From Promethearchaeota archaeon (GTDB taxonomy: Archaea; Asgardarchaeota; Hermodarchaeia; Hermodarchaeales; Hermodarchaeaceae): 64,000 nucleotides of DNA. Below are positions 1 through 64,000 of the stretch, piece after piece (the first letter of the stretch is position 1; each line of letters opens with the position of its first letter). The translations under genes and the position numbers were made by a program. Location: positions 1 through 64,000 of the forward strand of contig JBHLPR010000005.1 of assembly GCA_048939245.1 (NCBI GenBank), written 5' to 3'. The notes below the pieces were generated by a model. It did no database searches, was not told the DNA's origin, and saw only the letters and a list, made by a program, of their open reading frames with translations.

Positions 1-2981
1 TCCTCGAATCGTTCAACAGCTTTTTGATTAATCAGCCCAAGGTTTTCTCGTTCCTGTTGAAGGTTGGATAGCTCTCTGCGTAAAGTATGAGCTTGACCTG
101 AGTCTATAGGAAGCAATGGGGGATCCAATCCCTCCGTCTTCTCTTTTTGTGTACTATATCGTTCTTGCCACTGTTCAATTCGTCCTTCAATTTTGGAACG
201 CTTCAGTGTTTCTGCATTTACTTCTTCTAATAATTCATCGATTGTGAAACCTAATTGACGACTTTCATTTTCACTTGTTGTAATTTTAGTTTCAAGCGCC
301 TGAATTTGCTCAGTTAGATTGGCAACTTCTGCCTCCAATTTTTCTAACCCAGCTTGATTTTGCTCGATTTGTTCTCTGCTAGATGCTATTTCCTTTTCTT
401 TCTGCCTAAGCTCCTTCTCCGCATCTGAAATGTCTTGCTGTAAGCGATTAAGCTCTCCTTTGGAGTATCGAGCTTCACTGGTTTTTTCAGTGAGCTTGAG
501 CTGGGTTTCTTGAAGTTTGGATTCATATTCATCTAGCTGAGTCCGTAGCCCAGTAAGATTAGGATCTAGGCTGCTTCTCTCTAAGGTTGAAAGACTTTGT
601 TGTAACTCTTCGCGTTTGTTAATCAGCGTTTGAATTTCTAACTGGCCTTTTTCTAATTTTGTTTCTAATGTTTCCTTCGTTTCTTCTTCTTCTTTCAAAG
701 ACTCACGAAGTTTTGTTATACTTGCTTTGAAATCTACGAGCGCTTCTTCTTGAGCAGCTTGGGTATCATATGCTTTGTCGTATTCCATTTTTACTTTATC
801 AAGGAGCTTCTGATTTTCTCTTATTTCCTCATCGGCCTGTTCAATTTTATTCGTCCATTGTTGATACTCTGCCGCGATTTTTTTAAGAAGAGTACGAAGG
901 TCTTTGAGTTTTTTCTGTAACTCTGGAATTCTTGCCTCTTCCTCCAATGTTAACGAAGAAATCCCCTTGTAAAAACCACCTGTAAATGTACGATTAGGTT
1001 CAACAATGTCACCGTCGATAGTGATTTTTCTTACACCTGCAGCTTTGATGTTGCGAGCAAGTTTCAGATCTTTCACGATAAGTGTGCGACCAAACACATA
1101 TTCAAATGCCAGGCGAAATTGATCATCAAAAGTAAGTAAATCAAGTGCGTTTCCTACAACGCCTTTTTCTCCAGCTTTGTATGAATAAGGGTTGGTTTTG
1201 ATTGTATCAAGAGGAATAAACGTAGCACGCCCTATCCGGCTCTTTTTCAAATGTTCAATGCATTTTGTAGCGGTGTCTTCATTATCTACAACGATGAAAT
1301 CTAACCGCCCCCCACCCGCTACCTCAAGAGCTGTCGCATGCTTTGTAGAAGTTTTGCCTAAGCTTCCTAAAGTCCCATAAACACCCGAAAGTCTATTTTC
1401 CTTTGCATATTTCATGACAGCGTCGGTTGCAGCTTTTCGTGTCAAACCATATTTTTTGAATTCACGAATTGTTTTAAGCCGAGTTTGAGCCTCAAGAAGT
1501 TCTTCCTTTGATGTCTGGATTAATTCACTAAGTTCTTCTTGTTTGTTCTGTTTTTCTTGTTGTGTAATCAGAAGCTGACTCCTTTGCTCCTGAAGAGCAA
1601 CTATTCCTGTTTCAAGATTTTGAAGCTGCTGTTCAAGTTTTTGGCATTCTCCTTTATAATCGTCCCGTGCAGACTCCTGTTCGGGGAGAAGAGCATCACT
1701 GTCATCAATCTGGTTCTTAAAATCAGTAATCCGTTTCTCATTGACCTGAAGTAGCGCAGAAGTTTCACCAAGCTCACTTTTCTTTGTCTCTATCGTTTCT
1801 GTTAACGTAAGAATTTCTTCTCTTAATGACAAATATTCGGCGTCTGGAGAAGTGGTTTGCTTAGATAGTTTTGAAAGCTGTGCACGAATTGGTTCGATTT
1901 TCTCTCGATAAGCAGCTTCTTCAGTTTTGAGATTAGCTACTTCTGCTTCCAGTTGCTTATTACGTGCTTGTTCTTTCTTTTCCTTTGATTCGAGGTGTGC
2001 TAAGCTTGCAGTAAGTAATTCTGATTCTTGAGATATTTTTTCAGAAGCTAGGTGTAAACCTTTCAATAATTCACGGATGCGAGTCACTTCGATTTCCTTA
2101 TTATGTTGTGTCTGATCCAGCTTCTTGATTTTCACTTCATCTGTCTGTACACTTTGTTCAAGGGCAAGTTTCCGATTTTTTGCCTCTTGACGTTGAGTTT
2201 CAAGTTCTTCGATATTTGTAGAGTAATTGGAGAATTCTTCTTTCATTGCCTCAAGCCGTTCTTCGATTCTCGCGAGTTCAGCAAAAATCAAATCTCTTTC
2301 GAGTTGTTTAAGCTTGTCTGTGATTTCTCTCCATCGGAGGGCATCCTTCCTGTCTTTCTCCAATCGCGTATATTCTTGGCGAATTTCCTCGGTACGAAGC
2401 TGCACCATGTGTAGGTTTTGATCAACTTTTACTAATTCACTCTCAATCTGCTGTTTCTTCTCATCAAATACCGATATTCCCGCTACTCCCTCAACAACTT
2501 GGCGAATTTCGGTGGGTGTCATTGTGATGACATTAGCTAATTCATTTTGCATCACAATATTATGTCCTTCAGGATGTAACCCTGCGACCGCGATTGTATC
2601 TATCATTTCGGTACGTGTAACACGCTTGCCACCTATTCGATAGGCACTAATTCCTGTCTCATCGACTTCACGACTAATTGTAACCTCATCTGCATCAATT
2701 GGAAATTGTCTATCTTCATTATTGAATACAAGGCTGACGCGGCATAGCTTCGCAGGTGAATTCTTTGTGCCACCATTAAACAACAACGAAGCGAAATTCT
2801 CAGCACGGAGAGATTTACTACTTAACCGTCCTAGTACGAAACATACAGCATCCAAAATGTTACTTTTGCCACACCCATTTTCACCAACAATAGCGGTGAA
2901 TCTTCTACCTAGATCTATTGTGGTTTTTCGTGAACTGAAACTTTTGAACCCTTGAATTGCTATCTGTTGTAAGTAAGCCAC
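1..2981 (-). CDS. smc: Chromosome segregation protein SMC (3' end runs off the window)
   Basis: GTG at 2981 gives MAYLQQIAIQGFKSF...GENGCGKSN (Walker A), hinge motifs (GVYGTLGSLG, IGRATFIPL), long coiled coils and LGLINQKAVERFEE in the same frame at the window edge. Absent from the ORF track because the stop lies outside the window. Confidence 0.95.
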   Translation of the reverse strand, partial: MAYLQQIAIQGFKSFSSRKTTIDLGRRFTAIVGENGCGKSNILDAVCFVLGRLSSKSLRAENFASLLFNGGTKNSPAKLCRVSLVFNNEDRQFPIDADEVTISREVDETGISAYRIGGKRVTRTEMIDTIAVAGLHPEGHNIVMQNELANVITMTPTEIRQVVEGVAGISVFDEKKQQIESELVKVDQNLHMVQLRTEEIRQEYTRLEKDRKDALRWREITDKLKQLERDLIFAELARIEERLEAMKEEFSNYSTNIEELETQRQEAKNRKLALEQSVQTDEVKIKKLDQTQHNKEIEVTRIRELLKGLHLASEKISQESELLTASLAHLESKEKKEQARNKQLEAEVANLKTEEAAYREKIEPIRAQLSKLSKQTTSPDAEYLSLREEILTLTETIETKKSELGETSALLQVNEKRITDFKNQIDDSDALLPEQESARDDYKGECQKLEQQLQNLETGIVALQEQRSQLLITQQEKQNKQEELSELIQTSKEELLEAQTRLKTIREFKKYGLTRKAATDAVMKYAKENRLSGVYGTLGSLGKTSTKHATALEVAGGGRLDFIVVDNEDTATKCIEHLKKSRIGRATFIPLDTIKTNPYSYKAGEKGVVGNALDLLTFDDQFRLAFEYVFGRTLIVKDLKLARNIKAAGVRKITIDGDIVEPNRTFTGGFYKGISSLTLEEEARIPELQKKLKDLRTLLKKIAAEYQQWTNKIEQADEEIRENQKLLDKVKMEYDKAYDTQAAQEEALVDFKASITKLRESLKEEEETKETLETKLEKGQLEIQTLINKREELQQSLSTLERSSLDPNLTGLRTQLDEYESKLQETQLKLTEKTSEARYSKGELNRLQQDISDAEKELRQKEKEIASSREQIEQNQAGLEKLEAEVANLTEQIQALETKITTSENESRQLGFTIDELLEEVNAETLKRSKIEGRIEQWQERYSTQKEKTEGLDPPLLPIDSGQAHTLRRELSNLQQERENLGLINQKAVERFE

Positions 2982-3122
2982 GAGAAGAACGCCTACACTC
3001 TTCCTTTTATACTTTGGTCAGACGTGCAATGATTGAAAATACCTATACAAAAAGATCTCGAACTTCCTTTTGAAATTCTGAAAATAAGAACGTTGATTCA
3101 CGAAGGAGTAAAAGCTACTGTG

Positions 3123-3509
3123 CTAGCTTTTTCCAATTTTTTCGACAGCCGACCTTAAACTCCGAATAATTAAACCTAAACTGGGAGCCGCATCCTTACC
3201 GGCGATGGCGACGACCAGTGTTTTTGAAGCAGTAACAGCTACAGTATACCCCTTGTCTGTTTCAAGGTACATTGCTTGTACAGGACCTTGATCGACCGCC
3301 TTACTTACTGTCTTCGTTTCTTTCATCAGCCCTATGATACTTGAAGTGATTGCGTTATGGTCCATATCTCGTAGAGTCTGACCTGCGACTACCTTTCCCG
3401 TTTGGGAAGCCGCAATGAGCCCCTCAAGTTCGGGAATAGTATCCATTATTTCTGCAAGAATCTGTTCAACTTCTTTTTTTCCTAGCATTAAAGCCACACC
3501 CATCGCCAT
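3123..3509 (-). CDS. Roadblock/LC7 domain protein
   Basis: ~120 aa with roadblock pattern (IPELEGLIAASQTGKVV...LGLIIRSLRSAVEKI). Confidence 0.8.
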   Translation of the reverse strand: MAMGVALMLGKKEVEQILAEIMDTIPELEGLIAASQTGKVVAGQTLRDMDHNAITSSIIGLMKETKTVSKAVDQGPVQAMYLETDKGYTVAVTASKTLVVAIAGKDAAPSLGLIIRSLRSAVEKIGKS

Positions 3510-3676
3510 GGGAATCTGGCAATAGTGGTTGCAATAAAAAAGATTTCACTTCCTTGTTTAAAAACTGTCCGTCACAAATGGAGAAGCAATAGATTTTTTC
3601 AAAACTTCTCCATTAAGTCCGAACAAGAGGGAACTTTTATAACTTCAATAAGAGACCACTAGTCAGTGGCTAGAGA

Positions 3677-3976
3677 GTGTGGAGTACGATGATTGGCGGA
3701 AAAGCGTTAAAAGACTCACTCAAACGTCTTGGCGCTCATGAAGGTGTTCGTGGCGTCATAATAACCAACATGGAAGGCTTACCAATCAGCTCCAATTTAA
3801 ATGCCGAGAAAACTGAGGTTATCGCAGCACTTGTCACATCATTGGTAGGTAAAGCCAAACGTGTCGTCGATGAACTAGGAGAAGGCGGCATGAATTTCCT
3901 AACTATTTCAACCCCTCAAGGGGAAGTCATGGTCGCTCCAGAAGAAGACTATATTCTCATTGTCATGCGAGGATGA
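3677..3976 (+). CDS. Roadblock/LC7 protein (short, DYNLRB-like)
   Basis: [17 protein letters not shown]...[14 protein letters not shown] closely follows the dynein light chain roadblock pattern. Confidence 0.9.
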
Positions 3977-4057
3977 GAAATTCAAGTTCTCCACACAAGA
4001 ATTAAAAGTCATCTCCCGAAGATAAAGCTCAGCTAGCCCCATGGAAAGGGATCAACC

Positions 4058-4528
4058 GTGTCCATAACCGTACGGCAATTTGATGAAATCCTCTCCGATG
4101 TCATCAAATCCGAACCAGGAATCAAGAAAACTATTCTCGTCGACAGAACAGGATTAACCATTGCTCATGTCTCCAAATTCTCATACTACCCAGTAGATGT
4201 AGATGGCATTGGCGCTATAGCCAGTGCTGTTTTTTGTGCTAGTGAAGAACAGGGGAAGAGTCTTGATGTAGGCGATTTAACAATCGTAACATCGGAGTTT
4301 GGTGATGGTAAGATCTTCGCCGCCGGCGCTGGTAAAGGTGTATTGTGTGTTATTACCGACAAGGAGGTAAATATCGGTATGATACGCCTGACAATGATGA
4401 AGGCAGCTGCTGAGCTCGCTAAAGTGCTAGACGAGTTTATGGCTGAGAAACCTGCTGTCGCGGCAGGAAAGACAGACGCTGAACGGGAAGAACTTAAGGC
4501 TGCATTGGGAGAACTTGAGAAGGGTTAG
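4058..4528 (+). CDS. Roadblock/LC7 (MglB-like) protein with C-terminal helical extension
   Basis: ILVDRTGLTIA...VNIGMIRLTMMKAAAELAKVL; directly upstream of an MglA-like GTPase. Confidence 0.85.
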   Translation: MSITVRQFDEILSDVIKSEPGIKKTILVDRTGLTIAHVSKFSYYPVDVDGIGAIASAVFCASEEQGKSLDVGDLTIVTSEFGDGKIFAAGAGKGVLCVITDKEVNIGMIRLTMMKAAAELAKVLDEFMAEKPAVAAGKTDAEREELKAALGELEKG

Positions 4529-4575
4529 TGGGGACGGGACAGGAGCAACGCGAACAGTGAAGGAGCCGTCCTACT

Positions 4576-5163
4576 TTGAAGAAAGACACACAGGGCAGAA
4601 TACATTTTAAAATCGTCTTCTGGGGACCCTCCTTGTCCGGTAAGACAACAGCGCTTCGTTGGATTTATGATAATGTAGAGGGATTAAATAAGGGCGGATT
4701 TACTTCAGTTGCAGACCACACCGGACGAACCCTCTTTTTTGATTATACACCTATGCAAGCTACGGCTCAGGTGGTATTTGATGTGTATACTGTTGCTGGT
4801 CAACGACGACACCGTGGTCAACGAAAAGTAATCCTAAGCGGCGTTGATGGCATTATCTTTGTAGCAGACTCTTCACCTGATCAAATGGAAGCAAATATTG
4901 AAAGTATGGCAGAGCTTCGTTCGTTTGTAAGCGAAGAACTTGGACACTCAATCAGTCTTGTTGTAATGTTGAATAAACAAGATTTACCCAACGCTATGCA
5001 AAAGAAGGTCATGCTAGCGAAATTGGGTTTGGGGAATGCACCAAATTTCACGACCTGTGCCCTTACAGGTGAAAATGTTAAACGTGCATTTCGTCAAGTG
5101 ACTCGCGATATCTTGATGTACCATTTGTACCCTAAGACTTCTGCAAAAGCATCTGCGAGTTAG
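4576..5163 (+). CDS. MglA-like small GTPase
   Basis: KIVFWGPSLSGKTT, GRTLFFD, TVAGQ, GVDGIIFVADS and NKQD are MglA-family motifs. Confidence 0.92.
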   Translation: MKKDTQGRIHFKIVFWGPSLSGKTTALRWIYDNVEGLNKGGFTSVADHTGRTLFFDYTPMQATAQVVFDVYTVAGQRRHRGQRKVILSGVDGIIFVADSSPDQMEANIESMAELRSFVSEELGHSISLVVMLNKQDLPNAMQKKVMLAKLGLGNAPNFTTCALTGENVKRAFRQVTRDILMYHLYPKTSAKASAS

Positions 5164-5170
5164 ACTAAAA

Positions 5171-5554
5171 TTGATGATACCAAGCTCCCCCGAAATTGAG
5201 AAAATTTTGGAGAGTCTAACAGAGGCAGTTGATGAAATTGAAGCGGCCGTTGTAGTAGGAGTTGACGGACTTCCTATTGCAGCTAAACTTCCAGAAGAGT
5301 ATGATGAAACATTATTAGCCGCAATGAGCGCAGCTTTACTTACTGTTGGAGAAAGGGCAGCATCAGATCTAGGGAAAGGCGCGCTTCACCAAGTTTTTGC
5401 TCAAGGCGGAAAAGGGGCTGTCATTATGGTTGCAGCTGGGTCAGACTCAGTCTTAATGGTAAGCACCAATACTTCATCCCTTGCAGGACTTGGACTAGTT
5501 TTTATTAATATGGAACGCGCTGCAGAAAAAATTGCTAAGAAATTAAACCGATAA
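5171..5554 (+). CDS. Roadblock/LC7 domain protein
   Basis: IEAAVVVGVDGLPIA...LAAMSAALL...LGLVFINMERAAEKI (COG2018 type). Confidence 0.92.
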   Translation: MMIPSSPEIEKILESLTEAVDEIEAAVVVGVDGLPIAAKLPEEYDETLLAAMSAALLTVGERAASDLGKGALHQVFAQGGKGAVIMVAAGSDSVLMVSTNTSSLAGLGLVFINMERAAEKIAKKLNR

Positions 5555-5599
5555 TTATTTAGAAACTCTTTAAAAAGAAAGGTTAAATATCTCGGACAG

Positions 5600-6391
5600 T
5601 TGGCTCTATCCGGAGACTTGTTAGTGACTAATCTTGTTGGACCCATCTATCATCTATATTCTTGGTATCTTTGGCGCCAAATCAAAGATAATCCGATGCC
5701 TACTCATGTGGGTATAATTCTCGATGGAAATCGACGATATGCCAAACTACAAAATCAAGAGAGTATTTTTGGACACACTGTGGGAGCCCAACGTATTGAT
5801 GAAGTCCTTGACTGGTGTTTTGAAGCAGGAGTAAAGGTTGTTACTATTTACGTCTTTTCTACGGAAAATTTTTCGAGAAAAGAAGAAGAAGTACAGCACA
5901 TCATGGAATTAGCTAAGCAAAGATTCGAAACCGTCGCTCGATCGGAAGTAGTTCACCGTCATAAAGTTAGGGTGCGGGCAATTGGTCAATTTTCTTTACT
6001 TCCCCAGTCAGTTCTTACTGCGATCCAAGAAGCAGAAGCAGCAACCAAGGACTATGATAACTTTCAATTAAACGTAGCAATCGGTTATGGTGGTCGTACA
6101 GAAATTGTTGATGCGGTTAGGGATATAGCGAAAAAGGTTCAAAATGGCGCCCTAGATCCATCCGAGATTTCTGATGCCACAATAGAGAAGCATCTCTATA
6201 CAGCAGGTATTGCTGATCCCGAGTTAATTATCCGAACTTCAGGAGAAGAAAGATTATCAGGATTTTTATTATGGCAATCAGCTTATTCAGAACTATATTT
6301 TGCTGACGTGTTTTGGCCTGAAATTAGGAAAATTGATTTCTGGCGTGCATTACGGACTTATCAACGTAGAGATAGAAGGTTTGGTAATTAG
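5600..6391 (+). CDS. uppS: Polyprenyl diphosphate synthase (cis-prenyltransferase)
   Basis: HVGIILDGNRRYA, FSTENFSR, IRTSGEERLSGFLLWQSAYSEL, RRFG. Confidence 0.97.
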   Translation: MALSGDLLVTNLVGPIYHLYSWYLWRQIKDNPMPTHVGIILDGNRRYAKLQNQESIFGHTVGAQRIDEVLDWCFEAGVKVVTIYVFSTENFSRKEEEVQHIMELAKQRFETVARSEVVHRHKVRVRAIGQFSLLPQSVLTAIQEAEAATKDYDNFQLNVAIGYGGRTEIVDAVRDIAKKVQNGALDPSEISDATIEKHLYTAGIADPELIIRTSGEERLSGFLLWQSAYSELYFADVFWPEIRKIDFWRALRTYQRRDRRFGN

Positions 6392-6402
6392 AGGAATGTA
6401 AA

Positions 6403-6822
6403 ATGCGACGGAAAAAAAAGAACGCTATCGCCTTATTGGTTGATAGCAGCATTTCTTCAGATCTTTCCCATATGCTAACCAGACTTAGACCACTTTTGGA
6501 AGAAATTGGAAACATAAAAGTTGGAAAAGTAGTTCTTTTTCAAGACCAGGCAGTTGATTGTTCTAAGGCTATTGCCCAAGAAGGCTTTATTCCAGTTATC
6601 GTCCACGATGATCTCGACATCCATGTTGCTCTTGAGGCTATGGAATTCATTTATAATGAGAAAATCGAAACGGTTGCTATTGCAACAGAAAATGAAAAAC
6701 TATTACCTCTTTTCAGTCGTGCAAGGGAGTTGGGAAAAGAGCTGATATTATTATGTACAAAAGATGAAGTAAATAGTGGGCTCCACAACTCTGCAGATGT
6801 AGTACTTTCAATCGCTAGTTGA
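6403..6822 (+). CDS. NYN/LabA (DUF88)-like domain protein, divergent
   Basis: IALLVD...DLDIHVALEAME...PLFSRARELGKE...LHNSAD pattern of the TIGR00288-like family. Confidence 0.7.
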   Translation: MRRKKKNAIALLVDSSISSDLSHMLTRLRPLLEEIGNIKVGKVVLFQDQAVDCSKAIAQEGFIPVIVHDDLDIHVALEAMEFIYNEKIETVAIATENEKLLPLFSRARELGKELILLCTKDEVNSGLHNSADVVLSIAS

Positions 6823-6828
6823 AATTAT

Positions 6829-7698
6829 CTATAATAGACCACGCTTCATAAGAAGAGAAAATTCTTCCATTGTCAAACGTTCTCCACGTTTGTGTTTCTC
6901 GAGTGCAACGGTTGCCTTCTCTTCGAGGCGTTCTTCGATTTCCTGGATTTTTTCTACTCGTCGTCTGACGCGAATTTCACCTAACTCTTTTCTTAGCCTG
7001 CTGTTTTCTTGTCTGGCTTCAATATAACGACGATGAGTTTCATCTGCTTCACGGCGGGTTTCGAGATATTGACGATGTGATTCATCCGCTCGTTTTCGGA
7101 GTGCATCAACCTCTTCATAGGCCTCAATCATATGTTGATTTTCTTCTTGAGACAGCCGGGCGAACTCGAGTACTGAGTTATGATGCGCATTCATTAATAG
7201 TCTTAAATCCTCAATTTCTGTTCGAGCCTTTGCACTTTCCTTTCGTTTTGCTGCAACTTCTTCAGCAAGTTTTAATTCAGCTTCAAGTTCTGCAATCTGT
7301 TCAATAATTTCCTTTTCACGTTTAAGATCTAGAACCTGTGTCTGTAGAGACCAATCAAGTTCACGTATCTTGCGTCTTAGAACATGAGATGGAGCGGAAG
7401 CCTTTTTGAGGATTTTCTCAGAATCATCTTCATCGACTTGTCGCTCATCTACCTTATCCTTAAGCTTCGTATAGATTTCGTCGCGTTTTAGTTTGAATTC
7501 CGCGACCTTCTGATTGTACTCATCGCGTTTTTCTCGATGTTCACGAGCCTTAGAGAGCCATTCTGCTACTTGTGCATTGAGTTTATCCCTTTCTTTAACT
7601 AGTTTTTGAGCTTCAGCATTAAGCTCATCTCGTTTCTCACGCAATGAAGTTGCCAGCCGGTTGATTTCGGCAAGCTGCAGAACCGCGTCCTCTGCCAC
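6829..7698 (-). CDS. Archaeal coiled-coil protein (COG1340-like)
   Basis: KRDELN/KRDEYN repeats, LQTQVLDLKREKEII, C-terminal KRGERLTMEEF. Confidence 0.8.
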   Translation of the reverse strand: MAEDAVLQLAEINRLATSLREKRDELNAEAQKLVKERDKLNAQVAEWLSKAREHREKRDEYNQKVAEFKLKRDEIYTKLKDKVDERQVDEDDSEKILKKASAPSHVLRRKIRELDWSLQTQVLDLKREKEIIEQIAELEAELKLAEEVAAKRKESAKARTEIEDLRLLMNAHHNSVLEFARLSQEENQHMIEAYEEVDALRKRADESHRQYLETRREADETHRRYIEARQENSRLRKELGEIRVRRRVEKIQEIEERLEEKATVALEKHKRGERLTMEEFSLLMKRGLL

Positions 7699-7826
7699 TA
7701 TACCACCTTATACAAGAAAACGTCTAATGCGATTTTTTGAAGTGACTTGGTGTATGGAAGAGGGATTTTTAAAACTAACGGAGCTTTACACCTTCTGAAG
7801 GAAACCTTCAATAGAAGATAGAGAAT

Positions 7827-8561
7827 CTATTGAGAATTCATTGCTTCCTCTAAAATTATTCGTGCGTCGACACATTTTGCACCTTTCGAGTAGGAAAATA
7901 CCGGATTCAAATCGAGTTGGTTAATAATCGAGTAGTCCATTACTAATTTCGAAACCTTCAGCAGAATTTCCTTCAGTGCCTTAAGGTCGCTTGGTTCTTG
8001 TCCACGGATTCCTGTGAGAATCGGATAGCCCTTGATTTCCTTAATCATCTCTCCTGCATCATATTTCGTAATTGGAGCCACCCGAAAGCTCACATCTTTT
8101 AGAACCTCCACAAAAATACCACCTAACCCAAACATGAGGGCGGGGCCAAACTGGGGATCCTTTATGGCACCGATGATGACTTCAATGCCTTTGGGAGCAA
8201 ACTCTTCTACAAATATACCTTTGATATGTGCCTTTTTCTTATGTTTCTTTACATTAACCATAATAGTCTGGTAACCCTTTCGAACTCCATCAGCGTCCTT
8301 TATGTTTATTAGCACTCCACCAACATCGCTTTTGTGAATAACATCAGGGCTTAAGATTTTGAGTACTACAGGATAACCAATTGTTTCTGCAGCGTTTACA
8401 GCTTCGTCTTCTGTTACTGCCACTTTAAATTGAGTAATTGGAAGTTTGTATTCCTGAAGTATGGTCTTGGATTCATTTTCCAAGAGATATGTCCGATTTT
8501 CCGACTGTGCTGTTGAGATAATATCATCGATTATTGACATGAAAGTCACCGGGTGATTCAT
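7827..8561 (-). CDS. acdB: Acetate/acyl-CoA ligase (ADP-forming), beta (ATP-grasp) subunit
   Basis: GYPVVLKILSPDVIHKSDVGGV, DPQFGPALMFGLGGIFVEVLKDVSFR, LDLNP. Confidence 0.93.
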   Translation of the reverse strand: MNHPVTFMSIIDDIISTAQSENRTYLLENESKTILQEYKLPITQFKVAVTEDEAVNAAETIGYPVVLKILSPDVIHKSDVGGVLINIKDADGVRKGYQTIMVNVKKHKKKAHIKGIFVEEFAPKGIEVIIGAIKDPQFGPALMFGLGGIFVEVLKDVSFRVAPITKYDAGEMIKEIKGYPILTGIRGQEPSDLKALKEILLKVSKLVMDYSIINQLDLNPVFSYSKGAKCVDARIILEEAMNSQ

Positions 8562-8603
8562 ACATCAAGACCTGCCAAATTAAAACCTTTTAGTAGAACA
8601 AGG

Positions 8604-9371
8604 TTATCGGAAGACTTCAAATCCCTCTCCACCGGTTAGGGCATTGGAGACATGAGAAAATAATAGATCAAGGTTGTCCATATTCACCGCTGATAAGGGC
8701 ACCACGTCAAGACCTGAAAAGATACGATGAATGGCATTAACTAATTCACTAGATAACTCGACTTGTAACTCATTATGTGATTCCCGAAGCGCGTAAATAA
8801 GTTGATCACTGTCATCTAGCCAATTTGTAACCTGCTCCATGTCATGCTCACTTAGAAGATCAGATCTTGATAAGATGTTCAGCTGAGGTAGATTAAATCG
8901 GACCATGACTGATGCAGAGAGTAGAAGTGATGATATCAGTCCGGTCGGAGTTTTTCCTAGTGCAGCATCAATTAAATAGATGAGCATTTTACTCTCTTCA
9001 GCGAGACTGGACACTATTATTGGTCCTGTTTCTCGAAAAGCAAATAACTCAATTTGGCCGGGTGTATCGAACAATAAAAAATCAACGCCGAGATCTTTAA
9101 TTTCTTCTTGAAGTGTTTCTATATGAGTGCTTATGAGGTCAATCGATGCGATTAGCCCGCCATTTGGACCGAGGTTATATTTTTCCATAATCCCTTGTAG
9201 AGAGACAAAATCACGAACATCGATATCTGGTCCATAAGGTAATTGAAGGACCCCAGGGTCTAAATTTACTGTTCCGACACTTAATTTCGCATCTCGCAAC
9301 CAACGAGCGAAACTATAGGTAAGAGTTGATTTTCCTGACCCAGCAGTACCAACAAAGTAGAGAGCGTGCAC
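8604..9371 (-). CDS. GPN-loop GTPase
   Basis: GTAGSGKST, NLDPG, LGPNGG, DTPGQIE. Confidence 0.95.
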   Translation of the reverse strand: MHALYFVGTAGSGKSTLTYSFARWLRDAKLSVGTVNLDPGVLQLPYGPDIDVRDFVSLQGIMEKYNLGPNGGLIASIDLISTHIETLQEEIKDLGVDFLLFDTPGQIELFAFRETGPIIVSSLAEESKMLIYLIDAALGKTPTGLISSLLLSASVMVRFNLPQLNILSRSDLLSEHDMEQVTNWLDDSDQLIYALRESHNELQVELSSELVNAIHRIFSGLDVVPLSAVNMDNLDLLFSHVSNALTGGEGFEVFR

Positions 9372-9379
9372 TTTTCAAA

Positions 9380-10234
9380 TTACACCTCTGGGTTAAAGTT
9401 CCTAAGTTTCCGAACAAGATCTTCAGTTTTCTTCAGAGGTGAAAGATATAATGGGATTTTTTCAACCTCAGCGATTTTACAAGCAACAGGATCCACTTTT
9501 TTTAGACCATGAAGAATGACAACTGAAGGGCGTACTGCGGGTCCTAATCCCATTTGCGATGTTCGAATAGCAACCATAGGAGACCGCCCAGTACTTACAT
9601 GTGTAAAGATAGCGGCACGGTTTGGAGTAGCACCATAAAGTTTGATCATTTGTTCAGGGGAAAGCTGTAGGATTGCGCGGAGACTATTGATTGTTGTATA
9701 CCCGAAGATTTCACGATCCGGAATTATATCCTTAACGATAATTTTACACTCAAGGTGATCGGTAAGTAATTTTGTTGGAATTGCTGAAGGAAACTCCCGA
9801 ATGTCTAAGAGAATATCAGATGGAATTTCCTGACCAAGCAAGCGAATGAAAGCTTTGACAATTTGACCCCCCCTATTTTCATCTATCAGTAGCAAGCTCT
9901 CAGCGAACTTCCGAATTGTTTCAACTCGAGGTGATTTTCTTCGCCCACTTTCGTAATCACTAATCACAGAAGGGGATATCTTGAGTTGATCAGCTAATTC
10001 ATGTTGAGCCACACTAAATTGTTCCCGCCATTTTCTCATAATTCGCCCAGGATTCTCAGCTAGGGCGATTTCGCCTGCAATACTTCGAAGTAAGTTTTCG
10101 CGTGCACCTTGTTCCATTGTATCCATAAAAACACCTCTCAACTTAAAGCATCTTTGATGGCTCCCACCGAGTATAAATATATGAAAGTATAAGACGCGGG
10201 GCGGTAGAGTTAGGTGATTATATGCAACAAACAT
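9380..10234 (-). CDS. XRE-HTH transcriptional regulator (COG1709-like); true start probably ATG near 10124
   Basis: IAGEIALAENPG, ISPSVISDYESGRRKSP, VSTGRSPMVAIR. Confidence 0.85.
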   Translation of the reverse strand: MFVAYNHLTLPPRVLYFHIFILGGSHQRCFKLRGVFMDTMEQGARENLLRSIAGEIALAENPGRIMRKWREQFSVAQHELADQLKISPSVISDYESGRRKSPRVETIRKFAESLLLIDENRGGQIVKAFIRLLGQEIPSDILLDIREFPSAIPTKLLTDHLECKIIVKDIIPDREIFGYTTINSLRAILQLSPEQMIKLYGATPNRAAIFTHVSTGRSPMVAIRTSQMGLGPAVRPSVVILHGLKKVDPVACKIAEVEKIPLYLSPLKKTEDLVRKLRNFNPEV

Positions 10235-11010
10235 TTCCTACCCCGATTGATTTAATAGTTCTCGCTATTGCCTTCATCTGGGTTATCGCGGTTCTGGTTA
10301 TTGGAGAAGGTCTACGACGATGGAAAAATTATCCAACAGCCATGACGCGAAAATTTATTCACCTATTTGCGGGCTTCTCAGTCTTCACAATCCCGTTTTA
10401 TACTAATCCGTGGGCAGCCATCATTGTCGCAGTTTCGTTCGTTATCCTTATTTTTCTTGCATCACCAAAAAGCCCCATTAAGAGTCTCAAGACTATGTTT
10501 GAGGTAATGGCCCGTGAAGAAGACTATCTCTCAGGACATATTTGGGGGCCATTTCTCTATGCAATATCAGTCACCATCCTTGTTTGCTTTTTCACGCTTA
10601 TTCCAAGCTTAGTGCCCTTTTTCGTCTTAGCAGCGATGGCTCTAACTACTATGTATCTTGGTGATGGAATTGCTCCTATGATTGGGGTAAAATTCGGGAA
10701 GCACAAATACACGGTTGGTAAATCGACGAGGAGCATTGAAGGGTCTATTGCAGTATTTCTTGCATCTTTGGGAGGAGTGGGGATTTGTTGGATTTTTCTC
10801 GACATCTTTGCTACAGGTGGTTTTCCCGTTTTCAATGTGTGGCAAATAGCCATTCTTGGGTTGATCTGTGCTATTTCTGCAACTCTAATTGAAGGAATCA
10901 GCCCGGCAGGTGTTGATAATATCACAGTGCCACTTCTTACCGCATTGATTATCTTTGGTTGTGCGTTGCTAATTTACCCACCAATGCTTTCGATGATTAT
11001 GGTTCCGTAG
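10222..11010 (+). CDS. Phytol/dolichol kinase family (cytidylyltransferase-like) membrane protein
   Basis: RKFIHL, GDGIAPMIG, RSIEGS, GVDNITVP; multiple TM segments. Confidence 0.88.
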   Translation: MQQTFPTPIDLIVLAIAFIWVIAVLVIGEGLRRWKNYPTAMTRKFIHLFAGFSVFTIPFYTNPWAAIIVAVSFVILIFLASPKSPIKSLKTMFEVMAREEDYLSGHIWGPFLYAISVTILVCFFTLIPSLVPFFVLAAMALTTMYLGDGIAPMIGVKFGKHKYTVGKSTRSIEGSIAVFLASLGGVGICWIFLDIFATGGFPVFNVWQIAILGLICAISATLIEGISPAGVDNITVPLLTALIIFGCALLIYPPMLSMIMVP

Positions 11011-11014
11011 GCAT

Positions 11015-11581
11015 TTAGTCTAACTGGGTGTATGCTACCAGTTCCTCTGTGAATTGTCTGGCACGTTGCATTGAATTCTGATAGGGTTCAGAGAAGCCAA
11101 AGCGTTGAGTTAGTATAGAGAAGCGAGCGTTCACTTCAGCTATCCATTCTTGAGGGGGAAGAATTTCATTCCATTCGAATACTCTAAGTTTATCAGCAAC
11201 ACAGACAATCTTTTCTTCACATGTTTGAGGGATGAAATCACGTTTGGGAAGCCCTAATTTTTCTGCTTCGACTGCTGTGAATCCACCTAAGACGTGTCTT
11301 TCGACGATTAAAACGACGCTCATTGGATAATTTTGTTGAAGTAAAATCTGCCCTCCAATATACCCGTGTGTAATATCATGAACGCGTGCGCGTCCGATGT
11401 CATGGAGTAATGCTCCAAGTTCGATTAATTCATAATCCACTGTAATTTTCGGAGAGACCAGTTTTGCGATTTGAAGTGCCTTTTGTCGTGTTGCTTCGCA
11501 ATGTCTCCGTATTTGTGCATCTGATAAAGTTTCATTAAGAAGGATCTGAGCGTCGGATAACGAAGGAAGAATGATAGACAT
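11015..11581 (-). CDS. HDIG-domain metal-dependent phosphohydrolase (TIGR00295-like)
   Basis: GALLHDIGR, VERHVLGG, EEKIVCVAD. Confidence 0.9.
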   Translation of the reverse strand: MSIILPSLSDAQILLNETLSDAQIRRHCEATRQKALQIAKLVSPKITVDYELIELGALLHDIGRARVHDITHGYIGGQILLQQNYPMSVVLIVERHVLGGFTAVEAEKLGLPKRDFIPQTCEEKIVCVADKLRVFEWNEILPPQEWIAEVNARFSILTQRFGFSEPYQNSMQRARQFTEELVAYTQLD

Positions 11582-11663
11582 TGGTTGCGTTTATAGAGTG
11601 CTACCATGTTTTAATTTTAGACCTTGCTTAATCTAATGGAGAATAACTTCACGGGGACCGTTT

Positions 11664-12824
11664 ATGAAAAAGATTAGTGAACTTTGGGCGCTAGATGAAG
11701 AAATTCAGAATATCGCTGAACAAATTAGGGCACACGAAGAGAGAAGAAATTCATTTGCTTCGATTCTCCGAGCTAAACGCCATCGCTTGAATCTCCACAA
11801 TAATCTACCATTGTCCCAAAGTTATCTAGTTGATGACAAACTTGCACGAGCAGTGAAACCTACAGAACTAAAGGGACTTCGAGTAGGTGGGATTGATGGG
11901 GGATTACTGAAAAAAACTCTAAGGGGTATCGAGTTAATGATTACGCGAGCCTGTGCGACAATTTTTGAATATACCCCCTCAAACCGTGTATCAGCAATTT
12001 ATTATCCTGAAAAAACAACACCGCCTGCAGTGAAGGTTGAATTGAATCCATTCTCATGGCGAGAAATAGATGTTAATGCTTCCCTTGAGCGGCTAAAGGC
12101 TGAATTAGAATTAGCAATCCGAGTTCAGGATCACCATCCCGTCGAGCTTCTTCTAATGGATGGGTCATTGAGACCGCATATCAGTGACCGCCCACCAAGT
12201 CAATCAGTATTGTCTTCTAAGTATGAACGAATAAAAGTACTCTACGAAAAACTCTTTGAGAAGACCCAAGAAACAGGAACCCTTCTAGCAGGAGTTGTGA
12301 AGGATAGCCGTAGCTATCGATTTATCAGGATTCTAGGTGAAATTCTTCCTCATCTAATCAATCGCTATTCCGATCTGAAACCATTATTAAGCATGGATTA
12401 TCGGTCAATTTTACGAACAGCTTATGATACGGATCTATTTTTTAGAATCCTCGATGTGGGAGAACGGTCTCCGATATTACGTTTAAACGAGTTCAATGTC
12501 GCTGAACCAATGGAAAATACGCAAAATAGTAACAATCTTGTTTGTATCTATCTTCGAACAGCGAGATTTGATTATCCTCTGCGGGTTGAAATTTTAATAG
12601 GTCCCCATGATCCTATCCGAATTGTTGAAAAAGTAAGCGCGATGTTATTACCTATGTCTTCGGATAATGAGGGATTCGCCCTTCCAACTGTCCTAATCGA
12701 TGCAGATTCTCAAGCACGTCTTATTGAACATGATCTTGACTTTCTATTTTCTCAATTGGCAAATCGAATAGGATATCCAGAGAGCCTTTTGAAACTTCGC
12801 CGTGAAAGAATGCCATTTCATTAA
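11664..12824 (+). CDS. nurA: DNA double-strand-break repair nuclease NurA
   Basis: GGIDGG, LLMDGSL, GVVKDSRS, LPTVLIDAD; directly upstream of herA. Confidence 0.88.
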   Translation: MKKISELWALDEEIQNIAEQIRAHEERRNSFASILRAKRHRLNLHNNLPLSQSYLVDDKLARAVKPTELKGLRVGGIDGGLLKKTLRGIELMITRACATIFEYTPSNRVSAIYYPEKTTPPAVKVELNPFSWREIDVNASLERLKAELELAIRVQDHHPVELLLMDGSLRPHISDRPPSQSVLSSKYERIKVLYEKLFEKTQETGTLLAGVVKDSRSYRFIRILGEILPHLINRYSDLKPLLSMDYRSILRTAYDTDLFFRILDVGERSPILRLNEFNVAEPMENTQNSNNLVCIYLRTARFDYPLRVEILIGPHDPIRIVEKVSAMLLPMSSDNEGFALPTVLIDADSQARLIEHDLDFLFSQLANRIGYPESLLKLRRERMPFH

Positions 12825-12844
12825 AATGAAAAGGAGAAGACTGA

Positions 12845-14371
12845 ATGACAACCGAAAACCTAGGAACCGTCGTCTGCACTGAAGATGGGCCTTCAACTGA
12901 GAAAATCTCATTTGTTATTGGTAAACGTGATGAAATTTCTGAAGTAGCACAAATACCTGTTCACGTTGGGCAATATGTAGCAATTGAAACTGAAGAAGGT
13001 CTAGTTATTGCTCATGTAGAAGAGGTTGTCAAGACAAACCGCTATTTCTCACAAGTTGATGCCGTCCACGAGTTCACACGATCAGGAAAACCCTTTGATG
13101 CTATTTTCCCTATTGATCGATGGGAATATGTGTTAGCTCAAGCAAGGCCTCTAGGTATTTTTGAGAAAGATCACATTCAACGAATTACGTACCCCCCTTC
13201 ACCTGGGGCTATCGTCCAGTTGCCAGACCCCGATCTTCTATCTGAATTCCTAGGCTTCCACAAAGATGGAATCCACCTTGGCCATTTACTGTTTCATGAA
13301 ATCCCAGCTTGTTTCGATTTGACTAAAATGTATCAGAAGCATGTAGCGCTATTAGCGATGAGTGGAGCGGGGAAGAGTTATGCAGCTACAGTGATGATTG
13401 AAGAACTCTTATCACGGAAGGCAGCTCAGGGCCGCCCAGCAATCCTTGTCATTGATGTTCATGGGGAATATTCGGGTTTAGCAGAATCTCAAGAGATCAA
13501 AGGAAAAAATATTGCTAATCGATTAGCAATCATACGAAGTCCACTCGTCGAATTAGCGACTCCACGAATGGGAGCAAAAGCCTTCGCAACATACTCCCCA
13601 GATATGGGGACGATTCAAGTTCGTGAACTTACTCGTATTATTCGTGCCATGCGAAGTGCCAGAAGAGGTCAGCCTTATGATTTGGGAGACTTGATTACTG
13701 CATTAGAACAAGACCCGTCAATCAATACTCGAACACGAGAAGCACTGCTGGGATGGCTTGATAACCTTCAAAGTCTAAACCTTTTCGGAAAGACATCAAC
13801 ACCTGAATGGAAGACATTAATGAAGCCTGGGCATGGGATAATCCTTGACTTAAGTGAGACTGTAAGTCTACAAAAGAAGCAAATTATTGTAGATGCTGTT
13901 CTTCGCCATTTATTCGATTTGAGACGAGATGACAATATTCCCCCCACAGTAGTATTTCTGGAGGAATCCCATCAATTCTGCCCGGAAACTCGTCGTGCTT
14001 TAGCTTTTTCAAAAGGTATCCTAGAAACCATCGCTAGAGAGGGGCGCAAATACAATTTTTCTTTATGTGTTATTTCGCAGCGACCTGTTCGGCTTTCAAC
14101 TACTGTCCTTTCACAATGTGGAACAAACATCTTTCTTCGAATTACTAATCCCTACGATCTTGATCATATCAGAGCTACTTCAGAGAAAATCACTAAAGCG
14201 ACCTTAACATCCATATCAAGTCTTAGTGTTGGAGAGGCTTTAGTTGTTGGTCAAGCTACCCGATTTCCAGTCTTTATCAAGATACGAAAACGGACAACAG
14301 AAGAAACCTCGTTTGGTGAAGACTTTGAAACAGTGGCGAAAAAATTTGAGAAGAAAGGGAAAGCCAAGTGA
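12845..14371 (+). CDS. herA: HerA helicase/ATPase
   Basis: N-terminal HAS barrel, HVALLAMSGAGKSY, DVHGEY, EESHQF, AREGRKY, SQRP. Confidence 0.92.
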   Translation: MTTENLGTVVCTEDGPSTEKISFVIGKRDEISEVAQIPVHVGQYVAIETEEGLVIAHVEEVVKTNRYFSQVDAVHEFTRSGKPFDAIFPIDRWEYVLAQARPLGIFEKDHIQRITYPPSPGAIVQLPDPDLLSEFLGFHKDGIHLGHLLFHEIPACFDLTKMYQKHVALLAMSGAGKSYAATVMIEELLSRKAAQGRPAILVIDVHGEYSGLAESQEIKGKNIANRLAIIRSPLVELATPRMGAKAFATYSPDMGTIQVRELTRIIRAMRSARRGQPYDLGDLITALEQDPSINTRTREALLGWLDNLQSLNLFGKTSTPEWKTLMKPGHGIILDLSETVSLQKKQIIVDAVLRHLFDLRRDDNIPPTVVFLEESHQFCPETRRALAFSKGILETIAREGRKYNFSLCVISQRPVRLSTTVLSQCGTNIFLRITNPYDLDHIRATSEKITKATLTSISSLSVGEALVVGQATRFPVFIKIRKRTTEETSFGEDFETVAKKFEKKGKAK

Positions 14372-14374
14372 TGG

Positions 14375-14519
14375 TGGTGGGCACGGCGGGATTCAAACCC
14401 GCGACCTCCGGCTTACCTAGGCTTCGCAAACGAATGTTTGGAGCGGCACCATATAAGGCTTACACACTCCATGCGATAAGCACGAAGTTCGGCGCTCCAT
14501 CAGGCTAAGCCACGTGCCC
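14375..14519 (-). tRNA. tRNA-Ile(UAU) with two BHB introns (29/30: 14460-14489; 37/38: 14414-14451), encoded CCA
   Basis: Spliced sequence GGGCACG TG GCTT AGCCTGATG GAGC G CCGGC CT TAT AA GCCGG AGGTC GCGGG TTTGAAT CCCGC CGTGCCC A CCA (77 nt, all stems pair). Anticodon at 14453-14455, discriminator A. Both introns are bounded by BHB-type motifs. Confidence 0.88.
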
Positions 14520-14566
14520 TTATGAAATCTGTGATATTTTTCAATTGCTTAAATGTGTCGGCATGC

Positions 14567-17500
14567 CTATTCATCTTGTACAAGGAAGGTGAAATTGACT
14601 TCTGTTTCCGCGAATTTCAATCTCCCTTCAGCAGCTCCCTTTATAGTTGGTAGAGCATCACTAATTTCTACTGAAATGGCCCCTACTTTTGAAGAAATCG
14701 TTTCACTGGTTCTTTCTATTGCTTTCCTTAAATCCGGTGATTTTGTCGCCACATGAAGTCGGATATTTTGTGTAACGTGTAGTCCTGCTTTCTTACGTGT
14801 AGATTGAATTTGGCGAATTAAGTCCCGGGCAAGACGTTCCGCTTTGAGTTCTGGAGTCTCTGAAACATCAAGGTAGATTTTAGCAAATGATAACTCCTTT
14901 TCTTGGAAGGAGTCAGCCTTTACTTTTTTATGAATTTCCACAGTTTTTACGTTTGTTTGACTAGCAACAACATCATTGAAATGTTCAAGCTGAAATTCCT
15001 TCATTGAAGGTATAATGACTAGTCGTTGACAAGGCCAGCGAAGTTTAATTCCAGCTTCTTGTCGCATATACTGCACAGTTTCGACGATTTCCGCTGCCCA
15101 TTCCATTTCTTGGCTTAACTCAGGGTCGATGAGTTTCTCATTTACCGAAGGCCACTGAAGCATGTGCACGCTGGTGGGGGCATTAGGTTCAGCAGAACGA
15201 ATGAGTGCTTGATACATTTTTTCTGTTTGAAATGGTAAGACTGGAGCTAAAACTGTAAGAAGAGTGCGAAGGACATGATAGAGCGTTGTGAATGCTTGAG
15301 TTTTTGTTTCATCTTGAGAGCTAACCCACGTTCGAGGGCGGATGAGCTTAATATACCACCGACTCAGGTCTTTTACAACGAACTCTTCCATTAATCGAGG
15401 AACATAAGGTAATTCGTATTTATCCAATCGTTCAGTTACTTCTTTGATGAGTGTGTTCAATTGGGAGAGAATCCAGCGATCTTCCCACTGCAGATTCTTG
15501 GGGTTAAATTCGTGTTTACTTGGATCATAATCGGCTGCTTTCATGAAGGTGGTAGCAAAAACGTATACATTCCATAGAATCGATAAGCTACGTCGTGTGT
15601 CTTCAACATCTTTCCAGAGAAAGTGCATATCTTCTCCAGGCCCAGTACTCTTGATACTATAGATTCGAAGTGTCTCTGCACCAACTTTTTTCACTATCTC
15701 TTCTGGAAGAAGGCCTGTTCCCTTTGATTTGGACATAGGTCGACCTTGTTCATCAGTCGTGAAGCCATGCATATACACATTTCTGTATGGTTCTCGATCA
15801 GCTACAAGCATAGTCGAGTTGAAGAGCACGTTGAACCAGTTGCTAATTTGATCTTTGCCTTCAATGACAAATTCAGCTGTTTCCCAATTATCAAAGTCTT
15901 TTGTCCCATATGTAGCCCATCGTGTGGCCCATGGAGCAACACCACTCTCTAACCATACATCTAGAACATCGGGAATTCGTGACATAGTACCTTTGCATTT
16001 AGCGCAATTCCAGGTGACTTCATCAATCCAAGGTCTATGAAGGTTCTCAAGATTAATGTCTGTTTTTTCGGCTAATTCATCAAAGCTACCAATCACTTCC
16101 ATTTGATTGCATTTATCACAGATCCAAATGGGCAAGGGTGCGCCCCAATAGCGTTGACGTGATATACACCAATCACGGAGATTTTGTACCCAGTTTCGGA
16201 ACCAAGTATGGCCAGCCCAATCCGGAACCCATTTTACATCTTCGTTCTTTTTGATGATATCATTCCTAAGATTACTTACACGTAAAAACCATTGATCCGT
16301 AGCCAAATAGATTAAAGGGCTATTACATCGCCAACAATGCGCATATTCGTGTTCAATGGTATCTTGATGTACTAACAAGTTCTTCATACGTAAATCTTCA
16401 AGTACAGCTTCGCTTGCCTTTTCCACCCGCATTCCCGCGTATTTTCCTCCATCTTCAGAAAAAGTGCCAGAAAAAGTCACTGGACAAAAAATGGGAATTC
16501 CTTCCCGAACACCCACTTCGAAATCTTCCGGACCATGCCCTGGCGCCATATGAACAATACCAGTACCTTGTTCCAATGTTACATACTCATCACTTAATAG
16601 GACAGAATGAACTTTCTTTGAATCTTTATGGAATTGAGCTTGGCGAGGAACTTCATCAACCAAAGGGTGTTCGTATCGGAGACCGAGAAGTTCTGAACCT
16701 TTTACCTGTTCTATGACCTCATATGATTTGTTCAGTAATGCTTGGAGAATGATATTGGCTAACCCCTTTGCCAGAATCCAAATTTCATGATCAACACGAA
16801 CCCTAACGTATTCATATTCGGGGTTCACCATCACAGCCATATTCGCTGGTAGGGTCCAAGGAGTCGTAGTCCAAATAATTATGAATTCATCTTTTCTGCC
16901 AATTACAGGAAACTTAACCCAAATTGAATAATCTTCAATTGTGCGATACTCGTGCTCGCGTTTTGCTAAAGCTGTTTCACAGCGAACACAGCAATCAATC
17001 GATCGTAAGCCACGATATAAAAAGCCGCGTTCATGGGCACGTTTCATCAGATACCAAGTTCCTTCAATGTAAGGGTTATCAATTGTGCGATAGGGATGTT
17101 CCCAATCCATCCAAACCCCCAATCGTTTGAATTGCTCAGTCATCCGATTTAAATTGGAGAGCGCAAACTTCTGGCATCGTTCAATGAATTTATCAACACC
17201 AATTGTTGTTTCGATATCCAGCTTCGATTTGAGTCCTAGTTCTTTTTCAACATGCACTTCAATTGGTAATCCATGCATGTCAAATCCCGGTGTGTCTATT
17301 ACACGAAATCCTCGCATCCTTCGATATCGTAGAACTAGGTCTTTCATGATCTTATTCCATGCAGTTCCTAAGTGAATAGCACCGGTTGTATAGGGTGGAC
17401 CGTCCAGAAATTGGAATACCGGACGTTCTCGAAGTTGTTCAGTTATTTTCGAGTATACTTGATGTTTCTCCCAGAATTGGAGTATCTCTTCTTCTAAGGA

Positions 17501-17581
17501 GGGAAGATCAAAATTCTTTGGAAGCTCTGAAACTGGCATTGCATGCATATGCTCCATTAATTTCTGATGTAAGCCTACCAA
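14567..17581 (-). CDS. ileS: Isoleucyl-tRNA synthetase (start probably one of the ATGs near 17539-17557)
   Basis: FLDGPPYTTGAIHLGT (HIGH-like), IWTTTPWTLPAN, DWCISRQRYWG, PMSKS. Confidence 0.97.
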   Translation of the reverse strand: MVGLHQKLMEHMHAMPVSELPKNFDLPSLEEEILQFWEKHQVYSKITEQLRERPVFQFLDGPPYTTGAIHLGTAWNKIMKDLVLRYRRMRGFRVIDTPGFDMHGLPIEVHVEKELGLKSKLDIETTIGVDKFIERCQKFALSNLNRMTEQFKRLGVWMDWEHPYRTIDNPYIEGTWYLMKRAHERGFLYRGLRSIDCCVRCETALAKREHEYRTIEDYSIWVKFPVIGRKDEFIIIWTTTPWTLPANMAVMVNPEYEYVRVRVDHEIWILAKGLANIILQALLNKSYEVIEQVKGSELLGLRYEHPLVDEVPRQAQFHKDSKKVHSVLLSDEYVTLEQGTGIVHMAPGHGPEDFEVGVREGIPIFCPVTFSGTFSEDGGKYAGMRVEKASEAVLEDLRMKNLLVHQDTIEHEYAHCWRCNSPLIYLATDQWFLRVSNLRNDIIKKNEDVKWVPDWAGHTWFRNWVQNLRDWCISRQRYWGAPLPIWICDKCNQMEVIGSFDELAEKTDINLENLHRPWIDEVTWNCAKCKGTMSRIPDVLDVWLESGVAPWATRWATYGTKDFDNWETAEFVIEGKDQISNWFNVLFNSTMLVADREPYRNVYMHGFTTDEQGRPMSKSKGTGLLPEEIVKKVGAETLRIYSIKSTGPGEDMHFLWKDVEDTRRSLSILWNVYVFATTFMKAADYDPSKHEFNPKNLQWEDRWILSQLNTLIKEVTERLDKYELPYVPRLMEEFVVKDLSRWYIKLIRPRTWVSSQDETKTQAFTTLYHVLRTLLTVLAPVLPFQTEKMYQALIRSAEPNAPTSVHMLQWPSVNEKLIDPELSQEMEWAAEIVETVQYMRQEAGIKLRWPCQRLVIIPSMKEFQLEHFNDVVASQTNVKTVEIHKKVKADSFQEKELSFAKIYLDVSETPELKAERLARDLIRQIQSTRKKAGLHVTQNIRLHVATKSPDLRKAIERTSETISSKVGAISVEISDALPTIKGAAEGRLKFAETEVNFTFLVQDE

Positions 17582-17709
17582 TCTTCAACCGCATAAAAAT
17601 GATTGGGCGAAATTAATTACCCAAGCCTAATAGCCCATGATGAACGAAACCAATATATGGACACAAACGTAAGTCAGACAAACCGAGCCCTCGTAAGGAG
17701 CAAGGCTAC

Positions 17710-18255
17710 ATGAGTATGCAACAACGCCAATATGTCCTCAAGGTCTGTGTTGTCGGTGATGGTGCCGTGGGCAAGACCAGCCTCATCATCCGTTACACCG
17801 AAGGGCACTTCCGCGAATCGTATATCATGACATCCTATCTGTAATTCAGATAAGACATGAAAGTTGGTACGAGCTTCGCGGTCAAGGAATTAACCTTCGG
17901 TGATACACTAGTCCGACTTCAGTTGTGGGATCTTGCTGGACAACCACACTTTAGTTCTGTACGCCCTGTTTTTTATCGTGGTGCCGCTGGCATTATCCTA
18001 GTTTATGATGTGACCCGTCGTCAGACCTTTGAAGCAATTCCAGCATGGTATACAGAGGTTTCACAGGTAACTGGAGCTGTGCCTACAGTCTTATTAGCGA
18101 ACAAAGTAGACTTAACAGACCAACGTGATGCCACAACCGAAGAAGGGATGGAATATGCACAACAGCTGGGATGGGGCTATTTTGAGACCAGCGCTAAAGA
18201 AGGTCAAGGAGTAACAGATGCTTTTAGACAAATAGCCTGGTCATGCATCAATTAA
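17710..18255 (+). CDS. Rab-like small GTPase, join(17710..17831,17862..18255), 171 aa after removing a 30-nt intron
   Basis: Exon 1: MSMQQRQYVLKVCVVGDGAVGKTSLIIRYTEGHFRESYIMT. Exon 2: VGTSFAVKE...LQLWDLAGQ...NKVDL...ETSAK. All G1-G5 boxes intact once the segment with two in-frame TAA is removed; AAGGAG SD-like site upstream. Confidence 0.88.
17832..17861 (+). other. Candidate BHB (tRNA-type) intron in mRNA
   Basis: CATG/CATG 4-bp central helix, 3-nt bulges AC^A and AA^A, intron hairpin TCCTATCTG/CAGATAAGA, exon-exon helix; splicing restores ATG ACA GTT GGT. Confidence 0.85.
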
Positions 18256-18263
18256 TCCTGCAA

Positions 18264-19166
18264 TTATTTTGATTTCGGTAAAAAATCGGTTAACTTGCGC
18301 GAACTAGTTTGATGAAGATAGATTGCACACTGCTGTGGTTCGATTTTCCGATATTCTAACCCGAGTTGTTCGAGGAGGGCATGTGTCCCCTTAGTAAGAC
18401 TAGGCGCAACGAGAACTCCACGAATTTCATTGCCCTCATCGGTTTGGAAACTTTTAATGTAGCCATGGAGTTGATGCACTGCTTCACTATCAGCTCGACG
18501 TCGTTTAACTTCGATGATTACTAATCGGTCTTCACTATCACGAGCAAAAATGTCTATAAACCCTGGCATGACTTTGCGTTCTCGTTGAATGGTTCGAAGC
18601 CCGGGTTCAATAAGTTCAGGATGAACACTGAGAACTTGTTGCATCTCATCCTCAGTCAGATACATACTGAATTCACCGGGATCATCGACTAGGTTTGCAC
18701 TTAACATCATAAGCGAAGAGAATTCAATTCGGACAGTTTCCCGTGGTTTCGCACGATTAGCAAAGAGGAAGAGAGTGTCATCTTCATAACTTACCTTAAG
18801 TGTGGCACCTGGTGGTTGCCAGTTCACTGGTTCAACCCCACTTTCTTTATGAACCAAGATTGTGCCATCACGCTTCAAGATTATTAGGCGTTCTCCCTCA
18901 GTAAGAACAGATCGTGCACGTCCTTGATATTCAACAAAGCAAGTGCCAACAATTTGAATAAAACGTTTTTGAGAAATAGCGTCTCCAAGAATAATAGAGG
19001 CTTCTTCCAGGGAAGGGGATTGGAGAAGCCAAATTTTATCGTTCACAGAAAACTCATGAGCTGGCAATGTCTTTCCCGTCGAAGTCACCCCCATAATTCT
19101 AAATAAGTATTCACTCGAAGATAGGAATTGTGCATAAAGTTCGGTTGTATGACGAATCAGCTCCAA
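18264..19166 (-). CDS. nucS: Mismatch endonuclease NucS/EndoMS (true start likely downstream of the ORF-track start)
   Basis: CFVEYQGRARS, KRDGTILVH, PVNWQPPG, IDIFARD...IIEVKR...AVHQL. Confidence 0.93.
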   Translation of the reverse strand: MELIRHTTELYAQFLSSSEYLFRIMGVTSTGKTLPAHEFSVNDKIWLLQSPSLEEASIILGDAISQKRFIQIVGTCFVEYQGRARSVLTEGERLIILKRDGTILVHKESGVEPVNWQPPGATLKVSYEDDTLFLFANRAKPRETVRIEFSSLMMLSANLVDDPGEFSMYLTEDEMQQVLSVHPELIEPGLRTIQRERKVMPGFIDIFARDSEDRLVIIEVKRRRADSEAVHQLHGYIKSFQTDEGNEIRGVLVAPSLTKGTHALLEQLGLEYRKIEPQQCAIYLHQTSSRKLTDFLPKSK

Positions 19167-19663
19167 TATATCATCGCAGGTATCGTCAAATTCAAGGAAT
19201 CAAGTATCAGGCTATAGCACCATTTCTACTGGAAGGTCCGATTATCGATGTTGGATTTGGCACCGGAATTGGATTAGCTTCAATTATCAAGCATTCTCCC
19301 GTGGTAGGTATCGACGGGTCTATTGAGATGTTACGGTTTGCAGCTGAGCAACTCAAAGAGATGAAACAAGGAAACCAAATGGTTTCGTTAGTATGTGCCT
19401 TAGCTGAAGCTTTGCCCGTTCGTGATTGCAGTGTTCCTTCTGTGGTTAGTGTGACAATGATTCAAAATCTAACTAGTGTAGTTCAAGGCATTGACGAACT
19501 TCGTAGAATCGTACAAAAGGATGGGCGATTGGCACTGACCAGTCTTTCAAAGGTTCTTCCACTCAAAGAACTCGAATCTAAAATTAAGATTAACTTCACT
19601 GTGATTACGCATTTTGAAAATCTTGCTGCAGAGGATGATGGACTAATATTCCGTCCGTCCTGA
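19130..19663 (+). CDS. Class I SAM-dependent methyltransferase
   Basis: IIDVGFGTG, VGIDGSIEML, AEALPV. Confidence 0.8.
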   Translation: MHKVRLYDESAPIYHRRYRQIQGIKYQAIAPFLLEGPIIDVGFGTGIGLASIIKHSPVVGIDGSIEMLRFAAEQLKEMKQGNQMVSLVCALAEALPVRDCSVPSVVSVTMIQNLTSVVQGIDELRRIVQKDGRLALTSLSKVLPLKELESKIKINFTVITHFENLAAEDDGLIFRPS

Positions 19664-19747
19664 ACTAGATTCAATTACCTATATTTGTTAGCTAACTGAC
19701 CGTTAGCTTTAAGTGGCAATTCACAATTAGCAGGATTACCCTCGAGG

Positions 19748-20008
19748 TTGAAAACCGTGGATAACCAGCCCATTAAGATTTTGCAAAAAGCCGCTAATAA
19801 TTTAGTATTGATTAAGCTCAAAGATGGAAAGGAATACCAGGGCCGCTTAAAGGAGATAGACATGTACATGAACCTCGTTCTTGAGGGAGCTGAGGAACTA
19901 ATGGATGGAAATCCGACTGCTAAATTTGGCGAGGTTTTAATCAGAGGTAACAATATTCTCTACATTAAACCAGATCTCACCCAGATTATTTGGGAAAACA
20001 AAGATTAA
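19748..20008 (+). CDS. Sm-like archaeal protein (SmAP/LSm)
   Basis: IKLKDGKEYQGRLKEIDMYMNLVL (Sm1) and VLIRGNNILYI (Sm2). Confidence 0.96.
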   Translation: MKTVDNQPIKILQKAANNLVLIKLKDGKEYQGRLKEIDMYMNLVLEGAEELMDGNPTAKFGEVLIRGNNILYIKPDLTQIIWENKD

Positions 20009-20047
20009 CCTAGGGTGCAGCAAGCCCATCTGAAAGACATGTCAGGA

Positions 20048-22114
20048 TTATTCGGATTTCTGCTTTCGTCTTTCTTGACGATATTCTTCGATAAGATGTT
20101 CTAAGGCATCGGCAGCATCTTCTCGTTCAGTAATTTTATGGTGTTCTTGCCATTTTCTGATTTCATCTTCTAATTGCTCAATGTCAACAACTGCAAATTC
20201 ATCAACCATTGTTATTCGTAGATTGCCTGCATCAATAACCGGAATCTGAGCAGAGGTGAAATGGTCGAGTGCTAAATGTGACATGGCTCCATTTGTGATG
20301 ATGACTTGTGCTCCGAATTGAATTAGTTGTTCTGCTGTAGAGCTACCTCCACCGCTTGGATTTTGAATTAGAACGATTCTTCCTTTTTTCCTTGAAGAAC
20401 GTGTTTGTAAGTGTCTGATTTCTTCTTGAGAAAAGATTGGAAGCACAAGAATTGGCTGAACTTCTCCTCGAGTTTCTAATTGTCTCATTAATTTTAGATT
20501 CGAGATCGTGTGTTCTGCTGCAGCAAGTTTCTCATTAATTTGTTCAATTGTCTTTTGTAGTCGTGATATCTCCGCATCCTTTCGTTGGACCAATTCATCC
20601 CGACGTTGTTCACGCTGTTCTAGGTTTAAAGCGCGGTCTAATTGTCGTTTCATTTGGCGATGCTTTTTCTTAATCTGTTTTAATGAGTCCTGACTTTTAG
20701 CAAGTTTATTCTTTTCAAATTCAAGTTGCCTTTGAAGCGAATCAATTTGGCGGTGTAATTGAGTTATATTTTCCTGAAGGCCTTCACTAGTGGATGATTC
20801 TTGCAATAATTTAGGAGGGGCGGTGGCCTGGGATTCATCTTTAGTGTCCTGTTCTATGATTACAGAGAGGTCGAATGCATCATGAATAGAACCGCCTCGG
20901 AGTACAAACTTTACGGCTTCTTTGATATTGTGTTTCTGTTTACTTTGGGATATTCGATTTCGTAGGAGAATTAACCTTCGATCATAAAACTGGAATACAT
21001 TGGCAACCGCGGCTAAAGCATCTCGCTGATGAGCATTTTTGGGTAGCAAATCTGAGTCTTTAGCAAAGGATTTTGCTAATTCCCGTTTTTCAGCGACCGA
21101 CAATAATTTCGTTGGCTGGAAAACGGGAGTTTGGAGTGTAGTCCCAAGTTTTTCGATGAAACTTGGTGCAGGAGCTACATCCGCAGCAATCAATATCGGT
21201 TTTCCATATTCAACCAGGTATCGAATAACGTCTCCTCGAGACCAGCCGCGTCCACTATGAAGAGCTAAAATGCGTCCTGAAACATTTGAAATAGCAATGC
21301 CCACAGTTGTTCCTGCGTCAATACCAACAACCAAAGATTGACGGGGACCTAATCTTTCTTTCTTACCTGGTTTTTGGAGGTACAAAATTCTACGATGCTT
21401 AACAGGAGAAATTTGAACTGCAACACCAGCAATTCGATTAATTTCTGAATGGACAATTTTAGTTATATTATCAAATGAGTCATAAACATGAATTAAACAT
21501 CGTGACCAGCCATGAGTTGCCCGTGTCTCGTAGTGGTCATGATCCATTTGAGCCTTACTGATTTTTTCAATTATACTTCGGGCCACCTGTTGAATTGCTC
21601 CATGCATTCGCCTTTGATATCGTCCTTGAGAAAAACCACCGGGGCCAATATTACGAGCTCTTGACACGGTTATTCGTGTTTCCTGGGCTAAGGCGGAAAT
21701 CTCAGTGCCCACACCTAAGGCTGCTAACTGTGCTATTAGGATTGAAGTTTCAATTGGATTTGGATGTCGATTCACTTGTAGTCCATTTCTTCTTGCCAGT
21801 TTTGTTATAGGTGTCATACCATGAATAGGAGATCCTGTGACCTGGATGATTCGTGTTTTCGAAGGAACTTTTGAAAGAAAATCTATCACTCCCTTCTCCG
21901 TGGGAGCTAACTCGAGTAGATTATCCGTCGCTAAGATATCGGGTTTTAGCTGACGAACTTTTTTAAGTAATTCATTTCTTCGAACCGAGGCATGTGTTTC
22001 AAAGTCATTTGCATTCAAAATTGCCATGGCATATCGAGGTTGTTTTTTTGCTGAAGGCGATTGTTGGGGGAGGATATCAAAGCCAATAATCAATGGTTGG
22101 ATTTTCTCAGTCAT
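20048..22114 (-). CDS. DUF460 / COG2433 protein (RNase H-like fold plus coiled coil)
   Basis: IIGFDI, LATDNLLEL, GPGGFSQGRYQR, VVGIDAGTTVG, HQRDALAA, LIEEYRQER. Confidence 0.88.
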   Translation of the reverse strand: MTEKIQPLIIGFDILPQQSPSAKKQPRYAMAILNANDFETHASVRRNELLKKVRQLKPDILATDNLLELAPTEKGVIDFLSKVPSKTRIIQVTGSPIHGMTPITKLARRNGLQVNRHPNPIETSILIAQLAALGVGTEISALAQETRITVSRARNIGPGGFSQGRYQRRMHGAIQQVARSIIEKISKAQMDHDHYETRATHGWSRCLIHVYDSFDNITKIVHSEINRIAGVAVQISPVKHRRILYLQKPGKKERLGPRQSLVVGIDAGTTVGIAISNVSGRILALHSGRGWSRGDVIRYLVEYGKPILIAADVAPAPSFIEKLGTTLQTPVFQPTKLLSVAEKRELAKSFAKDSDLLPKNAHQRDALAAVANVFQFYDRRLILLRNRISQSKQKHNIKEAVKFVLRGGSIHDAFDLSVIIEQDTKDESQATAPPKLLQESSTSEGLQENITQLHRQIDSLQRQLEFEKNKLAKSQDSLKQIKKKHRQMKRQLDRALNLEQREQRRDELVQRKDAEISRLQKTIEQINEKLAAAEHTISNLKLMRQLETRGEVQPILVLPIFSQEEIRHLQTRSSRKKGRIVLIQNPSGGGSSTAEQLIQFGAQVIITNGAMSHLALDHFTSAQIPVIDAGNLRITMVDEFAVVDIEQLEDEIRKWQEHHKITEREDAADALEHLIEEYRQERRKQKSE

Positions 22115-23015
22115 TTTTTCGCGTTCCTTGAGTACTGGCTATCACCCGATTAAGAGTTTTATCAACATCGTATAGGATTTGGAATCTTCTTTTGAAGAAA
22201 GTAATCACATTTGTGATGTCACGTTTAAGCAACCATAAGGCATTGGGATGTGTTAAAGGCTGCCATTGCGGCCAATCAAACAGAGTAATTTGGTCTTTTT
22301 CATCAACAAAAATATTATACTCACTGAGATCACCATGAATCAATTCGGCTTTCTGATAGGCTAATTGCACTTGTTTGATGATTTCTTCAAGTACGGAGTG
22401 CGGGTTTTTTAATTCGGTCGTGTGTAATAGAAGTTCCCCAGACATTTTTGACATTACTAGCACGTGCCGATTAACAGCCAATGGTTCGGGAACTTTCCCA
22501 CCAACTTTTCTCAAGATTTGGAGTGCCGTAAATTCCCGTTTTGCAGCGCGTTTACTAAAATCCATCCAAGAACCCGCTGATTCATCTTTTAATTTTCGAA
22601 GCCGTCTAACTTGCCGAAAACTGCTTCGCCCCCAACGTAAAAATTTTACAGCAACTTCTTCATTCTGTGCATCAAGAGCACGATAGACTGTTGATTCTTT
22701 ACCCACACCATAAGGTTGTCCCAATGAGAGGATGACATCCTTTTGGGCTAAATCATAGAGAGCGAGTGCATCATAACCTGTTTGAGAAATTCGATATCCA
22801 AGATACCGTTTTCTTTTTCTTTGAACTAAGCCTTTTTTGTTTAATTGGCCTAAAATGAACAGAACATCTTCGGGGTCAATGGGCGTCTGCTTTGTGATTT
22901 CATCGGGTGGAGCGTATTCAAAGCGGTGCGTGGTTTGTTCAAGTGTTTGAAGAACTTGGATTTCTTCAGGTTGGATTTCTGGCAGTATTTTGGCTAAACG
23001 ATGCACATCAATCAC
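22107..23015 (-). CDS. RIO2-type serine kinase
   Basis: N-terminal wHTH with GYDALAL, GVGKESTVY, IHGDLSEYNI, DWPQ. Confidence 0.93.
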   Translation of the reverse strand: MIDVHRLAKILPEIQPEEIQVLQTLEQTTHRFEYAPPDEITKQTPIDPEDVLFILGQLNKKGLVQRKRKRYLGYRISQTGYDALALYDLAQKDVILSLGQPYGVGKESTVYRALDAQNEEVAVKFLRWGRSSFRQVRRLRKLKDESAGSWMDFSKRAAKREFTALQILRKVGGKVPEPLAVNRHVLVMSKMSGELLLHTTELKNPHSVLEEIIKQVQLAYQKAELIHGDLSEYNIFVDEKDQITLFDWPQWQPLTHPNALWLLKRDITNVITFFKRRFQILYDVDKTLNRVIASTQGTRKND

Positions 23016-23223
23016 ATGAATGATTACGGTGTGTTGAAAAAAAACTATCGGGAAAAATGTCGGGCGACTTTAATGAGCCCTGTCTCTATGCATCCGAATC
23101 TATTGAAATAACCTTCCTTTTGGTGATTAGGTGTTTAGATAACTTTCCGCTTAATTAAATTGGGAAACGTATATATGGGAGAGCCGATGAATTGGCTACT
23201 GGTTCATCGCACTGCTGTGGCGG

Positions 23224-23514
23224 GTGTCCATCAAATTGAATGAACGATTCGAAGTGCCAGATGAAGATGTACCGCGTGTGGCTAAGGCGCTTTCCAGTAA
23301 AACGAGGTGGGACATCATTGCTCTTCTCCGTGACAAGAGTATGGATGTCAGCCGAATTGCGAAAGCTCTCAAGCAGACTGAGGCAAATATTAGTGCTCAA
23401 GTTAAAATTCTTGAACAAGCAGGACTGATCAAGAGTCACTATGAACCAGGCGAGCATGGTGTTCGTAAGGTCTGTGAACCTGCAGTAAAACAAGTCATTA
23501 TTAATGCCATATAA
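23224..23514 (+). CDS. ArsR-family wHTH regulator
   Basis: KALSSKTRWDII...QTEANISAQVKILEQAGLI...GEHGVRKVC. Confidence 0.9.
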   Translation: MSIKLNERFEVPDEDVPRVAKALSSKTRWDIIALLRDKSMDVSRIAKALKQTEANISAQVKILEQAGLIKSHYEPGEHGVRKVCEPAVKQVIINAI

Positions 23515-23628
23515 TAGTACAGAATATTCTTGTTCAGAACCAGGTCGCGGTTAGTCACAGAGCGTACATTTATATGGTTATCCGATTACTGCTCAAATCT
23601 CTCTCGAAACATTATAAACTCCTGAGAT

Positions 23629-23889
23629 ATGGTGTTGAAGCAATTGTCAGCAGAAGGCTCTCGCATTCGAACATTATTGAGTCGTTTTGGAACTCTCCTT
23701 GAGTCGATTTTTATTTTTGTCCTATTACTAAGTGGTATCGGAGTTAGTTATATTGGTAAAACTGCAGGCATAATAGGGGCAGGAATTGTCTTACTTTCAG
23801 TTAGTTTAGTCGTTCAGATTATTGCATTTATTCTCCTCGGTTTATACTTCTATTTGCGATTCCTCCGGAGAAGAATCAGCACTGATTAA
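23629..23889 (+). CDS. Small two-TM hypothetical membrane protein
   Basis: ATG start, two hydrophobic segments, basic C-terminus. Confidence 0.6.
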   Translation: MVLKQLSAEGSRIRTLLSRFGTLLESIFIFVLLLSGIGVSYIGKTAGIIGAGIVLLSVSLVVQIIAFILLGLYFYLRFLRRRISTD

Positions 23890-23949
23890 TTCACCCAGAT
23901 TAGTTGGCTTCTTTAAGGTCAAATGGAATTGTATGTTTGAGGTTAATTT

Positions 23950-24531
23950 GTGGACGTAATTCTTGGAATTTGCATCACGGCGTTCTTCTTTCTTCTTCTG
24001 TCATTCGCTGCATTAAGAGATTATCAGATAAGAGAAGTGTCCAACTGGGTTTGGTTAGTTGGGTTGATTGGTCTTCCGATCACAATCTATCGTATCGTAC
24101 TAGCAGGATTACTGCTATTATTTGGACTCCAAACGTCCTTAGTATTCATCCTAGTGATATTGGGATTTAGAGTAGGAATTCTTGGCGGAGCAGATGGAAA
24201 AACGGTACTGTTAATCTCACTACTTTGTCCTTGGATAATTCTAGACCCCATCTGGCTCTTGTTCGCCCCATTCCTCATCTTGATTGGGGGATTCCTATTG
24301 GTTGGAGTTCATAGCCTATGGCTCCTCCTACGGAACATATTCACCCGGAATCGAATTTCAAAGACACAAGGTGTCATGGAAAAACCAGAAAAGCGAGCAT
24401 ATTGGCTAACTCGACAATTTTCTGTTATCCAAATAAAAGGGCATGAATGGAAGCAGGTTAGTGTTCCCTTAATTCTCTATTTTTGTATCATTTATACGAT
24501 ATTGCTGTTTCTGACATGCGTATTGCTTTGA
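23950..24531 (+). CDS. A24-family prepilin/preflagellin peptidase-like protein
   Basis: AALRDYQIREVSNWVW, GGADGK (GxGD-type aspartates), VPLI. Confidence 0.82.
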   Translation: MDVILGICITAFFFLLLSFAALRDYQIREVSNWVWLVGLIGLPITIYRIVLAGLLLLFGLQTSLVFILVILGFRVGILGGADGKTVLLISLLCPWIILDPIWLLFAPFLILIGGFLLVGVHSLWLLLRNIFTRNRISKTQGVMEKPEKRAYWLTRQFSVIQIKGHEWKQVSVPLILYFCIIYTILLFLTCVLL

Positions 24532-24544
24532 GATTAAGAGGCAC

Positions 24545-25303
24545 CTAGAGTTCGCCGCCTGGCATCACAACGAGTCCAGAACTACTGATTTCGAATGGGA
24601 ACCGTTTTAGGCTATGACCAGTTTGCCGCATTTTTCGAACCACTAGACTTCGTCGAAGTTCACGATCTTGCTCTGTGAGTGAGAGAATAATAAGGCCCTG
24701 CGCAATGAACTCTTCAACACCGTATCGGCTAAAGCCGGTTGACCCCTCAGCAACTTCAGAAGTCATGATTGATGTTGCACCTAGCTCTCGTAGAAGACTG
24801 GATAATTTGAATATGGCATTTCGGACTGCCGCTATTCCTTCAAAGCGTATGCCAAGGCCTGAAACCGAGTCTATAACAATTCGCCGAGCATTAATTCGTT
24901 TTGTAACACGATAGATTTCTTGTGCAAGTGCGTTAATGTCAAGACCTGTACGAATTGCGTGCGGTTCTGTTGTTGGTAGTCCGGCTTTACTTGAAGCCGC
25001 ATCGACGATGATGAGTTTTTCTTCTTCTTGCAATTTTTCAAAATTCCAGCCAAACCGTGTTGCCTCATGACGCAATTCTTTTGGTCTTTCTTCTAATGTG
25101 ACAAAAACACCGTTGTCACCGTACTTCATTGCTCCCGAATAAAGAAATTGCATGCAGAAGATTGTTTTTCCTGTGCCTGCTCCACCTGAAACAAGCACAT
25201 TACTTCCAGGTATATACCCTCCGTGAAGGATTCCATCTAATCCAGGAATTCCTGTCTTCACACGTTCTGATGTCTCAGGCATCACCATTTTCCTCCTTAT
25301 CAA
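24545..25303 (-). CDS. KaiC/RAD55-family single-domain ATPase
   Basis: RVKTGIPGLD, GGAGTGKT, VTLEE, RIVIDS, VRKMR. Confidence 0.92.
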   Translation of the reverse strand: MIRRKMVMPETSERVKTGIPGLDGILHGGYIPGSNVLVSGGAGTGKTIFCMQFLYSGAMKYGDNGVFVTLEERPKELRHEATRFGWNFEKLQEEEKLIIVDAASSKAGLPTTEPHAIRTGLDINALAQEIYRVTKRINARRIVIDSVSGLGIRFEGIAAVRNAIFKLSSLLRELGATSIMTSEVAEGSTGFSRYGVEEFIAQGLIILSLTEQDRELRRSLVVRKMRQTGHSLKRFPFEISSSGLVVMPGGEL

Positions 25304-25802
25304 TGACGGGTAAGCCGGTGCCTATCAGGCTATCCCCTTTTGTTGGTTGTGTTAGGAACCAAAGTTTTGCATCGACAACATCTGGGTTGTCTTTCAATTT
25401 GTCGAATATCTCTTCAAGATCTGTTTTCCGTTTACCAAGGATAATTGTAAGGATACCAGTTTCGTTTTCATTTAATGCAAGAAAAATCACATTGGGGCGG
25501 TTTTCAAGTTCTGCTTTAATTTTCTGGGTATGCTCGATTGTAATATCACGGAGGATATGCCCACCAATTTCAATGAACATAACTCCAGATACTGTATACC
25601 CAAGCATCTCTGGATCGATGCTCACTGTAAATCGTTTTATTACCCCGGCTTGTTGAAGTTTTCGAATACGGAATAAAATCGTGGTATCGGGAATGTTTTG
25701 CTTCATCGCCTTCGATAATGTCCGAGCGATTTGTGTATACTTTGCTCGCCCATCTTTTTGGAGCAAAGCGAGGATTTGCATATCCTTTTCATCCAGTTTC
25801 AC
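25275..25802 (-). CDS. Lrp/AsnC-family regulator
   Basis: LDEKDMQILALLQKDGR...RIRKLQQAGVIKRFT. Confidence 0.9.
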   Translation of the reverse strand: MKLDEKDMQILALLQKDGRAKYTQIARTLSKAMKQNIPDTTILFRIRKLQQAGVIKRFTVSIDPEMLGYTVSGVMFIEIGGHILRDITIEHTQKIKAELENRPNVIFLALNENETGILTIILGKRKTDLEEIFDKLKDNPDVVDAKLWFLTQPTKGDSLIGTGLPVIDKEENGDA

Positions 25803-25906
25803 TAAAATCCCTCGACGTAAAAATGTCTAAAACGCCATTATGCAAAGTGACCTATTAAGGTTTCCTCAAAGAGTTTTAAATTTTAAAGAGAAATCCTTAA
25901 TGCGTT

Positions 25907-26263
25907 TCAAGGAGTCAGAGAAGAATAATAGTAAACGAAATTAAACACGACAAACCAGACAACAAGGAATACCAGTACTCCGGTGCCTAAACCTTTCATG
26001 AGACCTTTTGCGTGTCCTCCAATTTCTTCTGGATTAACACCGAGGACGTAAATTGGAATAAGGTATGAGGCAACAACTAAAACTACTCCAAGTATGAATC
26101 CCACTATTCCGAGGAGACCCGAAAGATTAAAGGTTAAGGCAATTGCTGCTCCAATAAGCGCGAAGATTAAGCGCGTATAATACACTAAATCTTCAGGAGT
26201 TATTCGATTTCGCCAAAATTGGTTCCATGCTAATGTTTCTTCTTGCAAAGATTTCTTCGACAC
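25907..26263 (-). CDS. EMC6/Rab5ip-like three-TM membrane protein
   Basis: YYTRLIFALIGAAI...LSGLLG...GLGTGVLVFLVVWFVVFN resembles the EMC6 pattern (by eye). Confidence 0.6.
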   Translation of the reverse strand: MSKKSLQEETLAWNQFWRNRITPEDLVYYTRLIFALIGAAIALTFNLSGLLGIVGFILGVVLVVASYLIPIYVLGVNPEEIGGHAKGLMKGLGTGVLVFLVVWFVVFNFVYYYSSLTP

Positions 26264-26275
26264 AGGTGAGCCTCC

Positions 26276-28285
26276 ATGAATTCTGGTATGTCCGCATCCG
26301 ATATTTTCGTTATGCTTCGTGAAGTCAAGGACATATTAGTCGGAAGATGGATTTTGAATATTTATCAACTTAACGGTACTTTACTTTTTAAGTTCAGCTC
26401 TGATTCACCAAACAAGAATTGGTTAGTAATTGAGCCCGGAAAAAGGATGCATCTTACTTCGCTCACCTACGAGCGTGAATCCAAGTTGCGATCATTTTGC
26501 AAAGCATTACGGAAACAATTACGTGATCACAAAGTTTCTGAAATAGAACAACATGATTTTGATCGAGTGATTTATCTTCGTGCAGGACCATCTGAAAAAC
26601 GGTTTACCTTAGTAATTGAGCTTTTTGGGGGTGGAAATGCGATTCTCCTTGATCCTAAGGATAGAATCGTCTCGGCCATGACGTTTCGGCGAATGAGAGA
26701 TCGTGATATCGTCCGAGGAGCGCCATTCCAGTTTCCCCCTCTTCGAGCCAAAGATCCTCGTGAAATTTCCTTGAAGGATTTGAGTGCTATTCTTGATGAT
26801 TCAGGTCATGAACTAATTCGAACTTTGGCACGTAATTTGAATATGAGTGGAACCACCGTAGAAGAAATTCTTGCAAGAGCTGAACTTGATCCACAATTAA
26901 CTGCGTCTGATCTTTCAATGAAGCAGAAAAAAGCGCTCTTTAATGCTTTGAATAGATATTTTCAGACTCTTTCAGAGGAACCTTTGAGTCCTCTCATCAT
27001 CTTTAACGAAGATGAAGAACCTATCAAAGTTGTTCCTATAGAAAGCGCTCTTTACCCTAATGCGAAAGTGAAAAAATTTGCTACGTTCAATGGAGCGCTT
27101 GATAATTTCTATTCCTCGCACGAAGAGGATAGTGCTGTTGATGAGATTGAAGACCAGTATCAGCGTGATTTCAACAAGCTTCAACGGTTAAGAGGACAAC
27201 AACAGGAACATCTTGATGATATGCAGACCCGTGCTGCACAGAGTCGTGAGGCAGCTAATGCAATTTACCAAAATCTCAATGTTGTCGAGGAACTAATCTC
27301 TACGATTCAAGAGGCACGTAAACAAAGCTTATCTTGGAAAGAAATTTCCAAACGTCTCGAAGAGGGGAAAAACAAGCAAATTCCAGCCGCACTGATTTTT
27401 ACGAAAATCAACCAGCACGCAGGTCGTATACATATCAAATTAGATAGATTGAGGTTCACCCTGGATATCCGATTATCTGCAGCAGAAAATGCAAACCAAC
27501 TATTCCAACGGAGCAAACAATTAGAGAAGAAGGTGAAGGGTGCAGCAATTGCTATCGAAGATACAGAAACAAAGATTGAACGTCTTCAAAAAAAGCGGGA
27601 AGATGAATTAATTCGAGCAGAGGCTAAGAAGCTTGTTAAGCGTCGCAAAAAGCGGTGGTATGAAAAATTCAGATGGTTTCGAACAGGGACTGGTATGTTA
27701 GTTTTGGGAGGACGTGATGCTGGTAGCAACCAACAATTAATTCGTAAATATTTTGAAGAACAAGATTTGTTTTTCCATGCTGATTTCGCGGGAGCCCCTG
27801 TTGTCATTGCACGAACCGAAGGACAAGAAGTGTCTGATAAAGAATTACTTGAAATTGCTACATTTGCAGTAAGTTACTCACGTGCATGGAAAGCTGGATG
27901 GAGTGCAGCAGACACCTATTGGGTAAATAGCGATCAAGTTTCATTGAGCGCCCCATCGGGAGAATTCTTACCAAAAGGTTCTGTTATGGTTAGAGGTGAA
28001 AGAAACTACATCAATAATGCACCAGTTCGCATTGTGGTAGGTCTTATTTTTGATGAAGAACTTCCCATTATCATTGCAGGACCTGAATCAGCAATTAAGA
28101 AGCAGACTAGCACTTTAGTGAAACTCGTTCCAGGAAAAATGAAGGTTTCAGATGCCGCAAAACGAATCCGTAAGCAGTTTGCTGATCAGGTTCCAGAGGA
28201 GAGGAAAGACCAAGTCCGCACTTTAAGCATTGATGAAATTATCGCTGTGTTACCTCCAGGTCCTGTCGACTTTGAAAATGATTAG
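26276..28285 (+). CDS. rqcH: Ribosome quality control RqcH/NEMF (NFACT) protein
   Basis: QHDFDRVI, IELFGGGNAIL, WYEKFRWF, GGRDAGSN, FFHADFAGAP, APSGEFLPKGS. Confidence 0.95.
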   Translation: MNSGMSASDIFVMLREVKDILVGRWILNIYQLNGTLLFKFSSDSPNKNWLVIEPGKRMHLTSLTYERESKLRSFCKALRKQLRDHKVSEIEQHDFDRVIYLRAGPSEKRFTLVIELFGGGNAILLDPKDRIVSAMTFRRMRDRDIVRGAPFQFPPLRAKDPREISLKDLSAILDDSGHELIRTLARNLNMSGTTVEEILARAELDPQLTASDLSMKQKKALFNALNRYFQTLSEEPLSPLIIFNEDEEPIKVVPIESALYPNAKVKKFATFNGALDNFYSSHEEDSAVDEIEDQYQRDFNKLQRLRGQQQEHLDDMQTRAAQSREAANAIYQNLNVVEELISTIQEARKQSLSWKEISKRLEEGKNKQIPAALIFTKINQHAGRIHIKLDRLRFTLDIRLSAAENANQLFQRSKQLEKKVKGAAIAIEDTETKIERLQKKREDELIRAEAKKLVKRRKKRWYEKFRWFRTGTGMLVLGGRDAGSNQQLIRKYFEEQDLFFHADFAGAPVVIARTEGQEVSDKELLEIATFAVSYSRAWKAGWSAADTYWVNSDQVSLSAPSGEFLPKGSVMVRGERNYINNAPVRIVVGLIFDEELPIIIAGPESAIKKQTSTLVKLVPGKMKVSDAAKRIRKQFADQVPEERKDQVRTLSIDEIIAVLPPGPVDFEND

Positions 28286-28369
28286 AAGAGTTCTTTGCAA
28301 TAGATTGGGATGCAAGAACCAAAGTATTTTGAAGCCGATTACCAAGTATTGTATATCGAGGTGAGATAG

Positions 28370-29179
28370 TTGCAAGTAGAGAAAGTTATGGCAACCCCAG
28401 TAAAGACCATTGATAAAGACCAGGCAGTACCAGCAGCATTGGATACCATGGCGAAATTAGGTATTTCAGCGCTCCCCGTAACAGATGGGAGCCGCCTAAT
28501 TGGATTGGTTACTGAACTTGATCTTGTTGACCGTTTAGGTTCAGGTCGGGCAGGAAAGTTGTCCCCTGCAAGTATTCACATCAGTTCCGTTATGGAACTA
28601 AATCCTCAAACCGTTGAACCGTCAACCGATATGTTTGAGGCTGCAAAACTCCTTCTAAGACGGAAAGAACGAGCGCTACCTGTCATTGAGGACGAGAACA
28701 TTGTTGGCATTATTACTAATACACATTTTGTACGACAATGCCGTGATATTGATAATATACGAGTTCGTGATCTAAAACTAGAAAAGCCGATTAGCGTTCG
28801 TCTAACTGATCGTGTAGTTCATGCCCGTCAACTGATTTTAGCTGAAAATATGCCAGGACTCCCCGTGGTTGATGAAGGAAAAATCATCGGATTGGTTACA
28901 AAGAAACGTTTGGCACTTGGATTTGCCGCGTTTCGAAAAGAAACTCCTGCAAAGTATCAGAGTACACGGCTTCGTGATTTTCTTGTGTCCAACATATTTA
29001 CAAGAACTGAGTTAACTACCACGCTGGATATGAAAGTGGGAGAAGCAGCAGAATTACTCCTCCAAGATCATCAACACCTTTTACCTGTAATTAAAAAAGA
29101 TAAGATGGATAATATCCTGATCAGGCGGAACCTCGTAGATCTGGTTGCGAACCGATTTGTGCCACGGAAGAAACGTTGA
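28370..29179 (+). CDS. Four-CBS-domain protein
   Basis: Repeated LPV...GLVT/GIIT CBS motifs. Confidence 0.9.
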   Translation: MQVEKVMATPVKTIDKDQAVPAALDTMAKLGISALPVTDGSRLIGLVTELDLVDRLGSGRAGKLSPASIHISSVMELNPQTVEPSTDMFEAAKLLLRRKERALPVIEDENIVGIITNTHFVRQCRDIDNIRVRDLKLEKPISVRLTDRVVHARQLILAENMPGLPVVDEGKIIGLVTKKRLALGFAAFRKETPAKYQSTRLRDFLVSNIFTRTELTTTLDMKVGEAAELLLQDHQHLLPVIKKDKMDNILIRRNLVDLVANRFVPRKKR

Positions 29180-29198
29180 GCTCGTAGGAGGTCCATAG

Positions 29199-29849
29199 AT
29201 GTCTAAACTCCTAAGTCTCGAAGATGGAATCGTATTGACACATTTTGCTCGAAAGACCCTTGAGAGTTACCTCCATGAGAAGAAAGAGCCAGCTCTGCCT
29301 GAGTCCACATCTGAAGCCTTATTGCAGCATCGTGGCGTATTTGTTACGCTAAAAAAACGACGGTCATCAACTGAAGACAAATGGTTGTTAAGAGGTTGTA
29401 TCGGGCATTTGCAACCGGGCCCAAATAGTCGTCATAAGCCTATTTCTCTTCTTGAAGCAACTCGTCAAGTTGCTTTAAGTTCCGCTCTTCAAGATCCGCG
29501 ATTTCCTCCAGTTAAAGCTGAAGAGCTGGAATCAATCCTAGTGGAAGTCAGCGTTCTAACAATGCCTGAAGATATTACAAATGAGGACAGATCGAAACTC
29601 TCAGACCATATTCAGATTGGCAAAGATGGTTTGATTATTGAAGGCAAAGGGTGGCATCGTGGTCTTCTTCTTCCACAAGTAGCACCAGAACAAAATTGGA
29701 ACACTGAAGAATTCTTGCAAGGATGTTGCCAAAAGGCAGGATTACCTCCTAATTGCTATTTTGACACGGATGTGACCATTATGAAATTTCAGGCCCAAAT
29801 TTTTACTGAAACCTCACCAAACGGTGAAGTCGTAGAGTTGAAGTTTTAG
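29199..29849 (+). CDS. AMMECR1-family protein
   Basis: GVFVTL, LRGCIG, DPRFPPV, GLLLPQVA. Confidence 0.95.
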   Translation: MSKLLSLEDGIVLTHFARKTLESYLHEKKEPALPESTSEALLQHRGVFVTLKKRRSSTEDKWLLRGCIGHLQPGPNSRHKPISLLEATRQVALSSALQDPRFPPVKAEELESILVEVSVLTMPEDITNEDRSKLSDHIQIGKDGLIIEGKGWHRGLLLPQVAPEQNWNTEEFLQGCCQKAGLPPNCYFDTDVTIMKFQAQIFTETSPNGEVVELKF

Positions 29850-29850
29850 A

Positions 29851-30306
29851 TCATTTCGTTTCAGATAAAATAGGAGGCGTGTTGTTTACTTCATCAAGGA
29901 CCATCAAGGTGTTAATATTTCTAATATCTGAGATTTTTGAAATTGATTTATGTAATAGAGCTGTAAAATCAGAAATTCCACTTGCAAGTAACCGAACAAC
30001 TAGGTCAACATTACCAGCTGTTTTTGTTATGGAAAGTATTTGAGGAATTTTTTGAAGTTGCTTGGCAACCACGTCGGCTTTACCATGGGATGTGCGAATA
30101 AGGAGGAGTGATTGAATTGGCCATCCGATTTTCACCCAATCTAGTTCAGCCCCGAGTTTTGTGATTATTCCTCGTGAGACGAGGTTATTGATTCGATTTC
30201 GGGCAGCAGTTGCACTTAAGCCAACACTACGTCCAAGCTCGGAGAATGATATTCGGGAATTTGACTGGAGAACGTGGAGAATCTGTAAATCCACTTCATC
30301 AAGCAT
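29851..30306 (-). CDS. Lrp/AsnC-family regulator
   Basis: LDEVDLQILHVLQSNSRISFSELGRSVGLS. Confidence 0.92.
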   Translation of the reverse strand: MLDEVDLQILHVLQSNSRISFSELGRSVGLSATAARNRINNLVSRGIITKLGAELDWVKIGWPIQSLLLIRTSHGKADVVAKQLQKIPQILSITKTAGNVDLVVRLLASGISDFTALLHKSISKISDIRNINTLMVLDEVNNTPPILSETK

Positions 30307-30375
30307 GCGAATAGGTCCCTCAAATTACGGCTTAGGCTTCATGACTTAAAAGCCTAGTCGCTATGAAATCATTAG

Positions 30376-31800
30376 ATGTCAACTCTTAACCAAATTCGTC
30401 TTCAAAGTTTGAGAACTCTTCGACCAACCAAATCCGAGTTAGATTCAGCTTCTACGATTTTTAATGCCTTGAAGAAGGCTATCCAATTAGAGGTAGAAGA
30501 AAGGGGAGTCGACATTGCATTTATTGAATTAGAAGGTTCATCCGGACGAAAACAAACTCAGCTTCGAAATTGGAAGGAGTTAGACATATTCGTTGGATTA
30601 CCGGTTTCAGCTCAACCAGAATCATTAGAAGGAGGAGTTCCTTCAAAATCCTCGATTCGCAGATTACTAAAAAAGATGGTGAAGGACGTAGCAGTCAGTG
30701 CCGCAACCCAGGTTCAAGCAGAAAAAATTCAAATAGCTTATGCTGAGCACCCGTATCTTATTGCTCAAATTGACGATTATCAAGTTGAGGTTGTTTTTTG
30801 CTTCGATTTGACAAAGGAGTATATACTAGAAAACGGACCGATTACTGCAGTCGATCGAACACCACACCACTCAAATTTCGTACATCAGAACCTAACTAGC
30901 CGTCAACGTGATGATGTTCGCCTTTTAAAAGCGTTTTTTCAATCCTCGTTTGTATATGGAGATTCAAGTCCCATAGGCCGAAGTGGGTTTACCGGATTTA
31001 GTGCTGAAATGTTAATCTTTCACAGGCAGACGATTGAAGCCGCCTTAGAATTTCTTTCCCAGCTAAAGCCTGAGCCATTAGATTTCTTCAACCGTGCTTC
31101 TGATTTCCTAAAATCTAAATTCTCCCATGATTTCTTCATCGTCTCTGATCCGATAGACCCTAACCGTAATATTGCATCTAGCATCTCAGAACGGGCATAT
31201 CGCTTTTCAGCACGCCAAGCACATCAATTACTGCAACACCCGACGATGAAATTCTTCGAGAGGCAACCAGTTCCCCAATTGCAGGACTCTGAGCTGGAAT
31301 TATTAGAGCCACACTATTATGTTATCGAGTTTCATGACCAAACAGGTTGGCATTACACAAAAACTCGGGATAAAATCTATCGGTATTTTTCCAAACTTTC
31401 AAGATTCCTGAAACAGGAACCCACAGGCGAACCACGATTTGGCCAAGTAATTTTTGAGGAGCTCTTTCATGAAGACATCTTCGCAGTTGCACTCTACATT
31501 GAAAACGTAGAGATTACTAAATCCTATATCAGAATTGGACCATCACCGGACTATCTTGATGGCGTCAAACGATTCTTAGAAAAACATCCTAACGGATTTT
31601 TAAAAAATGGACGCTATTATATTGAGACAAAGAGAGAGTTCATGGAGGCAGAACAAGCACTTCGTAACTTTCTATCAAGAAACCAAATCTCCTCAAAAAT
31701 AGTTGTGAGTAATATTTCTCGATGTGGAACTACTCGGATTGGAAAACAGGCATTGTGGATTTTGACTCAGGCTGTTCAGCCCTTTATTAAATCAGATTGA
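30376..31800 (+). CDS. cca: Class I CCA-adding enzyme
   Basis: GS...ELDIF, YAEHPY, AVDRTPHH, DVRLLKAF, GFTGF, DPIDPNRNIAS. Confidence 0.88.
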   Translation: MSTLNQIRLQSLRTLRPTKSELDSASTIFNALKKAIQLEVEERGVDIAFIELEGSSGRKQTQLRNWKELDIFVGLPVSAQPESLEGGVPSKSSIRRLLKKMVKDVAVSAATQVQAEKIQIAYAEHPYLIAQIDDYQVEVVFCFDLTKEYILENGPITAVDRTPHHSNFVHQNLTSRQRDDVRLLKAFFQSSFVYGDSSPIGRSGFTGFSAEMLIFHRQTIEAALEFLSQLKPEPLDFFNRASDFLKSKFSHDFFIVSDPIDPNRNIASSISERAYRFSARQAHQLLQHPTMKFFERQPVPQLQDSELELLEPHYYVIEFHDQTGWHYTKTRDKIYRYFSKLSRFLKQEPTGEPRFGQVIFEELFHEDIFAVALYIENVEITKSYIRIGPSPDYLDGVKRFLEKHPNGFLKNGRYYIETKREFMEAEQALRNFLSRNQISSKIVVSNISRCGTTRIGKQALWILTQAVQPFIKSD

Positions 31801-31818
31801 AAATATCTCGCAAAACAA

Positions 31819-32211
31819 CTATGACTGGTTTTTCGTTTCAAAAACACGAACTGTTATTCCTGATTTCTTTTGGAGAGGAGCTTCGAAGAATGCAATCATA
31901 TCATCGCCACTCCTTTTCGTAAGCTCTTCGCTATCTAAAGCAACCAGTCTGATTGCCCCATAGGCATATTCGAAGAGGCCCGTCACTTGTGGCATCTTAT
32001 TTCCAAGGTAGCTTATTTCAACAACAAAATAACTGGAAGGAAGTTTTTTCACCCCCTCAGGGGACTTGACACTGAATTGCACCTTGTTAATCTGCGATAT
32101 TGTTCTTAATTCATTGATAAATCTTGGACGTATCATTAGTGCTCCTGTTTTGTCGAGGACGTCTGTTAACACTCGTTCCTTTGATTTGAAAGTTATATGC
32201 CAATGGTTCAC
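31819..32211 (-). CDS. Hypothetical protein
   Basis: 130-aa ORF filling the gap, GGTG SD-like site upstream; no family recognised. Confidence 0.6.
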   Translation of the reverse strand: MNHWHITFKSKERVLTDVLDKTGALMIRPRFINELRTISQINKVQFSVKSPEGVKKLPSSYFVVEISYLGNKMPQVTGLFEYAYGAIRLVALDSEELTKRSGDDMIAFFEAPLQKKSGITVRVFETKNQS

Positions 32212-32291
32212 TGTATGCCACCCTATTTTGCTATAAATTACAAACTGTAAAATAGTGTATTGTAACTCCGTTTAAACGGTTTGGCGAAACG

Positions 32292-34184
32292 GTGAAATCA
32301 ATGGATATGGCTGAGATTCTTACAAAGGGTACCCCTGGAAAAAAATATCTACTTCTTGGAAATGAGGCGATTGCTCGTGGTGCAATCGAAGCAGGATTGG
32401 AATTAGCAGCAACATATCCTGGTACACCTTCCTCAGAAATTGGTGATAGCCTATTTCATGCAGTCAAAGAAGGCAATTATTTCTTTGAATACTGTACAAA
32501 TGAGAAAGTCGCAATGGAGGTTGCTGGGGCAGCTGCAGTCGCTAATGCACGATCGCTTGTAATCATGAAACACGTGGGTCTAAATGTTGCTTCAGACGCG
32601 TTCATGACATTAAATTACATCGGCGTTCGAGCTGGACTTGTAATCGTTTCTGCAGATGACCCAGGCTGTTGGAGCTCGCAAAATGAGCAGGATAATCGGT
32701 TCTATGCTATGCTAGGTGACACCACGATGCTGGAGCCAGCCGACCCCCAGGAAGCAAAAGACATGACTATTGCTGCTTTTGAACTATCAGAAGAACTCGA
32801 GCAACCTGTTTTACTCCGAGTCACCACACGCGTTAGCCATACACGATCAGGAGTCGAATTGGGTCTTATTCGTCCACCACGAAATAACGCAAACTTCGAA
32901 CGCGATCCATTTCGGTTTGTAACTGTTCCCACAGTAGCGAGAAAACGACATCCGATTCTAGTTGAAAAGGTCAAAAAAGCTATGAAAATCTCTGAGAAGA
33001 GTGAATACAACAGAATTCTTGGAAAAGGAAAACTTGGTATTCTTACTTCTGGGGTGGCTTTCAACTATGTTATGGAAGCCATAGCTGCTCTAGAATTGAA
33101 AGCGGAAGTTTTCAAGGTTGGAATGACTTACCCACTTCCGAAGAAAAAAATTCAGAAATTCATCGCCTCAAAGGAAAAAGTCATTGTCATCGAAGAATTA
33201 AAGCCCTATCTTGAACACCATGCTCGAGCCTTTGCACAAGAAAAGGAAATTCTGACGCCGATATTAGGTAAAAGCCAAGGATATTTCTCAGAAATTGGTG
33301 AATTTACCCCAAGAACTGTAATTGAAGGTATAGCCAAAGCTCTGGGAAAAGCGATTCCACCCAGCTTCCAAGAAATTGATAATAAATTCGCTGAAACTCA
33401 TTCAGAAGCACCCCCTCGACCCCCTATACTTTGTGCAGGATGCCCACACCGGGCAACCTTTTACGAAGTTGCAGTCGCTACAGGGCGGAAAGGCATCTAT
33501 CCAACCGATATCGGGTGTTATACACTAGCAATACAACCTCCCCTCGAAATGGCTGATTTGCTCCTTTGCATGGGTTCCAGTATCGGAACCTCGTGTGGAT
33601 TGACTGCGGTTCTAGAAAAACCAATTGTGGGGGCAATTGGTGATTCAACGTTTTTCCACTCAGGAATTCCTGGTCTGGTCAATGCCGTTTATAACCAGCA
33701 CCCTGTGAAAATCATTGTAGTAGATAACAATACTACAGCGATGACCGGGCACCAGCCGCACCCAGGAACTGGAATGACTGGTATGGGAGTTCAAGGCGTA
33801 AAAATTAGTATTGAAGAAGTAGCACGGGGAGTTGGAGTGGAATATGTTAAGGTTATTGATCCACTAAAGGTCAAAGAGTCGATTCGTGCAATTCGCGAAG
33901 CAGTTGCTTATGATGGCCCGGCAGTAATTGTTTCACGAAGCCCTTGTGCGCTTGTAGAAGGGGCAAGAAAGCGTGGTGCGGGTGAACCCATTATCCCATT
34001 CGAGGTTGATCCTGAAGTGTGTCAGGGTTGCAGAGTTTGTACAGACAAGCTAGGTTGCGCTGCAGCGATTTGGACAGGAGAACATGCTGCAATTGATGCA
34101 GATCTTTGTTCGGGATGTGGGGTTTGCGCGCAGATTTGCTCCTATAATGCGATTCGAGAGGTTAACGTAGATGAGAGAGTTTAA
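32292..34184 (+). CDS. iorA: Indolepyruvate:ferredoxin oxidoreductase alpha subunit
   Basis: LLGNEAIARG, YPGTPSSE, MKHVGLNVA, CAGCPHR, GDSTFFHSG, C-terminal 2x4Fe-4S motif. Confidence 0.96.
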   Translation: MKSMDMAEILTKGTPGKKYLLLGNEAIARGAIEAGLELAATYPGTPSSEIGDSLFHAVKEGNYFFEYCTNEKVAMEVAGAAAVANARSLVIMKHVGLNVASDAFMTLNYIGVRAGLVIVSADDPGCWSSQNEQDNRFYAMLGDTTMLEPADPQEAKDMTIAAFELSEELEQPVLLRVTTRVSHTRSGVELGLIRPPRNNANFERDPFRFVTVPTVARKRHPILVEKVKKAMKISEKSEYNRILGKGKLGILTSGVAFNYVMEAIAALELKAEVFKVGMTYPLPKKKIQKFIASKEKVIVIEELKPYLEHHARAFAQEKEILTPILGKSQGYFSEIGEFTPRTVIEGIAKALGKAIPPSFQEIDNKFAETHSEAPPRPPILCAGCPHRATFYEVAVATGRKGIYPTDIGCYTLAIQPPLEMADLLLCMGSSIGTSCGLTAVLEKPIVGAIGDSTFFHSGIPGLVNAVYNQHPVKIIVVDNNTTAMTGHQPHPGTGMTGMGVQGVKISIEEVARGVGVEYVKVIDPLKVKESIRAIREAVAYDGPAVIVSRSPCALVEGARKRGAGEPIIPFEVDPEVCQGCRVCTDKLGCAAAIWTGEHAAIDADLCSGCGVCAQICSYNAIREVNVDERV

Positions 34185-34773
34185 CATCATGTTTACGGGT
34201 GTTGGTGGAACAGGTGTCCTTACTGCTGCCCGGATTCTAGCATCAGCCGCACTTACCGAAGGTCATAACGTGCGAATGGGAGAAATCCACGGTATGGCTC
34301 AACGAGGAGGGGCCGTGAACTGCACCATCAGAATAGGAGAGAACGTTCATGGACCAATTATTCCAACTGGCAAAGCCGATTTACTCTTAAGTGTTGAACC
34401 TGTCGAAGCTCTTCGAAATGTCAATCGGGTAATGCCAACAGGAACCATTATTGTCGGTGAATATCGGATTATACCGACGGGGGTGCTTCTTGGTCAGGCT
34501 GAATATCCCGATGATGGAACGATTTTAAGGGATTTAGTGAAATTTGCGAAGGTCGTTACTTTTGATGCCGCAAAACTAGCTCAAGAAGCGGGTGGAATCT
34601 TGACGATGAACACTGTTCTAATTGGAGCTGTTCTCGGTTTAACATTACTTCCAATCAAAGAAAAAACGATAATTGCAGCAATTAAGACTATTCTCCCTAG
34701 TCGTTACCATGAAATGAATATCACTGCTCTTGAAAAGGGTAAGAACGCTCAAAAAAGGACACTTTCGTCCTAG
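34171..34773 (+). CDS. iorB: Indolepyruvate oxidoreductase beta subunit
   Basis: GVGGTG, EIHGMAQRGGAV, EPVEALR; overlaps iorA. Confidence 0.95.
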   Translation: MREFNIMFTGVGGTGVLTAARILASAALTEGHNVRMGEIHGMAQRGGAVNCTIRIGENVHGPIIPTGKADLLLSVEPVEALRNVNRVMPTGTIIVGEYRIIPTGVLLGQAEYPDDGTILRDLVKFAKVVTFDAAKLAQEAGGILTMNTVLIGAVLGLTLLPIKEKTIIAAIKTILPSRYHEMNITALEKGKNAQKRTLSS

Positions 34774-35717
34774 CGATTTAAAGCAATTGAAGCATAGCCA
34801 ACTATGGCTTCTGAGCTTCCGCGAATATCAAAACTGGTTGCATATTTTAAGCAGGTTCCGTTTTTGGCACCTAATCGTTTTGCAGTTTCGATAGTTGTGG
34901 CGACTGCGCTAGCTCCGCACATTGTCCGATTTTCTTTTACTACAGTGTCTAGAAGCGCCTTTCCGTCTAATTGCTCAATTTTCTTAATAAGATCGCGATC
35001 TGTTGCATGAATCCATTTGATAATTTTGTCAACAGGACCGCTGCCGACCGGGGCGTAGTTGTAAAAATATTTTCCATAATGTGTGAAGTCGGTACTAGCG
35101 ATAATGAATACATCACGTTTACTTTTTTGAACAGAATCAGCAATTATGTTGCCAACTTTTTCGCAAATGGAATACTTAGAAGTGGTAATTAAAAGAGGAA
35201 CAATTTTGAAATCCTTGTTTTTACCTAAAAATTGAAGAAACGGTAATTGCACTTCAATTGAGTGTTCAGTTAAATGGGCTTCAGTATTTTCTATTATGCA
35301 ATTTGCACCGGATGTCTTATTCTGTTTTAAAAGGAGTTGGGCAAGAGCAGAATCGATTGCACATTTCCCAAGTGGTGTTTCCCACACACCTTCGGGCATT
35401 AAGGCAGCTCCCGGGAACCGGAGAGGTCTATGTTTTACGCCGATCAAAATGAATGTTTCAGGAAATCCATCTTGGGCAATTGCCTTGTATAAGTGTGAAG
35501 CTATAGGGCCGGAGTAGATGAACCCTGCATGAGGAGCCACGCCCGCCACTAATGTGTTATTTCGCTTTGGATTTATTTGTGGAATGGCTCCAGCACCGTG
35601 CGAATCGGTAAAGGCGTCTCGAATTGAATTCTCAAGGGCTTTTTTTTCTGGTGGATAGAAGCCGATTGCTGCAGGTTGTCTTATTTCTACCATAACGTCA
35701 CCGGTAGTACAATTCAC
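34770..35717 (-). CDS. MEMO1-family protein
   Basis: PHAGFIYSG, EHSIEVQLPFLQ, ASTDFTHYG, TMCG, VGYAS. Confidence 0.95.
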   Translation of the reverse strand: MNCTTGDVMVEIRQPAAIGFYPPEKKALENSIRDAFTDSHGAGAIPQINPKRNNTLVAGVAPHAGFIYSGPIASHLYKAIAQDGFPETFILIGVKHRPLRFPGAALMPEGVWETPLGKCAIDSALAQLLLKQNKTSGANCIIENTEAHLTEHSIEVQLPFLQFLGKNKDFKIVPLLITTSKYSICEKVGNIIADSVQKSKRDVFIIASTDFTHYGKYFYNYAPVGSGPVDKIIKWIHATDRDLIKKIEQLDGKALLDTVVKENRTMCGASAVATTIETAKRLGAKNGTCLKYATSFDIRGSSEAIVGYASIALNR

Positions 35718-36536
35718 CCGGTAACCAAAAAGGTTTTTTTCGCATGTTATGAGTGTCGGAATGTGATTGAAATGAGCGCACGAATGGATGAAGGAACAAT
35801 ACGGGCACTCCGAAATTTAGGATTGAGTAGTTATGAAGCCCGCGTATATTTCTCCTTAGTCAAAAATGGGGCACTTACAGCAAGCGAGGTGAGTTCAGAG
35901 TCCCGAATTCCATTTAGTCGAGTGTACGATGTTTTAGCAACCCTTGAGCGAGGTGGATGGATAACTGTTGAACAGGGACGGCCTAAACACTATGTTCCAA
36001 AAAGCCCTCGTGAAACAACAAAGGCTGCTGTGCTTTCGGCACAGGATCGTTTGGCAGAATGGGAACAACGAGTGATTGAGAATCTACAACCCTTATTTGA
36101 TGAAAAAACGAAGATATCTGCTCCGGAAGTTCATATTCTCCATGGATCAAACAATGTTCGTGCAAAGTTGAATGTTGCACTTGGTCAGGCAGAACGGAGT
36201 GTACTTCTTTCCTGGGGAATAATTCGTGAAGAGGATATTGAGTCCATTAGCCCCACTTTGCTCCATCTTCGTGATCGAGGGGTAAGAATTCAGATTCTTG
36301 TATCCGAGCAAACTTTGACGGAAAAAGTACAACGATTAATATCTGCAGTAGGTGAGGGACGAAAGAGAAAGGAAATCTATGGTGGTGGAGCAATTATTGA
36401 TGAGAAACAAGCAATTATCATGCTAACGACTAAGCCAGCTGAATCATTAGCAATTTGGACTAGCCATACTGAATTGGGAGAAATAGCAAAAATATATTTT
36501 CTCTATCTCTATAATTCGGCTGAACCATTATCCTAA
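35676..36536 (+). CDS. TrmB-family transcriptional regulator (start probably near 35772)
   Basis: LGLSSYEARVY...SRVYDVLATL...GRPKHY plus C-terminal effector domain. Confidence 0.92.
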   Translation: MSYFYHNVTGSTIHPVTKKVFFACYECRNVIEMSARMDEGTIRALRNLGLSSYEARVYFSLVKNGALTASEVSSESRIPFSRVYDVLATLERGGWITVEQGRPKHYVPKSPRETTKAAVLSAQDRLAEWEQRVIENLQPLFDEKTKISAPEVHILHGSNNVRAKLNVALGQAERSVLLSWGIIREEDIESISPTLLHLRDRGVRIQILVSEQTLTEKVQRLISAVGEGRKRKEIYGGGAIIDEKQAIIMLTTKPAESLAIWTSHTELGEIAKIYFLYLYNSAEPLS

Positions 36537-36542
36537 GAACAG

Positions 36543-36857
36543 TTATTTGGTTTCAAGTATTTCGTGTTTGAGTTTGCCGAGAAGGATAATTGCCACTCCT
36601 AAGGGAATTCGAAGTTGAACGGCAAGCTCTTCAGCTGTTATTTTTGGACGTTTTGGGAGAATATGAGTACGAGTATAGTCAAGAAGATGCGGATAAAGAA
36701 CCATCGATGTCACTGTCTCTTCCAAAATTGCTCTCCAGTCGCGAGTGCCCGAAGGGGCAGTCTCTAAGACTTCCATAGTGCTTTCTTTTTTTGTGTCAGC
36801 GCTTTTTTTCTTAGGAGGTTTTTTCTTCTTGAAATACGGATCCAAACCAAAGCTCAT
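36543..36857 (-). CDS. Small basic protein with a Lys-rich N-terminus and an HTH-like C-terminus
   Basis: KKKKPPKKK tract; ITAEELAVQLRIPLGVAIILL helix-turn-helix-like segment. Confidence 0.65.
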   Translation of the reverse strand: MSFGLDPYFKKKKPPKKKSADTKKESTMEVLETAPSGTRDWRAILEETVTSMVLYPHLLDYTRTHILPKRPKITAEELAVQLRIPLGVAIILLGKLKHEILETK

Positions 36858-36905
36858 TTGGGTCTACCAATTGAGACTTTTTAACACGAAAGGCTAATTA
36901 GGCTT

Positions 36906-37661
36906 GTGGCTTTGGTGATCTTGATGCCCCGAGAAGGTTTTTACATTATTCGATGCCCAAGATGTGGGCACTACACTTATGCTCCAACCCGGCAGAAGAC
37001 ACGCTTGTGTGTATATTGTCAACGGATTTTCAAGATTAACCCGTTAAATGCAGTTTTTGTAGATGATGCAGTGACCGCGCGAACACGGGTTAAGTTGTAC
37101 CAAACCGGAAAGCATCACAAAGATTTCATGGAAGCAGTAGAAAAATCACGTGAAAAAGTGCAAACTCTCATTCCAGATGACAATCTGAGCATAGATGCGC
37201 TTAAGGAATCTAAGCATGATATCCAACCAGTTTCTGCACGACGCCGTGAATTAGAACGAATCCTTTACCAATATGCCCGAAAGAAAGCTCTTGATTTACA
37301 GGTCTTGGAAGATGAGTGTCAGAAATCTGGAATTCCCTGGGATTGGGTTGTTCAACAGATAGAAACGCTCATTCGGACTGGTCATCTCATTTTACCTAAA
37401 CCTTGGCAAATCCGGTTAATAACTGACAGGATATCATCGATAGAAAAAGAAACCCAAAGAATCAGCCCTACGAAATTAGCCCAAACGGTTGGTAGTATTC
37501 TCCGTGAGTCACAAAGTTCTCTAAGTTATGACGAAATAGTTACACGACTTGAAGAAGAGGCGATCTCTACTTCAGGTCTAGATGAAGCATTAGGTTTGTT
37601 GCGAAATCAAGGCTATATTCTCAAGAGCGCTAAAGGAACCTTTCAGTGGACAGGAGACTAA
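36906..37661 (+). CDS. Zn-ribbon (DUF1922-like) protein with C-terminal winged-helix-like repeats
   Basis: CPRCG...QKTRLCVYC; IETLIRTGHLILPKP and LGLLRNQGYI wH-like segments. Confidence 0.7.
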   Translation: MALVILMPREGFYIIRCPRCGHYTYAPTRQKTRLCVYCQRIFKINPLNAVFVDDAVTARTRVKLYQTGKHHKDFMEAVEKSREKVQTLIPDDNLSIDALKESKHDIQPVSARRRELERILYQYARKKALDLQVLEDECQKSGIPWDWVVQQIETLIRTGHLILPKPWQIRLITDRISSIEKETQRISPTKLAQTVGSILRESQSSLSYDEIVTRLEEEAISTSGLDEALGLLRNQGYILKSAKGTFQWTGD

Positions 37662-37710
37662 TTGACCACACAATTGACAAGTTTTAAACATCTATTTTGT
37701 TTAAAAAGAA

Positions 37711-38097
37711 GTGACAATATTGCCTGCTGTTTATTATCTTGCCCGTCAATTGTCTCGTCATTATTCAGGTGAAGTTATCGACTATGTCCTAATGCTCTGG
37801 CTTTATTCCAACCCCCACGAAACAAGACGACGAACACTTGCGTCATTACGTCATGTTCTAAAGCACACCCCTGAATTTCAACGCCCTGATGGAAAACCTA
37901 ACGTAACCGACGAAGAATTAAATCAAATCGTTTTTGCCGCCCTTCAACGATTAAAACAAGAAGAACTCGTAGCAGTATTTTCAAGAACTGAGGCGATGGT
38001 CCAAATTTCTTTAACGGAGAAAGGGATAGAGCATGTTCAGTCTCTACTTACACCAGAGGAGATGCAATATCTAGAAGGATCAGGGCATATCACCTAA
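37711..38097 (+). CDS. Hypothetical winged-helix-like protein
   Basis: ALQRLKQEELV...ISLTEKG wing motif. Confidence 0.6.
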   Translation: MTILPAVYYLARQLSRHYSGEVIDYVLMLWLYSNPHETRRRTLASLRHVLKHTPEFQRPDGKPNVTDEELNQIVFAALQRLKQEELVAVFSRTEAMVQISLTEKGIEHVQSLLTPEEMQYLEGSGHIT

Positions 38098-38150
38098 AAT
38101 GGGAGCTTACAAAGCATCAAATCAGACTCGCCTAAACTATATTTAGGACT

Positions 38151-38861
38151 ATGTTTCATAAGAGAGGTAGTAATTTCCTGCGGAGACTACTGAACTTGGC
38201 ATCAAGGATTGGCGAGAAAGGAACCGCCCAAACAGATTTGAAACCACCAGTAGTTTACCTTAGACAAGCTTATCGTTTGTATACTTCGAAGCATGTTCGT
38301 CAGGACTTGATACTCCCATCGCTTCGGATTCTAGCGAGTCATTTGGGAGCCCAAGAGATTGGTCGTGAACCTGAAGCTCTCTTTGCAGCCGTTACTTACA
38401 TAGCTTTTCGCCATCCCAACACCTACCCGAATCTCGTTCCAAGGAGTTACTTTTCAGCTAAGGAGTCAAAGAGCTCAAAAAGGCGGCCAGTTGAGCCACT
38501 TTTTCATGAGTCCTTTTCAGCTAAAGACTCAAGTATAGATTGGTACGCGAAACGTGTTGTCGATAAATTGGGCATTATTGTTCTATATGACGAGCGGGGT
38601 CTTCCATACTTTCTTGAACGAACAGGACCAATATATCGCCTCATCGAGGGATTAGCCGAAGAAGCTGCTATTGACGCTGTCTTGACCTCTCAAATTAGTG
38701 GTCAGCCTCAACTATTAGAGCCTATAATGAGTAGCTTATTGAATCGAATTTTTAATGTACTCAAGATTCTTCCAAAGATATTCTATAACTCGTTATATGA
38801 ACATTTAGCACCTCAGTTAGAATCCATGATTGAGAATACAAAATGGGCGATAGGCATCTAA
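38151..38861 (+). CDS. Hypothetical protein with a TFIIB/cyclin-repeat-like motif
   Basis: GREPEALFAAVTYIA resembles the TFB repeat consensus G(R/K)xPxxxAAAxxYIA. Confidence 0.55.
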   Translation: MFHKRGSNFLRRLLNLASRIGEKGTAQTDLKPPVVYLRQAYRLYTSKHVRQDLILPSLRILASHLGAQEIGREPEALFAAVTYIAFRHPNTYPNLVPRSYFSAKESKSSKRRPVEPLFHESFSAKDSSIDWYAKRVVDKLGIIVLYDERGLPYFLERTGPIYRLIEGLAEEAAIDAVLTSQISGQPQLLEPIMSSLLNRIFNVLKILPKIFYNSLYEHLAPQLESMIENTKWAIGI

Positions 38862-39157
38862 CCGCCGTTTTCCATATGGGTTTTTACTTCTTCCACAACT
38901 GTACGTCCTGCAACTACTTGATCAATTGAATGAACTGAAGCACCACAGGCTTCGAGGGCGGCTTTAACCTCTTCAAATTCAAGGTTATCCCCTTCAACTG
39001 TAACTTTTATTGACTCTGTATGTGAGTCGACTTCAACCAAAGCGACGTTGACACCAACGACGCCATCAATTTTTCCAACCAACGTTGCTATATCAACCAA
39101 GTTCGGAACGTGTGGTTTGAGAACATCGAGAACTAATCGTTTGATACCCGAAGGCAT
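38858..39157 (-). CDS. DUF211 (COG1888) protein
   Basis: IKRLVLDVLKPH...SVHSIDQVVAG. Confidence 0.93.
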   Translation of the reverse strand: MPSGIKRLVLDVLKPHVPNLVDIATLVGKIDGVVGVNVALVEVDSHTESIKVTVEGDNLEFEEVKAALEACGASVHSIDQVVAGRTVVEEVKTHMENGG

Positions 39158-39304
39158 CTTAGGATTTCACTCCCAGCAACCTTAGGAATAAGTTGCGTAA
39201 GTTTCCTAAGTTAGTGTATGTTCTTGAATTTTTCTATTCAACGTTATTATGCACTAATTGCTGAAATTACTGAATTCAAATTGAAGGATCTAAAGGTTTT
39301 CGAA

Positions 39305-40489
39305 TCATTCGGTGTGGACACGGAAAAGGTCTATATCGCCTTGCATCTGGGTCAAGAATTCACGAGTTGACCGCTCCACGTCACGAGATTGCGTAATATA
39401 GCGTCCAACAACGATGATATCAGCCTTAGCTTTGAGAGCCGCTTCAATATTGTCTGGGCGGATACCTCCTGCTACTGAGACGAGTAATCGTTTACCTTTG
39501 AAAGCCGCTTTAACCTCCTTTACGACACCCCATTTGTGGTCTGCACGTCCTTCAGTATCTATTCCTCGATGCATAATTACGACATTGGGTGGCATTTTCA
39601 GACTCTGAAGTTTGGCTATGGGATCTTCAACGTTCATCATGTCGACAAAGGAGTAGATTCCTAACCGGTTTGTTTCATAAATGAATTGATCAATGGTTTC
39701 AACGGAGGCTAATCCTGAGACTACCACTGCGTCAGCTGATTCATCAAAGGCTAAATCGACTTCCACCTTCCCTACATCAAGTGTTTTGAGATCTGCAACT
39801 AAGAACTTGTCCTTAGCTACTTCACGGATATCGCCAAGGATAGCGGTGCCGTACCTTTTGATAAGTGGAGTACCAGCTTCTAAGATGAGATTATCACTCC
39901 GAGGCAAAGCAGCAATAATCTTCTTCGTTTTGTCTAGGCTTGGAACATCCAAAGCGATTTGTAAATATGGTGGACGCCATAGTCTTGGTACACGAAAACC
40001 CATAATCGGGTGGGTGGCTCGATCTTTGTCGTACATGATTTTATCCACCGGCGGATAACTAGAAAGTGCTCGTTGAATCGATAGCTTTGTGGCAGCGTAG
40101 TTGTAGTGATAAATCCGTCGGTAATCTTTTGCATCGGGATGAATGAAAACACTACAGATAACTACCCACTCATCTGCTTTCCCCTTAGGAATAATTCCTT
40201 CCTCTAGTGAATCAGCCACGGCTTTAGCTACCGCTGCTTGCGCTGGACCAAAGACCTTCTCAGCATCACCCATATCCTTCACAGTAACCTTAGGAATAAT
40301 GAGTGTATGCGGCTTGGGGGGTAAATTGGGTCTAATCACCGCTAACAACGGTGAATGACCGTGAGAGACGTTAGTCATTCCATGAGCAAATGCTGTTCCA
40401 ACAGGACCCGATTTCTCACCAATTATGAGATCAATATGAGCAATTTCGTTTCCTTTCCCAACAAGAGCTTCACCAACAAGATATACCAT
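39305..40489 (-). CDS. fae-hps: Bifunctional formaldehyde-activating enzyme / 3-hexulose-6-phosphate synthase
   Basis: GEALVGKGNEIAHIDL, FGPAQAAVAKAVAD fused to PYLQIALD, EAGTPLIK, DLKTLD, HRGIDTE. Confidence 0.96.
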   Translation of the reverse strand: MVYLVGEALVGKGNEIAHIDLIIGEKSGPVGTAFAHGMTNVSHGHSPLLAVIRPNLPPKPHTLIIPKVTVKDMGDAEKVFGPAQAAVAKAVADSLEEGIIPKGKADEWVVICSVFIHPDAKDYRRIYHYNYAATKLSIQRALSSYPPVDKIMYDKDRATHPIMGFRVPRLWRPPYLQIALDVPSLDKTKKIIAALPRSDNLILEAGTPLIKRYGTAILGDIREVAKDKFLVADLKTLDVGKVEVDLAFDESADAVVVSGLASVETIDQFIYETNRLGIYSFVDMMNVEDPIAKLQSLKMPPNVVIMHRGIDTEGRADHKWGVVKEVKAAFKGKRLLVSVAGGIRPDNIEAALKAKADIIVVGRYITQSRDVERSTREFLTQMQGDIDLFRVHTE

Positions 40490-40603
40490 ATAATTTCGTC
40501 CCCAGTGATGATTTCAAATTCCTTAACCCCAACATCCGTTATAATAACGTTTTGTGACAATACTAATGGTGAAGTGTAGGAATGCTTATGACATTCTTTG
40601 CCT

Positions 40604-40777
40604 TTACCAGGTCATTTCTCGTTGGAAAAGAAGATAGTGGTTGACCCAGTTTGGATCACCTGTGGCTTGATAGGTGTGTAGTTGCCAACCTTCTTTTTGA
40701 TATTCAGCAATTACTCGTGCAATGTTTTTGTGGTGATTTACTTGTACGCATATATATTCGAAATCGATCTCCTTCAA
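40604..40777 (-). CDS. Small DUF4177-like protein (57 aa, below the ORF-track cutoff)
   Basis: TTG start behind AGGTGA; MKEIDFEYICVQVNHHKNIARVIAEYQKEGWQLHTYQATGDPNWVNHYLLFQREMTW shows the EY...EGWxL...LLFxR pattern. Confidence 0.75.
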   Translation of the reverse strand: MKEIDFEYICVQVNHHKNIARVIAEYQKEGWQLHTYQATGDPNWVNHYLLFQREMTW

Positions 40778-40834
40778 AGGGATTTCACCTATCTAGTTTT
40801 CAGAGAGAATTGGAATAAAAGGATTCGCAGCCAC

Positions 40835-40873
40835 CTACAAGAGGTTGTAGCCAACTTTTGTTGACCAAAAGTT
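40835..40873. promoter_or_regulatory. Two tandem inverted repeats (candidate operators) in a divergent promoter
   Basis: CTACAA-gagg-TTGTAG (40835-40850) and AACTTTTG-ttgac-CAAAAGTT (40853-40873), next to TTTAATA. Confidence 0.55.
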
Positions 40874-40951
40874 TAATACCCTGTGATTTCCTTTGGAGGG
40901 TAATTCGACTCTCTTTGATTATGGAGGTGTTATGCTTGGCAACTGATCAAG

Positions 40952-41329
40952 ATGGGGTTGGCTGCGAAATCCTCCATGAAAGACGACTTCTTAGATGATT
41001 TGTATTCCTTGCAGCGGCAAGGAAGCTTCTTTCGGCTTCTGGCGAATACTTTTGCTCAACTAGCGAAAACCCGATTGACAGAAAAACAAAGGTTCCTATT
41101 ACATGCTTCGCGGTATGCAATCCAATACCATCCATCTCTTTCACCAACTGCACTTGCAGACTACTTAGCACGGAAATTTCAGTTACCTTTGAGTACAACT
41201 AAGTTTAACTTGAAGGTTCTAATAAATGCAGGATTGTTAGAGATTAACTCACCAAGAAAATGTAGGACTACTATCCGTCTTTCGTTCGGTGGTCATCTTC
41301 TCACGCAGCTTCTCCCCAAACCCGATTGA
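40952..41329 (+). CDS. Winged-helix DNA-binding protein
   Basis: LADYLARKFQLPLSTTKFNLKVLINAGLL...LSFGG. Confidence 0.75.
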   Translation: MGLAAKSSMKDDFLDDLYSLQRQGSFFRLLANTFAQLAKTRLTEKQRFLLHASRYAIQYHPSLSPTALADYLARKFQLPLSTTKFNLKVLINAGLLEINSPRKCRTTIRLSFGGHLLTQLLPKPD

Positions 41330-41355
41330 TTGCACATACTTCATCAAAGTATCAT

Positions 41356-41378
41356 GAGGCCTACATTTTGTGGGCCTC
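41356..41378. terminator. GC-rich hairpin between convergent genes
   Basis: GAGGCCTACA-ttt-TGTGGGCCTC, 10-bp stem; function (terminator or 3' stabiliser) inferred. Confidence 0.4.
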
Positions 41379-41389
41379 TTGGTTCCTTT

Positions 41390-42409
41390 CTATAATTTGG
41401 CAGCAACCATTTGAGTGAGTTCAATCAATCGGGTGCTGAATCCTGCTTCATTATCATACCAAGAAACAACATGTGCGAATTTATCATCGAGGATTTCTGT
41501 TAGTTCACTATCCAAAACTGATGAGTGGTGGTTGCCGATAATATCAGTTGATACAATTGGATCTGTATTATATTGCATGATGCCCTTTAGATAAGTGTTC
41601 GAAGCGTCTAGGAATGTCTTGTTGAGTTTTTCTTTTGTCGTTGGCCTTTCAAGTTCAACACTGAGGTCGATTATAGAACCATCAGGAACTGGAACACGAT
41701 AGGCCATAGCAGCCATTTTTCCTTCGAGTTGAGGAAAGAGACGAATAATTGCTTTGGCAGCACCTGTTGTTGTTGGAATGATATTGATTGCTGCTGCACG
41801 AGCACGACGATAATCTTTATGGATGCCGTCTAGAAGGTTTTGACCTAGCGTATAGCCGTGGATGGTGGACATGAACCCGTGCTTAATTCCATAATTATCG
41901 AGAAGCACTTTGATGACAGGAGCAAAGCAGTTAGTGGTACAGGAGGCGTTCGAAATGATATGGTGCTTTTCAGGGTCGTATGTGTTGTCGTTGACTCCTA
42001 AGACAAACATTGCGTCTTCTCCTTTACCAGGAGCAGAGATGATGACCTTTTTTGCACCAGCTTGAAGATGTAATGCAGCCTTTTCACGTTCGCGAAAAAC
42101 ACCTGTAGCTTCAATTGCTATGTCTACATCGAGTTTTTTCCAAGGTAATTTTGCTGGATCTCTTTCCTGGAATAGCCTAATTGAGTGATTGTCAACGATT
42201 AGTTCTTCTTTAGCAGTTTTGATTTTTCCGTCATACTGCCCATATACGGAATCGTAGCGTAAGAGATGCGCTAGTATTTCGGTGTCTCCTAAATCGTTAG
42301 CAGCGACCAATTCAACATCTTTAGCATGAATTATTCCACGAAGAAAGTTCCGACCAATTCGACCAAGACCGTTGATGGCGACTTTTACAACCATAAAGTA
42401 TCCCTCCAC
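41390..42409 (-). CDS. gap: Class I (bacterial/eukaryote-type) glyceraldehyde-3-phosphate dehydrogenase
   Basis: INGLGRIGR, SNASCTTNC, PTTTGAAKA, SWYDNE. Confidence 0.96.
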   Translation of the reverse strand: MEGYFMVVKVAINGLGRIGRNFLRGIIHAKDVELVAANDLGDTEILAHLLRYDSVYGQYDGKIKTAKEELIVDNHSIRLFQERDPAKLPWKKLDVDIAIEATGVFREREKAALHLQAGAKKVIISAPGKGEDAMFVLGVNDNTYDPEKHHIISNASCTTNCFAPVIKVLLDNYGIKHGFMSTIHGYTLGQNLLDGIHKDYRRARAAAINIIPTTTGAAKAIIRLFPQLEGKMAAMAYRVPVPDGSIIDLSVELERPTTKEKLNKTFLDASNTYLKGIMQYNTDPIVSTDIIGNHHSSVLDSELTEILDDKFAHVVSWYDNEAGFSTRLIELTQMVAAKL

Positions 42410-42511
42410 GGGGATTGACGATTCAATATTTTTTGGCTATAAGTGTTTCCGCTTTTAACGGATACCAGACAGGGACGAATAGAAGTCGCTTGGAAAAAAG
42501 ATTATAGACGA

Positions 42512-42952
42512 TTATTCTTCGAGTTGTTCTTTGATGCTTTGAGGTAGAGGTTCTCGAGCAAGGAGATAGACAACAGAAAGTAGGAACAGATCAAAATCTG
42601 AAAGGTCGTCAATGTTTGCCCAAGGAGTTGATTCGAGCGTCACACACAAAACGGTAGGTTCTTCCCCTTTTTTCAAAGCATATACATGTCCCATCTTTAA
42701 ATCAATTTCAAATGTTGCCTCCGCTCGCTGGATGACTAGGCGATTTCCCCGAATCTTGAACCCCTCGGATTGAAGTAATCGTTTTAAACTTCCAAGATTT
42801 CGATTTTGCGTGGGTTTTGGTTTACCTGTTACCTGGAGGTCCCTTCTTCGTCGAAGATCTTGCATCCATCGGTCATTCTGTGTTTCATCACTCATTTCTT
42901 CATCTGAAGAGGGTTTTTTGGAACGCGAAGATGGATTGATGTAAACACACAC
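42512..42952 (-). CDS. Hypothetical protein
   Basis: 146-aa ORF with GTGAGGAG upstream; no family recognised. Confidence 0.6.
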   Translation of the reverse strand: MCVYINPSSRSKKPSSDEEMSDETQNDRWMQDLRRRRDLQVTGKPKPTQNRNLGSLKRLLQSEGFKIRGNRLVIQRAEATFEIDLKMGHVYALKKGEEPTVLCVTLESTPWANIDDLSDFDLFLLSVVYLLAREPLPQSIKEQLEE

Positions 42953-43018
42953 TCCTCACGTGAAATTATAATCATGACAAAATAGGCATTGGATAGGATG
43001 ACAAGATTGAGAATTTAA

Positions 43019-43390
43019 TTACATAAATCCTCCAATATTTGCTGACGCTTTTGCTATTTCAACATAAGCGCCTTGAACATCACCTTGAGGGGAAACGTAG
43101 GCTATGACATAGCCTTTGTCACGCGCGGCAGTGATAACAATCGATCCTTGACCACGAACGTTGGTTGCTACTAGGTGATGATCAGTTGCTTGAATAGTAC
43201 TATATTTTACACCTTGAATTGTTACACTGGGCGGTTTGTTTTGAATGGCTGAAAGAATTTCAGTGCCTGTAATCGTCCAGTTAGGAGTTGTGAATAGTAC
43301 AGTTCCGTCGCTTCTGACAACGGAAACCGCCATAATGGTACTGTCGACTTGTTGCATATAGTTGACCCAAGCTTGGATGTTTTCAGACAT
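43019..43390 (-). CDS. Profilin (Asgard type), 123 aa from ATG 43390
   Basis: MSENIQAW...DGTVLFTTPNWTI...SVTIQGVKYS...ATNVRGQGSIV...IAYVSP matches the Asgard profilin pattern; GAGGTG upstream. Confidence 0.85.
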   Translation of the reverse strand: MSENIQAWVNYMQQVDSTIMAVSVVRSDGTVLFTTPNWTITGTEILSAIQNKPPSVTIQGVKYSTIQATDHHLVATNVRGQGSIVITAARDKGYVIAYVSPQGDVQGAYVEIAKASANIGGFM

Positions 43391-43443
43391 TTTTGTGCCT
43401 ACACCTCTCACTGCCGAATTTGAGTTAGTATAATAAGACACTT

Positions 43444-43761
43444 TTGAAATCGCTTACTAAAAGGTTCTGGCAGATGGATATGATTAAGTCTCACGATAAG
43501 GGAACCTTACTTAAAATTCATGTTAAACCGCGTTCAAAAAAACAAGCTATTTTCCTCGATCAATACGTCTGTAATGTTCATGTAAAATCGCCACCAACGC
43601 GTGGCCAAGCCAACCACGAAGTGGTAAAGCTCTTCGCTCAAAAGCTTGGTATTCCAACTCATCGCATCCAAATTATTTCGGGTAGGAAAAGCAGCAAAAA
43701 GACGCTCCTAATCGAAGGTGTGGACGTGGATGCTGTTTCATCAGCGCTGAAACTTGTGTAG
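43444..43761 (+). CDS. DUF167/YggU (UPF0235) protein
   Basis: IHVKPRS, SPPTRGQAN, IISGRKSSKK. Confidence 0.9.
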   Translation: MKSLTKRFWQMDMIKSHDKGTLLKIHVKPRSKKQAIFLDQYVCNVHVKSPPTRGQANHEVVKLFAQKLGIPTHRIQIISGRKSSKKTLLIEGVDVDAVSSALKLV

Positions 43762-43762
43762 C

Positions 43763-45559
43763 TTATTTTGTAACTTTGATTTGAGACTCGTACGCCATTA
43801 TGATATCCTGAACAGAGGTGGCTTCTTCAGGGGATTTGTCATATCGCCATGTGCCATCAAACCGAGGAAAGCGGATAGCTAGTCCTTCGTTTGGGGCAAC
43901 TTGGTTGAAGGCGCAGGTGTGTACAGGGCTTCTAGTTATTTCATCACCAACCACTTGAAAAACCAGTGCTGGTTTGAACCACACATCGGCTTTCATTTGA
44001 GAATCTACTAAAGCATCTTTATGAGCCATTATATGTGGTTTAAGACGTTTAGGCAGTTTTTCTAGTTCTTCGTCACTAAAACCGGTTCCCACTTTGCAAA
44101 CCGTCTTGAATTCACCAGTTTCTTCATCTCGAACTGCGGCCAAGAGAGCACCATAAGTTTTTGCGCGGCGTCCTCTACCCCAGAAAGCCCCAACAATGAC
44201 CAGATCCACAGGTCCTATTGCCTGAGCTTGGTAGGATTCTTTCAATTTGACCCAAAGCCAGCTACGAGCTCCTGCACGATATATTGAATCAGAAGAAGTA
44301 GATTTTACAATGAGCCCCTCACCTCCATGTTCAAGAGATTCCCGAAATAGTGCTTCAACTTCAGACGCAGTAGAATGATTTTGAGAGGGAACCAAACGAG
44401 AGTGTTCATTTTCAATGACTATTTGTTCAAGTCGATTTCGGCGCACAAGATATGGTTGCTGAGTGAGATCTTCACCATTTATGAATAGACTGTCAAAGAA
44501 GAAGACGGCTACCGGTATTTGTTTAACCATCTCATCGATTTTGTATTTTCGACGGCGGCGCATAAGAACCTGAAAAGGTAGTAGTTTCTTTGGATTTTGT
44601 TTATCGACCGCTACTGCTTCTCCTTCAACTATACACCGATCCGCTTTAAGTTTCGTTTTAGCCATTTGTACGACATCGGGATACATTGGTGTAATTTGTT
44701 CCAAACGACGAGAGAAGATTGTTACCTTATCAAGATCCTTGTGAATTTGCATTCGTTCTCCATCGAGTTTCCATTCGCTTGCTAGTTCTCCTTCTAGTTT
44801 CTCTACTATTTCCTGTGGTGTAGAAAGCTTTTGAGCGGCCATCATACGAATTGGTTTACCAACTTTTACTTCGACATTCTCGATACTCTGAATGCCTTCA
44901 GATGCAATAAGATCTGCGATATAACCTAGATCACTTGTGATATTATAGGATCGTTCTATTATGTCCCGATGTTCTTTTCCACCAGCAAAAGCCAAAGCAA
45001 GTGCATCAATAACTGTCATTTCCGCTATCCCGAGACGCAAACTACTAGTAACTGTGCGAAGTAGATAACGAGCTTCGATTGGTATAGCGGCATTAATTAG
45101 GCCAGCTAAGGTTCGAATCTTAAAATCCGAACTTCCAGCCCCTTGTGCTGATGCTATTTTGCTTAGTGAATCATAGACTTGCTTAATTGAGAGAGAAGAT
45201 TGGAAAAGAGCAGTCTGTCGTTTAGTTGTCAACAATTGTTCACAAGCTATGCCGATATCGCCTGTGCTGTTCACCTTTGCAGTTACCTGTTGGTTGTTAA
45301 TTCCTAATGCAATTGCTATTGCATTAATAGCCATTTTCTCTGCTATTCCAATTTCGGGTTTCCCAGTCCAATCAGGATAGAGCTTACCTTGAGTGAGGTA
45401 GACAACTTGCCCTATGATTTCCCTATTTGACGAATTAGCTAGATGTTCAAAGAGCTCAGCTAAGATATCAATCATTTCTAATCGTTTCGTGGTGCTTTCT
45501 AGCCGATTGTAATACTGGCATAACTCACGATATTCCAATTTCACTCGCCAATATCTCAA
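43763..45559 (-). CDS. lig: ATP-dependent DNA ligase
   Basis: EWKLDGERMQIH, EGEAV, EGLIVK, WVKLK, IRFPRF. Confidence 0.97.
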   Translation of the reverse strand: MRYWRVKLEYRELCQYYNRLESTTKRLEMIDILAELFEHLANSSNREIIGQVVYLTQGKLYPDWTGKPEIGIAEKMAINAIAIALGINNQQVTAKVNSTGDIGIACEQLLTTKRQTALFQSSLSIKQVYDSLSKIASAQGAGSSDFKIRTLAGLINAAIPIEARYLLRTVTSSLRLGIAEMTVIDALALAFAGGKEHRDIIERSYNITSDLGYIADLIASEGIQSIENVEVKVGKPIRMMAAQKLSTPQEIVEKLEGELASEWKLDGERMQIHKDLDKVTIFSRRLEQITPMYPDVVQMAKTKLKADRCIVEGEAVAVDKQNPKKLLPFQVLMRRRRKYKIDEMVKQIPVAVFFFDSLFINGEDLTQQPYLVRRNRLEQIVIENEHSRLVPSQNHSTASEVEALFRESLEHGGEGLIVKSTSSDSIYRAGARSWLWVKLKESYQAQAIGPVDLVIVGAFWGRGRRAKTYGALLAAVRDEETGEFKTVCKVGTGFSDEELEKLPKRLKPHIMAHKDALVDSQMKADVWFKPALVFQVVGDEITRSPVHTCAFNQVAPNEGLAIRFPRFDGTWRYDKSPEEATSVQDIIMAYESQIKVTK

Positions 45560-45614
45560 TTACACAATAAGAGAAAAAGATACTTACCGTGCAAACGGTG
45601 ATAACGGAAATCTT

Positions 45615-46766
45615 TTGCTTGGTCCCGTTATATCTGGAACGACGATGACTAAATGCATTATTTGCCAAAAGAAAACGGGTTTAGCTGAAATTCTCCCTGT
45701 CTGTGCGTCCTGTTTGCGATCAAATCCAGAGAGAGCTGCTGATATCGTTACTAGCGCGCATAAATGGCGTTCATATCTCTTTGAATTACCTGAAATTATT
45801 CCATATAATAAAAATGGAATTCAATGTAAGATCTGTTCAAATGAATGCCGTATTCCTATTGGAGGGCTTGGCTATTGTGGCTTACGTAGTAATCAGCAAG
45901 GACAATTATTACAGAAGGTTTCAGCCACAAAGAGTTTAATGCACTATTACTTGGATCCACACATCACCAATTGCTGTGGTTCATATTTCTGCCCAGCTGG
46001 AACGGGAGTGGGTTATCCCAAATGGGCAAAGAAACCACGACCCGAATATGGCTATTCGAATCTTGCGGTCTTTTTCTATGGTTGTAGCTTAGATTGCCTA
46101 TTTTGCCAGAATGTTTCTCATAAACAAATCGCTCGAGGAACAACTGTCAAAATAAATGATTTTATTGATGTAATCGAACAAAATTCGAAGATATCTTGTA
46201 TCTGTTATTTTGGTGGATCACCCGAACCTCAGTTACCATTTACAATACGTCTAATGGAGACCTGCCAAACAAACTTCGAACACCGATTGCTGCGCCAATG
46301 CTTTGAAATGAATGGACACGGTAACCCAGCATTGATGAAAAGAATGGGGAAACTGGTTGAGGAGAGCGGAGGAATTGTCAAGTTTGATTTAAAGGCCTTC
46401 TCGGATCCTATTTATCAAGCCCTTTGTGGAGTTAAAAAAGACGCAAGTTTTGCTAATTTCGCGATGCTTGCTGACTCTTTTTCTTTTGATGAACGTGGAT
46501 ATCCTCCGTTGATGGCGACCACGCTTTTGGTTCCTCATTATATCGATGAATTCGAAGTGACTCAAATTGCTCGATTTCTCAAGAATCTTAACCTGCCTTC
46601 TATTGAGTATAGTCTGTTGATTTTTCATCCGGCTCATCTAATGCAAGATTTGCCTATTACGCCTTTGGATCAAGCTCAACGCTGTTACGATGCAGCCAAA
46701 CGAGAGCTAGGGAAACCTCCCCATGTAGGAAATATCGGGTTATTGGGTGGAAGACTTAACTTGTGA
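45615..46766 (+). CDS. Radical SAM protein (PflA-activating-enzyme-like, archaeal type)
   Basis: CSLDCLFC (CxxxCxxC), N-terminal Cys clusters, KFDLKAF. Confidence 0.88.
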
Positions 46767-46851
46767 ATTAGAATTAGCGTCGGGACTAGAGAAACGCTTA
46801 TATTGAAGCGCAAAGTGCAACAACCTTACTTTTAGACAGAGGTGACCCACT

Positions 46852-48474
46852 ATGTCAATGGGTGGTACTCCCGTACTGTTGCTTAAAGAAGGTACAAAAC
46901 GTGAACGTGGCCGCGATGCACAGCATAACAACATCATGGCGGCCGTAGCAATAGCAGAAGCTATTCGAACAGCTCTGGGTCCAAAAGGACAGGATAAAAT
47001 GCTGGTTGATAGCTTCGGAGATGTTACTATTACAAATGATGGAGCTACAATTCTAAAGGAAATCGATGTTGAACATCCTGCTGCAAAGATGATTGTTGAG
47101 GTGGCGAAAACCCAAGATGACGAAGTGGGTGATGGAACCACTTCAGCTGTTGTCTTAGCAGGAGAATTACTAAAACAAGCTGAAATGCTTACTGAACAAA
47201 AAATTCATCCAACAGTGATTGTTGAAGGGTATCGGAAAGCTACGGATAAAGCTCTTGAAGCATTAAACACAATTGCCGTAGATGATGCCAGCGATGTAAT
47301 GCTTAAGAAAGTCGCAATGACTTCAATGCAATCTAAGGTTGTATCTGAGTTTCGGAAATTCTTAGCAGACTTAGCTGTTGATGCCATAAAACGAATCACA
47401 GATACTGTTAATGGAACTAATCGTGCAGACCTTGATAATGTGAAGGTGGAGAAGAAAGAAGGCGGGACCATTCGCGATACCATGTTTATTGAAGGTATTG
47501 TACTCGATAAGGAACTTGTTCATCCTGGTATGCCAAAAAGTGTTCAGAAACCTAAAATCGCTCTAGTTCAAAGCGCATTTGAAGTAGAAAAGACAGAATT
47601 TACAGCAAAAATCGATATACGGGAAGTATCCCAGATGCAAGCTTTTCTTGATGAAGAAGAGCGAATGCTGCGGGATATGGTATCGAAAGTTAAGAAAGTT
47701 GGTGCTAATGTTGTCCTTTGTCAGAAGGGTATTGACGACGTAGCCCAACATTTTATGGCCCAAGAAGGCATTGTAGCGGTTCGACGAATTAAAGAAAGTG
47801 ATATGGAGAAACTAGCTCGTGCTACTGGTGGAAAACTGATCTCTAATCTTGATGATCTTACTAAGAAAGATTTGGGACATGCTAACGTTCTCGAAGAAAG
47901 AAAAATCTCTGATGACAAGATGGTCTTCGTGGAAGGCTGTAAGAATCCTAAGGCTGTTAGCATTCTTCTTCGAGGCAGTACTGACCTTGTTGTTGACGAA
48001 GCTGAAAGAGCCTTGCATGATGCACTTTGTGTAATTCGAAATGTAGTCGAGGATGGACGAGTCGTCTCTGGTGGCGGTGCACCAGAGATTGAAGTGGCCA
48101 GACAGTTACAAGAGTATGCTGAAAGTCTTCCTGGTCGTGAACAGCTTGCGGTCATTGCTTTCGCCGATGCCATGGAAATTATTCCCAAGACTTTGGCTGA
48201 AAACGCTGGACTTGATCCTATTGACATCATCGCTGACTTAAAAGTCCGTCACGAAAAAGGTGAAGCTTCTGCCGGTGTTGATGGCTTAAAGGGCAAGGTA
48301 GGTAATCTTGCTAAAGCCAATGTTTGGGAACCCTTAGTTGTGAAGCGCCAAGCCATTAAATCAGCAAGCGAAGTGTCTCAAATGCTTCTTCGCATTGATG
48401 ATGTGATTGCTTCTAAGGGTATGGACGGCGGTGGACCTGGTGGTCCACCTGGTGGCGAAGATTTTGAAGACTAA
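46852..48474 (+). CDS. Thermosome (group II chaperonin) subunit
   Basis: [33 protein letters not shown]. Confidence 0.98.
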
Positions 48475-48500
48475 AATCGGTACTAAAAGAGGCGGAAGAT

Positions 48501-48749
48501 GTGTCAAAGAAAGGACCTGAAATCGGTCCTAAACGAATGACTCGATATGAGAAGTCCCGAGTAGTGGGAGCTCGTGCCCTCCAAATATCTATGGGCGCAC
48601 CAATTCTAACTCGGATTTCCTCGGATTTTCATGATCCGATTCGAATTGCTGAATTAGAATTGCAAAAACGAGTACTCCCTCTCACTATTAGGCGGAAATT
48701 ACCCTCTGGGGCATTTGAGGATATCGCACTAGTTGACCTGCTCGATTAG
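48501..48749 (+). CDS. rpoK: RNA polymerase subunit Rpo6/K
   Basis: MTRYEKSRVVGARALQISMGAP...LPLTIRR. Confidence 0.97.
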   Translation: MSKKGPEIGPKRMTRYEKSRVVGARALQISMGAPILTRISSDFHDPIRIAELELQKRVLPLTIRRKLPSGAFEDIALVDLLD

Positions 48750-48929
48750 TGTATTCCTCTTTTACTCTTTTTTATCAGCAACTCGAATTAAGAGACCTAA
48801 CAAAGCATGATTTAGTCTTGCATCAGTTTTGTGAAGCCACCTGTTTTTTTAAATCATCGAAACGCTTTTGCTATTTAAGAAACAGGCAGTGTATCATTCA
48901 TCTTAGCCTGCATTTCTTAGGTGTTGTAA

Positions 48930-50516
48930 ATGAAGCGCTTCCTAACTTTTGATGAACTCAAATCCCTAAAATATGAAGAAATTGAAGCGATACAAAATCG
49001 AAAATTCCGTGCGTTTATCAGGTATCAAATTTATCCAAATCATCCCTTCTACCGACGACTATTCAAAAAACATAACGTTGATCCCTTTAAATTAGAAACG
49101 CCAACCGATTGGTCGAAGTATGGGCTTCCCCTTGTAAAAAAAGCCGATTATAAGGAGAACTTACGTGAGTTTGTCCTGAACCCACAAGAAGTCGATGGAC
49201 AAGATCGGGAACCATCGGAAGTCATTACAAATCTACTCGACTATTACAAAGAAGCAGGCTATAAGGATGAGCAAAGCTTTGTTTTCCGTCGGGGATTGAA
49301 GGTTAAACTACGTATTGGAAAAGAGAAAGCAACCGAAGAACTCCTTAATCATGTAAAAAATCAATACTCACCCCGCTTTTTCTGGTTTTCATCAGGTCGG
49401 GCTTCTGGCCTTCCTTCTCCCGTATTTCTTACACATTACGATAACGAGTTAATGCTAAACAATATGGCTAAATCAGGTAAAATGGCGATTGACCCCTTCG
49501 TTAAAGATGGATTTGAGCTTCGAGCTATGAATCTCTTCCCTTCAGCGCCACACTTAGGTTTCTTCGGTGTGGATGGCGGATTGTTACAGATGGCTGATTT
49601 TGTAGTTCGCTCAACTGCTGGTGGAGCGATTTCAACGGATAAACTTGTTCAACTTGCTGAGTTGTTCAAAGTTAATGGATTCGCAGCGATGCCAGGCTAT
49701 TTGCGTAATATATTTTGTCGAGAATTACTTGCTCAGAAGCCAAAATTAGAAAAACGTGGGATTATCCTCCTAGCAGGTGAACGAATTTACGATGCCGTCA
49801 TTGACGATATCAAAGAAGACTTTGCCAAAGTAGGAATGACTGAAAGTCGTATCATCGGAGGTTGGGCTGCAAGTGAAACAAAAATTGGAGTGGCCTGCCA
49901 ATGCCAGGAAAAGGGCGGGTACCATAATTTATCGCCCTTAGCCTTTGCTGTGAGATTTGTGAAATTTACTGATGACGTTGGTGGCTATGAATTTACCACC
50001 CCTGAGGAAGGGGGATATATGACAATCTTTCATGTCGACGGGCGTTCTTCTATGTTTGAAGGCTATTTGATGGGGGACCATGTTGACAAGGTGATTACTG
50101 GTAAATGTCCACATTGTGGTATAGATATGCCCTGTTTCTTTAATATCTCAAGAGAATCAGAAATTGGTGCCCAGATACGGGTGATGGGAATCAAGGAAGA
50201 GAAGATTAAGGGTGCAACAGTCAATCTCACAGCTTTACGCGAATCCTTGTTAGGCAGAAATGAAATTCATGAAGCGCAAATCGTTGTGAGCAAATCGAAA
50301 CCGGATGACCCCTATTCAATGGATGTCTTATCCTTGAATATAGTACTAAAATCTGGAGCTAATAAGACACAATCAAAGCGAATGATCCAAAAAATTACAA
50401 AAACGGAAACAGAGATTACTCCTGTAATCAATTTTATGGATCTGGATACACTATTAGAGCAGGCGGGAGGCTTGAAATTCCAAGAAATCGTGGATTCCCG
50501 TGTGAAACCTGCTTAG
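48930..50516 (+). CDS. Phenylacetate-CoA ligase-like adenylate-forming enzyme, divergent
   Basis: PFYRRLF, LPLVKKAD, SSGRASG, LLAGE, GD, KIKGATV. Confidence 0.75.
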   Translation: MKRFLTFDELKSLKYEEIEAIQNRKFRAFIRYQIYPNHPFYRRLFKKHNVDPFKLETPTDWSKYGLPLVKKADYKENLREFVLNPQEVDGQDREPSEVITNLLDYYKEAGYKDEQSFVFRRGLKVKLRIGKEKATEELLNHVKNQYSPRFFWFSSGRASGLPSPVFLTHYDNELMLNNMAKSGKMAIDPFVKDGFELRAMNLFPSAPHLGFFGVDGGLLQMADFVVRSTAGGAISTDKLVQLAELFKVNGFAAMPGYLRNIFCRELLAQKPKLEKRGIILLAGERIYDAVIDDIKEDFAKVGMTESRIIGGWAASETKIGVACQCQEKGGYHNLSPLAFAVRFVKFTDDVGGYEFTTPEEGGYMTIFHVDGRSSMFEGYLMGDHVDKVITGKCPHCGIDMPCFFNISRESEIGAQIRVMGIKEEKIKGATVNLTALRESLLGRNEIHEAQIVVSKSKPDDPYSMDVLSLNIVLKSGANKTQSKRMIQKITKTETEITPVINFMDLDTLLEQAGGLKFQEIVDSRVKPA

Positions 50517-50531
50517 GTTCTTTTCGAAAGG

Positions 50532-50631
50532 TGGAGCCTCGGGCGGGGATTGAACCCGCGACCAGCAGCTTACTCGACAACTTGTAAAGAGAGTTTACGA
50601 GGCTGTCGCTCTACCACTGAGCTACCGAGGC
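50532..50631 (-). tRNA. tRNA-Thr(CGU) with 25-nt intron at 37/38 (50571-50595), encoded CCA
   Basis: GCCTCGG acceptor stem, U73, anticodon CGT at 50597-50599, BHB with CTCG/CGAG central helix; A27-C43 mismatch noted. Confidence 0.93.
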
Positions 50632-50707
50632 AGTATAGAAAGGTAGAATAAGGAGACCCAAAAAGATTTCGTCAGTGTCGTGAATAGTAAACTGTGAAGG
50701 GATACCC

Positions 50708-51709
50708 ATGTCAAGAAAAAACAATACACTCCGAGACCTTGGAGAAAGAGGATTGATCCGTTGGTTTCAGGAGCTTATTACCCCCTATGATAAAGCCCTT
50801 CTATCCGGTATGGAAGATGCTGTGGCAATTCCTCTTAATGGCGAAGCCCTTGTTGTAAATAGTGATATGCTGGTTGGATCAACAGATGTCTTACCTGGTA
50901 TGACAGCAAATGAGATAGCGTGGAAAGCAGGAGTGATGGGGTTAAGTGATTTGGCAGCAAAAGGAGCTAAACCACTGGGCATGATAGTATCTCTTGGGCT
51001 TCCTGCAGACACCCAAGCGACTTTTGCAGCAGCTCTTGTTGGGGGATTAAACTGTGTTTGTCGCGACCATGACACTTACTATTTGGGCGGAGATACAAAC
51101 CAATGTTCGGACCTTGTGATTAATTGTACTGCGCTGGGTGTGGTTTCACAGGATAAAATTCTCCGAAGAAAAGGAGCACAACCCGGAGATTTGATAGCGA
51201 CTACAGGTGAATTCGGGTATACCGGTGCGCTATTTGAAGCCCTCTTACATGAACGTACTGAACCAGTTGACCTAATTGATCAGATTCGGAAGCAAGCTCT
51301 TCGCCCTAGAGCGCGAATTAATGAAGGGCAGGCCTTAGCAGAGGCTGGTTTTGTAACAGCGTCCATTGATAGTAGTGATGGTTTGGCATGGTCATTATTT
51401 GAAATCGCCTCAGCAAGCCGAGTTGGATTCGTAATAGATAACCTGCCAATTCCGACAATTTGCAAAGAGTTTGCAGAATCGAATGGGCTAGATCCTATAG
51501 ATCTCGCGCTTTATGCGGGTGAAGAATTCGAGCTGATCATTACCTTACCAGTTCAACAATGGAAAAAAGCAGTGGCAGTTATTGAAGACGTGGGTGGAAC
51601 CCTTACACAAATTGGAAAGATCGTAGCTGAGCCTAAGAAAGTCGCGAAAATTAATGGGGAAGAAAGAAGTATTGAGCTCAAAGGTTATGAGCATTTTAAG
51701 AATAGGTAA
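50708..51709 (+). CDS. thiL: Thiamine-monophosphate kinase
   Basis: LGERGLI, SDLAAKGA, GGDTN, DSSDGL, GEEFEL. Confidence 0.95.
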   Translation: MSRKNNTLRDLGERGLIRWFQELITPYDKALLSGMEDAVAIPLNGEALVVNSDMLVGSTDVLPGMTANEIAWKAGVMGLSDLAAKGAKPLGMIVSLGLPADTQATFAAALVGGLNCVCRDHDTYYLGGDTNQCSDLVINCTALGVVSQDKILRRKGAQPGDLIATTGEFGYTGALFEALLHERTEPVDLIDQIRKQALRPRARINEGQALAEAGFVTASIDSSDGLAWSLFEIASASRVGFVIDNLPIPTICKEFAESNGLDPIDLALYAGEEFELIITLPVQQWKKAVAVIEDVGGTLTQIGKIVAEPKKVAKINGEERSIELKGYEHFKNR

Positions 51710-51711
51710 AT

Positions 51712-51831
51712 TGGCGGGCTCGGGGGGATTTTCGGACACATGGATATGTTCTTTCGAACCCCCGACAATCGGGTTTCTCCATTATTATTGGCTTAAGAGC
51801 CCGACGCTCTGCCTGGCTAAGCTACGAGCCC
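51712..51831 (-). tRNA. tRNA-Lys(CUU) with two introns (37/38: 51775-51793; 59/60: 51729-51752), encoded CCA
   Basis: GGGCTCG acceptor stem, G73, anticodon CTT at 51795-51797; removing the T-loop intron restores TTCGAAT; 77-nt mature length. Confidence 0.92.
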
Positions 51832-51927
51832 GTGATTGAGCAGTTTTTATGTCACTGATTTTAAAAGTTTCTGAAAAAGCGACGTGCCCTAAAATTTTAT
51901 ACATCCAAAGACAGAAAGGCGCACAGA

Positions 51928-52377
51928 ATGACAAAAAAGCAGATTGTATTAGCAGGAACCTTCGACATTCTTCACCCTGGCCACGTTTTTCTGATAACGG
52001 AGGCAGCGAAGCTCGGTGACGTTACAGTGGTTATTGCACGTGACGAGAATGTGGTTAAAACGAAAGGGCACCCAGTTATTATTCCCGAGAAACAACGCCT
52101 TTTCATGGTAGAAGCCCTAAGGGGTGTTTCCAAAGCGGTATTGGGCAATCTTGGACCTGATTTTGTGCGAATTGTGGAAGAACTTAAGCCAGACATTCTG
52201 ATGTTGGGTCCCAATCAAGATATCTCATTAGAGGAGATTCAAAACCGGTTAAATGAGAAAGGTCTTGCAACAAAGGTGATTCGATTAAAAAAAATATTTG
52301 ATAAATATCCGCTGAATAGTACAACTCGTATTATTGAGAAGGCTTTTGCAGATCAGAAAGATCGAATTTCACAGTAA
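51928..52377 (+). CDS. ribL: Archaeal FAD synthase
   Basis: GTFDILHPGH, VIARD, QRLFMV, LGPNQ; convergent with riboflavin kinase. Confidence 0.88.
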   Translation: MTKKQIVLAGTFDILHPGHVFLITEAAKLGDVTVVIARDENVVKTKGHPVIIPEKQRLFMVEALRGVSKAVLGNLGPDFVRIVEELKPDILMLGPNQDISLEEIQNRLNEKGLATKVIRLKKIFDKYPLNSTTRIIEKAFADQKDRISQ

Positions 52378-53029
52378 TAATATCATCATCGCTAACATTT
52401 AGTGTTTCACGGAGCCTAGTGGGAGCAATGACTTCGACGACGTTGGGATGATGGTGAGTACGTTCAATCAGTAAAACTGCGGCTGTCTGTTCACTATTTA
52501 CTATTGCAGGATAACAAGTTACTGGTCCAAAGCTTCGACCTTCACTGACAAATCCTTGAATTTGAATACCAATTGTTGCTTTAAGTAAATGGAATTCATT
52601 TATGTCAGCTTCAGTAAGCAATTGGATATTAAGAGTACCAGGGTATGGATTATAACCAAGCAATTTTCGGAATTGTTTCCTATACCCTTCTAAACGAATA
52701 TAATAAGCGCCTTCCCCAAGCCCTGTGAACAGTCGTCCTCGAAAACTTCGAAATCGTTTTTTTGTCATAGCGAGTTCTAGGATGGATTGAACGCGAGTTA
52801 ACTCTGAAACCCCTTTAGGTTCAATTCGGATTATTTGACCATGATTGTTAAGAACCCGACGAATCAATCCCATTTTTTCCAGGGTAAATATTCTTCGTGA
52901 GGCTGTTTGTTGACTAACTTTGAGAAGCTGCGCTAAGCGTGAAGTTGAGGTCCGAATGCCATTTGTCACAGCACCCAGTTGAGCTAATGCCAAAAGAGTA
53001 AACCAAAGTTGTTCCTTCAAAGGTCTCAT
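52331..53029 (-). CDS. ribK: CTP-dependent riboflavin kinase with N-terminal wHTH (RbkR type)
   Basis: SQQTASRR, GLGEGAYYI, PYPGTLN, RTHH, EVIAP. Confidence 0.93.
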   Translation of the reverse strand: MRPLKEQLWFTLLALAQLGAVTNGIRTSTSRLAQLLKVSQQTASRRIFTLEKMGLIRRVLNNHGQIIRIEPKGVSELTRVQSILELAMTKKRFRSFRGRLFTGLGEGAYYIRLEGYRKQFRKLLGYNPYPGTLNIQLLTEADINEFHLLKATIGIQIQGFVSEGRSFGPVTCYPAIVNSEQTAAVLLIERTHHHPNVVEVIAPTRLRETLNVSDDDIITVKFDLSDLQKPSQ

Positions 53030-53682
53030 CCTTTTTCTTTTAACTTTCTACGTGCTTCAGTTGCTAGTCGATGTGCAAGACGGGTTGGTTCAGGTAGTCG
53101 ATATCTGGTAATGCATTGTTGAGTTAATTCGACAGCTTTCATCAGAGAAATTCGATGACCAACACTGATGTAAATTGGATTGCATCCTGGTTTTGATGTT
53201 ATCCTTGCACCAATGATTGCATCATCGAAAATGATGCTGTCAAAAGGTTTCGAATCATGTCGTATAATGCCACAAAGGAGTTTTTTTGCTACACCAATGG
53301 TTGGTACGTTCCTTAAAATCCCAAAATGACTGGCAGCGCCGAGTTTGCGTGGGTGTGCTCGACCATGTGCGTCTAGAAAACAAAGATCGGGTTTTTTTGT
53401 AAGGGCTGTATAGGCTAATGACAATGGAGAATATTCCCGAAAAGAGAGAAAGGTGGGAATATAGGGAATAGTAGATTTTGTATAAGCAACTTGATGTTCA
53501 ATTAGTTCTAAATCTGGAAAGTTCAGTAGAACAGAGACCCCAATAGCAGTATTCCCATAATAGGAAACGTCTAATCCGCAGATAGTTCGCGGTGGGTTAA
53601 GAAAAGTATCTTTCTCAACAAGCCGAGTAGCGATATTTTCTTGGACCTTTCGTGCTCTGGTGGTAGGAAATTTTTTCGGCAG
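53026..53682 (-). CDS. nfi: Endonuclease V, 218 aa from a probable CTG start
   Basis: Frame stays open upstream of the ORF-track start through ICGLDVSY and PYIPTFLSFRE, then DAHGRAHPRKLGAASHFG, IGVAK, YRLPEPTRLAH. Confidence 0.9.
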   Translation of the reverse strand: MPKKFPTTRARKVQENIATRLVEKDTFLNPPRTICGLDVSYYGNTAIGVSVLLNFPDLELIEHQVAYTKSTIPYIPTFLSFREYSPLSLAYTALTKKPDLCFLDAHGRAHPRKLGAASHFGILRNVPTIGVAKKLLCGIIRHDSKPFDSIIFDDAIIGARITSKPGCNPIYISVGHRISLMKAVELTQQCITRYRLPEPTRLAHRLATEARRKLKEKG

Positions 53683-53698
53683 GTATAGTAGACCTCCT

Positions 53699-54328
53699 TC
53701 ATTTTTCGAGAGAATCTTGTAAAAGAGTAATTCCTGCTAGCAACCGACGATTTTCGATCGCTGTACTTAGATCTGCACGAGTCCGCTCAATTAATCCACG
53801 AGCGACATCTGTTTTTCTTCGGATACCAGGCGTTAGACCACGTGGAAAGTCGAACTTTATGAGCATTGCATAAACTTGTTCCATTTGGTTAAATGCCCTT
53901 TTTGCTTCATCTAGGTTATCGTTCGTTAGGGAATCAATTGAATATCTTCGGAGTTCTCCAACAAAATCACCGAGTCCTTGGAGATAGCCAATATCACTAA
54001 CCCCAATATTGTCGGGGCTAGGTGCTTTTTCCTTCTGGCGAAATGCGAAGAAAAGGGCAGCCTCGGCGACTTCACCTTCAGCATCATGTACTAATCCAAT
54101 TACCGGGAGTTGACTGAGTTCTTCTAGATGGCTTTGAGCTGATTTTAATAAGGAGATGGCATTTTCTATTGATTCTTTGGCTTTTTGCATTTCATCTCGA
54201 TGAATAGCAGAGATTGCTTCACGTGTTATCTTGAGTATGTCGTGCATCTCGTTTATGAGCTGATCACGTGAATTGTTTTGGAGTGCCAGATTTGCATATA
54301 TTGTATCGCCGATTTTTGTGAGATTCAT
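53699..54328 (-). CDS. Translin/TRAX-family protein
   Basis: EVAEA, YLQGLGDFVGELRR, RRKTDVARGLIERT. Confidence 0.92.
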   Translation of the reverse strand: MNLTKIGDTIYANLALQNNSRDQLINEMHDILKITREAISAIHRDEMQKAKESIENAISLLKSAQSHLEELSQLPVIGLVHDAEGEVAEAALFFAFRQKEKAPSPDNIGVSDIGYLQGLGDFVGELRRYSIDSLTNDNLDEAKRAFNQMEQVYAMLIKFDFPRGLTPGIRRKTDVARGLIERTRADLSTAIENRRLLAGITLLQDSLEK

Positions 54329-54393
54329 TTCAAAGGCTCCATGCTAACGATTCGACCGTGTGTTGGTGCTGTGAAAACAGAATACTTAAATGA

Positions 54394-55350
54394 TTGGCTC
54401 TGGCTGAATCATCGGTTGGTCCTGTGGTTTCTGACGATTTAGCAAAAATTTATCGTAGACAGCGGTATCGGTTCATTGGTAGAAATAGTGTTTTGAAGAA
54501 ATGTTATCATCTTCATAAGGCTTTGACAGAACAGCGCCCCTGCTATAAACAGACGTTCTACAAGACAATAATCACCCATCGATGTATGCAGCTTTCACCT
54601 ACTCTTCAATGCACCCAAGCATGTCGATTTTGTTGGCGGACTATGCCAGGTGATGAAGGATTTCCTAGCCAGAAACAAAAAGAAGTCACAGATGAGCCTT
54701 CAGAAATTTTAGATAATGCTGTATTTGAACAGCGGAAAATCCTCGACGGTTACAACCCCGTTTGTCATTCCAAAGTTATTCCCAAGATGTATGAAGAGGC
54801 ACGAAACCCCAAGCATGTGGCAATCAGTTTAGTTGGAGAACCCACTTGCTATGAACGGCTCTCAGATTTAATTACAGAATGCAAGCAACGTGATTGGACA
54901 AGTTATCTGGTGAGCAATGGAACTAATCCACATGTTTTGGAACAGATTAAGGAACCCACCCAACTATACGTCTCATTTGTTGCTCCTGATAAAAAAACAC
55001 ATCAAAAATTATGCCGACCTTTAATTCCTAAGGCTTGGGAACGACTGAATGAATCCTTATCTCTACTCTCTACGTTGTCTTGTCCAACTGTTATCCGAAT
55101 GACTCTGGTAGCAAATCATAACATGCATAGCATTTCTAAATATGCAAAGATTCTCGATTCAACTCAATCAGATTTCATTGAATGCAAAGCGTTCATGCAT
55201 GTTGGGGGAGCCATGAAAAGACTTTCGCGTGATAATATGCCAAGTATGAACCAAATCCGAGATTTCTCAGAAAAAATTGCCCAAGAGACTGAATATATGG
55301 TTACAAATGAGGATTCGGTAAGTCGAGTAGTACTTCTAGCGAAAGAATAG
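54394..55350 (+). CDS. taw1: 4-demethylwyosine synthase (radical SAM)
   Basis: CYKQTFY, HRCMQ, CTQACRFCWR, HVAISLVGEP, DNMP. Confidence 0.94.
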   Translation: MALAESSVGPVVSDDLAKIYRRQRYRFIGRNSVLKKCYHLHKALTEQRPCYKQTFYKTIITHRCMQLSPTLQCTQACRFCWRTMPGDEGFPSQKQKEVTDEPSEILDNAVFEQRKILDGYNPVCHSKVIPKMYEEARNPKHVAISLVGEPTCYERLSDLITECKQRDWTSYLVSNGTNPHVLEQIKEPTQLYVSFVAPDKKTHQKLCRPLIPKAWERLNESLSLLSTLSCPTVIRMTLVANHNMHSISKYAKILDSTQSDFIECKAFMHVGGAMKRLSRDNMPSMNQIRDFSEKIAQETEYMVTNEDSVSRVVLLAKE

Positions 55351-55361
55351 TGTAAGGCACA

Positions 55362-55985
55362 TCAGGCTTCTAATTGAATATGTTTTGATTCGATACCTTT
55401 GGACGTGACTACAAGTAAATCGATTCCATCACCTGACATTGCATCTCGTCGTGTGGCCGAACGGATTGCTTTGACAGCTAGTTCCATTGCTTCAGTCTTG
55501 GAGAGATTCTCAGTATAGTTAGCTTCAAGAACACCCAAAACAAGAGAAGTGGCTGTTCCAACAGCTGCATATTTTTCTTCGATGAGTGACCCAGCGAGGT
55601 CAAGGCTATAGAGGTGAGAACCAGTTTGATCTAGTCCACCAATAAGTGTCTGCGTAAGGTAGGGCATATACTTGCGGCTGAAAAGAATGTTTGAAAGAAG
55701 TTGTGCAGCAGCATTCACAGTGATCGGTCTTCGATTCTCCAGTTTAAAAAGATTGGATTCAGCAGTTAAGAATGAGGAAAGCATCTGGTAATCTCCGCTT
55801 ACACCAGCACTACCAACGATAATATTATCGGTGATAGGAAACACCTTCTTTCCTGTTTTACTGACCACGGTATAGCCCCAGAGAACCCGTTTTTCGGCTC
55901 CAATAACCACACCATTCTTGAATGTAATACCAACGGTGGCTGCCCCGAAGAAAGGAGTCAAATCAGTTTGGTTGCTCATTTTCAT
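55362..55985 (-). CDS. psmB: Proteasome beta subunit, probably catalytically inactive
   Basis: Ntn-hydrolase beta pattern (TVGITFKNGVVIGAEKR, RDAMSGDGIDL), but G-AATVG replaces G-TTTVG. Confidence 0.92.
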   Translation of the reverse strand: MKMSNQTDLTPFFGAATVGITFKNGVVIGAEKRVLWGYTVVSKTGKKVFPITDNIIVGSAGVSGDYQMLSSFLTAESNLFKLENRRPITVNAAAQLLSNILFSRKYMPYLTQTLIGGLDQTGSHLYSLDLAGSLIEEKYAAVGTATSLVLGVLEANYTENLSKTEAMELAVKAIRSATRRDAMSGDGIDLLVVTSKGIESKHIQLEA

Positions 55986-56060
55986 TCACCTTGTCAGCTA
56001 ACGTAGGAAAGCAGTTAAAAAATCTTTGTGACTTGCTTCTTGTTAGAGTTGTGAGGACAA

Positions 56061-57098
56061 GTGAATCCGTTTACTGGATTAAAGTATATTCCAAACACCA
56101 AAGAATTACTGGATATTGCATTTGCTCGTGCTTCCAAAATTACCCTTCCTAAGTCTAGAAAACCCCCCCATATCCGAGCAAGAGAGAAGGAGATTGCTAA
56201 ATTAACAAAGGTAAGTGACATTCTCACAACTAGACTTGAAGAGGTTGTAAAAAGATTCCCGAATTTTGATAACATCCACCCATTTTATCGCACACTTGCT
56301 GATACTGTGGTTGCCATTGATGATCTTCGTCAAGCTCTTGCATCTGTTACGTCAGCGGTACGAATTATTCGTAGCATCATCAATGAGGTTAACCGAAATC
56401 TAAGGAAATCGAAAACACCTTCAGAAGCACGAACACTGCGAGCAGGTGCGTATGGTCGTGTTTCATCTGTTATTAGAAGGATAGATTCTCGGCTAATGGT
56501 TATTAGACAGGCAGCATTAGAATATCGACGATTTCCTTCAATTAATCTGAATCTTCCTGTAGTAGTTATTGCGGGTTATCCTAATGTGGGAAAAAGTTCG
56601 CTTGTCAATCTTCTGTCCTCAGCATCGCCTGAAGTTGCCGAATATCCCTTTACAACGAAAAAAATCAGCGTTGGCCACATTCACCTCGATACAGCAGAAG
56701 CCCAGATTCTCGATGTTCCGGGTTTATTAGACCGACCTATGGATATTAGGAATTCAATTGAACAACGTGCAATTGCAGCGATTCGATATTTAGCGGATGT
56801 AATTATATTCCTAATAGATCCAACCTTAACTTGTGGTTATCCACTGTTAAATCAAATTAGCTTATTCAACGAGATTCGGAGAACATTCTCTGAGGTTGAA
56901 ATTCATCCAGTGATAAACAAGATGGATATTGCGTCGACTGAGGAAGTTCAACGTGCACGCAACCTGATAAATGGAGACACAATTCCGATTATCAGTACTC
57001 TTACACAAGAAGGAGTTGAATCGGTTTTTCAGGTCCTAATTTCGAAGTCAAAGAAGATTAGCGAGAAGCTAATGGGCCTTCAAGACCCACACCGTTGA
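56061..57098 (+). CDS. NOG1-family GTPase
   Basis: IHPFY, GYPNVGKSS, YPFTTK, DVPGLLDRP, NKMD. Confidence 0.94.
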   Translation: MNPFTGLKYIPNTKELLDIAFARASKITLPKSRKPPHIRAREKEIAKLTKVSDILTTRLEEVVKRFPNFDNIHPFYRTLADTVVAIDDLRQALASVTSAVRIIRSIINEVNRNLRKSKTPSEARTLRAGAYGRVSSVIRRIDSRLMVIRQAALEYRRFPSINLNLPVVVIAGYPNVGKSSLVNLLSSASPEVAEYPFTTKKISVGHIHLDTAEAQILDVPGLLDRPMDIRNSIEQRAIAAIRYLADVIIFLIDPTLTCGYPLLNQISLFNEIRRTFSEVEIHPVINKMDIASTEEVQRARNLINGDTIPIISTLTQEGVESVFQVLISKSKKISEKLMGLQDPHR

Positions 57099-58125
57099 CT
57101 GTAATTTGTGCAGGGTAATCTAACTTTCCATGAATATTGAATTTGATGTCTAGAAATTGTTCAGCTACATGGACGTTTGTTATCGAATGCATTGTAAGAG
57201 TTGTGATAGATATTGATGAAGAGCCGTTTGCGAGTGCGAGATATGGAACAAGCATATCAGCTTGAAAACGGTCAACAGGAGCATTAGTAGCTAGTTCTCT
57301 TAGAAGCGCTGCCGCTGCGTTTTCACCGACTTTTTCAGCCTTTAATCCACGGCGCCCTAAGGCATCTGTTCCAAGAATACGGAATCCATTATTAATAGCG
57401 GTGAGGGAAATCCCACTTCCAGGAGAAAAGGTGTTCTCATTATGTTCAATTTGGATTTTTTCCACTGGATAATCCGTTTCAACCAAAATATTGCTTGCGG
57501 CTTTAGCTTGCCTTTCTGCAACATGTTTTGGGAGTGAACCGCAATGAGATATTCCGGTTATAATTGGTTGTCCTCTTACCTCACTTACCTGAATGGGCGC
57601 TAATTTAGCGATAGGAGATATTGTGGCGTTCACTTGGCCCCCTCCTCGAGGATAATATCCACGTTTGATTATTTCTAAGACAGCGAGATAGCCCATTTGT
57701 TCGAGCCTAGGCAGAAGAACAGTCTGCAAGTAATCAATGGGGGGGCTCCAAGCGACATTAGTGCCGCCAATAAGTTTCATAGCGACTTGTTTTTCACAAA
57801 ATGGTGCAACAATCATGACCGATTGAAGAACAAGAGTAATTGCTCCAGCAGTTCCAATATCCACGAAAATTTCTCCTCCTTGTCGATTTTGTGGAAAGAA
57901 ATCTATACGACTTGATCCCTCGTGGGTTCCCTTCACTTGGGCATTACTCAATTTTTTGATGGCCAAGATTCCATGAAGATGTTGTGGGCGCAATCCTGGT
58001 GTTTTTCGATTTGCTCGGATCTTTGTGACAGTAACAGGTTCACCTAGAACAGCAGAAAAGGCAATTGCTGACCGAAGGATTTGTCCCCCTCCCTCTAAAA
58101 TGGACCCATCGATTTCAACAACCAT
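57058..58125 (-). CDS. rtcA: RNA 3'-terminal phosphate cyclase
   Basis: EGGGQILRS, PGLRPQH, RGYYPRGGG, ADML, HSITN. Confidence 0.96.
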   Translation of the reverse strand: MVVEIDGSILEGGGQILRSAIAFSAVLGEPVTVTKIRANRKTPGLRPQHLHGILAIKKLSNAQVKGTHEGSSRIDFFPQNRQGGEIFVDIGTAGAITLVLQSVMIVAPFCEKQVAMKLIGGTNVAWSPPIDYLQTVLLPRLEQMGYLAVLEIIKRGYYPRGGGQVNATISPIAKLAPIQVSEVRGQPIITGISHCGSLPKHVAERQAKAASNILVETDYPVEKIQIEHNENTFSPGSGISLTAINNGFRILGTDALGRRGLKAEKVGENAAAALLRELATNAPVDRFQADMLVPYLALANGSSSISITTLTMHSITNVHVAEQFLDIKFNIHGKLDYPAQITVNGVGLEGPLASR

Positions 58126-58176
58126 TTTTCCGTCACTGAAACCCCTTTATAGATGTTGAATTAAAGTGCTTATGTT

Positions 58177-58758
58177 ATGACTAAAATTTGTCTTGGAACT
58201 ACACAAGTGGCTTCAAAACGGTGGATAGCACTGGCACTCGAAACGCAAACAGGGAAACTCGTTGCGTGCACGTCCTCTGAAAAATCGGTAAAAGAGGCAA
58301 AAAAACGTCTTAAGAGCACTCTATACCGATTAAGACGATTAGATGATCTTGATGAAACATATGAAAGCCCACAAGTACAATTAATTGGATCTCGACTTGC
58401 TAAACTTCTTGAAGGGAAAGGGCAACCGTTTTCTCTCAAAGAGATTTCCCCGAGAAACTGGTCTTCTGCTAGGCTCGTAATCTCAAAGAATCTATTACAA
58501 GTCCCACGAGGAAAAGTTATTTCATATGGAGGATTAGCTGCGCAGTCCACTTCTTCACCAAGAGGTGTAGGCTCTGTCATGCGTACTAATCCAGTTCCCT
58601 GGGCGATTCCATGTCATCGAGTAATCCATTCTGATGGTCGACTAGGAAAGCTGGGTGGAACAATAAGTGGAACTAAAGAGAAGGCGAGAATCCTACGCGC
58701 CGAAGGAGTTCTTTTTAACCGAGACGGAACGGTGAATCATGAGGAAATTGTAAGCTAG
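58177..58758 (+). CDS. ogt: Methylated-DNA--protein-cysteine methyltransferase
   Basis: VPRGKVISYG, NP..AIPCHRV. Confidence 0.9.
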   Translation: MTKICLGTTQVASKRWIALALETQTGKLVACTSSEKSVKEAKKRLKSTLYRLRRLDDLDETYESPQVQLIGSRLAKLLEGKGQPFSLKEISPRNWSSARLVISKNLLQVPRGKVISYGGLAAQSTSSPRGVGSVMRTNPVPWAIPCHRVIHSDGRLGKLGGTISGTKEKARILRAEGVLFNRDGTVNHEEIVS

Positions 58759-58765
58759 AGGGAGA

Positions 58766-59284
58766 TTGAATTTGAAGACGCCGGCCCTTTTTATTGGAAG
58801 ATTTCAACCATTCCATATTGGCCATCTCTACGCTTTAAAGGAAATTCTCTCCAAGGAAAACCAGGTCTTCATCGTTATCGGAAGTGCCCAAGCCAGCTAT
58901 ACTCCAGAAAATCCCTTTACTACCGCGGAACGACTAAGGATGGTTCAAAGCGTTCTTGAAGAAGAGAAGATTCCTTGTACGCGATTTCAGATAATCCCCG
59001 TCCCAGATGCCCACAATTTCACACTTTGGGTAGAACATATTAAACGATATGTACCTCCGTTTAGTATGGTATATACTGGTTCTGAAACGAGTGCATCTCT
59101 TTTTTCGGATCAAAGCATCTCCGTTACAAAAATTTCTTTGTACAAAAAGAATCTCTATTCGGGAACCGAGATTCGTCGTAGGATGCTTAAAGGGAATGAC
59201 TGGAAACACCTAGTTCCTGATTGTGTGGTTAAATTGATTGATGAATTTGATGGAGCAAATCGGGTAAAATCTCTTAGTTACTAG
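58766..59284 (+). CDS. nadM: Nicotinamide-nucleotide adenylyltransferase
   Basis: FIGRFQPFHIGH, NPFTTAER, SGTEIR. Confidence 0.95.
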   Translation: MNLKTPALFIGRFQPFHIGHLYALKEILSKENQVFIVIGSAQASYTPENPFTTAERLRMVQSVLEEEKIPCTRFQIIPVPDAHNFTLWVEHIKRYVPPFSMVYTGSETSASLFSDQSISVTKISLYKKNLYSGTEIRRRMLKGNDWKHLVPDCVVKLIDEFDGANRVKSLSY

Positions 59285-61466
59285 CACTGGAACCACGGAC
59301 AAGTTCCAGAATTCGCTGGAAAATTTGTTGCCGCCGATCTTTGGCAGATCGATAGAGTCGTTCAACAATTAACTCGGGTGTTGATTTCGCGATTTTACCA
59401 AATTTGGGTGAACGATTCACAATTAAATTCAATTGAGGATCTAACCCTGTGGCTTCGATACCATCAACGCGAATTGGGATACGAGCTAATTGAGTGATAT
59501 CTTCTGCTAAATGGGAGACAAATATTACGCAGGAGTTTGGATTTTCTGAGAAGAGCTCTAGAACTGCGGCGACAACTTTCGCGGCAGCACCAGGTTCGGT
59601 GCTAGCCTCCCATTCATCGAAACATGCTAATTTGGATGCATCGCTGAGAACTATGTTAGCTAGATTATTCAATGAAGATTCAAATGCACCTGCAGAAAGC
59701 ATTCCTGTTGCTTTAGCATAATAGTATAATTCATCGAAAACGCTCACCTCTGCTTTTGATGCGGGAACTAGCATTCCCATTTGTGTAAGAATTGCTATTT
59801 GCGCAACATTTTGCAGTAAACAGCTCTTTCCCCCACTGTTGGCCCCGGATAGTAATACGACTCGTTCTCCGCTGGTTGATTCTGGGCTCCATCCATTTCT
59901 ACCAATTGTATACGAAACGGGAACGACCTTAAATTTCGTTTCAAGAGCCTGATGTGTTAGGAAAATATTTCTACCCTCTTGGAATGTAATTCCAACGCTA
60001 TCCGGATTTATTGAGGGAACTGAGAGCTGGTAGTCCCGAGCGAACTGCCCTATTGCTTGAAACACGTCAAAATCTAAGAGCGTTTGAACAGCATGTTTGA
60101 TTGTTTGTTCGAACTGACTAAGCTTCATAGCAATTTCAGTTTTTAATTTATGCTCCCGTGAATGCATTGCTCTTCGCAAATTATTTTGTAAGTTACTCGC
60201 TTGCTGACGATTTGCTTGAATAGGTAATACGATACTCTGTGAAAAAATACCATCAACCCATTCGAGTTCATCGCGCTTGAGTTGTAATATTTGGGCTAAG
60301 TGGTCTTCTGATTCTTGTAATGCATTAACTAGAATCTCAAAGACTTGAGGTGGGAGATACTGGCGAAGTTGCTCTGCACCGATCGCTTCAGCCGTTGAGG
60401 CTTCCAGAATGTTGATAATCTGGTCACCTTCCAACACAACTTTGCTAGTAGATATTTCATTCCGAATCTTATCATTAGCCCAAATTTCTGTTTCACTCAG
60501 TTTCGTCTCAAATTTTTGTGACGCAGATCGTAATCGATCATAGTCAGCATCTGCACCAATCGAAATGTCCCCAGAACTTGTTATTTTACCAACGATTTCA
60601 ACCAAATTATTTAGAGCAAGAAGGTCAATTTTTTCATTAAAGCCTTCTAGAGCTGGGGTGGAAGGAAGTCTACTCATTGCTTCGGCTGCTGCACAAATAG
60701 CCATGATTGTTTCATGGTTTGTTGCATAAAAGGCGATTATCGTTTCAGGTGTTACATCAGCCATGGTGAATTCAGATTTCAGTATCTCGAGGTTGTTAGC
60801 TTGTTCTGCTGCCCCACCCATATTCCCCATTTCGAGTGATGCAATTACGTAATCGTACGATTGTAAATATTCGTCTAGACGTTCACCAGGTTTGAGCTGG
60901 ATGATTCTTGAAGTTTTGTCGGCTCTGAATTCTTTCAGTTGCTGATATGCTGTCTCGTTATCTGTCAATATAACTCTCCAAGTTGCTAATGACAGATTTG
61001 CTCCACGTCTTAACGGTCGAGCGTTGGAGAGAAGCTGGCCCAATTGATTGAGTTGTTCTTGATTACATTTCTCCACTAGTTCTTTTGCCTGTTGGAACCA
61101 TTTTAAGCGCTGATTTATGATATCGATTTTTGTTGATGGTAGAGGATAATAGAGTGACATTTTGTCTTTAGCGAACAGGCTATTTGCATATGATTGGATA
61201 AGAGTGAGGATTCGTTTGTAAATTTCTTGGATATCTTCGGTTTTTAGCACTTCAAATGCACTAATTCCTTCTCGGATGGCATATGCCTCTTGCACGATAT
61301 CAAGAGCTTTTTTCTTTCCCACACCAGATATACTGGCGAGGGTGGCCACTTGTGCATTTGTAATGATATCTAGTGCAGCTTCTTCAGATCCGAATATTCC
61401 AACTAATTTCTGAATCAATCGTGGTCCTACACCTGGAATTTGGTCGAGTCGTTCAAGCTCTGACAA
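59274..61466 (-). CDS. Archaeal MutS-like ATPase with N-terminal HhH motifs
   Basis: IPGVGP/ISGVGKK HhH, GANSGGKS Walker A, SAGAFES, DEWEASTEPGAA. Confidence 0.88.
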   Translation of the reverse strand: MSELERLDQIPGVGPRLIQKLVGIFGSEEAALDIITNAQVATLASISGVGKKKALDIVQEAYAIREGISAFEVLKTEDIQEIYKRILTLIQSYANSLFAKDKMSLYYPLPSTKIDIINQRLKWFQQAKELVEKCNQEQLNQLGQLLSNARPLRRGANLSLATWRVILTDNETAYQQLKEFRADKTSRIIQLKPGERLDEYLQSYDYVIASLEMGNMGGAAEQANNLEILKSEFTMADVTPETIIAFYATNHETIMAICAAAEAMSRLPSTPALEGFNEKIDLLALNNLVEIVGKITSSGDISIGADADYDRLRSASQKFETKLSETEIWANDKIRNEISTSKVVLEGDQIINILEASTAEAIGAEQLRQYLPPQVFEILVNALQESEDHLAQILQLKRDELEWVDGIFSQSIVLPIQANRQQASNLQNNLRRAMHSREHKLKTEIAMKLSQFEQTIKHAVQTLLDFDVFQAIGQFARDYQLSVPSINPDSVGITFQEGRNIFLTHQALETKFKVVPVSYTIGRNGWSPESTSGERVVLLSGANSGGKSCLLQNVAQIAILTQMGMLVPASKAEVSVFDELYYYAKATGMLSAGAFESSLNNLANIVLSDASKLACFDEWEASTEPGAAAKVVAAVLELFSENPNSCVIFVSHLAEDITQLARIPIRVDGIEATGLDPQLNLIVNRSPKFGKIAKSTPELIVERLYRSAKDRRQQIFQRILELVRGSSASN

Positions 61467-61518
61467 ACAGTTTCCTCCCTTAATACACAGAATCTTAGAT
61501 ACCGTATTTAATTTCTAC

Positions 61519-63124
61519 CCGTTGTCCGAAACCTACCCATCTAATACAGCTGCTTGTATGGTGTTCGGTTCCTGCATCATCGACGGGCACTGCCCCCCAT
61601 AGGAGCTGTCACCTCCCGCCTCACGCCAGGCGTTTAGCGTCTCCGTGCAACTCACGGCGACCTTAACTAAATTATAACTAGCATTCACATCCCGGTCTAA
61701 GTTAACCCCGCATCGATTACACACAAAGACACGGGCAGATAACGCCAAATGCTCTTTTATCTCTCCGCATTGAGAACACTGTTTCGATGATGGATAGAAC
61801 CGGGGTGCCACTAGTAATTGTGACCCATACCACCTGGTTTTATAAATCAGTTGGCGACGAAACTCAAAGAACCCTACGTCCGCGACTGCTTTAGCCAACT
61901 GCGGATGCCGCTTCATCCCCGCCACATTCAGATCTTCAACCACGATGACTGACTTGGTTCTCGCCAGCATTGAGGTGACCTTGTGGAGAGCATCCCTGCG
62001 AATATTTGTGATTCGTCTATGCAACCGTTGTAACCGACGTACTGTTCTCATACGATTCCTGCTCCCTCGCTTTTTCCTTGCGAGAGACCGCTGTACGCGT
62101 CTCAGTTTTCGTTCAAAACGGAATAATACTCGAGGATTTTCATGCACGGTTCCATCGGATACAACGGCTAATCGGTGAAGCCCTAAATCCACTCCCACTA
62201 CAGGACCCCGATTCTCAGGAACCACCAAGGCTTCTCGTACTAGCAGCGAGACAAACCACCGACCAGCTTGTTCTGACAGTGTTGCTGAAAGGATGTGTAC
62301 TTGATCGGTTTCTGAAGGCAGATAGTTTTGCTCCTTCAGTCGGAGTCGCCCTAAACGGGGAAGTTGGATTACGTGTGGATAGACCCGAATTCTCCCCGTC
62401 AGGCGGAAGGACCTACTGCCACGTTTTCGGGACTTAAATTTTGGGAAGCCCGGAGGGTCACCACTCTTCAATCGACGATAGAAATGGGCGAAGGCTCGAT
62501 CAAGATTGCGGAGGGCTTCTTGAGGGGCGCACTTGGAGACCTCGTACATCCAGGGGAAGTCAGTTGATTTTAACTGGTTTAACTCGCGATGTAAGGTGAT
62601 TGCATTGGGTGATTTGCCGGTTTGTTGGTATTGGGCTATTTTCCGTCGGAGTCCCCAGTTGTAGGCGAATCGGGCACAGCCGGCATGTTTGCGGCAGAGG
62701 GTGCGTTGTCGCTTGTTCAGTTTTAACTCAGTCTTGTAGGCGCGATAAACGATTTTATATTCTCTTGGTCTGCTTGGTAACCGGGAAAAAAGCGGCGGAT
62801 AGGAGCCGGTAGGAGAGATAGCCGTATGCTCTGTGGCGGATTTGCCTGGGCTTTTCATAGTCTCGGGTCCTGCTGGGATTGGTTTCTGGATGTCATATGC
62901 TTGAGAGGGGTTTTTATGGGTGACAGACCCCGAGGGATGGGTGAATGAGGTGGGGTGAGATTCTGTAGGGCTTTGGTGTTGTGGCGGGGATGATGGAGAT
63001 TCTTTTGCGGATAGGTGACCTGATTTGTCCACAAAAGGGCAGAACCACTCCAACCGTTGAACGCTCCCTTCGTAGAAGTGTACAAATGCCTTTATAAGGA
63101 GCTATGGAATTTCACTGAACTTAT
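61519..63124 (-). mobile_element. Non-autonomous tnpB-only insertion sequence (IS200/605-IS607 superfamily); left end uncertain
   Basis: GC shift to ~50%, tnpB ORF, structured 3' end finishing ...GTAGGTTTCGGACAACGG at ~61519, no tnpA. Left boundary is a tentative guess. Confidence 0.7.
61533..63053 (-). CDS. tnpB: RNA-guided endonuclease TnpB (start uncertain: 63053, 62858 or near 62757)
   Basis: RAYKTEL...HAGCARFAYNWGL, GFPKFK, RuvC D (VGVDLG), E (VVEDL), Zn finger CSQC/CNRC, D (DRDVNA). Confidence 0.95.
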   Translation of the reverse strand: MEWFCPFVDKSGHLSAKESPSSPPQHQSPTESHPTSFTHPSGSVTHKNPSQAYDIQKPIPAGPETMKSPGKSATEHTAISPTGSYPPLFSRLPSRPREYKIVYRAYKTELKLNKRQRTLCRKHAGCARFAYNWGLRRKIAQYQQTGKSPNAITLHRELNQLKSTDFPWMYEVSKCAPQEALRNLDRAFAHFYRRLKSGDPPGFPKFKSRKRGSRSFRLTGRIRVYPHVIQLPRLGRLRLKEQNYLPSETDQVHILSATLSEQAGRWFVSLLVREALVVPENRGPVVGVDLGLHRLAVVSDGTVHENPRVLFRFERKLRRVQRSLARKKRGSRNRMRTVRRLQRLHRRITNIRRDALHKVTSMLARTKSVIVVEDLNVAGMKRHPQLAKAVADVGFFEFRRQLIYKTRWYGSQLLVAPRFYPSSKQCSQCGEIKEHLALSARVFVCNRCGVNLDRDVNASYNLVKVAVSCTETLNAWREAGGDSSYGGQCPSMMQEPNTIQAAVLDG

Positions 63125-63158
63125 CCCCTACAGACTTCGAGGTTTGTAAACAGTGACG

Positions 63159-64000
63159 ATGATTCTTTATTTGGCATTAATCGGGCTTCTTGCGGCCTTC
63201 ATTGTGACTTTCTTAGTAATGCCATATATTATCAAAGCCATGAAGCGGAGGGGCATTATTGGCATCGACGTTCACAAATTGGACAGACCTGAAGTTGCTG
63301 AAATGGGCGGCCTCGGAATTCTCTTAGGTGTTGCAATTGCGTGTCTCGTGGTATTCCTTGGTTCAGGATTTATTGGTTTAGGAGTTTTTGATTTCAGGAT
63401 TTTAATTTTCCTTATGGTTCTCCTCATAGCAGGAATGATTGGGGCAATTGATGATTTGAAACCACTTGGACCAAAGGTTAAACCGCTTCTTACAACCCTG
63501 GCATGCCTTCCTATTCTTTTCTATACTTGGATACTGATTCTGTTAGATATAATTCCACCCTTCTTGCCTACGTATGTTCCAGCGCCCTATCTGCCTTTCT
63601 TGGGTGCAACCCGATTAACAATTGTTTATCCTTTTATCCTAATTCCACTGGCTATCGCCGTCACATCTAACGCTGTGAATATGTCCGACGTTTTCAATGG
63701 AGTGATGCCTCTTACCACGATTATCATTTTTGCAGCTCTTCTGATAGTGTCACTATTTATGATGGTCATAGGAATCCCAGAAGCAGGATTAGGTCTTTTG
63801 CTTTGCAGTGTGATGCTTGGTGCCCTTTTCGCCTATTACTATTACAATCGTAACCCTGCACAAGTGTTTGCAGGTGATACGGGTTCACTTCTTGTGGGTG
63901 CAGCGGTAGGTGCTATAGCTATTCTGGGGCGCTTAGAGATTGTAGCCATAATTGCGCTTTTACCAGCAATTATGAATGCGTTTTATAGTTTGGTAAGTAT
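63159..64000 (+). CDS. aglH: UDP-GlcNAc:dolichyl-phosphate GlcNAc-1-P transferase (MraY/GPT family), truncated by the window end
   Basis: GIDVHKLDRPEVAEMGG, GAIDD, SNAVNMSDVFNG, PAQVFAGDTGS; not in the ORF track (no stop in window). Confidence 0.85.
   Translation, partial: MILYLALIGLLAAFIVTFLVMPYIIKAMKRRGIIGIDVHKLDRPEVAEMGGLGILLGVAIACLVVFLGSGFIGLGVFDFRILIFLMVLLIAGMIGAIDDLKPLGPKVKPLLTTLACLPILFYTWILILLDIIPPFLPTYVPAPYLPFLGATRLTIVYPFILIPLAIAVTSNAVNMSDVFNGVMPLTTIIIFAALLIVSLFMMVIGIPEAGLGLLLCSVMLGALFAYYYYNRNPAQVFAGDTGSLLVGAAVGAIAILGRLEIVAIIALLPAIMNAFYSLVS

What the first reader, a model, noticed from the sequence alone, without database searches (positions are those of the whole stretch)
14375..14519. 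Hidden tRNA-Ile with a UAU anticodon
Seen: read naively the gene looks like a broken Arg(TCG) tRNA. Removing two BHB-bounded segments gives a perfect CCGGC/GCCGG stem with loop CT-TAT-AA and discriminator A73. The intron strand TAGG pairs with C32-T33-T34-A35, independently fixing the anticodon register. Established: nearly all archaea read AUA with tRNA-Ile2(CAU) modified to agmatidine by TiaS. UAU tRNAs are known exceptions in Nanoarchaeum and Korarchaeum, while eukaryotes use tRNA-Ile(UAU), typically intron-containing. Inference: this probable Asgard lineage decodes AUA the eukaryotic way and may have lost tiaS.
Basis: partly seen in the sequence, partly recalled or inferred. Interest (0 to 1): 0.8.

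Follow-up and report, generated by a model that had tools for sequence, protein, structure and literature searches.

The report
tRNA-Ile(UAU) whose intron carries ACA guide
This Asgard archaeon reads the isoleucine codon AUA with a real, twice-interrupted tRNA instead of the usual archaeal enzyme-modified one, and the intron beside the anticodon keeps a fold-back segment plus an ACA box that probably calls in the pseudouridine enzyme Cbf5 to mark the tRNA's own wobble base, so that methionine codons are not misread.

Summary
Confirmed. Removing a 30-nt intron (29/30) and a 38-nt intron (37/38) gives a clean tRNA-Ile(UAU), next to ileS, in a Hermodarchaeia genome. It is conserved in 17 of 19 class genomes; one relative lacks the first intron and shows the predicted junction. 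TiaS is absent from all 19. Among 400 Asgard genomes, 12 families (195 genomes, including Loki- and Odinarchaeia) lack TiaS and each has a UAU tRNA. Heimdall- and Njordarchaeia keep TiaS. UAU replacing TiaS is known from Korarchaeum and Nanoarchaeum. The stronger result is in intron 2: 14 nt that pair back onto the tRNA's own 5' exon, then ACA, which is the H/ACA guide spacing to U34. This module is in 53 of 58 distinct Asgard UAU introns, with compensatory changes, in none of 33 other introns, and also in Korarchaeota and Nanopusillus. Cbf5, Nop10 and Gar1 are present; the Pus1/TruA family is not. Best reading (0.6, inferred): self-guided pseudouridylation of U34, perhaps U36, before splicing. 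That is a eukaryote-like result by a different enzyme. I found it in no paper; this scan noted it earlier on other Asgard DNA.

The parts
14375..14519 (-). tRNA-Ile(UAU) gene with two introns and encoded CCA
14490..14519 (-). exon 1 (tRNA positions 1-29; unusual A19 and G21)
14493..14499 (-). D-arm 3' strand U20-G26; partner of the intron-2 segment in the alternative fold (lower helix H1), and G24-C27 is the central helix of intron 1's BHB
14460..14489 (-). intron 1, 30 nt, position 29/30, relaxed BHB, 9-bp hairpin; variable, absent in relative G016
14452..14459 (-). exon 2, 8 nt (G30-A37)
14453..14455 (-). anticodon U34-A35-U36
14414..14451 (-). intron 2, 38 nt, position 37/38, full BHB
14438..14451 (-). 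14-nt guide-like segment: nt 2-4 pair with C32-C31-G30, nt 7-13 pair with G26-U20
14435..14437 (-). ACA box, 14 nt after A37
14416..14419 (-). UAGG strand of the intron-2 BHB central helix
14375..14413 (-). exon 3 (A38 to CCA; U56 matching A19)
14548..14553 (-). TATA-like TTTAAG 29-34 nt upstream, conserved in relatives (own promoter, inferred)
14567..17581 (-). ileS, isoleucyl-tRNA synthetase, ending 47 bp upstream of the tRNA on the same strand
   Evidence: TIGR00392, 919 bits; same order in 8 related loci
12845..14371 (+). herA helicase (after nurA), convergent, stop codon 3 bp from the tRNA's 3' end; context only

Best explanation
Shown: a functional-looking tRNA-Ile(UAU) replaces tRNA-Ile2(CAU) and TiaS for reading AUA (1.2% of codons here). 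Shown by comparison: its anticodon-loop intron keeps a module of 14 nt complementary to the tRNA's own 5' exon followed by ACA. Inferred mechanism: (1) the splicing endonuclease removes intron 1, whose BHB uses G24-C27 and competes with the module; (2) the precursor folds into a hairpin with U33-U34-A35-U36-A37 in the loop, a lower helix and an ACA tail; (3) Cbf5 (with Nop10 and Gar1) binds helix plus ACA through its PUA domain, as on the 3' half of an H/ACA guide or on a T-arm/acceptor minihelix with CCA, and turns U34, perhaps also U36, into pseudouridine; (4) the RNA refolds to the BHB, intron 2 is cut out and the signal is lost. Pseudouridine 34 would favour A over G and cannot receive the C5 side chain that Elp3 puts on other U34 tRNAs (own knowledge), so AUG is not misread.
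For: ACA at offset 14-16 after A37 in 48 of 58 distinct Asgard UAU introns (shuffled introns: mean 4, maximum 11 of 2000), and displaced together with its guide by a 24-32 nt insert in 5 more; 0 of 33 other anticodon-loop introns. All 15 genes found after the idea was written down carry the module, 13 of them found without using ACA. The G facing C32 is invariant; five pairs change on both sides between families (21:12, 23:10, 25:8, 20:13, 29:5). In families f18-f20 the lower helix is built inside the intron instead, yet the 14-15 nt spacing is kept. The module is also in a Korarchaeota contig (ACA) and in Nanopusillus (AGA). The spacing matches the 14-15 nt rule, and the 3' guide matters more than the 5' guide (PMC2377435); one H/ACA guide makes two pseudouridines in an unpaired UVUN and needs ACA for it (PMC7075261). 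The guide fold dominates once intron 1 is out (pair probability 0.83-0.86 against 0.31 before). Cbf5 with PUA domain in 18 of 19 genomes, Nop10 and Gar1 present, TruA/Pus1 in 0 of 19, Elp3 in 19 of 19. In Haloferax a U34 tRNA-Ile gets cnm5U and binds AUG (PMC3895270).
Against: No modification or expression data. There is no 5' guide strand, upper helix or K-turn, so this is not a canonical H/ACA RNA, and cis guiding of this shape is untested. Five of 58 introns lack a clear ACA module (3 in f19, both in f21), and a second UAU copy in G122 has CCA there. The genomes are kin, so the shuffle counts overstate significance. One Ile2(CAU) intron (Heimdallarchaeum) has ACA at 15 without the C32 pair. 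TruD/Pus7 and Pus10 are also present. ViennaRNA ignores tertiary contacts and gives the BHB almost no weight, although it must form.
Confidence: 0.6

Rival explanations
1. The module docks a different enzyme: TruD/Pus7 (which prefers U followed by A), Pus10, or another PUA-domain enzyme such as a methyltransferase, acting on U34 or U36 of the precursor.
For: TruD and Pus10 are in the genome; archaeal Pus7 modifies UA dinucleotides and position 35 (PMC2651775); intron-dependent wobble methylation is known for pre-tRNA-Met of Haloferax (cited in PMC7075261).
Against: None of these is known to need an ACA at 14-15 nt, which is the Cbf5 signature (PMC2377435). No convincing C/D guide for U34 was found in this genome.
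Confidence: 0.15
2. The fold-back is only a processing switch: it orders splicing or hides the anticodon from Elp3 until late, and mature U34 stays unmodified, as in Mycoplasma mobile, with tRNA body changes (A19-U56, G21) and the ribosome giving the AUA/AUG discrimination.
For: Unmodified U34 works in M. mobile and a B. subtilis mutant (PMC3895270, PMC3575796). Some Asgard UAU introns lack ACA. The tRNA has unusual D- and T-loop bases.
Against: It does not explain an invariant ACA at a fixed distance in a loop that otherwise varies freely, nor its co-movement with the guide in f15-f17.
Confidence: 0.15
3. The excised (circular) intron acts in trans as a minimal H/ACA guide on other precursor or mature tRNA-Ile molecules, like the box C/D intron of pre-tRNA-Trp.
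For: Precedent of C/D guides in tRNA-Trp and tRNA-Met introns (PMC3491384). In f18-f20 the lower helix lies wholly inside the intron.
Against: In this lineage and seven other families the lower helix needs the tRNA's own D-arm; the intron has no strand matching positions 38-43; Nanopusillus introns are only 18 nt.
Confidence: 0.07
4. The gene is an error, a pseudogene or a disguised Ile2(CAU) whose C34 is restored by editing.
For: No RNA reads are available; the genome is 88% complete.
Against: U34 in all 17 class copies and in 12 families; A faces U34 in the BHB; no TiaS to modify a C34, also in closed genomes.
Confidence: 0.03

Closest known systems
tRNA-Ile3(UAU) of Nanoarchaeum equitans and Ca. 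Korarchaeum cryptofilum (PMC6000648, PMC8450103)
   Same: UAU anticodon replacing Ile2(CAU); intron in the anticodon loop. Korarchaeota and Nanopusillus contigs carry the same intron module.
   Different: Described as two exceptions among 167 genomes; here it covers 12 Asgard families (195 of 400 genomes lack TiaS). No mechanism for U34 was found in the papers read.
Archaeal box H/ACA guide RNAs and Cbf5 (PMC2377435, PMC7075261; the Sulfolobales guide for pseudouridine 35 of pre-tRNA-Tyr, PMC2651775)
   Same: ACA box 14-15 nt from the target U, lower helix, 3' guide pairing, unpaired U-A-U-A target.
   Different: Guide and target are one molecule; no 5' guide, upper helix or K-turn; the lower helix is made with the tRNA's own D-arm; the signal is spliced away.
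Guide-free Cbf5 activity on tRNA U55 and 23S rRNA U2603 (PMC2018633 abstract, PMC2377435, PMC6138745 abstract)
   Same: A hairpin with the target as second loop base, 13 nt from loop to an ACA/CCA triplet bound by the PUA domain.
   Different: The target is the anticodon, and the hairpin exists only in the unspliced precursor.
Eukaryotic pre-tRNA-Ile(UAU) modified at 34 and 36 by Pus1 in an intron-dependent way (PMC9602550)
   Same: Same anticodon, intron at 37/38, and the same predicted product.
   Different: The Pus1/TruA family is absent here; the Asgard families labelled Heimdall- and Njordarchaeia keep TiaS, so shared ancestry is not shown.
Multi-intron tRNA genes of Asgard archaea (PMC11291895; bioRxiv 10.64898/2026.10.13.758758)
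   Same: Several BHB introns per gene at non-canonical positions, missed by annotators; most tRNAs of this genome are like that.
   Different: Neither text mentions UAU, TiaS or a guide function; the two-intron layout itself is ordinary here.

Membership tests
archaeal tRNA-Ile3(UAU) | cloverleaf with UAU anticodon and A73 after splicing | tested here: met
   natural junction in L069
archaeal tRNA-Ile3(UAU) | no TiaS in the genome | tested here: met
   closed relatives
archaeal tRNA-Ile3(UAU) | no third CAU tRNA (Ile2) | tested here: inconclusive
   only iMet and eMet found, but the genome is 88% complete and introns can hide a gene from the pattern
archaeal tRNA-Ile3(UAU) | charged with isoleucine and reads AUA, not AUG | not testable with these tools
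   indirect only: lies beside ileS
BHB tRNA introns | 4-bp central helix between 3-nt bulges, flanking helix | tested here: met
   intron 2 full motif; intron 1 relaxed (no exon helix)
BHB tRNA introns | splicing endonuclease encoded | tested here: met
   PF01974 and PF02778
box H/ACA guide RNA | ACA/ANA box 14-15 nt from the target U | tested here: met
box H/ACA guide RNA | lower helix H1 and 3' guide pairing with the sequence 5' of the target | tested here: met
   covariation at five pairs
box H/ACA guide RNA | 5' guide strand pairing 3' of the target | tested here: not met
   no intron strand matches positions 38-43; the target loop joins the 3' guide directly
box H/ACA guide RNA | upper helix of 5-6 bp with K-turn or K-loop | tested here: not met
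   absent in this intron by inspection; so it works like an H/ACA guide but is not filed as one
box H/ACA guide RNA | protein partners Cbf5, Nop10, Gar1, L7Ae encoded | tested here: inconclusive
   Cbf5 (with PUA), Nop10, Gar1 found; L7Ae only sought with a crude motif and not found
box H/ACA guide RNA | directs pseudouridine formation | not testable with these tools
   needs biochemistry
eukaryotic Pus1-dependent tRNA-Ile(UAU) | Pus1/TruA-family synthase present | tested here: not met
   PF01416 in 0 of 19 genomes, found in 13 of 14 controls

The most novel reading that the evidence does not exclude
Archaea that dropped TiaS (half of the sampled Asgard species, plus Korarchaeota and Nanoarchaeales) share one solution: a tRNA intron that is a cis-acting half H/ACA guide and makes Cbf5 pseudouridylate the tRNA's own anticodon before splicing. 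This would be a self-guided modification signal that is destroyed by splicing, and an archaeal counterpart, possibly a forerunner, of the intron-dependent eukaryotic modification of tRNA-Ile(UAU).
Probability: 0.55. Interest if true: 0.85.

Novelty: new variant of a known kind. Interest (0 to 1): 0.72.

Why it matters
How archaea without TiaS tell AUA from AUG is an open question: a plain U34 tRNA-Ile misreads AUG in Haloferax (PMC3895270). The module gives a precise, testable answer, and it is present in two cultured Asgard archaea, Promethearchaeum syntrophicum and Ca. Lokiarchaeum ossiferum. It would give a tRNA intron a function beyond being removed, extend Cbf5 to cis-guided targets, and turn the UAU strategy from two oddities into a widespread archaeal trait. 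It also limits a tempting story: the Heimdall- and Njord-labelled families keep TiaS, so a direct line to eukaryotes is not shown.

Tried and rejected
ARAGORN on the raw window: no gene; with one intron allowed: false Thr(CGT). Rfam gave only a partial tmRNA-clan match. A first phylum-wide pattern was too strict (6 hits) and BLAST with a Loki gene too insensitive; the looser pattern still caught only about 22 of 135 genomes in f20, so presence is shown per family, not per genome. Two loose tRNA scans of the genome were mostly noise. A search for a box C/D guide for Um34 gave only weak matches in coding DNA. PF22641 hits in f15 and f18 were rejected as TiaS: N-terminal domain only, 50-69 bits against 569. 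L246, first taken as a control intron of tRNA-Ile(GAU), proved to be a second two-intron UAU gene. No UAU gene was recovered from closed genome G022 or from G124 and G280; not pursued. A motif search missed Elp3, which the HMM then found, so the motif miss for L7Ae means little. No RNA holder listed. The promoter scan is bacterial-type and uninformative. Suzuki and Numata 2014 is not held. Family names come from protein look-ups; f3 as Atabeyarchaeia and f28 as Sifarchaeia are guesses from genome size and order and are not relied on.

Full report
OBSERVATION. The gene lies on the minus strand at 14519-14375. ARAGORN sees nothing in the raw window and calls Thr(CGT) if one intron is allowed. 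After removing 14489-14460 and 14451-14414 it returns a 77-nt tRNA-Ile(tat) with full stems, A73 and CCA. Intron 2 sits at 37/38 with a complete bulge-helix-bulge (C32-U33-U34-A35 against UAGG). Intron 1 sits at 29/30 with a relaxed motif: G24-C27 against GUGU and a 9-bp intron hairpin. The gene starts 47 bp after the stop of ileS (TIGR00392), behind a conserved TATA-like TTTAAG, and this order is kept in eight related loci.

NOT CHANCE. The IleRS is 77-86% identical to proteins of Ca. Hermodarchaeum yapensis and related genomes, so the lineage is Hermodarchaeia. The gene is in 17 of 19 genomes of the class. Exons are nearly invariant while intron 1 varies freely. G016 has no intron 1 and shows the predicted junction, and four genomes carry a further T-loop intron. 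Public contigs that cover the site differ only inside the introns and not at 14455. Many introns per tRNA are ordinary here: most of the 42 tRNA genes I could assign in this genome have them, as reported for other Asgard archaea (PMC11291895; bioRxiv 10.64898/2026.10.13.758758).

TIAS IS GONE, AND NOT ONLY HERE. Two Pfam TiaS domains, a profile of Asgard TiaS proteins and tblastn find nothing in this genome; PF22641 finds 0 of 19 in the class. Only initiator and elongator Met carry CAU. AUA is 11.6 per 1000 codons, so a reader is needed. Over 400 Asgard genomes PF22641 is all-or-none by family. The four hits inside the Loki class are N-terminal paralogues, and a full-length profile finds nothing in four closed genomes. 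That makes 12 families and 195 genomes without TiaS, and a UAU tRNA was found in each of the 12. They include P. syntrophicum, Ca. Lokiarchaeum ossiferum, Ca. Harpocratesius repetitus, Ca. Odinarchaeum yellowstonii and Helarchaeota. TiaS-positive families include Ca. Heimdallarchaeum aukensis and Njordarchaeales, and genomes from four such families carry Ile2(CAU). One exception: an intron-less UAU gene in TiaS-positive G336, on a contig of unclear origin. In the literature I could search, UAU replacing Ile2 is known only for Nanoarchaeum and Korarchaeum (PMC6000648, PMC8450103); searches for Asgard with agmatidine, TiaS or Ile2 gave no such report.

THE INTRON MODULE. Every host-type UAU gene has an intron at 37/38 or 38/39. 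These introns are very divergent except for two things. First, a 14-nt segment pairs with the tRNA's 5' exon: here nt 2-4 with C32-C31-G30 and nt 7-13 with G26-U20. Second, ACA follows at once (14437-14435). Among 58 distinct introns, ACA is at offset 14-16 in 48 (shuffles: mean 4, maximum 11), and in five more the guide and ACA are displaced together by a 24-32 nt insert. Five lack it. Of 33 other anticodon-loop introns none has ACA there. I wrote the idea down; all 15 genes found afterwards carry the module. Five pairs change on both sides between families, and the G facing C32 never changes. In eight families the lower helix uses the tRNA's own D-arm; in three it is built within the intron, with the spacing kept. 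A pattern without ACA, run on metagenomes, returned a Korarchaeota gene with five guide pairs and ACA at 14, and Nanopusillus genes with an 18-nt intron, the guide and AGA at 14. The genomes are related, so the counts are not independent, but the covariation and the spread over distant groups do not depend on that.

MECHANISM. In archaeal H/ACA complexes the target U lies 14 or 15 nt from the ANA box, and the 3' guide pairing matters more than the 5' one (PMC2377435). Cbf5's PUA domain binds the lower stem and ACA tail, and an unpaired UVUN target gets two pseudouridines if ACA is present (PMC7075261). The module puts U34 at that distance inside U-A-U-A. The same hairpin also resembles the T-arm/acceptor minihelix with CCA on which Cbf5 makes pseudouridine 55 without a guide. 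Cbf5 is in 18 of 19 genomes with its PUA domain, Nop10 and Gar1 are present, the TruA/Pus1 family is absent, and Elp3 is in all 19. In Haloferax a U34 tRNA-Ile receives cnm5U and binds AUG (PMC3895270), which gives the reason to mark U34 early. Folding predicts the guide form once intron 1 is out (0.83-0.86) and much less before (0.31), so the likely order is intron 1, modification, refolding, intron 2. The gene, the TiaS loss and the conserved module are shown by sequence; recruitment of Cbf5, the product, the order and the decoding effect are inferred (0.6). Rivals: another enzyme (0.15), a folding switch with unmodified U34 (0.15), action in trans (0.07), artefact (0.03).

COMPARISON AND VERDICT. 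The tRNA is a member of the known Ile3(UAU) type. The module works like the 3' half of an H/ACA guide but fails two defining tests (5' guide; upper helix with K-turn), so it is not filed as one. The predicted product matches the eukaryotic Pus1 product (PMC9602550), but the enzyme differs and Heimdall- and Njord-labelled families keep TiaS, so 'the eukaryotic way' holds at most for the outcome. I found the module in no paper. After I had reached this reading, the look-up showed that agents of this scan had noted the same module on other Asgard genomes; that is not independent support. New variant of a known kind; interest 0.72.

Noticed in passing
G000:C44 (L323, about 850-900), also L313 and L329: The cbf5 gene itself is interrupted, between the codons for NLD and KPPG, by a roughly 40-nt insert that breaks the frame in three Hermodarchaeia genomes; it looks like the BHB intron known from crenarchaeal cbf5. 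The enzyme proposed here would then depend on the same splicing endonuclease.
   Followed up: partly
   Followed up: partly
L246 (G127) and L286 (G122): Second tRNA-Ile(UAU) copies inside tRNA clusters, with an intron at 30/31 that mimics a GAU anticodon loop; L246 has the ACA module, L286 has CCA in its place.
   Followed up: partly
L118 (G336), L114 (G170), L171 (G172): Intron-less UAU tRNAs: one in a TiaS-positive genome, two in dense tRNA arrays that look viral.
   Followed up: no
L317-L320 (G122-G124, G129): Proteins of about 380 aa with an N-terminal HTH-like region and a TiaS-like DDTD domain in TiaS-less Loki-class families; not TiaS.
   Followed up: partly
G000:C59:13347-13491 (L330): The 37/38 intron of elongator tRNA-Met has a conserved stretch complementary to the D-arm and anticodon stem and a conserved GGGTCAGA motif in many Asgard genomes, perhaps a signal for Cm34.
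   Followed up: no
window 14500 and T-loop of exon 3: The near-universal tertiary pair G19-C56 is A19-U56 in all 17 Hermodarchaeia copies, with G21 for A21; may tune decoding.
   Followed up: no
L262 (G020): The UAU gene of this closed genome seems to carry four introns, one apparently nested.
   Followed up: no

What the first reader, a model, noticed from the sequence alone, without database searches (positions are those of the whole stretch)
17710..18255. Candidate tRNA-type (BHB) intron in the mRNA of a Rab-like GTPase
Seen: an otherwise intact Rab-like gene has 30 extra nt with two in-frame TAA inside switch I. The RNA folds into a complete BHB: central helix CATG(17826-29)/CATG(17856-59); 3-nt bulges ACA(17830-32) and AAA(17860-62); intron hairpin TCCTATCTG/CAGATAAGA; and an exon-exon helix of about 15 bp, CCGCGAA/TTCGCGG (17811-17/17875-81), TCGTAT/GTACGA and AT/GT. 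Cutting after the second base of each bulge (the EndA rule) and ligating gives AC^A, rebuilding exactly the G2 threonine codon: ...ESYIM-T-VGTSFAVK..., 171 aa. Unspliced mRNA yields a 44-aa stub. Established: EndA plus RtcB splice BHB introns, and the well-documented archaeal protein-gene case is crenarchaeal cbf5. Inference: an mRNA intron in a eukaryotic-signature gene of a probable Asgard archaeon, possibly a splicing-gated switch conceptually like HAC1/XBP1 non-spliceosomal splicing. I know of no prior description but cannot search the literature.
Basis: partly seen in the sequence, partly recalled or inferred. Interest (0 to 1): 0.95.

Follow-up and report, generated by a model that had tools for sequence, protein, structure and literature searches.

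The report
tRNA-type mini-intron in Asgard Rab-like gene
A Rab-like GTPase gene of an Asgard (Hermodarchaeia-type) archaeon is interrupted by a 30-base hairpin shaped like a tRNA intron, and comparison with relatives shows it almost certainly has to be cut out of the messenger RNA by the tRNA-splicing enzymes, which papers report inside an archaeal coding sequence only for the gene cbf5.

Summary
Window 17710-18255 (+) is a Ras/Rab-family gene with a clean 30-nt insert (17832-17861) carrying two in-frame TAA. Pfam Ras positions 1-31 lie before it and 32-158 after it.

The insert sits in a bulge-helix-bulge fold. Cutting after the second base of each bulge rebuilds the switch-I Thr codon and gives a 171-aa protein collinear with all intron-free orthologues.

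- **Recurrence:** the same insert, at the same site, is in five lineages from eight independent assemblies, spanning two genera.
- **Structure:** three hairpin pairs show compensatory changes; the central helix and both bulges never vary.
- **Selection:** spliced genes are under strong purifying selection (dN/dS 0.02-0.06, dS above 1.3). Synonymous sites in the exon-exon helix are conserved only where the intron is present.
- **Distribution:** it is patchy, with three well-supported sister pairs of one intron-bearing and one intron-free member.
- **Machinery:** the genome encodes EndA alpha and beta, RtcB and archease, and its cbf5 carries a similar insert.

No RNA data could be checked, so splicing is inferred. 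The HAC1-like switch idea is untested. This scan already reported the orthologous intron on other DNA (e1-5551977, e1-5551980, e1-5395915). I found no paper describing such introns in Asgard protein genes.

The parts
17694..17698 (+). Shine-Dalgarno-like GGAGC, 11 nt upstream of the start codon
   Evidence: Read from the sequence. GGAG at the same distance is conserved in L057, L060 and L061. Nothing similar precedes the internal ATG at 17857.
17710..17831 (+). Exon 1: Met1 to Met40 plus the first two bases (AC) of the Thr41 codon; it holds the P-loop GDGAVGKT
   Evidence: Pfam Ras positions 1-31, E 4.6e-9; translation.
17832..17861 (+). 30-nt BHB-type intron; 17833-17862 is equivalent because A flanks both cuts. 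It carries two in-frame TAA.
   Evidence: It is absent, precisely, from 11 same-genus and 3 sister-genus orthologues, and present in 5 lineages.
17826..17829 (+). Central 4-bp helix, 5' strand (CAUG); it pairs with 17856-17859
   Evidence: Invariant in all 5 variants and paired in every MFE fold.
17830..17832 (+). 5' bulge ACA; inferred cut after C17831
   Evidence: A 3-nt bulge in the MFE of all five variants. The cut rule between the 2nd and 3rd bulge residue comes from PMC2738675.
17833..17855 (+). Intron hairpin: 9-bp stem 17833-41/17847-55, loop UAAUU 17842-46
   Evidence: Three pairs show changes on both sides (U-A/C-G, C-G/U-A, C.A to C-G or U-A).
17856..17859 (+). Central helix, 3' strand (CAUG); its AUG opens the 132-aa ORF that gene callers report
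17860..17862 (+). 3' bulge AAA; inferred cut after A17861. It is part of a larger internal loop in the MFE fold.
   Evidence: invariant.
17811..17825 (+). 5' strand of the exon-exon outer helix (CCGCGAA, UCGUAU, AU)
   Evidence: 15 of 15 pairs in the four same-genus intron-bearers, 12 of 15 in L061, and 9-12 of 15 in intron-free orthologues.
17863..17881 (+). 3' strand of the exon-exon outer helix (GU, [UG], GUACGA, [GC], UUCGCGG)
17862..18255 (+). Exon 2: third base of Thr41, then VGTSF... to the stop; it holds G3 WDLAGQ, G4 NKVD and G5 ETSAK
   Evidence: Pfam Ras positions 32-158, E 2.9e-36; spliced product of 171 aa.

Best explanation
The 30 nt at 17832-17861 are an archaeal bulge-helix-bulge intron inside the coding sequence of a Ras/Rab-family small GTPase gene. 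In the pre-mRNA, the exon flanks pair with each other in an outer helix of about 15 bp. CAUG pairs with CAUG in a 4-bp central helix, and the intron interior forms a 9-bp hairpin. This presents the two splice sites in bulges on opposite strands. The heterotetrameric (alpha-beta)2 splicing endonuclease EndA cuts after the second base of each bulge. RtcB, with archease, joins the exons to give AC|A = Thr41, the switch-I (G2) threonine, and probably circularises the 30-nt intron. Only spliced mRNA encodes the 171-aa GTPase; unspliced mRNA ends after 44 codons. The fold, its conservation and covariation, the exact junction, selection on the exons and the presence of the enzymes are shown. Cleavage, ligation and any regulation are inferred. 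The intron is old: it predates the split of two genera. It has been lost precisely several times, or less likely spread by recombination.
For: - **Clean insert:** Pfam Ras positions 1-31 and 32-158 flank it. Removing it gives a 171-aa protein collinear with 14 intron-free orthologues, with Thr restored.
- **Recurrence:** the same 30-nt insert sits at the same site in G000, G003, G008, a JGI/ENA/Logan lineage (L057-59), Logan L060, and a sister-genus lineage (L061/62). That is eight independent assemblies.
- **Fold:** all five variants give the same MFE architecture, with z from -2.7 to -6.1. RNAalifold predicts it independently.
- **Pairing and covariation:** 95% of cells pair, against 26-41% when partners are slid. 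Three hairpin pairs change on both sides. The central helix and bulges are invariant.
- **Selection on the protein:** dN/dS between intron-bearers is 0.02-0.06 with dS 1.3-2.5, and exon 1 is equally conserved. The intron differs at only 4 of 30 positions between the window's copy (G000) and that of G003, all four in paired stem positions.
- **Constraint on the exon flanks:** third-codon-position identity in the exon helix region is 0.82 among intron-bearers, against 0.49 in the rest of the gene. Among intron-free genes it is 0.38 against 0.45.
- **Rarity of the architecture:** it occurs once in 5.0 million positions at this length.
- **Machinery:** there is an EndA alpha-like gene (best PDB matches are the catalytic subunits of Aeropyrum and Sulfolobus heterotetramers) and a beta-like gene, plus an archease-RtcB pair. 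Asgard EndA is reported as (alpha-beta)2 with the broad-specificity L1 loop (PMC5829648).
- **Second case in the same genome:** the cbf5 gene carries a 41-nt insert with the same bulge rule, restoring INLD|KPPGPTSHE.
- **No back-up copy:** the nearest paralogue is 47% identical.
Against: - I could reach no RNA evidence. Two scans of JGI metagenome contigs for the spliced junction found only one unspliced DNA contig.
- The 3' splice site is not a strict 3-nt bulge in the MFE fold. A fifth central pair and a 5-6-nt loop are predicted, so recognition depends on a relaxed-specificity EndA that has not been tested for this lineage.
- There are only five distinct sequences, which limits the covariation statistics. 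5 of 500 shuffles reach the observed score, and related sequences inflate such tests.
- High similarity of the exon flanks among intron-bearers could partly reflect recombination rather than constraint.
Confidence: 0.85

Rival explanations
1. This is a split gene. The 44-aa P-loop peptide and a 132-aa protein started at ATG 17857 are both made and reassemble into a GTPase. The conserved hairpin would then be an intercistronic RNA element.
For: Both ORFs are open, and gene callers report them as separate products. The ATG at 17857 is invariant.
Against: - That ATG is invariant because it is half of the palindromic central helix.
- No Shine-Dalgarno-like sequence precedes it, whereas GGAG precedes the true start in all lineages.
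- The break falls inside the Thr codon of switch I, and the 132-aa piece would start MK instead of T.
- This reading gives no reason for a 15-bp exon-exon helix, two bulges at exactly the frame-restoring positions, or synonymous-site constraint that is tied to the presence of the insert.
- I know of no small GTPase made from two such pieces (own knowledge).
Confidence: 0.04
2. The insert is removed or skipped by another mechanism: translational bypassing as in phage T4 gene 60, or cleavage by a nuclease other than EndA.
For: A hairpin with a stop codon soon after a possible take-off site, plus the direct repeat CATGA...CATGA, recall bypass elements.
Against: - Hopping from AUG 17827-29 to AUG 17857-59 would give ...IM-K-VGT and lose the invariant G2 threonine.
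- Landing on ACA at 17855-57 runs straight into TGA (read).
- The repeat is explained by the palindromic CAUG helix.
- The geometry matches the EndA rule exactly, and the same rule restores cbf5 in this genome.
Confidence: 0.04
3. This is a pseudogene: a Rab-like gene inactivated by a small insertion and now decaying.
For: There are in-frame stops, and NCBI annotation of relatives calls such pieces partial (P0016).
Against: - dN/dS is 0.02-0.06 between intron-bearing lineages whose synonymous sites are saturated.
- All 171 codons are intact in five lineages across two genera.
- The insert itself is conserved and shows compensatory changes.
Confidence: 0.02
4. This is an assembly or binning artefact.
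For: The genome is a 122-contig MAG.
Against: The insert recurs, with sequence differences, in eight assemblies from different projects (GTDB genomes G000, G003, G008; JGI 3300017971; ENA ERZ27256798; Logan SRR6963591, SRR30758825, SRR31656007/SRR34846496). All show the same IleRS - Rab - NucS synteny.
Confidence: 0.01

Closest known systems
BHB intron in the cbf5 (pseudouridine synthase) pre-mRNA of Crenarchaeota (Watanabe 2002; Yoshinari 2006; Yokobori 2009, PMC2738675)
   Same: - Both are short inserts (16 nt upwards in cbf5, 30 nt here) inside a coding sequence, and each disrupts the protein unless removed.
- Both have a BHB or relaxed BHB at the exon-intron borders.
- The predicted cuts lie between the 2nd and 3rd bulge residues.
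- The host lineage has a hetero-oligomeric, relaxed-specificity EndA.
- The distribution is patchy and is read as ancestral presence plus lineage-specific precise loss.
   Different: - The host gene differs: a Ras/Rab-family small GTPase, a eukaryotic-signature protein, rather than an RNA-modification enzyme.
- The phylum differs: Asgard/Promethearchaeota.
- Here a long (about 15 bp) exon-exon helix constrains synonymous sites.
- For cbf5, spliced cDNA and in vitro cleavage were shown. Here there is no RNA or enzyme evidence.
BHB introns of archaeal tRNA and rRNA genes, including the heavily interrupted tRNA genes of Asgard archaea (bioRxiv 10.64898/2026.10.13.758758; PMC5829648)
   Same: Both have the same motif, the same inferred enzymes (EndA, RtcB, archease) and a similar size range. 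This genome is reported by earlier notes of this scan to be rich in tRNA introns.
   Different: The substrate is an mRNA with no tRNA-like body around the motif. The splice junction is constrained by a reading frame rather than by a tRNA fold.
BHB intron in the 5' UTR of HVO_1309 mRNA, Haloferax volcanii (PMC7714728)
   Same: Both are mRNAs processed at a BHB by the splicing endonuclease. In Haloferax the circular intron was detected.
   Different: That intron lies in the untranslated leader and does not interrupt the protein. The host is a euryarchaeon with a homodimeric EndA.
HAC1/XBP1 unconventional cytoplasmic mRNA splicing in eukaryotes
   Same: Both are spliceosome-independent, protein-catalysed cut-and-join reactions on an mRNA that change the encoded protein. 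RtcB is the ligase in metazoa (own knowledge; PMC5829648 ref. 5).
   Different: In eukaryotes the nuclease is IRE1, which acts on twin stem-loops, not EndA on a BHB, and the reaction is stress-regulated. No IRE1 RNase domain was found here, though that search had no positive control. Nothing here shows regulation.

Membership tests
Archaeal BHB (EndA/RtcB-spliced) intron in a pre-mRNA | Two 3-nt bulges on opposite strands separated by a 4-bp helix, flanked by helices (strict hBHBh' or a relaxed form) | tested here: met
   The 5' bulge ACA, the 4-bp CAUG/CAUG helix, the intron hairpin and the outer helix appear in the MFE of all five variants and in the RNAalifold consensus. The 3' site is a strict AAA bulge only in the alternative drawing; the MFE gives a 5-6-nt loop, so the form is relaxed.
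Archaeal BHB (EndA/RtcB-spliced) intron in a pre-mRNA | Cuts between the 2nd and 3rd bulge residues give the functional junction | tested here: met
   AC|A restores Thr41. The 171-aa product is collinear with 14 intron-free orthologues. The rule is taken from PMC2738675.
Archaeal BHB (EndA/RtcB-spliced) intron in a pre-mRNA | Helices maintained in evolution (covariation) | tested here: met
   Three pairs change on both sides. 95% of cells pair, against 26-41% in slid controls. There are only 5 distinct sequences.
Archaeal BHB (EndA/RtcB-spliced) intron in a pre-mRNA | Splicing endonuclease and RNA ligase encoded by the host | tested here: met
   EndA alpha-like (C90) and beta-like (C59) genes, plus RtcB and archease (C53).
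Archaeal BHB (EndA/RtcB-spliced) intron in a pre-mRNA | Spliced mRNA and/or excised (circular) intron observed | not testable with these tools
   No RNA data were available. Junction scans of metagenome contigs returned only unspliced DNA.
Archaeal BHB (EndA/RtcB-spliced) intron in a pre-mRNA | Cleavage by EndA in vitro at the predicted sites | not testable with these tools
   This needs a bench experiment.
Ras/Rab-family small GTPase (Pfam PF00071) | G1-G5 motifs in order and a full-length profile match | tested here: met
   Ras profile positions 1-31 and 32-158 of 162 match. The spliced product holds GDGAVGKT, T41, WDLAGQ, NKVD and ETSAK. Sources name relatives 'Rab family GTPase'.
HAC1/XBP1-type regulated unconventional splicing | IRE1 kinase/RNase cutting twin stem-loops, under stress control | tested here: not met
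   The motif is a BHB, not twin IRE1 stem-loops. No Ribonuc_2-5A domain was found in an 88%-complete genome, but the control genomes could not ring. Regulation was not testable.
Group I / group II self-splicing introns and other Rfam families | Ribozyme core | tested here: not met
   The insert is only 30 nt. Rfam gave no match at E <= 1 in 17500-18400.

The most novel reading that the evidence does not exclude
The intron is kept by selection, not merely tolerated. On this reading, splicing by EndA/RtcB-archease is rate-limiting or regulated, so output of this Rab-like GTPase is gated at the RNA level: unspliced mRNA gives a 44-aa P-loop stub and spliced mRNA gives the GTPase. That would be a prokaryotic counterpart of HAC1/XBP1-type unconventional splicing in the closest archaeal relatives of eukaryotes. 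Its age (two genera) and strong sequence conservation beside repeated loss in sister lineages do not exclude this reading, but they do not require it either.
Probability: 0.1. Interest if true: 0.9.

Novelty: new member of a known kind. Interest (0 to 1): 0.7.

Why it matters
In the papers I could search, protein-catalysed (tRNA-type) splicing inside an archaeal coding sequence is documented only for cbf5 in Crenarchaeota. A 2020 study still calls cbf5 the only additional example (PMC7714728). Here the same kind of intron sits in a eukaryotic-signature small GTPase gene of an Asgard archaeon. It is old, it is under selection, and it is needed for the protein to be made.

If RNA data confirm it, three things follow:
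- Asgard gene catalogues under-call or split such genes. Gene callers and NCBI currently report 44-aa, 132-aa or 'partial' products.
- mRNA cut-and-rejoin by EndA/RtcB existed in the lineage nearest to eukaryotes. This bears on the origin of unconventional mRNA splicing and on how interrupted genes were tolerated before the spliceosome.
- The three intron-bearing/intron-free sister pairs offer a natural system to study precise intron loss in a prokaryote.

A second gene in this genome (cbf5) and a twice-interrupted Rab-like gene in another Asgard family suggest this is not a one-off.

Tried and rejected
- **De novo genome screens:** I screened for BHB motifs whose removal fuses two open frames (then stricter). 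Real cut positions gave 2070 and 242 hits. Shifted-cut controls gave about 2150 and 213-243. There was no enrichment, so the screens say nothing about how many mRNA introns this genome has. The first screen also missed the real site, because its outer helix is interrupted after 2 bp.
- **Other copies of the intron:** blastn-short against the genome found none beyond chance matches of 16 nt or less. It is not a repeated mobile element.
- **Spliced-junction scans:** the first scan of JGI metagenome contigs found nothing. A looser pattern found only the unspliced JGI contig.
- **Spliced products among protein hits:** I looked for a 171-aa protein at least 97% identical to a spliced product, which could be a transcript or a very recent loss. 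The best match was 96%, and it is probably the intron-free sister.
- **Rfam:** no match.
- **IRE1 RNase domain:** none found, but the search was uninformative because no control genome rang.
- **Translational bypass:** rejected, because it would replace the G2 Thr by Lys or meet a stop.
- **Loss by slippage between the CATGA repeats:** rejected as the route of loss, because it would leave AAA (Lys). All intron-free orthologues have ACN.
- **Single origin with one clade of intron-bearers:** rejected by AU tests, p = 0.01 on the gene tree and p about 1e-65 on the flank tree.
- **Recombination against constraint:** I could not separate these as the cause of the flank similarity.

Full report
**1. 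The observation**

A 44-aa ORF (17710-17844) and a 132-aa ORF (17857-18255) lie in the same frame. Between them are ten codons that include TAA at 17842-44 and at 17851-53.

Pfam places Ras-family profile positions 1-31 in the first piece and 32-158 in the second. The interruption is therefore a clean insertion with no loss or duplication of protein sequence.

The 30 nt at 17832-17861 (equally 17833-17862) are flanked by three structural features:
- CAUG 17826-29 pairs with CAUG 17856-59.
- The bulges are ACA 17830-32 and AAA 17860-62.
- A 9-bp hairpin (17833-41/17847-55) has one C.A mismatch.

The exon flanks 17811-25 and 17863-81 also pair. ViennaRNA recovers this architecture as both MFE and centroid, with z = -3.9 for 81 nt and z = -2.5 for 93 nt.

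There is one nuance. The MFE adds U17825-A17860 and leaves the 3' site in a 6-nt internal loop. The strict 3-nt bulge, closed by U.G and A-U, is an alternative drawing. The motif is thus canonical at the 5' site and relaxed at the 3' site.

Chance does not explain the structure. For an insert length of 30, the core motif occurs at 60 of 5.0 million positions in this genome. With the second outer helix it occurs only here.

**2. What the gene is and where it lives**

The window is contig C26 of a 2.52-Mb, 122-contig, 88%-complete genome. That genome carries 23 Ras-superfamily matches.

Sources name the closest relatives of this protein 'Rab family GTPase' from Candidatus Hermodarchaeia or Promethearchaeota MAGs. 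The organism is therefore an Asgard archaeon.

This is the only one of the 23 paralogues with a truncated frame. The nearest paralogue is 47% identical, so there is no back-up copy.

The spliced product is 171 aa and holds G1 GDGAVGKT, G2 Thr41, G3 WDLAGQ, G4 NKVD and G5 ETSAK. The gene lies between IleRS and NucS, and this synteny is conserved across two genera.

**3. Comparative evidence**

*Presence and absence.* All 14 other species of the genus and 3 of the sister genus have one orthologue.
- Eleven same-genus and three sister-genus orthologues lack the 30 nt precisely. They read ...ATG ACN GTN GG....
- G003 and G008 carry a 30-nt insert at the identical site.
- Protein-to-contig look-ups added a fourth same-genus lineage found in JGI, ENA and Logan assemblies (L057-59).
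- They also added a Logan copy of the G008 type (L060).
- A fifth lineage belongs with the sister genus (L061/62).
- Eight independent assemblies rule out an artefact.

*Structure in the five distinct sequences.*
- The central helix and both bulges are invariant.
- Three hairpin pairs change on both sides: U-A/C-G, C-G/U-G/U-A, and the C.A mismatch becomes C-G or U-A.
- Overall, 95% of cells pair, against 26-41% when partners are slid.
- RNAalifold predicts the same structure without guidance.
- Each variant folds into it on its own, with z from -2.7 to -6.1.

*Selection.*
- Between intron-bearing lineages dN/dS is 0.02-0.06 while dS is 1.3-2.5, and exon 1 is as conserved as exon 2.
- Against this saturated background, the intron differs at only 4 of 30 positions between the window's copy (G000) and that of G003. 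All four lie in paired stem positions.
- The exon segments that form the outer helix show third-codon-position identity of 0.82 among intron-bearers, against 0.49 in the rest of the gene.
- Among intron-free genes the same segments show 0.38, against 0.45 elsewhere.
- The outer helix has 15 of 15 pairs in the four same-genus intron-bearers, 12 of 15 in the sister-genus one, and 9-12 of 15 where the intron is absent.
- An RNA-level constraint on coding sequence that appears only together with the insert is what a splicing substrate predicts. A pseudogene or split gene does not predict it.

**4. History**

I built a tree from the flanking IleRS N-terminus plus NucS (704 columns). It gives three sister pairs with 99-100% support, each made of one intron-bearing and one intron-free lineage: G008/G001, G003/G004 and L061/G016. 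Monophyly of the intron-bearers is rejected (gene tree).

The intron sequences of the two genera are clearly homologous. The simplest history is one ancient gain followed by at least four or five precise losses. Yokobori et al. inferred the same pattern for cbf5 and suggested replacement by a copy of the spliced mRNA (PMC2738675).

Slippage between the CATGA repeats would leave Lys instead of Thr, so it cannot be the route of loss (read).

G003 and G008 are somewhat more alike just 3' of the helix than they are to their own sisters. Spread by recombination is therefore not excluded.

**5. Machinery**

The genome encodes the enzymes this mechanism needs.
- One EndA paralogue has the catalytic alpha subunits of the Aeropyrum, Sulfolobus and Pyrobaculum heterotetramers as its best solved relatives.
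- A second EndA paralogue matches the structural half of fused enzymes and the beta subunits.
- An archease-RtcB gene pair is present.

Asgard EndAs have been described as (alpha-beta)2 enzymes with the L1 loop that confers relaxed BHB recognition (PMC5829648). That fits the relaxed 3' site.

The cbf5 gene of this same genome is interrupted by 41 nt with CUGG/CCGG as central helix and AUA/AAA as bulges. The same cut rule restores INLD|KPPGPTSHE.

**6. Rivals**

- **Split gene:** there is no ribosome-binding sequence before the internal ATG, whereas GGAG precedes the true start in all lineages. This reading also does not explain the bulges or the exon helix.
- **Translational bypass:** it would lose the G2 threonine or meet a stop codon.
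- **Pseudogene:** contradicted by the selection data.
- **Artefact:** contradicted by recurrence in independent assemblies.
- **Known RNA family or ribozyme:** excluded by size and by Rfam.

**7. What remains inferred**

I could obtain no RNA. Cleavage, ligation, intron circularisation and any regulation are therefore inferences.

Nothing supports the HAC1/XBP1-like switch beyond the bare fact that unspliced mRNA encodes a 44-aa stub. I rate it at about 10%.

**8. Novelty**

Full-text searches found no paper describing BHB introns in Asgard protein-coding genes. The recent Asgard intron census concerns tRNA genes only. A 2020 paper states that cbf5 is the only BHB intron reported in an archaeal coding region besides its own 5'-UTR case.

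The mechanism is the known cbf5 kind. The host gene and the phylum are new, so I class this as a new member of a known kind.

Within this scan, the orthologous intron was already reported on other genomes (e1-5551977, e1-5551980, e1-5395915). Similar introns were reported in other Asgard GTPase genes.

In passing, I saw a Rab-like gene with two such inserts in another Asgard family.

Noticed in passing
G000 contig C44, minus strand (locus L065, about 130 nt upstream of the KPPGPTSHE codons): The cbf5 gene of the same genome carries a 41-nt insert with a CUGG/CCGG central helix and AUA/AAA bulges. Cutting after the second bulge base restores INLD|KPPGPTSHE. The classic archaeal mRNA-intron host is thus also interrupted here, at motif I.
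   Followed up: partly
L066 (G024:C1:995700-996900), a genome of another Asgard family: A Rab-like gene appears to be interrupted twice. One insert lies inside the P-loop (KVILAGDG ... TVGKTS). The other lies in switch I just after Thr-Ile (KKTI ... GIDIF), a few bases from the position of the intron studied here. I did not fold it or compare it with relatives.
   Followed up: partly
window 18238-18252 and the orthologues (spliced products): All same-genus orthologues end in ...AWSCIN...AWSCIS or a close variant (AWTCIS, AWTCVS, AWSCIG), except one that ends AWTGVS without the Cys. The conserved Cys lies three residues from the C-terminus, which is not a classical Rab CC/CXC or CAAX tail. Whether it is lipidated is unknown.
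   Followed up: no
window 14567-19663: The gene order IleRS (-), Rab-like (+), NucS/EndoMS (-), SAM methyltransferase (+) is conserved across two genera and in unbinned contigs.
   Followed up: partly
L024 and L030, spliced CDS positions 145-200: The intron-bearing genes of G003 and G008 are not sister lineages. Just 3' of the exon helix they are 0.84 identical to each other, against 0.67 and 0.78 to their intron-free sisters. This is a weak hint of a short recombination tract that carries the intron.
   Followed up: partly
I did not check it.
   Followed up: no
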